A DNA stretch of 27,589 nt. Source: Candidatus Hadarchaeia archaeon (GTDB lineage Archaea; Hadarchaeota; Hadarchaeia; Hadarchaeales; Hadarchaeaceae). Shown in pieces: positions 1-27,589 of the stretch; positions within the stretch are counted from its first letter, which is position 1, and each line of letters starts with the position of its first letter. Location: NCBI GenBank assembly GCA_041490225.1, contig JBGPSS010000001.1, forward strand, positions 1 through 27,589, written 5' to 3'. A program made the position numbers and the translations under genes. The notes under the pieces were generated by a model. The model was not told the origin of the DNA. It was given only the letters and a program-made list of their open reading frames with translations, and ran no database searches.

Positions 1-490
1 GATCGCGGTATCTGACGACCGTCGCCTGTTCTATGTTGATCGCGGTTTGACCCACTTCTTCCTTGTTTATTCCTTCTACGGTTACTTCGTCACCTTCAAC
101 TTTGACGTTCACATCTCCAACGATTTTCGCTACCCTCGGGCTTTTCTCTCCGAGAAAATTTTGTATCAGTAATTTCTTACCCTCAACCTTCGCAGTTATC
201 GGAAAATGTGCGTAGACGATTTTGAGTTTATATTTGAACCCATCCTTCACACCATCGAACATGTTTTGGAGGTGAGATTTAATTGCACCAACTGCCGAGC
301 GCTGCTTACGCCTTGGGAGAGCCGCCTCAACTATTATCGCACCATCGCTCTGCTTGAGCCCTATCCCCTGGATGTCGAACCTGCGAACGAGCTTGCCCTT
401 CGGCCCACTGACTTCGATAAGCTTGCCATCTAGCTTCGCCTGGATTCCTTCGGGTATTTTGACTTCTTCTGCGATACTTGCTGCCGCCAT
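1..490 (-). CDS. rpl6: 50S ribosomal protein uL6 (3' end runs off the window)
   Basis: Translated by hand and absent from the ORF track. ATG at 490 after AGGTG SD. MAAASIAEEVKIPEG...GPKGKLVRRF...KLKIVYAHFPI...NFLGEKSPR...VGQTAINIEQAT is the uL6 signature, and the gene follows rps8. Confidence 0.96.
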   Translation of the reverse strand, partial: MAAASIAEEVKIPEGIQAKLDGKLIEVSGPKGKLVRRFDIQGIGLKQSDGAIIVEAALPRRKQRSAVGAIKSHLQNMFDGVKDGFKYKLKIVYAHFPITAKVEGKKLLIQNFLGEKSPRVAKIVGDVNVKVEGDEVTVEGINKEEVGQTAINIEQATVVRYRD

Positions 491-499
491 ACAAACACC

Positions 500-889
500 T
501 CAGTACACGAACGCCAAGAGGCGCCCCCCAAATTTCTGATCCTTCGCAGTGGAATGACCCATGATCCCCTTTGGCGTCGAAACCACCAATGTTCCAAACC
601 CGGCCGCGGGTAGATACCTCTTTTCCCATTTCTCATACTCATCACATTTGACAGCATGCCGAGGTTTGATGACCCCACACTCATTGATCTTGCCTAGCAA
701 CTGAATCCGGAACTTTCCCGCCTTTCCATCGTCGATAAATTCAAATTCTCCGATGAAGCCATCCTGCTGCATGACGCGCAGCACATGACCAACGAGCTTA
801 GAAGCTGGAGCTACAATTATCTTCATCTTTCTGGCTTTTTCGTAGCTCCTTACCGCCGACAACGCATTTGCAAGAGGATCCATCAACAT
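500..889 (-). CDS. rps8: 30S ribosomal protein uS8
   Basis: MDPLANAL...GVIKPRH...[18 protein letters not shown]...GGRLLAFVY. Confidence 0.98.
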
Positions 890-899
890 TTTTTTTCAC

Positions 900-1046
900 C
901 TATTTGTACTTCTTGAAGCCCATCTTCGGCGCCATCTCCCTAAAGCACCTTCTACACATGTTCAACCCGTAACACTGATAAACTGGGCCAGACCTGCCGC
1001 ACTTCACGCATTTATGAGCACCCTTACCAAATTTACGCTTCGTCAT
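900..1046 (-). CDS. rps14: 30S ribosomal protein uS14, zinc-finger type, 48 aa
   Basis: Translated by hand (below the ORF-track cutoff): [48 protein letters not shown]. CxxC...CxxC motif, TGATG overlap with the rpl5 stop, expected position between rpl5 and rps8. Confidence 0.96.
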
Positions 1047-1552
1047 CAGACCACCTGTACCCCGAACTTCTGGCTCACGAAGTTTATAGCATCATCTTTA
1101 GTCACGCGGTGAGCCGCCGGGATATCTCGTTGCTTGCATCTTCGGTGCTTGATTCGGTAACCTGGCCTACACAACGTGACACAAACATCCATACCGAAAA
1201 TGCCTGTTTCCGGATCATAATCTACGCCGGCGATATCGATGTGCTCCTTAACTCCAAATGAAAAGTTGCCCTGAGTATCGAAAACTCTGGAGCTCAATTT
1301 TTTCTCAACAGCTTCAAACGTTCTTTTTAGTATCTTCTCAGCTTCTTGGCCCCGAAATGTGGCCTTGCACCCTATCGGGTCCGCGAGCCTTATTTTGAAA
1401 TCTCGAACTGACTTCTTTGCAAATGTCCTGGTTGGTTTTCTCCCCATGATTTTTTCCATGACCTTTTCTGCTTTGACGAGTTTGTCACCGCCCTCACCTA
1501 CGCCTATGTTCAAAGTCACTTTTTCGATTTTGACATCACGCATCGGATTCAT
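1046..1552 (-). CDS. rpl5: 50S ribosomal protein uL5
   Basis: [20 protein letters not shown]...[16 protein letters not shown]...[20 protein letters not shown]. Confidence 0.98.
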
Positions 1553-1556
1553 TCGA

Positions 1557-2282
1557 TTACCCCGCCAAAGTTACAATCGGTTTTTCCTTCCCGACCACAA
1601 ACACGTAGTCCTCTGAAGTCTGAAATGTCGTGCCATCTGGGGCCTCAAGAATCACTATATTTGGCTGAGTGCCCTCGATCATTTTTACTTCCACTATCTT
1701 GCCCACTTTCCCAACGTTCGCCCCCCCTGTGACTAAAGCTACCACTCCGTTTCCAAATGCAATTCGTTCGAGGATTTTCTGATCAGGTAGGGATAGCTTT
1801 GCTGTATCTCTAAGCTTAAATTCTCCAAAGTCCCCAGCGAGCGTCCTCCCATCGTTAAATGCGAGCTGGACACGCGCACCAGATATCGTGCTTTTCCTGA
1901 CTACCTTGCACAGCTTGAACCGAGCTTCCTCCTGCGGAATATCACACAAAACCAAGCGTCTCCGTGTATTCAACAAAACTCTATAACTTTTGTTCAAAGT
2001 TGGCAACTGCACGACGTCCATCAATCCGACGGGAAACTTCGAATCTTTTCTGACTCTGCCGTCCACAAGAACGTGTTTTTCGTTCAACAGCCTACCCCCC
2101 TCTCTGGCTGTCCGCGCGAGACCCAAGTACTCTCGAACCACGAGCTGCAACGGTATGCTCTCACCGCTTGGATGTGGCCCGGGGGCTGGTTTGACCATCC
2201 AAACGATCGACTTGCGCGGCAACTTGAGCACTTTGGATGCTGCGTATCGCTTGAGGTGCCTACTTTGTCCCTTCTTTGCCAA
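1557..2282 (-). CDS. rps4e: 30S ribosomal protein eS4
   Basis: HLKRYAA...KPAPGPH...VLVDGRVRKDSKFPVGLMDVV...VTGGANVGKVG. TTG start. Confidence 0.97.
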   Translation of the reverse strand: MAKKGQSRHLKRYAASKVLKLPRKSIVWMVKPAPGPHPSGESIPLQLVVREYLGLARTAREGGRLLNEKHVLVDGRVRKDSKFPVGLMDVVQLPTLNKSYRVLLNTRRRLVLCDIPQEEARFKLCKVVRKSTISGARVQLAFNDGRTLAGDFGEFKLRDTAKLSLPDQKILERIAFGNGVVALVTGGANVGKVGKIVEVKMIEGTQPNIVILEAPDGTTFQTSEDYVFVVGKEKPIVTLAG

Positions 2283-2640
2283 CTTTTGCCCTCCTCTTCA
2301 GTATTTTATCACGTTCCTTATCCGACTTGAGTTTGGTTATCATAACGTTCGAGGGGTGAATTGGTCGCGTCACCTGAGTTCCATCAGCTTTTGCAGTAGT
2401 AACGCCGGTGACAAAAATGTGATAACGTTTCATATCCACTTCTGTGACATCTCCCTCGATGCCCTTGAAGTCACCGCGCATGATCTTTACTTTGTCACCC
2501 TTGCGCACAGGAAGAGTCTTGCACTTGTGCTCTTTGTTCAAATCGTCACTCAGCCTCGCACCGAAGTGTTTGTGTCTCACGTGCAGTGGCGCCGAATAGA
2601 GGCGTAGACGTTGCTTTCGTGGTTGTTTTGAACTCATCAT
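2260..2640 (-). CDS. rpl24: 50S ribosomal protein uL24
   Basis: SSKQPRKQR...APLHVRHK...PVRKGDKVKIMRGDFKG...PIHPSNVMITKL. Start moved to the ATG-ATG at 2640/2637 behind AGGTGAG SD; the ORF-track extension to 2685 overlaps rpl14. Confidence 0.96.
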   Translation of the reverse strand: MMSSKQPRKQRLRLYSAPLHVRHKHFGARLSDDLNKEHKCKTLPVRKGDKVKIMRGDFKGIEGDVTEVDMKRYHIFVTGVTTAKADGTQVTRPIHPSNVMITKLKSDKERDKILKRRAKVGKEGTK

Positions 2641-2645
2641 CTCAC

Positions 2646-3071
2646 CTAAACGACTATCGCAGCTATACCTGCCACGCGTGGCCAACGCTCGATAGCTTCG
2701 CGAGCTATCGGCCCCCTTATCTCCGAACCACGCGGCGCCCCCTCAGGAGTCATCAAAACTGCTGCATTGTCCTCAAATTTTATACGAATACCATCCGTGC
2801 GGCGGTATTCCTTTCTTTGCCTGATAATGATCGCGCGTACAATTTGTTTGCGCAACTCCGGCGTGCCTTTCTTGACGGATGCGACCACCATATCTCCTAC
2901 GCCAGCTTTCGGCGTGCGTCTTCGCGTGCCCGTGTATTTTATCGTCATGATGATCTGCAGCTCCTTCGCTCCAGTGTTGTCAGCACACAGGAGCCTGCTA
3001 CCAACCATGAGCGCCTTCACCGGTGTCACTGGTGAAACACCAATCGATGTACCTGCACCCTTCTTACCCAT
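2646..3071 (-). CDS. rpl14: 50S ribosomal protein uL14
   Basis: [10 protein letters not shown]...[21 protein letters not shown]...[10 protein letters not shown]...[12 protein letters not shown]. Confidence 0.98.
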
Positions 3072-3072
3072 T

Positions 3073-3393
3073 TCAAGCCACCATCCTCTGAACTATCGCA
3101 AATGTCTTCGTCTTGCTTAACTTCCGACACTCCATGAACTTGACCTTGTCGCCGATGCGCGCATTTATACAAGGCGGATTGTGCGCATGAAGCTTCGACG
3201 TTCTACGCTCGTAGCGCTCGTACTTGCTAACTTTGTGCATGTGCTCACACTCAACCACCACAGTTTTAGACATCTTGTCGCTGACCACCATGCCTGTAAA
3301 AACGCGCCCTCTGACCGACAGCTTGCCGTGGAATGGACAATTCTTATCATCGCACTTTTCCTTCGGTGGTTCTATACCAAGTCCGACCATCAT
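3073..3393 (-). CDS. rps17: 30S ribosomal protein uS17
   Basis: [16 protein letters not shown]...[10 protein letters not shown]...ECRKLSKTK. Confidence 0.98.
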
Positions 3394-3665
3394 TTCACCC
3401 TCTTCTTTATCCTATCCTCTGGCCTGGCGACGAGCTTCGCTCCGTCGACATCGATATCTTCTCCGCTAGGCAAGGTCAGCTTAAAGGTGGAACTTTTCTT
3501 CTGCACTATCCTCGGCTTTCCGACTTGATCGATGACGAGCATGTCCTTTGTCTCATCGATGATGGTGCCATATGTACCGATCAAGTTCTTATCCGAACTA
3601 TTGACCACCCTCGCCTCTAGGCCAATCAACTCGTGCTTCGACACATTTTGTTTCGTTATCGGCAT
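3390..3665 (-). CDS. rnp1: RNase P protein component 1 (Rpp29/Pop4)
   Basis: HELIGLEARVVNS...GTIIDETKDML...DVDGAKLVARPEDRIKK. ATG at 3665 is 5 nt behind AGGTGG. Conserved archaeal position between the SUI1 gene and rps17. Confidence 0.94.
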   Translation of the reverse strand: MPITKQNVSKHELIGLEARVVNSSDKNLIGTYGTIIDETKDMLVIDQVGKPRIVQKKSSTFKLTLPSGEDIDVDGAKLVARPEDRIKKRVK

Positions 3666-3675
3666 ATTTTCCACC

Positions 3676-3984
3676 TTACTTTATGTTTATCATGTCCTGC
3701 GAGAAGCCCATCTCCACGAGCACCTCTTTGACGCGCATCGTGTGGTTACCTTGCAGCTCTATCCTGCCATCCTTCCAGGTCCCACCGCATGCGAGCTTCG
3801 ACTTCAGCTTCTTCGTCAACTCCTTGGGGTCGAGCTGTTTTTCATCGATGCCCTCGACGATCGTCACTTTTTTTCCGAACTTCCGCTTCATCGAGTAGAC
3901 ATTTATTCTCTGCTGCTCGCGCGCTATCTCTTCGCAGACACAGAGCTCCTTGGGCAACCCGCACACTTCACATACTTCCGGCAC
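3676..3984 (-). CDS. sui1: Translation initiation factor aIF1 (SUI1 family)
   Basis: CEVCGLPKELCVCEEIAREQQ...KRKFGKKVT...LKSKLACGGT...IELQGNH. Most likely start is GTG 3984 behind GGAGGTG; the alternative GTG is at 3996. Confidence 0.95.
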   Translation of the reverse strand: MPEVCEVCGLPKELCVCEEIAREQQRINVYSMKRKFGKKVTIVEGIDEKQLDPKELTKKLKSKLACGGTWKDGRIELQGNHTMRVKEVLVEMGFSQDMINIK

Positions 3985-4201
3985 TTTTCCGTGCACCTCC
4001 TCTTTTCTGAGTTTCTTTTATTATCGTGAGCAACCTTGCGATGCTATGTTTGAGTTCACGTATCCTCCCTGGGTTTTCGAGCGACCCGCCAGATGCAATT
4101 ACCGCCCGCTCCCTCGCCAGCTCGGACCGTAGCTCCATGAGCTTCGTCTTCATCTCGTCGATGTTCATGTCACGGATCTCATCTGACCTAAGTATCGCCA
4201 C
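3968..4201 (-). CDS. rpl29: 50S ribosomal protein uL29
   Basis: (M)AILRSDEIRDM...ELRSELARER...ENPGRIRELKHSIARLLTI. GTG at 4201 behind GAGGAG; the ORF-track extension to 4402 is out-of-frame rps3. Confidence 0.95.
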   Translation of the reverse strand: MAILRSDEIRDMNIDEMKTKLMELRSELARERAVIASGGSLENPGRIRELKHSIARLLTIIKETQKRGGARKSAGSM

Positions 4202-4958
4202 TCTTCTCCTCTCCTTCGGGTGGTTTTTCATCCTCGGGTTTTGCTTCTTGGGGCTCCTCTGGAGGTGTTTCAGCTGGCTCCACCTCAACTGCTTCTGGTA
4301 CTTTCTCCTGCACCTCGGCAGTTGGCTGTGCCTCCTCTGTTGGTTTGGCCTCGACTTTCTTTTCCTCCTCCAAAAATCGAATCTCATCTGGAAGCCGCAC
4401 ACCTGGTGGCATTATTCTGATTTTTACGCCCACCATACCGAGTTTCAGCTTCGCCTCAGCGAACCCATAGCTGACCAGACTTAACGCTGGCTCACCAGCT
4501 TTCTTAAGGTAACCATCGTAGAAGCGCTGCGTGCGATGACGTTCCCCCGATATTTTCCCAGATATTACTATCTCTACTCCTCTTGCCCCCGCACGCATTA
4601 TCCGGCGCAACATTATGTAACCTGCGCGCCTGGAGCTTATGCCGCGGTCGAGCATGAAGGCCAAACGTTTCGCCATCACCTTGGCGTTCAACTCCGGTGA
4701 CTTGATCTCGACAACTTCCACCTGTGGGTTCTCTATGTCATATTCTTTGGCGAGCGTCTCTGTCAGGTCTTTGATGCTCCGCCCTTTGCGACCTATAACT
4801 ATTCCTGGGCGTTCCACGTACAACGCAACCCTCGTGCCCATCGGAACTCGTTTAACATCGACTCCACCATAGCCAGCTTTCTCGAGCTCCTTCTCAAGGA
4901 ACTCTTCGAGCCCAGCCCTTTTCATTCCACGCTTGATTATTGCTCGCTCGACTGGCAC
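4188..4958 (-). CDS. rps3: 30S ribosomal protein uS3 with acidic C-terminal tail
   Basis: KH domain (ERPGIVIGRKG), RAGARGVEIVISGK, GMVGVKIRIMPP. GTG start overlapping the rpl22 TAG. Confidence 0.98.
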   Translation of the reverse strand: MPVERAIIKRGMKRAGLEEFLEKELEKAGYGGVDVKRVPMGTRVALYVERPGIVIGRKGRSIKDLTETLAKEYDIENPQVEVVEIKSPELNAKVMAKRLAFMLDRGISSRRAGYIMLRRIMRAGARGVEIVISGKISGERHRTQRFYDGYLKKAGEPALSLVSYGFAEAKLKLGMVGVKIRIMPPGVRLPDEIRFLEEEKKVEAKPTEEAQPTAEVQEKVPEAVEVEPAETPPEEPQEAKPEDEKPPEGEEKSGDT

Positions 4959-5416
4959 TAGGATACCTCCTTCAAAATTATCTCGATGTTAGACGTCGGT
5001 TTACTGAAAGGTGTAGCTCTAGCAAAAGCCCGCGGCAGGAATCCGGGGATGGTTATGCCCTTCTGAGCGCTCACGTGCACGATCCTCAGCTTTTCTTCAT
5101 CCATACCTTTATACTTCGCATTTGCTTCAGCATTTGCAAGAACCTCAAGTATCGCGTTAGCCGCCTTCACCGGGTACTGCCCCGCGTCTCCGCTCGTCAT
5201 CCCTCCACGGTGCGCTATCTTCTTTTTATGTCTCCTGTATGGTACAGCTTTCTTCTTCTTGACCACATCTTGCAGATAATCCTTCGCCACCGTCAGTTTC
5301 ATCCCTCGAATGGCGCGACAAACCTCCATCGCGTGCTTCGGCGAGACCCTCATCTCCTTCCCGAAAGCTCTGGCGAAAGGCCCCTCGACCTCAGCTGAAT
5401 AACCATACTTCGGCAT
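4958..5416 (-). CDS. rpl22: 50S ribosomal protein uL22
   Basis: RVSPKHAMEVCRAIRGM...GQYPVKAA...PRAFARATP. ATG at 5416 preferred to GTG 5425. Confidence 0.97.
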   Translation of the reverse strand: MPKYGYSAEVEGPFARAFGKEMRVSPKHAMEVCRAIRGMKLTVAKDYLQDVVKKKKAVPYRRHKKKIAHRGGMTSGDAGQYPVKAANAILEVLANAEANAKYKGMDEEKLRIVHVSAQKGITIPGFLPRAFARATPFSKPTSNIEIILKEVS

Positions 5417-5421
5417 TTTGA

Positions 5422-5829
5422 TCACTTCAATGGAATGTACATCGAACTTCTGGTAGCGCCTATACCCGGCGTCCCATGCGTGACCTTCCTCCGCGTCTGA
5501 GCAAACTCTCCAAGGCGGTGCCCGATCATCTCTGGTTTGATTTCGACAATCACAAACTCCTTCCCAGTATAGATCCCAAATTTTAGTCCAACCATCTCCG
5601 GTAGAACCAACATGTCGCGACAGTGAGTGCGAACAGTTACTGCCTTGCTCTCCTTCTCCTGGAGCTCCCTCGCGCTGCGAGTTCTCTCGAGCAATTTTTT
5701 ATGTGTGGTCGGCAGCCCACGCAAGAGCGATCGCCTCTGACGAGACGGCAACAGCTTGGCGAAATCGTCCATCGACAACTTTTGTAGCTCCTCCAGCCCA
5801 TACCCCTTGAATATAAATTTCTTCGGCAC
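5422..5829 (-). CDS. rps19: 30S ribosomal protein uS19
   Basis: VRTHCRDMLVLPEMVG...EIKPEMIGHRLGEFA...HGTPGIGATRSSMYIPLK. Confidence 0.98.
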   Translation of the reverse strand: MPKKFIFKGYGLEELQKLSMDDFAKLLPSRQRRSLLRGLPTTHKKLLERTRSARELQEKESKAVTVRTHCRDMLVLPEMVGLKFGIYTGKEFVIVEIKPEMIGHRLGEFAQTRRKVTHGTPGIGATRSSMYIPLK

Positions 5830-5834
5830 TTATC

Positions 5835-6542
5835 TCACCTTTTGCCAGTTCGTCTCGCCGATATTAACCCTACTTTTTGCCCAGGCGAAGCACCCCTCGC
5901 CACCGTCTTTGGTCTGCCAGCGTGCTTACCTCTTCCACCGAATGGGTGGTTGACGACGTTCATCGCAACTCCACGAACCTTTGGATAAGGTTTGCCCTTC
6001 GCGAGCATCAAATGGTGTCGCTTGCCAGCCTTCATAAACGGCCTATCCCCGCGGCCACCGCCTGCGACTACGCCGATCGTGGCGCGACAACGTGGGTCAA
6101 ATTCTTTTATCTCACCTGAAGGTAATTGGATGGTCGCCCGTCCAAGCTCATGAGCTATTAGAGTAGCGTAAGCGCCAGGCGACCTGACGAAACGTCCCCC
6201 ATCGCCCGGCTGCGACTCGATATTGTGTATCAAAGTGCCCTCAGGAACTTCGGCCAAAAAAAGTGTATTACCCGGCTCAACTGGAGCGGAGATGCCACAT
6301 GTCAGTTTATCTCCGACCTTGATCCCTTCTGGAGCCAATACTAAGCGTTCTTCTCCATTTGCGTACCTCACCCTCGCGACTGGAGCGCCCCTGCCGGGAT
6401 CGTGAAGTATATCGACTACTACAGTTTCTATACTATCCTTTAGCACAGGCGGAAGCCTGACCTCGCCCAACCGCCTGAAGGACTTCGCCCTGTATACAGG
6501 GGAGCCCTTCCCCCGCCTTTGAAGCCTCAATCGCTTTCCCAT
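5835..6542 (-). CDS. rpl2: 50S ribosomal protein uL2
   Basis: MGKRLRLQRRGKGSP...HDPGRGAP...PKVRGVAMN..HPFGG...PGQKVGLISARRTG. Confidence 0.98.
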   Translation of the reverse strand: MGKRLRLQRRGKGSPVYRAKSFRRLGEVRLPPVLKDSIETVVVDILHDPGRGAPVARVRYANGEERLVLAPEGIKVGDKLTCGISAPVEPGNTLFLAEVPEGTLIHNIESQPGDGGRFVRSPGAYATLIAHELGRATIQLPSGEIKEFDPRCRATIGVVAGGGRGDRPFMKAGKRHHLMLAKGKPYPKVRGVAMNVVNHPFGGRGKHAGRPKTVARGASPGQKVGLISARRTGKR

Positions 6543-6806
6543 CTACACCATCCCTAGTTTACTCGCTATCTCATCAGCCATAAACTCTGGCGCGAGTTTC
6601 ACATACGCCCTCTTTCGCCCATTCGGCATGATTTCTATATTGACGTCCTCCACTTTTACTTCAAACAATACTTCGATGGCCTTCTTGACATCGCTGCGCG
6701 TCGCACCCTGAGCTACGATGAACGTCAGCTTGTTCTCAGCCTCTATGAGCTTCACCGCCTTTTCTGTCATCTGTGGGTAGAGCAGCACCTTGTGAGGGTC
6801 AATCAT
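6543..6806 (-). CDS. rpl23: 50S ribosomal protein uL23
   Basis: PQMTEKAVKLIEAENKLTFIV...KRAYVKL...EIASKLGM. Confidence 0.97.
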   Translation of the reverse strand: MIDPHKVLLYPQMTEKAVKLIEAENKLTFIVAQGATRSDVKKAIEVLFEVKVEDVNIEIMPNGRKRAYVKLAPEFMADEIASKLGMV

Positions 6807-7582
6807 CTAAAAAGTCCTCCAGCTAGTTTTTGAACTGCTGACTTCGTCCATATCGTCAACCGGCCCGGCACACCACCAGGAGCAAGATTCTCCGCCCCTA
6901 AAACCTCGACCTTGACAACGTCGACACCGGGCAAGTTTCCAGCTCCAAGTTCGACGCCTCTCTTCTGGCCAACCACGATTAACGGCCCTACCGCTTGACG
7001 ATAACGCCTGCCCCTCATCTTGCCTCTACCGGCCCTAACTTTTCGGCTATTTATCACTCGCTCAACATCGGACCAAACCCCAAGCTTCTCGAGCAACTCT
7101 TTCGCTTGCTTGGTCTTCTTGATCTCCTCAATATCATCCACGACGACCATAGGTAGTTCAGAAATGTTATCTACCGAATGACCTCGCAATTCAACAAGTT
7201 TTTTCTCCTTCGTTGCAGCTATGGCTGACCTGATCGCCAGCCGTCTTTCTTTCCTGTTGATTCGCTCATGTTGTATTTTCTCAACCTTTGGTGGATGAGC
7301 CCTCCTGCCCCCGACAGTCTGCGGCGAAAATGCTCCCAGCCCCGCCGCGGGAGACCTGCTGCCCTTCACGCGCTGAACACGAGCGACACCATGGCCCTTG
7401 CCCCATGTGTGAGCCGAAGTCCGCTTCCCGGCCATCGTGTCCGCTCCCCATGGCTGAATCCTCGCAGTCTGAGCGGAGATTACCGCGCGCTTTATTAAAT
7501 CGGGCCTTATCTCCTCATAAAAAATTGAGGGTAGGTCTATTTCTTCCGTCGGCTTTCCTTCGAGAGAATAAACATGAACCAT
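6803..7582 (-). CDS. rpl4: 50S ribosomal protein uL4
   Basis: IRPDLIKRAV...WGKGHGVARVQR...GGRRAHPP...VRAGRGKMRGRRY...LAPGGVPGRLTIWT. ATG at 7582 (MVHVYSLEG) preferred to 7606. Confidence 0.97.
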   Translation of the reverse strand: MVHVYSLEGKPTEEIDLPSIFYEEIRPDLIKRAVISAQTARIQPWGADTMAGKRTSAHTWGKGHGVARVQRVKGSRSPAAGLGAFSPQTVGGRRAHPPKVEKIQHERINRKERRLAIRSAIAATKEKKLVELRGHSVDNISELPMVVVDDIEEIKKTKQAKELLEKLGVWSDVERVINSRKVRAGRGKMRGRRYRQAVGPLIVVGQKRGVELGAGNLPGVDVVKVEVLGAENLAPGGVPGRLTIWTKSAVQKLAGGLFR

Positions 7583-7583
7583 T

Positions 7584-8588
7584 TCATACACCCTGTTGAG
7601 AAACAATGCTTATCGAGGTAACAGATGGGGGTGCTATTTGCGCCGGCCCCTTCATCGCGCGCCTGAGGTGCACAAGGCGCTTCGCCGGCCCAGGTATCGA
7701 ACCGGCTAACAACACATAATCTCTTTTCACCGGACCGTAGCGCATGAATCCACCGCTCGGCGTCACTTCTTCTCCCTTGACCCCCAACTTCAAAATGCGC
7801 TTATTGATATCCGTGCGCTGATTGTAGCCCATTTGACCTGGGCCCGGAACCGTCCACATCACGCGAGAGGGCTTCCACGGACCGAGGGTACCAACTTGGC
7901 GCGAGCCATCGTCCTGCTTGCGTGGCAAAATTTTTATACCCCAGCGCTTGACCGGACCCTGGAAACCTTTACCCTTGGTAATCGCAGAAACATCGACGAA
8001 CTCGCCCTCCTTGAACACATCGGTCACTTTTATCTGTTTTCCGAGCAACTCCTTGGAGCGATTCCATCTTTCCCCGATCGATGGGCCGCCGATGCTTATC
8101 TCGACGAGGTCGGGCTTTTTCTTCGGCACGCTGCTCAGACGTGGCTGGGTATGCGAGAGCAATCTCACTTCAACAACTTTTCCATCTTTGACGAGGGCCT
8201 CAGCCTCCGACAAAGCTTTTTGTTGATCATATTTTTCTGGAACAACTAAAACACGAGCAAGGTCCTTGGAAAGCGCGCTCGACCAAACTTCCATCAAAGT
8301 GTTGAAGCCGCGAGTCGTTTGGCCGTAAAGTTTTATTGCACATACAACAAGCGGGGGCACATCTATCACCGTTGCTGGCGTGACTATCTCTTGTCCCGCG
8401 GTGAGACTTCCTTTACGATCATCAATCATGAAAACGTGCGTCATGCCCGCCTTGTACCCGACGAAGCCCTGCAACCGCAAGATAGCATCAGCTGGCCATA
8501 CCCGCACATGGGCTACTGGTCTTGGCGCCCGCACTCGCGGCATGTACGCCAGCGAGCCGCGCCTCGGATGGTGTGGTCTCCTTCCCAT
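7584..8588 (-). CDS. rpl3: 50S ribosomal protein uL3
   Basis: HPRRGSLAYMPRVRA...GYKAGMTH...TKGKGFQGPVKRWG...GQMGYNQRT...GSIPGPAKR. Confidence 0.98.
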   Translation of the reverse strand: MGRRPHHPRRGSLAYMPRVRAPRPVAHVRVWPADAILRLQGFVGYKAGMTHVFMIDDRKGSLTAGQEIVTPATVIDVPPLVVCAIKLYGQTTRGFNTLMEVWSSALSKDLARVLVVPEKYDQQKALSEAEALVKDGKVVEVRLLSHTQPRLSSVPKKKPDLVEISIGGPSIGERWNRSKELLGKQIKVTDVFKEGEFVDVSAITKGKGFQGPVKRWGIKILPRKQDDGSRQVGTLGPWKPSRVMWTVPGPGQMGYNQRTDINKRILKLGVKGEEVTPSGGFMRYGPVKRDYVLLAGSIPGPAKRLVHLRRAMKGPAQIAPPSVTSISIVSQQGV

Positions 8589-8592
8589 TTTT

Positions 8593-9444
8593 TTACCCCC
8601 CGAGCAGCACGTTCAGGAGCGTGAGGGTGGCGATGAGCGCCTCCTCCGTCCTGACAGTTGCAGTCCCCTGATTGGGGATTGTGTTTACCACGACATCGAA
8701 GAGCTCCTTCGCGTCGATGCCCTGGCACTTGCAGATCTCGAGGAGCCCCGCATGAGGCCCCCCGAAGACCACTGCCATGTTGCCTGGGTTGCTACTTTTT
8801 ATCGCATTTACGGCCTCATATAAATTTTGGCCGTAGCGAGACGTCCCTATAACATAATCTGCGTTTGCCTCTTTTAAAGCATCCGCGAGATTTCCCGAAA
8901 GCTTGACTTCATACCCCCAGTACTCACCGACATCCGCTTTGGAAACTAGCTCCACTTCGATTTCATTTCCAACAAGTTTGCCAAGTTTTATTGTGACCCT
9001 CTCACCAACCCTCAACCTTTGGTTTAAAACACCTTTTTGGGGCAAACCGAGTTCCAAGATACTGCGGTTTTCACTCGAACTCAACACCACTGCCTCACGG
9101 TAATCGCCCTGCTTAGCCTTTTCATCCCCGAGCGGATGGTGTGGTGTGCGTAGAGGTGGTAACAATCCAGCGTAACGCAGTTCTCCTCTCATCGGGAAGA
9201 GCATTTTTCGAAGATATTGCGGCGTCTCCATATACTGCAAAAGCGTCAACAGCAACTTGGCCTCTACAGTTTGATTTGAAACTCGCGGATCATCATCATT
9301 GTAGATGACAATTTTCGAAATGTGAAAGATAGCAGACGCACGGCCGATGAAGCCAGCCTTCATGGTCTTCTGCTGTAGAGTATCAGCATCCGCTAAGAAA
9401 GAAGCCGGCAACAATACAGATAGAGAGGTTCTTGATTTTTTCAT
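8593..9444 (-). CDS. SPOUT-family RNA methyltransferase (DUF171 / SPOUT1-C9orf114 / MTH1-like)
   Basis: LQYMETPQYLRK..FP...LRYAGLLPPLRTPHH...YWGY...GTSRYG...VVFGGP...NTIPNQGTATVRTEEA. Located immediately upstream of rpl3, as in other archaea. Confidence 0.92.
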   Translation of the reverse strand: MKKSRTSLSVLLPASFLADADTLQQKTMKAGFIGRASAIFHISKIVIYNDDDPRVSNQTVEAKLLLTLLQYMETPQYLRKMLFPMRGELRYAGLLPPLRTPHHPLGDEKAKQGDYREAVVLSSSENRSILELGLPQKGVLNQRLRVGERVTIKLGKLVGNEIEVELVSKADVGEYWGYEVKLSGNLADALKEANADYVIGTSRYGQNLYEAVNAIKSSNPGNMAVVFGGPHAGLLEICKCQGIDAKELFDVVVNTIPNQGTATVRTEEALIATLTLLNVLLGG

Positions 9445-9450
9445 CGTTGA

Positions 9451-10905
9451 CTAACCCTTTGTAACTCCCATCGGGACCAACCTCGCCACCTTGCGAGCGA
9501 TCCCTGCCTTGTGGGATATCTCCGCAACTTTATCCACAGACTTGTAGCTCCCCGGAGCTTCCTCGGCTATCACCGAGATCTTCGCCGCTCGGACAATTAT
9601 CCCTCGCGATTCCAGCTGTTTCTTGACCTCCTCGCCCCAGAACTGATTGAGGGCCGCGGTCCTGCTCAGGTGCCGCCCAGCACCGTGAGCTGTGGAAGCA
9701 AAAGTTTCCTGCATCGCTTGCTCCGTCCCAACGAGCACATAGCTCGCGGTGCCCATGTCCCCCGGAATCAACACAGGCTGACCAACATCGCGATACATCG
9801 CTGGCACGTCTGGGTGGCCAGGGCCGAATGCGCGCGTGGCACCTTTGCGATGCACGTATACCTTGCGCTTCCCGCCGTCGATGCTGTGTTCCTCAAGCTT
9901 GGCGATGTTGTGCGCCACGTCGTAAACTATGTGCAGACCCAAGCTCTCGGCGTCCTTTCCGAAAACCTGCTCGAAGGATTGCCTGACCCAGTGCACTATC
10001 ATCTGGCGGTTGGCCCAAGCGTAGTTGGCCGCGCATGCCATGGCCGCAAAGTAAGCTTGACCTTCGGGGGAATTCACTGGCACGTTGACCAGTTCCCGAT
10101 CTGGCAGCTCTATCTTGTACTGACGAACAACCTTCTCCATCATCCGCAGGTAGTCAGAGCACACTTGGTGCCCCAACCCGCGGGAGCCCGTGTGAATCAT
10201 GACAGTGACCTGCCCCTCGTGATCGATGCCGAACTTTTTAGCGACCTCTTGATCGTAGATTTTATCAACTTTTTGTACCTCCAAGAAATGATTGCCGCTA
10301 CCCAAACTTCCGAGCTGTGGAAAGCCACGATGCTTCGCCTCTACACTCACTTTCTTCGCATCTGCGCCCGCCATGCAACCTTTCTCCTCAAGCCGCTCCA
10401 GATCCTCCTTCCAGCCGAAGCCGTTCTCGATGGCCCACTGTGCGCCACGCTCGAGCACTTCGTCGAGCTGGGCTGGTGTTAGTTTAACGTGGCCTGTGCT
10501 GCCCAAACCAGAAGGCACATTTCTGAACAACGCCTCGACTATCTCACGGAGCTTTGGCTCGACGTCTTTTTTTTCCATACTCGTCTGCAACAGCCGGACG
10601 CCGCAATTGATATCATATCCCACCCCCCCTGGGCTGATGACGCCAGTTTCAGCGTCGGTAGCAGCGACTCCACCTATCGGAAACCCATAACCTTGATGCC
10701 CATCAGGGAGCGTTATCGAATATTTGTAGATACCCTGCAGGAAAGTCACATTCACGGCCTGCTCAAGCGTAAGGTCTTTTCCCATATCATTGAGCATCTC
10801 CGCGTCTGCGTAAATCCTAGCTGGTACACGCATACCGCGCCTGAAGTCCTGAGGAATCTCCCATCGTACGTCGTCAATTTGCTTAATTTTACCCGCCCAT
10901 ATCAT
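9451..10905 (-). CDS. rtcB: RtcB 3'-phosphate RNA ligase (tRNA-splicing ligase)
   Basis: All catalytic motifs present: [54 protein letters not shown]. No intein. Confidence 0.98.
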
Positions 10906-10972
10906 TTTATCCCAAACTAAAGATGATTGCGATGTTAATATCCTTTGGTTGAAAATGAAAACATTTTGGAAA

Positions 10973-11401
10973 CTATATGTCGACTACCACCTGCACCGAG
11001 CATTCGCCCTTCTCACGTTTGATTTCCATCATGTGATAGGTCACGGCTTTTATCGCGACTTTTGGCTCATGCTTTTTGGGGTCGAATTTTTCGCCCCACG
11101 CTTTGGCCTTGATTCTAAAACCACCGTTCGAGCGTTTGAGCTCCTCCACCTTGAACTTCGACATGACCAGCCCATCAGCGTCACGCAGGTAAAGAAAACG
11201 TTCGAGCCAGTCGTACAGTAGCGCTTTTTCATCCTCGGCTTCCAGCTCGACCTTGACCTCCTCGCGCGGCCTCACTTTGCTTGTATCGATCATGACTTCA
11301 AAAAACGCAAGCGCGGCATTCTCGAAGGCTTCAGCTAGGTTCTTGCCATATGCACGAAAACCTATATCGCTCGGATGCTCGACCCACTCAAATTTTTTCA
11401 T
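10973..11401 (-). CDS. Archease (RtcB activator)
   Basis: [20 protein letters not shown]...IKAVTYH...VVVDI C-terminus; adjacent to rtcB. Confidence 0.96.
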
Positions 11402-11410
11402 GTTGACACC

Positions 11411-11499
11411 TGGCGCCGGGGAAGGGATTTGAACCCTTGATACCCGAGAGGGTAACCGGATCTCAAATCCGGCGCCTTACCTGGCTTGGCTACCCCGGC
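11411..11499 (-). tRNA. tRNA-Ser(TGA), CCA encoded
   Basis: GCCGGGG/CCCCGGC acceptor stem, anticodon arm CCGGA-TTTGAGA-TCCGG, long variable arm (TACCC-TCTC-GGGTA), T arm AAGGG-TTCAAAT-CCCTT, ends GCCA. Confidence 0.97.
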
Positions 11500-11549
11500 T
11501 CGAATAAAAGTTTCTCATAACTCGGCTAAAAAACAATTGGTGAACAAAA

Positions 11550-11870
11550 CTAGGTCTTGAGCTCGATCTCGATATGGACATCCTCGGGTACCTGAATGCG
11601 CATTATCTGCCGCATCGCTCGCTCGTCCGCCTCCATATCGATGAGGCGCTTGTGCACGCGCAGCTCCCACTTGTCCCAAGTGATCGTGCCCTCGCCGTCC
11701 GGAGCCTTCTTCGTGGGGATGATTATCCTTCTCGTAGGAAGTGGCACGGGCCCAGCTCTCTTTACACCTATTCGCTCTGCTATGCCTATGATCTGCTTGC
11801 ATACCTCATCGAGCTTTTTCGCATCCACGCTCGAAAGACGAATCCTTGCCTTCTGCAATTTAGTCCCCAC
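11550..11870 (-). CDS. rps10: 30S ribosomal protein uS10
   Basis: KARIRLSS...GPVPLPTRR...[22 protein letters not shown]. Confidence 0.98.
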
Positions 11871-11900
11871 TCTATAGGGGCTAGCAAGGGATAAAAGATT

Positions 11901-13172
11901 TCAGGCTGCCTTCTTTGCGGGCGTTAGGTCGACGCACACGCCGGCCGCGATCGTCATGCCCATATCGCGTATGGCGAAGCGGCTCAGCTGCGGTATCTCC
12001 GACGCCTTCTCGATGACCATCGGTTTGGTGGGCGTCACCTTGATCGTCGCCATTTCGCCCTTCTTTATGAACTCGGGCTTCTCCTCGACCACTTGACCTG
12101 TCTTCGGGTCAAGCTTCTGCAATATCTCGCTTATGGTACACGCGACCTGCGCAGTGTGCGCGTGAAATACTGGTGTATAGCCAGCCGCCACCGCCGTCGG
12201 GTGCTGCAGAACTGCTATCCTCGCCGTAAACTCGCTTGCGACCTTCGGCGGGTTGTTCGTTGGCCCAGCCACATCGCCTCGCCTTATGTCCGTCTTGCTC
12301 AAGCCGCGAATGTTGAAGCCGATGTTGTCGCCCGGCATCGCCTCCGATATTGTCTCGTGGTGCATCTCTATCGACTTGACTTCAGCCGTTTTGCCCGCGG
12401 GTTCGAAGATTATTGTTTCGCCGGTCTTCATCACTCCCGTCTCAATCCTACCGACTGGCACAGTCCCTATACCTGTAATAGAGTAGACATCCTGCACTGG
12501 TAAGCGCAGCGGCTTGTCCACCGGTTTCTCGGGCACGACGAATGTGTTCAGGGCCTCCTCAAATATCGGCCCAGTGTACCACGCCATTTTATCGCTCCTC
12601 TTCGTGATGTTATCCCCATTGAAGCCGGAGATCGGCACACAAACAAACTTCTCGGTGTTACGATATCCTATCCCTCTCAGCAACTCAACTATTTCCGACT
12701 TCAACTTGTCGTAGATATCTTTCTTGTACCCAACGAGGTCCATCTTGTTTATGGCGATGACTAGCTGCCCGACGCCAAGGGTGAACGCGAGCGCGGCGTG
12801 CTCTCTCGTCTGAGGCATTATTCCATCGTCGGCCGCCACAACTAGGATAGCAGTGTCCGCTTGGCTAGCTCCGGTAATCATGTTCTTGACGAAGTCCCTG
12901 TGTCCTGGAGCATCAATTAGGGTAAAATAGTATTTGTCCGTTTCGAATTTTTGATGCGACAAGTCGATGGTCAAACCCCTTTCTCGTTCCTCCTTCAAGC
13001 TGTCCATGACCCATGCGAACTTGAATGTCTTGCCTTTGTCGCCCATCTCTTCAAACTTTTTTATTACAGATGCGTCGACCAGACCCTTCTCAAATAGAAG
13101 TCGGCCTAGCGTTGTGGACTTGCCATGGTCCACGTGGCCAATTACGACCATGTTCATGTGTGGTTTTGCCAT
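11901..13172 (-). CDS. tuf: Elongation factor 1-alpha (aEF1A)
   Basis: [49 protein letters not shown]. Confidence 0.99.
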
Positions 13173-13213
13173 GAAATATCCCTCCGTTTATAACTCAATA
13201 CAATTCTATAGGC

Positions 13214-13224
13214 GCTTTAAAAAG
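13214..13224 (-). promoter_or_regulatory. Probable internal TATA box for tuf
   Basis: Minus strand CTTTTTAAAGC in the 61-nt rps7-tuf spacer, about 40 nt before the ATG, which has a GGAGG SD. Confidence 0.5.
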
Positions 13225-13233
13225 CCTTGCGGC

Positions 13234-13842
13234 CTACCTAGCTCCTTTTGCCATCCTTTCAGTGTCCTCCTTGCGCGCGATGGCGAAGCTCTTCATATCG
13301 CTATTTGATGCCATTATCAACTCATCTGCGAGGCACTCCTGGATAGTTTTCTTGTTTCTAAAAGACGCTGCGAATGCTCCACCTGCGATGTTCTTCAATG
13401 CGATATCCAATCTGCGCTGTGGGGCTGAATCAACTGCTAGGTGATAGGTCATACCACCATAGCTGATCCTCGTAGTTTCTTCCCGTGGAGCAGAATTTTG
13501 AACTGCGTTTATCAGGACTTGCAATGGATTCTTTTTCGCCTTCTGTTCTATTATGTCGAATGATCTCCGTACGATATTGTAGGCCTTGTGTTTCTTCCCA
13601 CATGCCCCCGCCCCTCGTATGACCCTGCCGCCGAGCTTCCGAGCGCCTGGGCCAGAGCGCATAAACTTGTTCATCAGACGTTCGACTATCGTCAACTCAG
13701 CTTTACCAAATTGTTTTTTTGCATGTTTACCTCCACTGTGCAGGACTGTGGAGAGTGGTTCCAACCGAATGTATTTCTGAAGTCCAGGATCGGCTACCGA
13801 CACACCCTCAGCTCCCCACTTTTCGAAATACTTGAAAGTCAA
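13234..13842 (-). CDS. rps7: 30S ribosomal protein uS7
   Basis: IVERLMNKFMR...NPLQVLINAVQNSAPREET...DSAPQRRLDIAL...IARKEDTERMAKGAR. TTG start. Confidence 0.98.
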   Translation of the reverse strand: MTFKYFEKWGAEGVSVADPGLQKYIRLEPLSTVLHSGGKHAKKQFGKAELTIVERLMNKFMRSGPGARKLGGRVIRGAGACGKKHKAYNIVRRSFDIIEQKAKKNPLQVLINAVQNSAPREETTRISYGGMTYHLAVDSAPQRRLDIALKNIAGGAFAASFRNKKTIQECLADELIMASNSDMKSFAIARKEDTERMAKGAR

Positions 13843-13846
13843 GATA

Positions 13847-14284
13847 TCACCGCTTCGGCTTCTCCTTGCGTCCCAAGACGAGTTCCCTCAATGAAACATT
13901 ATTCACAGATGTCACTTTATAGCGAACACCTGGGATATCTCCATATGCGCCACCTTTCGCACCACCGATGCCCGCGATTATTACCTCATCATGTTCATCG
14001 ATGAAACCTATCGCACCATCGCCTGGGGTGAAGGCCGTGACCTGCCGTCCGTTTTTGACCAACTGTACGCGGCAACATTTCCTTATCGCGGAGTTCGGTT
14101 GCTTAGCTTCGACGCCCACCTTTTCAAGCACGATCCCCTTGCCTTGAGGTGACCCCTCGAGCGGATCCGCCTTCTCGTCCAAGCGTAGCACGCGCCGCTT
14201 GTACGCCGCAAGCTTCCATCTGAACCTCTGCCTCTCATGGCTGAGCTTGCGAGCCGCGAACTCGCCTCTACTACCTTTGCTCAT
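13847..14284 (-). CDS. rps12: 30S ribosomal protein uS12
   Basis: [21 protein letters not shown]...PGDGA...[10 protein letters not shown]. Confidence 0.98.
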
Positions 14285-14329
14285 TGTTCCACCATTAGTA
14301 AGATGTTCTACTCCTGAGCCCTAAAAAAC

Positions 14330-14758
14330 TCACGTTAAGGATACATCGTGGATATTGTGGTGTCTGAGCGCAAGTAGCTTCGCGCGTTGAATGTTTTGGC
14401 CACCTCGGCCTATCGCCAAACCTCTATCCGAGCTGTCAACATCGACGAGAGCCACCTTCCTCCCCTCACGTTCGACCACATTGACTCCCACGACTTTAGC
14501 TGGCAAGAGAATGTTTTTTACGAACTCAACTGGGTTCTCCGAATACTCTATGACATCGATGCCCTTGCCCATCGTTTGTTTGACCCTCTTTATTCTGCTG
14601 CCTCCTTTGCCTATCGCCAGCCCAATATCCCCTGGACGAACGATGAAAGTTATTTTTTTACCTTTTTCATCTGCCAAGCAATCAACTACGCTAGCTCCAG
14701 TGATGCTCTCAAACAGCGCGATGTGTCGCATATCATCTGCGCTCAGTTTTACGCTCAT
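14330..14758 (-). CDS. nusA: Archaeal NusA (two KH domains)
   Basis: GDIGLAIGKGG...DVIEYS...GLAIGRGGQNI; canonical position after rpl30e. Confidence 0.95.
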   Translation of the reverse strand: MSVKLSADDMRHIALFESITGASVVDCLADEKGKKITFIVRPGDIGLAIGKGGSRIKRVKQTMGKGIDVIEYSENPVEFVKNILLPAKVVGVNVVEREGRKVALVDVDSSDRGLAIGRGGQNIQRAKLLALRHHNIHDVSLT

Positions 14759-16229
<1,471 letters not shown>

Positions 16230-18869
16230 TTATTCCTCCGTCCTGATTATCCGATCGATTATTTTTTCGACATTCACAGCTTTTCCATTATCGCTGCGAG
16301 CTGGGTCGACTTGGTCCTCACCGTACAAGAACTGGATTATCATGCCTCTATCGTCTCGCACTGTACCATCGTATTCAACACGAAGATCTTGCAATGCATT
16401 GATCAACCTTCGTTGCATGTAGCCGCTCTGGGCCGTCCGTACAGCCGTGTCTACCAAACCCTCGCGCCCACCCATGGCATGGAAGAAGAACTCCAAAGGC
16501 TTGAGGCCGCGCTTGTAACTCGCATTGACAAATCCTCTCGCTTCGGCGCCGAGATCTCCGGGCTTGAAGTGCGGCAAAGTACGACCTCTGTACCCTCTAC
16601 TGAGGCGCTCTCCTCTGACAGATTGCTGGCCAACGCACGCTGCCATCTGTGTGAGATTAAGCATGCTACCGCGCGCGCCCGTCCTAGCCATGATGACAGC
16701 GTTGTTGTCCAAACCAAGGTACTTCTCAGCTATCTCTCCAGCTTTATCTCGACTCTCCGCCAGAACTTCCATTATGCGCATTTCAAGGGTTTCACGCAGA
16801 GAACGTCCGGGCAATGGTTCGAGCTCACCTTGGTTGTAGACACCTATCAGCTTCCTAACTTCTTTGGACGCATCATCGAGCACTTCATCTATGCGTTCCT
16901 TCGCCTCCTCCGGTATGTCCTCGTCGTCGATACCTGTGGTGAACCCAGACATGGCCGCCATCGCTATCGCCAGCCGCGTGACATGATCCAAGAACTCCCT
17001 CGCCGCATTCGTGCCATAATCTTTCACGATTCTATCCAACACCTCACAACGATCGAGAGCTTTGTACGCACGTGCGTCTATTACCCCTTGAACCAACTGC
17101 CCATCTCGTATGACGACATACCCATCGATATCACAATCCTCATTTTTGCAACGAACGCAATTCTCACATATCTTCGCCTTGAATGTCAAATTCAGACCCT
17201 TCGGTAGAAACATGCTAAATATCTGCTTGCCCGTCCAATACTCGACACCTGCCTCCTTTACAGCCGGTTTGGGCAAGTCCTTCATCAAGCCTGCTGTTGC
17301 CAGCAACTGTTGGGCGTGATCGCGAGTGAGCAAAGTGCTCTTGTGGGTCAGTAGGTAAGCACCCGTTATGTGTTCTTGGATACCACCGATGATTGGACCG
17401 CCAAAGCGTGGCGATAGTATTTGCTCTTGTACCCTCATTAGAATGCGCGCCTCCGCTTGGGCCTCCTCGCTCTGTGGTACATGCAAATTCATCTCGTCGC
17501 CATCGAAGTCGGCGTTGTATGGCGGACAAACACACAGGTTAAGCCTAAATGTCCTGCCTGGCATGACCCTAACCTCGTGGGCCATTATCGACATGCGATG
17601 GAGGGAGGGTTGCCGGTTGAAAAGTACAATATCTCCGTCCATCAAGTGCCTCTCGACGACGAAACCTGGCTCCAACGTCTTTGCAAGTTCCTCGCGGTCT
17701 GCATAGCGCAAACCATAGCGTTTGCCATCTGGGCTCAGGATATAATTCGCGCCTGGATGAGCATCTGGGCCGCGACGAACGAAGTCTCGCAGCGTTTCAA
17801 CGTTATGGCTCGTAGCGCGGATGGGAACAGTCAGCCTTTTGGCGATGTACTCCGGCACACCAACATCATTTATGCTTATGTAAGGATCGGGGGACACGAC
17901 GGTTCTCGCGGAGAAGTCAACGCGCTTGCCAGAAAGGTTTCCGCGAAATCGTCCCTCCTTGCCCTTCAAGCGCTGCGCGAGCGTACGTAGAACCCGACCT
18001 GACCTGTGCCTAGCAGGAGGAATCCCAGATACCTCGTTCGTGAAAAACGTGGTGACGTGGTATTGCAAAAGCTCCCAGAGGTCTTCGATGATAAGGTGAG
18101 GCGCCCCGGCCTCAATATTCTCAGCCAACCTTTGATTTATTCTGATGATATCGACGAGCTTATGGGTTAGATCATCCTCGGAGCGAACGCCTGACTCTAA
18201 AGTTATACTGGGCCTGACGGTGACAGGTGGTACCGGCATGACTGTCAACACCATCCACTCTGGTCTGGCTACCTTTGGGTTTATTCCGAGGAGAATAGCG
18301 TCGTCGTTCGTTATTCGCTCCAGCCTCTCGCGAACATCGCTTGGAGTCAACCTATTTTTACCTTCCACGAAAGCTGTTGGCTTCTCGAACTTGAGTTTCT
18401 GTAATTCTTCACCGCAGTGCGGACATTTTTTACGCTTAACTGTAGATACATTTTTTACTATTTCATCTGCAACTCCCCACCACGATTGTCCTGCTGCCAT
18501 TAACTCTTCGACATGCTTCTGGTAATCCTCAAGCTTCTGCTCCGGTAGACAAATCCTGCCGCACTTCTTGCAAGTAGCGCGCAAACAATCGTATACTGTC
18601 TCAACATGGCCGACATGTATAACAGAGCGCGCCAATTCTACATGGCCGAAATGACCTGGGCATTCCTTCGCGCGAGAACCACACGTTCTGCATCTGAGAC
18701 CTGGATCGACGACGCCAAGGCGTGAATCCATCAACCCACGCTCTATCGGATAACCATCTTCATCGTAAGTATCGGCCATGACTACTCGCGTCACCGAAAT
18801 CTTACGTATGTTTTCCGGCGAAAGTAGTCCGAAATTGACTTCATCGATAAGTTTTGGAACGTGCGCCAT
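16230..18869 (-). CDS. rpoA1: RNA polymerase subunit A' (Rpo1N)
   Basis: CPGHFGH, GRFRGNLSGKRVDFSAR, NRQPSLH, catalytic YNADFDGDEMN, GGREGLVDTAVRTAQSGY. Confidence 0.99.
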   Translation of the reverse strand: MAHVPKLIDEVNFGLLSPENIRKISVTRVVMADTYDEDGYPIERGLMDSRLGVVDPGLRCRTCGSRAKECPGHFGHVELARSVIHVGHVETVYDCLRATCKKCGRICLPEQKLEDYQKHVEELMAAGQSWWGVADEIVKNVSTVKRKKCPHCGEELQKLKFEKPTAFVEGKNRLTPSDVRERLERITNDDAILLGINPKVARPEWMVLTVMPVPPVTVRPSITLESGVRSEDDLTHKLVDIIRINQRLAENIEAGAPHLIIEDLWELLQYHVTTFFTNEVSGIPPARHRSGRVLRTLAQRLKGKEGRFRGNLSGKRVDFSARTVVSPDPYISINDVGVPEYIAKRLTVPIRATSHNVETLRDFVRRGPDAHPGANYILSPDGKRYGLRYADREELAKTLEPGFVVERHLMDGDIVLFNRQPSLHRMSIMAHEVRVMPGRTFRLNLCVCPPYNADFDGDEMNLHVPQSEEAQAEARILMRVQEQILSPRFGGPIIGGIQEHITGAYLLTHKSTLLTRDHAQQLLATAGLMKDLPKPAVKEAGVEYWTGKQIFSMFLPKGLNLTFKAKICENCVRCKNEDCDIDGYVVIRDGQLVQGVIDARAYKALDRCEVLDRIVKDYGTNAAREFLDHVTRLAIAMAAMSGFTTGIDDEDIPEEAKERIDEVLDDASKEVRKLIGVYNQGELEPLPGRSLRETLEMRIMEVLAESRDKAGEIAEKYLGLDNNAVIMARTGARGSMLNLTQMAACVGQQSVRGERLSRGYRGRTLPHFKPGDLGAEARGFVNASYKRGLKPLEFFFHAMGGREGLVDTAVRTAQSGYMQRRLINALQDLRVEYDGTVRDDRGMIIQFLYGEDQVDPARSDNGKAVNVEKIIDRIIRTEE

Positions 18870-18878
18870 ACCATCACC

Positions 18879-21800
18879 TCATGCTCTGTCCCTCAGCTTG
18901 AGCCGAGGCGCCATGCACATCGACTGCAGCTCGTCCAGCAACAATTTGAAAGCGTACGACATCTCGACAGGATTGATGTCCGACTCCTCATCGCAGAGCG
19001 GGCAATACATTCGATCACGCCGTCTATCGTGGACGGCTAAACTTCCACACTTGCCACAAACCGACGCGGTATATTTGTCGGACCCTTCCAACAAACGCTC
19101 CTTCAACAACATCGCCGCACCATGCCCTATCAAACAGTCGCGCTCCATCTCACCGAAACGTAAACCACCCTCGCGCGCCCTGCCTTCAGTTGGCTGGCGC
19201 GTAAGAACCTGCACAGGGCCGCGAGCTCTAGCATGAATCTTATCGGCCGCCATGTGGTGCAATTTCTGATAGTAACATACGCCGATGAAAATATCCGCTG
19301 GGATTATCTCGCCAGTTGTCCCGTTGTACATCACTTCTCTACCGGTGTGTTTGAACCCATATTTTTGTAGGGCCTCTCGCAACTGCTGCTCCCGAGTTCC
19401 ACTGAACGGTGTGCCATCGACGCGTTGCCCACTCATCGATCCGACTTTGCCAGCTATCATCTCCAGCAGTTGCCCGACCGACATTCTCGAAGGAATTGCG
19501 TGGGGATTGATTATCACATCAGGAACAATCCCTTCTTCTGTGAACGGCATGTCCGCTGCATCGAGTATTATACCAATTACTCCTTTCTGACCATGCCTCG
19601 ATGCCAGCTTATCCCCCACCTCCGGAATCCGCAAGTCCCGTACGCTGATTCTAGCGAGCTTGTTTCCATCTACGGTCCTAGTCATAAGAACCATGTCGAC
19701 GATGCCTTCTTCACTTGGCCTAACCCTTATGGAACTTTCACGACGTCCATGTTCGGCAGCGATTCCAAATTCATCGACTTCTTCCAAGAACCTCGGCGGA
19801 CTCGTTTTACCTACCAAAACGTCCTCGCCGCGCACTTCCGCCTCGACTGCCGTCAATCCATCCTCGCCGAGGTTTCGGTACAAGCTAGCATCCGCGTAAC
19901 CTCTAATCTCCTCCTTGGGTATCTCGAACTTATCCTCCTGACCGCCGGGATAACGTCCCTCCTCAGCTTCGTAAAGCCTAAAAAATGTAGAGCGCCCTAA
20001 GCCTCGATCTATAGATTGTTTGTTGACCACCAATGCATCTTCCATGTTGTAGCCACCATACGTAGCAATCGCCACCACAAAGTTCTGCCCAGCTGGTCGC
20101 CTATCGAACCCAACAGTGCTCATGATCTTTGTCAAGACAAGCGATGTCTGAGGATAGTGGAAGAAGTGGCCGCGGGTATCGACACGCTTCTGAAAGTTAA
20201 TGGAAGCGACACCAAGGGCCTGCTTCGCCATGTTCGCGCCGTATGTATTGCGCGGCGATTGATTGTGCTCAGCGTACGGTACTAATGCTCCGCTTATCCC
20301 CAAAATTGAAAGTGGATGGAGCTCCAGATGTGTGTGCTCTGGGGTCAGCTCCTCGAGGGTGACTGCGATATATAAGTTTTCTTCCTCCTCGGCATCTAAA
20401 TATTCGATCACACCCAAGTGGATTAAATCCGACCAGCTGAGGTCAGCTGCCTTTGCTTTTTTGATGTGTTCGTCGGTCAAAAGCGGCTTTCCACCCTCGA
20501 CAACTATCAGAGGCCTGCGCACCCTGCCAGAATCTGTATTTACCGTCACCTCGTTCGTGTCCTCATGATATGAAATGTTCACTTGCTCATTCAAGGCTCC
20601 CTTACGACGTTGCTGCCTGAGCTTTTCGACAAGTATCTTCCCATCTTCAGTTACCCCGATCAAACGTCCATTTATGAATACGCTCGCCTTGCCTCGGCGC
20701 TCACCTCCCTTCAAGACTTTGACTCCCAATTTTCCAATCAAACGCTCCACTTTTTCCTCATCGGTACCAGTAGAAATCCCAGCCGTCAGCGCTAGGTTTT
20801 TGACGAGCCCGCAGTTTGGCCCCTCTGGAGTTTCAACTGGGCATATTTTTCCCCAGTGAGTGGAATGCAAGTCTCTGGCCTCGAAATGCGGCTGACTGCG
20901 ACTTAGAGGAGAAACTATGCGACGCAGGTGAGACACCATCGCCATGAAATTAATGCGATCCAAAAGCTGGCTGACGCCCGTCCTCCCACCTGGCCAATTG
21001 CCGGTCGCCAACGCATGTCTGATGCGCTCAGTGAGCACGTCGGCGCGAGCCGCTGTTTTTACGTTGAGTTCACGGCCCCGCGTGTGTGCTCGCTCAAGCT
21101 GATATTTTATATCTCTCGTGAGGTTGATGAATGCAAGCCTGAACACATTTTCGAGCAGATCGCCGGCGAGTTTCAGACGTTTCTTAGCATAGTGATCTTT
21201 ATCGTCGACATCTCGCCTCCTCATCGAGAGTTCTATCACTCGTTCCGCCATGCGCCCAAGGTAATGCGCCTTTCGGATGCGATCAGCAGAGGTCGAGCCG
21301 ATATGAGGGAGCAAGTATCTATCCAAAACTTCCTGCGCTCGCTGCAATCTGTAATCTCTTGTCTGTCCGATCGCGACCCTCTTTCCAATTATATCGAGAG
21401 CATCTGCCTTCGTCTTTACCTCCGCTGCCTCCTGCAGATTCTCAAACAATTCTTTGACTATTTCAGGATCGTCCGATACTGCCTCGACAATATCCTTGTC
21501 GCTCTCGACACTAAGAGCCCGCATCAAGACAGCGAAGGACAAGTGCCCAGGTACGGCTGGGAATGATACTTCTATGATACAATCCTTTTTGCGCTCCACT
21601 ATCACGAGGGCTCTGAACCCGCGGTGCGTGGAGAAGACCTTCGCTACCTCCGTGCCCATGCGCTCATCGCGCTCTACGAGAATATCGTTGGAAGCCAAGT
21701 CCTCCTGTGTAACTATCACGCGCTCGGAGCCGTTGACGATGAAATATCCACCTGGGTCTAGAGGATCCTCATTCGCTTCGATTAAATCCTCCTCCTTCAT

Positions 21801-22184
21801 GTTTCGTAGCCTACAGAGCTTGGATTTCAACATCACCGGCATCTCGCCTATGTAGACCTCCACGGACTTGCGCTGCTGCCCACGCTCGAGCTGTATCATC
21901 TCCAAGTAGATCGGCGCAGAATAGGAAAGGTTACGGAGTCTAGCTTCGTTTGGCAAGATGTGCGAGGTTGAACCATCCGCTTCACGAACCTGCGGACCAT
22001 GAGGGCCAACCCTTATCTTTCCGAACTTGACCTCAGCACCCTCTATCTCCAAATCTATCTTGCCTATCTCATTGATTATCCTTTGCAACTCATGCTCGAT
22101 GAAATTATCGTAAGAATCTAAATGTTGTCTGACTAAACCTTTCTCTTTAAAAAAAGCTTCAAGGAGTGGCCATGTATCTTCCAA
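18879..22184 (-). CDS. rpoB: RNA polymerase subunit B (Rpo2), undivided
   Basis: 1101 aa in a single ORF: [57 protein letters not shown]-terminal Zn ribbon. TTG start. Confidence 0.99.
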
Positions 22185-22196
22185 TCAATCGTCCCC

Positions 22197-22436
22197 TTAT
22201 CCCTCTACCACATGGCGGTAGGCTATCGCCCTGCCCGCCGTCTGACTATCACGAGTTATCTTCAAAATATCCCCTGGCTTCGCTCCTATCGCCGTTGCAA
22301 CTGGGTCAGAATTTTTGATCAAAGGCAGTTGATGTGGCGTAACCTTGAATTGATCTAGAACGACCTTCGCCTGCTCAGCTGACAATATTTCGTGCTTCGG
22401 CACGAGCACATGCTTTCTAACGTCAAATTCGACCAC
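22197..22436 (-). CDS. rpoH: RNA polymerase subunit H (Rpo5)
   Basis: HVLVPKHEILS...QLPLIKNSDPV...GAKPGDILKITRDS.TAG...YRHVV. Confidence 0.98.
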   Translation of the reverse strand: MVEFDVRKHVLVPKHEILSAEQAKVVLDQFKVTPHQLPLIKNSDPVATAIGAKPGDILKITRDSQTAGRAIAYRHVVEG

Positions 22437-22474
22437 CGCTACCCTCCAAGGTTTCAGCCGCGCCCGCCGCCTAA

Positions 22475-22549
22475 CGGGCCCGGCGGGATTCGAACCCGCG
22501 ACACCCGGCTTAAAAGGCCGGTGCGCTGACCAGGCTGCGCTACGGGCCC
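22475..22549 (-). tRNA. tRNA-Lys(TTT), no intron, CCA not encoded
   Basis: GGGCCCG/CGGGCCC acceptor stem, anticodon arm CCGGC-CTTTTAA-GCCGG, T arm GCGGG-TTCGAAT-CCCGC. Confidence 0.97.
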
Positions 22550-22584
22550 CCCACCGGTGGAAAACGCGGCTGAAAATTTTAGTA

Positions 22585-22598
22585 TATTTATATCTTTT
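22585..22598 (-). promoter_or_regulatory. BRE + TATA box for the tRNA-Lys-rpoH operon
   Basis: Minus strand AAAAGA-TATAAATA, about 35 nt upstream of tRNA-Lys. Confidence 0.7.
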
Positions 22599-22646
22599 GC
22601 CATTTTAAATTGACGAAGGTGCTTTTAAGGCTTTCGAAAATTGGTT

Positions 22647-22692
22647 CTGTTGCATCATCGGGACTCGTTTTTCACTGTTGCAATTCGGGACT
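22647..22692 (+). repeat. Imperfect tandem direct repeat CTGTTGCA-N2-3-TCGGGACT (2 copies)
   Basis: 22647-22665 CTGTTGCATCATCGGGACT and 22675-22692 CTGTTGCAATTCGGGACT, lying between a TTTTAAG box (22623-22629) and the SD of the 48-aa ORF. Confidence 0.7.
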
Positions 22693-22711
22693 TTGAGGGG
22701 GGTGATTTGAT

Positions 22712-22858
22712 ATGATAAGTATTTCAGATATATTGTTGGTGCTACTCCCAATGGCACTTGGCGCATCTGCGACGCTGATCGGGCTATGGGAACTTGAACC
22801 AAAGAAATTTATGGAGTTGATAAAAGCGATAAGAACATTTAAGAAAACCCAAAAATGA
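22712..22858 (+). CDS. 48-aa membrane microprotein (N-terminal TM helix + basic amphipathic helix)
   Basis: Translated by hand: MISISDILLVLLPMALGASATLIGLWELEPKKFMELIKAIRTFKKTQK*. Strong GAGGGGGGTGA SD 6 nt before the ATG, with a TATA-like TTTTAAG upstream. Confidence 0.65.
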   Translation: MISISDILLVLLPMALGASATLIGLWELEPKKFMELIKAIRTFKKTQK

Positions 22859-22945
22859 GAGATTGTCGTCAACGCTTATACCTCCAGAGATAAGCATTCT
22901 TTTGGGGGTGAAAACACGAGTAATGGAAGTTCCGTGACGGGCTTG

Positions 22946-23098
22946 ATGAGTTCTTTACTTGGTGGTATCGCCGCTATGCTAATCGGAGGGGCTTTGACTG
23001 CTGACCCGACAGATTACATAAAACTTACTGGAGTTGTGGTGTTCATATTCGGAATTTTGATTTTAGCGATGGGCATTATTGGCGCGGCTAGGGGATAA
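22946..23098 (+). CDS. ~50-aa two-TM hairpin membrane microprotein (start uncertain: ATG 22946 or GTG 22934)
   Basis: MSSLLGGIAAMLIGGALTADPTDYIKLTGVVVFIFGILILAMGIIGAARG*. Two clear hydrophobic segments; same reading frame as the upstream ORF. Confidence 0.55.
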   Translation: MSSLLGGIAAMLIGGALTADPTDYIKLTGVVVFIFGILILAMGIIGAARG

Positions 23099-23216
23099 CC
23101 AAAGATTAAACATAATTTAAAATCAGAGCAGAGGCATACATACGTGGCTTTGCACATTAATTCGATAAAAATTTTGGATCAAGGCATGATTATATTAATT
23201 ATTATCAAAAATAGCC

Positions 23217-24230
23217 TCACACTACCACTGTGATTTCAGGGGTTTGCACAGCAATCGTTCTGTTCATTTCTCCTATATTCCAGCCTTCGATTGTTGTTTC
23301 ACAAGGATAGTAATTTTCGCCATTTATTGTGTAAACCTTCCACACTGCATTATAGTAGAGTGCCTCGGGATTTGTATAGGGTGGTGAACTATCCAAATGT
23401 ATGCCCACCAACATATGATTAGAAACTCTGTAAAAATTATCTGGAGCGAATTCTAATAAACAAACTTCGTATCCCTCCGCTTTCATAAGAGATGCGTAAA
23501 GTATTGACTTGCTGGAACACATCCCGTTATTCAAAAGGGTTTCAATAGGGTACTGCCAATTTTCGTGGATTTTGTATGGTATAGCTTGAACAAAGGTTAG
23601 CACAAAATATGGAAATTCGTACGGTTCTGCAAAGGGATACACGGTTTGATACTCTAACTTTAAATGGTTTGCCAATTCCGCTATCTTTTCATCTTCTGGT
23701 GTGACAAACTTCAAAACAGATTCCCCCTGCCAACGGACATGGGAAAGATTTTGGTATGATTGTAGCTCCCCAATAATTACAACATTTTCATACCACGTTC
23801 TTCTTTGGTACGCACAATGAGATTCGTACCATTCGCTTTTAGATATCCAATGAAATTGACGCATTTCGGAAACTGAAACGGTTTTATAACAAGTATTCGT
23901 TGCTCCATTACTATCGGTTACCGTAAGTCCGATTGTGTAAATTTCTGCCGAATGGTAGATATGGCAAATGTTTTCGGCTATTGATATTTCTTCATCACCA
24001 AATTCCCATCGCGTACTTTGTATTGTGCCACCATTACTGACCGAAAGATTTGTAAACTGGACGGTGTCACCAACCCACACATTTTCAGATAAAACACTAA
24101 AATCGGCCTCGGGTGGTGAATTGGTGCTCTTATCGCTAAACAGACCTGATTTTAATACAACTACTCCTGCGAAAAGCCCCGCTAATACTAAGCAACCCAA
24201 TACTGCAACATATATTTTTGGTTTATTCAT
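23217..24230 (-). CDS. Membrane-anchored PKD-domain + transglutaminase-like (Cys-His-Glu) surface protein
   Basis: N-terminal TM (KIYVAVLGCLVLAGLFAGVVVL). PKD domain (PPEADFSV..VGDTVQFTNLS..WEFGDE..YTIGLTVTDSNG). C-terminal FVQAIPY..YPIETL..GMCSSKSILYASL..NHMLVGI..YYPCETT. ATG 24230 preferred to GTG 24320. Confidence 0.85.
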   Translation of the reverse strand: MNKPKIYVAVLGCLVLAGLFAGVVVLKSGLFSDKSTNSPPEADFSVLSENVWVGDTVQFTNLSVSNGGTIQSTRWEFGDEEISIAENICHIYHSAEIYTIGLTVTDSNGATNTCYKTVSVSEMRQFHWISKSEWYESHCAYQRRTWYENVVIIGELQSYQNLSHVRWQGESVLKFVTPEDEKIAELANHLKLEYQTVYPFAEPYEFPYFVLTFVQAIPYKIHENWQYPIETLLNNGMCSSKSILYASLMKAEGYEVCLLEFAPDNFYRVSNHMLVGIHLDSSPPYTNPEALYYNAVWKVYTINGENYYPCETTIEGWNIGEMNRTIAVQTPEITVVV

Positions 24231-24377
24231 TTTATTGTCCGAATGGCAATTTAGTTTGAGGATATTAAACAATCGCGTTGCACGTTTGATTTTGCACTTT
24301 GCTCTATCAGCGACAACCAACGGTTCTTACCAAATCATAAAAGAGGGTACTGTTAACTTATTTGATCTAACAGAAGG

Positions 24378-24469
24378 CGCCCCGGTCGGGATTTGAACCC
24401 GAGGCGTGGCCTATCTGTGGCCAACACCACGACAGGGCCACATGTTAGACCGGGCTACACCACCGGGGC
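24378..24469 (-). tRNA. tRNA-Asp(GTC) with 17-nt canonical intron
   Basis: GCCCCGG/CCGGGGC acceptor stem, G73, anticodon arm TGGCC-CTGTCG[intron]A-GGCCA, T arm TCGGG-TTCAAAT-CCCGA. Confidence 0.96.
24413..24429 (-). other. tRNA-Asp intron at 37/38, strict bulge-helix-bulge
   Basis: Intron TGGTGTTGGCCACAGAT. Central helix CTGT/ACAG is perfect, bulges are CGT and ATA, and the outer helix is GGT/GCC. Confidence 0.92.
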
Positions 24470-24513
24470 TCCAATAAAAATTATTGCCCTCTACAATTAA
24501 ACGTTACCAAAAG

Positions 24514-24637
24514 TGGTTGGCAGCGTCTTGGGGTTCCCGCCGGCTCTCGCACGGCAGTACAGCCCAAATCGCTGGCGGGCTTGACTTCCGGGATCGGACG
24601 GGACCGGGTATTTCCCCGCCGCTGTGGCCGCCAACCA
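24514..24637 (-). rRNA. rrf: 5S rRNA, unlinked to 16S/23S
   Basis: 124 nt. Helix I TGGTTGGC/GCCAACCA; GGCCACAGCGGCGGGGAAATACCCGG...CCGGAAGTCAAGCCCGCCAGCG; GTAC loop E strand; GAGA tetraloop. Closely resembles Thermococcales-type 5S as recalled. Confidence 0.96.
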
Positions 24638-24656
24638 TATAATTCTTGTTCGCTTG

Positions 24657-24665
24657 TTTTAAAAA
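24657..24665 (-). promoter_or_regulatory. Possible dedicated TATA box for 5S rRNA
   Basis: Minus strand TTTTTAAAA centred about 24 nt upstream of the mature 5S 5' end. Confidence 0.45.
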
Positions 24666-24675
24666 GCTTGTCAAG

Positions 24676-24765
24676 TGGTCCCGCGGGGGAGATTTGAACT
24701 CCCAACATGTCGGTTTCGGCTTGGGTCTACAGCCGACCACTCTAACCAGGTTGAGTTACCGCGGG
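24676..24765 (-). tRNA. tRNA-Tyr(GTA) with 12-nt intron, CCA encoded
   Basis: C1:G72 acceptor stem CCCGCGG/CCGCGGG, A73-CCA, anticodon arm GTCGG-CTGTAG[12 nt]A-CCGAC, T arm GGGAG-TTCAAAT-CTCCC. Confidence 0.95.
24715..24726 (-). other. tRNA-Tyr intron (probably 37/38), relaxed bulge-helix-loop motif
   Basis: Intron ACCCAAGCCGAA. C32 pairs with the antepenultimate intron G, the central helix has one mismatch, and there is no outer helix. The exact register is ambiguous because the flanking A/C bases are redundant. Confidence 0.75.
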
Positions 24766-24790
24766 ACCAAATAAAATTTGGATTTTCGAA

Positions 24791-24800
24791 CTCTTAAATC
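24791..24800 (-). promoter_or_regulatory. TATA box for tRNA-Tyr
   Basis: Minus strand GATTTAAGAG about 28 nt upstream of tRNA C1. Confidence 0.55.
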
Positions 24801-24801
24801 T

Positions 24802-25905
24802 TCAGAGGAACTCGTGCAGCCGACGGACTGCCTCGAGTCGCTCGTGATGTTCTAGCCTTGCTTCGTTCAGCGCATCTTCTAAAATTTCAGTCGTTTTCTG
24901 ATAAGTTCTTCTATCGACCGGGAACGGGATACCGTCCTTTCCCCCATGCGCGAATGAAAATCGTGCGGGATCTTTCCATGATGGGGACTTTCCATAAATA
25001 AGATCGGAGACCAATGCCAGCGCTCGGATGGCCTTGGGCCCAACACCCCGAATCGCCACCAGCTCCTCGTAGTTCTCGGGCTGGAGTTCGTAAGCCCTGC
25101 GAAGCGACACCATAGTTCGCTTGGTCAACTCAATTGTGTGTTGTGTCGGCATCACGAGTTTCAGCACTTCTAGCGAGCGCTCGAGGTACTCGTCCAGCAC
25201 ACGTTGATCAGCATCTCGAACGCAACTCATCAAATGCTCAGGCTTATCACGAACTAAATCAACACTCGTTTTTCTTGCTTCCTCGCTATCGCGCGCGGTC
25301 ATGTCCAGCACAACATCTTCTCTGCGATCTCCGGCGATACCAGAATGAGGCTCCTCGACGAAACTACGAACGCCGCTCGAGAGCCAATGGTAGCGACGGG
25401 CCAGCCGCTCATGCATCCCCTGCTGTACCACGGCCCAGTCCCCATCCTCGCTGAGCACGAAGCAGTGGTGGTAGAGCTGGTAACCATCCTGGACGCAAGC
25501 GTTGTCGACCTTGGCAGACATTTTGCTCGCATATTTTAACTCATCGATTTTTTTCTCACTTAAGGAAAATTCATCTGCGATCTCCTCAATTTCGTGAGGC
25601 GCCTTTTTTGATACTCTACCCTTGCCACCGCATACCGCGATGCCAAGCTCCTCGGGTTTTAGGGCCTCCTTCAAGGCGCCACACACGGTAGTTGTCAGAC
25701 CCGATGAATGCCAATCGAACCCCAGCACACACCCAAGGGCTTGAAAGAAGAAAGGATCGCTCATCCTCCTGATGAATTCTTGTCTCCCATATTCGTGCAC
25801 GATGACCTCTGTTATGGCCCCGCCCAAACGCTTCATCCTTACAAATAACCATGGTGGGCATTTCCCAGGATGCAATGGTAGCTCAGCTATCCCCGTCCTC
25901 TTCAA
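24802..25905 (-). CDS. DUF763-family protein with C-terminal helix-hairpin-helix
   Basis: (M)KRTGIAELPLHPGKCPPWLF.RM..LG...SDPFFFQALGCVLGFDWHSSGLTT...QDGYQLYHH...W.VVQQGM...RRYHW...RGVGPKAIRALAL...FSFAHGGKDG.PFPVDR. TTG 25905 behind GGTGA preferred to GTG 25965. Confidence 0.92.
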   Translation of the reverse strand: MKRTGIAELPLHPGKCPPWLFVRMKRLGGAITEVIVHEYGRQEFIRRMSDPFFFQALGCVLGFDWHSSGLTTTVCGALKEALKPEELGIAVCGGKGRVSKKAPHEIEEIADEFSLSEKKIDELKYASKMSAKVDNACVQDGYQLYHHCFVLSEDGDWAVVQQGMHERLARRYHWLSSGVRSFVEEPHSGIAGDRREDVVLDMTARDSEEARKTSVDLVRDKPEHLMSCVRDADQRVLDEYLERSLEVLKLVMPTQHTIELTKRTMVSLRRAYELQPENYEELVAIRGVGPKAIRALALVSDLIYGKSPSWKDPARFSFAHGGKDGIPFPVDRRTYQKTTEILEDALNEARLEHHERLEAVRRLHEFL

Positions 25906-26068
25906 TCGATCACCAATTACTTCGTAATAGTTGTTTTTTAAGGGTCTTTTCGAGGGAGAGGTCACCGAAAGTATTCATCGCTACGCTCTCAAATCAGTCG
26001 AACTCTAACCACAAGTAACCCAAATCGAAGTTTAGAAATGATAGAAAATGCGGGTTGTCCGCTGCTAG

Positions 26069-26287
26069 TCACTTCATCGCGTAGTAGCCCGCTGCCTTCT
26101 CTCGTGCCACGCGCTTCGCATAGCCCTTCGCCACGAGCTCCTGCAACGCGTTGTTCGACATGCCCTTTGGCAGGCCGCTCGCGCGCATGATGTCATCGGC
26201 CGTCTTGACTGCGCTATCGCTGGTGGCCCCGAGCTTCTTCATTGCGTCGTAGACCTTTTTGGCGTTGGGCGTCAGATCCGTAGTCAT
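26069..26287 (-). CDS. Small basic winged helix-turn-helix protein
   Basis: 72 aa, AGAGGTGA SD. LTPNAKKVYDAMKKLGA...TADDIMRASGLPKGMSNNALQELVAKGYAKRV fits a wHTH pattern. Confidence 0.88.
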   Translation of the reverse strand: MTTDLTPNAKKVYDAMKKLGATSDSAVKTADDIMRASGLPKGMSNNALQELVAKGYAKRVAREKAAGYYAMK

Positions 26288-26314
26288 TTTTTCACCTCTG
26301 TTTACTGATTTGAA

Positions 26315-27178
26315 TCAAGATGCAGATTTAAAACCTTTGCCCAGTACCTCCAAACTCATGTCAAGAGCTGGGGCGCGCATGGTCATGTAGCTGGACGATA
26401 TCATGTCCACCCCAGTTGCGGCAAAATCCCCCACGTTCGACGTGTCAATTCTCCCAGAGGCCTCCAACACGATTTTGTCTCGCAGGCCTTCGCGCTTCAG
26501 CATTTTTATTGTACGTACGATGCTAGTAGGGTTCATGTTGTCGAGCATCACCATATCAGCCCCCGCGCGAGCGGCTTTGATGGCATCCGCTGGTTTGTTA
26601 ACTTCTACTTCTACTTTCACCCGCTTGACTTTGCGCGAGTGGCGAACGGCTTCGACAATGGCGCCGACCAGCCGAATGTGGTTGTCTTTAATCAATATGT
26701 GATCACTGAGCCTGTAGCGATGGGGCTTCCCCCCTGCAACCTTGACCGCGCGTTTGTCGAAGTGAGTCAGGAGCGGCGCAGTCTTCCGTGTGGCGGCGAT
26801 GACAACTTTCGGGTTTCTCCGCCTCGCGCGGTCGATGAGCTCTCGAGTCGCCGTAGCGATGCCGCTCATGCGCATCAGCAAGTTCAGCGCCACCCGCTCG
26901 GCCGCTAGAATCCCGCGAGCTGGGCCATCCAAGCGCATTATCACGCTCCCCGCTCTGACCCGTGCCCCATCTGGCTTGAGGACTTTTACCCTCACGCGCA
27001 TTTCTTTGAAAACCATAGCTGCCTCTGCCACACCTGCAAGTATCCCTGATTGTTTGACAATAACGCTCGCTCTAGCCTTGGTCGCACGATGCACAAGGGT
27101 CTCGGATGTCACATCACCGCTGCCCAAATCCTCGACAAGCATCTCACGAATTTTTTTTCGGACTATCGCATCAGTCAT
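26315..27178 (-). CDS. nadC: Nicotinate-nucleotide pyrophosphorylase (quinolinate phosphoribosyltransferase)
   Basis: EDLGSGDVTS, ERVALNLL.RMSGIAT, ATRKT.P, HRY.LSD.ILIKDNH, EVEV, MLDNM, LEASG.I, D.ISS...LDMSL. Confidence 0.97.
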   Translation of the reverse strand: MTDAIVRKKIREMLVEDLGSGDVTSETLVHRATKARASVIVKQSGILAGVAEAAMVFKEMRVRVKVLKPDGARVRAGSVIMRLDGPARGILAAERVALNLLMRMSGIATATRELIDRARRRNPKVVIAATRKTAPLLTHFDKRAVKVAGGKPHRYRLSDHILIKDNHIRLVGAIVEAVRHSRKVKRVKVEVEVNKPADAIKAARAGADMVMLDNMNPTSIVRTIKMLKREGLRDKIVLEASGRIDTSNVGDFAATGVDMISSSYMTMRAPALDMSLEVLGKGFKSAS

Positions 27179-27589
27179 GGGAGGCCCTCCCCGAAAGTTC
27201 GAGCATTCTTTCGATTGCCGCGCGAGCCTTTCTAGCGATATCGGGTGGCACCGTCACCACATGTTTTCTGTCGCGCAACGACGAGTAAACTTTTTCTAGG
27301 GTGTGCTTCTTCATCTGTTGACATATCGCCGTCTCGAGAGCAGGTATGAACTCCTTGTTTGGAAATTCTCGTCTGAGTCGCTCAATCATACCTATCTCAG
27401 TTGCGATGATGAACTGCTTCGCTGACGACGCTTTCGCACGGACTGACATTTGACTTGTGCTGCATATGTGGTCGGCCAAGTTTTGGACCTCTGGATCGCA
27501 CTCTGGGTGGACGAGGACCTCTGATTTGGGATATTTTTCTTTTAGGAGGGCGATATCCGCGGCGCTGAACATGCGGTGCACATAGCAAC
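27171..27589 (-). CDS. nadA: Quinolinate synthase A (5' end outside the window)
   Basis: The frame continues to the edge as CYVHRMF. VLVHPEC, ICSTSQM, IIATEIGM and CQQMKKHTLEKV are Fe-S/NadA motifs; directly upstream of nadC. Confidence 0.96.
   Translation of the reverse strand, partial: CYVHRMFSAADIALLKEKYPKSEVLVHPECDPEVQNLADHICSTSQMSVRAKASSAKQFIIATEIGMIERLRREFPNKEFIPALETAICQQMKKHTLEKVYSSLRDRKHVVTVPPDIARKARAAIERMLELSGRASHD

Follow-up and report, generated by a model that had tools for sequence, protein, structure and literature searches.

The window analysed here is a stretch of 27,589 nt of a Candidatus Hadarchaeia archaeon of the Hadarchaeaceae (contig JBGPSS010000001.1, positions 1 to 27,589). 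It carries a 5S rRNA gene between two tRNA genes of the same strand, as well as the gene of the ribosomal protein expected to bind loop C of the 5S rRNA. The features on which the analysis draws are the following.

24515 to 24635, minus strand: 5S rRNA gene, 121 nt (Rfam RF00001, covarying consensus fold).
24604 to 24607, minus strand: top of helix III, 5′ strand, CCGG (sequence, Rfam, RNAalifold).
24592 to 24603, minus strand: loop C, UCCCGUCCGAUC, 12 nt (sequence, Rfam; free of insertions and deletions in four independent assemblies).
24588 to 24591, minus strand: top of helix III, 3′ strand, CCGG, followed by the conserved AA bulge (sequence, Rfam, RNAalifold).
24657 to 24665, minus strand: TTTTTAAAA, an element resembling a TATA box, located 22-30 nt ahead of the 5′ end of the 5S gene (found by eye).
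24676 to 24765, minus strand: tRNA-Tyr (GTA), 90 nt, upstream neighbour of the 5S gene (ARAGORN, Rfam tRNA match).
24376 to 24469, minus strand: tRNA-Asp (GTC), 94 nt, downstream neighbour of the 5S gene (ARAGORN).
1046 to 1552, minus strand: uL5 gene, the expected loop C binder, intact (Pfam Ribosomal_L5 and L5_C).

We were able to confirm that the locus encodes an archaeal 5S rRNA, as a first reading made from the sequence only had claimed. A cmscan of the window with RF00001 placed the gene at 24635 to 24515 on the minus strand with 95.8 bits, where the gathering score is 38 (E = 6.5e-20), and its backbone is of the Hadarchaeota type. The alignment covers the model from position 1 to position 120, and its one deletion falls inside loop C. 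This is the only copy found with RF00001 in the genome, a 0.99-Mb assembly that is 82% complete. When 18 Hadarchaeota 5S genes were folded together using RNAalifold, 35 pairs were obtained, 18 of them with compensatory changes; the pairs that close helix III (columns 29-32 with 46-49) show compensatory GC, CG, AU and UA combinations. A T-run was seen by eye 3′ of the gene, and the putative TATA element TTTTTAAAA, as judged from its letters, suggests that the 5S gene has a promoter of its own. Both neighbouring tRNA genes exceed the standard tRNA length, which suggests that they contain introns; the tRNA-Asp at 24376-24469 scores below the gathering score of the Rfam tRNA model. The uL5 gene lies within an archaeal ribosomal-protein operon (L14, S4e, uL5, S8 and L6, identified with Pfam).

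On the RNA strand, loop C is closed as CCGG-UCCCGUCCGAUC-CCGG (24588-24607), and both the sequence and the Rfam alignment bear out the exact interval and the CCGG/CCGG helix around a 12-nt loop that had been proposed. The eukaryotic form ascribed to the loop is likewise present: it is 12 nt long, has G at position 5 (the complement of 24599) and U in the next-to-last position 11 (the complement of 24593), and ends in YGAUC. It differs from the 13-nt CGAAC type by one deletion relative to the Rfam consensus and by GAUC in place of GAAC. In the alignment of the 18 Hadarchaeota genes the loop takes up 13 columns, with one gap in the 12-nt sequences. In the Rfam structure line, the first two loop positions are paired with the G-A just before the last two nucleotides, and these last two are bulged; with E. 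coli and T. thermophilus as models, the pairs kept in the 12-nt form would be U1-A10 and C2-G9. The inner loop is 6 nt in the 12-nt form versus 7, with one pyrimidine lost between U6 and G9, and the bulge is UC versus AC in the 13-nt form. Loop C is the binding site of uL5 (PMC1976436, PMC4267664), and PMC1976436 gives C42 and C43 as the nucleotides of E. coli loop C that are held by L5 and cites a structure of a T. thermophilus L5-5S fragment. C7 and C8 of the window's loop (24597 and 24596) are, by analogy, the likely counterparts of these two contacts. Since the inner pairs U1-A10 and C2-G9 and the two unpaired uL5-contacting nucleotides would be preserved, the loop is expected to function like any other loop C. 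In the Hadarchaeota census described below, this exact loop sequence was present in three genomes.

A 601-bp stretch around the 5S gene was found in 20 public runs, none of them RNA, which come from 16 studies and represent sediment, groundwater and peat. Contigs of four runs, from four studies, cover 24510-24640, and all have the loop without insertion or deletion; the sole variant within the loop among the four runs compared is a G>A change at 24601 (loop C3 to U), present in minor contigs of two runs. Because contigs from four independent metagenome studies carry no indel in the loop, it is not an assembly error; the 13-nt CGAAC loop that the sequence-only reading had named as a refutation does not appear in these contigs. 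The chance that the loop is an artefact, through misassembly or through a eukaryotic contaminant 5S binned into an archaeal genome, is in our judgement practically negligible. While contamination of this sort does occur, as MAG records labelled bacterial contain eukaryote-type 5S and one Hadarchaeota MAG contains a bacterial-type 5S, the window's 5S gene is accompanied, on the same 27.6-kb contig, by archaeal tRNAs and a ribosomal-protein operon of archaeal type. Moreover, the molecule outside loop C agrees with the 13-nt-loop 5S genes of Hadarchaeota, the contigs of the four studies agree on the loop, and the same loop type is present in 40 other Hadarchaeota assemblies. The archaeal contig context, the census, the four-study contigs and the Hadarchaeota backbone together rule this explanation out.

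The eukaryote-type 5S sequences in records labelled bacterial (L041/L053 in CAWUFA030000004.1, L085, L062/L092, L106, L109 and others) are in some cases arranged in tandem arrays, one of which has six copies with a 1378-bp period, and they are most likely eukaryotic contamination. We considered and rejected 12-nt loops in bacteria, as the 5S-like matches in bacterial-labelled records have eukaryote-type backbones, and about half of the matches to our loop pattern in such records, among the matches listed, are chance matches. The bacterial-type 5S (L170, G059:C119:401-515) is located on a 1.5-kb contig of a Hadarchaeota MAG in which a normal Hadarchaeota 5S is present as well, and is probably bin contamination.

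In an attempt to place the window's loop within its lineage, we classified the 5S genes of 54 of 66 Hadarchaeota species genomes, one bacterial-type contaminant and one short match below the cut-off being excluded. Loop C was of the 12-nt GAUC type in 36 of the 54, of the 12-nt GACC type in 5 and of the 13-nt CGAAC type in 13. As 41 of the 54 genes have a 12-nt GAUC or GACC loop, such a loop is normal for the lineage, and most of Hadarchaeales have it as their usual form. By family, the 12-nt type was present in 32 of 39 genomes of f1, all six of f2 and all three of f5, and the 13-nt type in f3, f4 and f6 (the sole genome of another order) together with seven genomes of f1. Within f1, 6 of the 11 genomes of genus g8 have the 13-nt loop.

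The premise from which the sequence-only reading had started, that the archaeal loop C is 13 nt long and ends in CGAAC, proved to be wrong, as 12-nt and GAUC forms occur in several phyla. We scanned 185,579 species genomes with a pattern for the 12-nt loop, which gave at least 120 matches and indicates presence, not frequency. Among the matches listed, 5S genes with a 12-nt loop of the G5...GAUC form were found in Hermodarchaeota and Thorarchaeota, Methanomassiliicoccales, Sysuiplasma, Woesearchaeota and Pacearchaeota, and also in an Undinarchaeota MAG, a Nitrososphaerota MAG, Thermofilaceae and Thermoproteales. Genomes labelled Thermofilum and Methanomassiliicoccus, genera with cultured species, carry the 12-nt loop. 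Frequencies were obtained by applying RF00001 to evenly drawn genomes of five further phyla, handled without taxon labels. The resulting counts by loop class, which are given below, are based on the best 30 loci per search and are biased to high Rfam scores, with lower-ranked matches added as an offset, and they leave out Methanobacteriota (Thermococci, Methanococci) and several DPANN phyla.

Asgard (31 standard-order genes): 12-nt GAUC 9, 12-nt GACC 2, 13-nt GAUC 5, 12-nt GAAC 9, 13-nt GAAC 6.
Thermoproteota (67): 12-nt GAUC 3, 12-nt GACC 0, 13-nt GAUC 0, 12-nt GAAC 9, 13-nt GAAC 55.
Nanoarchaeota (50): 12-nt GAUC 0, 12-nt GACC 0, 13-nt GAUC 4, 12-nt GAAC 10, 13-nt GAAC 36.
Thermoplasmatota (68): 12-nt GAUC 0, 12-nt GACC 0, 13-nt GAUC 0, 12-nt GAAC 1, 13-nt GAAC 67.
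Halobacteriota (42): all 13-nt GAAC, the other four classes 0.

Samples were also drawn at the level of the order. Around Thermofilaceae, 16 of 29 genes had a 12-nt GAUC or GACC loop, while 27 of 29 genes around Methanomassiliicoccus had 12-nt loops, of which 5 ended in GAUC. The loop had been implied to be exceptional. It is instead shared by the 41 of 54 Hadarchaeota, by 11 of the 31 standard-order Asgard genes, by the two order-level samples in the proportions just given (16/29 and 5/29) and by some Sysuiplasma, Woesearchaeota and Pacearchaeota. The sequence-only reading had itself named 12-nt GAUC loops common across archaeal 5S rRNAs as a finding that would speak against it, and the RF00001 census found them to be so. 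Three intermediates were seen among archaea, namely G5 together with GAAC, the 13-nt GAUC loop and the 12-nt GAAC loop; as all single-step intermediates are present, either order of events is possible.

Several 5S genes with unusual architectures were detected in these searches. Ten sub-threshold RF00001 matches in Asgard genomes are circularly permuted 5S genes with intact loops, 13-nt GAUC in 3 of the 10 and 13-nt GAAC in 7. In these genes (L509-L518, for example G094:C71:2360-2749 and G096:C1:2590356-2590780) the 3′ half comes first, followed by a tetraloop and the 5′ half; the molecule is broken at the AA bulge in helix III, and its flanking arms are complementary to each other. Three Hadarchaeota 5S genes have an insert in helix III at the AA bulge (L172, G019:C33:7785-7924; L175, G044:C42:9848-9989; L174, G030:C8:10400-10550), of 19, 21 or 29 nt and each consisting of a short hairpin followed by GCGGGAAA. 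The insert site, positions 52-53, is the breakpoint of the permuted Asgard genes; candidate readings of the inserts are an expansion segment or a small intron, and positions 52-53 have been named an unobstructed expansion site of 5S rRNA (PMC7812874). Oversized 5S genes were present in about 11 of 121 sampled Thermoproteota: three of them (L396, L407 and L409, in G285, G373 and G349) carry an extra hairpin of about 17 nt within the 5′ portion of loop C, and about eight more are matches of 137-139 nt. Finally, a contig labelled Undinarchaeota (CAZWFW010000014.1, L147) carries a 5S gene that is near the Hadarchaeota profile (E = 1e-31) and has a 12-nt UCUCGUUCGAUC loop, which could be either a mis-binned contig or a true DPANN case.

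We tabulated loop position 5 against the next-to-last position over 319 loops, and obtained A/A 207 times, U/A 24, G/A 19, G/U 62, G/C 5, A/C 1, U/C 1 and A/U 0, raw counts that are inflated by relatedness. A next-to-last U was always accompanied by G5 in the main sample (62 of 62 cases, spanning both loop lengths and at least five phyla), and the rule extends to the order-level samples, to the permuted genes and to the eukaryote-type sequences. This coupling hints that the two positions are in contact inside the loop, be it directly or indirectly. We take these positions to be A39 and A46 in E. coli and G37 and U43 in yeast. One possible, though on balance doubtful, explanation is that a constrained contact within the loop imposes an ordered path, in which A5 changes to G and only then A to U, with the loss of one pyrimidine occurring before or after. 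Archaea would have walked this path many times, and eukaryotes may have inherited one such archaeal end state. If this were true, the "eukaryotic" loop C would be the end state of a short path.

How the 12-nt loop came to be present in Hadarchaeota was assessed using a tree of uL5. This quick maximum-likelihood tree of 58 Hadarchaeota, which is weak in that it uses a single 168-aa protein and SH-aLRT support only, implies that the loop switched between 12 nt and 13 nt at least 4-6 times, and its well-supported branches alone force about four switches. Within g8 a 12-nt GACC group stands against a 13-nt group, with exceptions nested in each. Some of the apparent switches could be mis-binned 5S contigs or reflect exchange of 5S genes between co-occurring relatives. 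Because the outlying Hadarchaeota families and most other archaea have 13-nt loops, the phylum likely started out from 13 nt, with the 12-nt G/U form being derived.

If, alternatively, the 12-nt G/U loop had been retained from the archaeal ancestor of eukaryotes, the resemblance would be one of homology. There are observations in line with such retention: UCUCGUCAGAUC is frequent in a group of Asgard genomes labelled Hermodarchaeota and Thorarchaeota, three permuted Asgard 5S genes combine a 13-nt GAUC loop with G5, and the eukaryote-type 5S sequences of the pattern scan carry UCUCGUCCGAUC. However, all five loop classes occur in Asgard, and seven of the ten permuted Asgard genes have 13-nt GAAC loops, as do Halobacteriota and nearly all sampled Thermoplasmatota. 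Within Hadarchaeota, the outlying families f3, f4 and f6 are 13-nt GAAC, and on the uL5 tree the loop type changes inside one family and even inside one genus. Hadarchaeota are also, to our knowledge, not regarded as close relatives of eukaryotes, which we counted against retention. We therefore consider it quite unlikely that the loop is a retained ancestral signature.

A patchy pattern could also arise if the helix III/loop C module, or whole 5S genes, recombined between archaeal lineages. A distinct helix III (CGGC/GCCG, then AAGA) recurs in the 13-nt 5S genes of g3, g8 and f3, across genera and families, a similarity that fits either common descent or exchange, and the MAG labelled Undinarchaeota has a Hadarchaeota-like 5S. 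Mis-binning accounts equally well for single odd cases, though, and the loop types sit in 5S backbones typical of each phylum; nor was a mobile element seen flanking the window's 5S gene. Such exchange is in our view an unlikely source of the pattern.

As loop C is the uL5 site, one might expect a 12-nt loop to have evolved together with an altered recognition surface of uL5 (or uL18, whose gene is located outside the window), giving a eukaryote-like 5S RNP. Co-varying residues had been suggested as something to look for, and none were found in the Hadarchaeota uL5 alignment, in which no column separates the 12-nt from the 13-nt types; switches of loop type are therefore not matched by any consistent change in uL5. 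A skew between the loop types is seen in columns 27 (K or N) and 116 (I/L or V), but it follows lineage and not loop type. In both columns G053, which has a 13-nt loop, has the residues of its 12-nt sisters, and G008, which has a 12-nt loop, those of its 13-nt sisters; in addition, G004 and G041 have K27 with a 13-nt loop. Co-adaptation of this kind appears very unlikely.

We favor parallel evolution, in which the 12-nt form would have arisen, and sometimes reverted, repeatedly in archaea by way of intermediates that can still be observed. The repeated gain and loss among archaea suggests that the resemblance to eukaryotes reflects parallel change in a small and labile RNA element. Where the sequence-only reading had left the choice between a convergent and a retained signature, convergence fits better and retention less well, considering the 13-nt loops of the outlying families, the switches, the intermediates and the lack of covariation in uL5. 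Judging from sequence comparison, we think it probable that the window contains a single, functional 5S rRNA gene whose loop is of a lineage-typical and repeatedly evolved form, and whose likeness to eukaryotes is due to parallel evolution.

Taken by itself the window's 5S matters little, as it is a normal gene with the loop that is standard for its lineage, and its loop C gives no grounds for linking Hadarchaeota specially with eukaryotes. These results do correct the shorthand of 13-nt CGAAC loops in prokaryotes and 12-nt GAUC loops in eukaryotes, since archaea hold both forms and all intermediates, and they indicate that a uL5-binding loop can be evolutionarily labile without matched change in uL5. 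We found no description of 12-nt versus 13-nt loop C in archaea in the literature, our coverage of which is incomplete, and the archaeal pattern may be undescribed. The census of archaeal loop C classes and the coupling between G5 and a next-to-last U or C are the results worth keeping.

The window's loop resembles the eukaryotic nuclear loop C (UCYCGUCYGAUC) in its 12 nt, its G5 and its GAUC end. It is the same as the yeast loop C, which we take to read UCCCGUCCGAUC, and is one or two pyrimidine positions away from the eukaryote-type loops UCUCGUCCGAUC and UCUCGUCUGAUC of the pattern scan. Unlike a eukaryotic nuclear 5S gene, the window's gene is a single copy between archaeal tRNAs and outside any tandem array, with a Hadarchaeota-type backbone and a putative TATA element of archaeal type, and the rest of the molecule, its gene context and its genome are archaeal. 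More generally, the 5SRNAdb paper describes archaeal and eukaryotic 5S structures as close, with bacterial ones differing mainly in loop E. With the 13-nt loop common in archaea and bacteria (NCYCAUYCCGAAC in RF00001), the window's loop shares the closing helix, the AA bulge, the first four loop positions and the last one, and presumably, by analogy, the role as uL5 site; it differs by one nucleotide fewer in the 3′ half, by the change of A5 to G and by that of the next-to-last A to U. The same 12-nt G5...GAUC loop (UCUCGUCAGAUC, UCUCGUCCGAUC) is found in the 5S of the Thermofilaceae order, of relatives of Methanomassiliicoccus and of Hermodarchaeota and Thorarchaeota, whereas the backbones of these molecules differ from that of the window and are each typical of their own phylum, and the 12-nt loops of these groups probably had independent origins.
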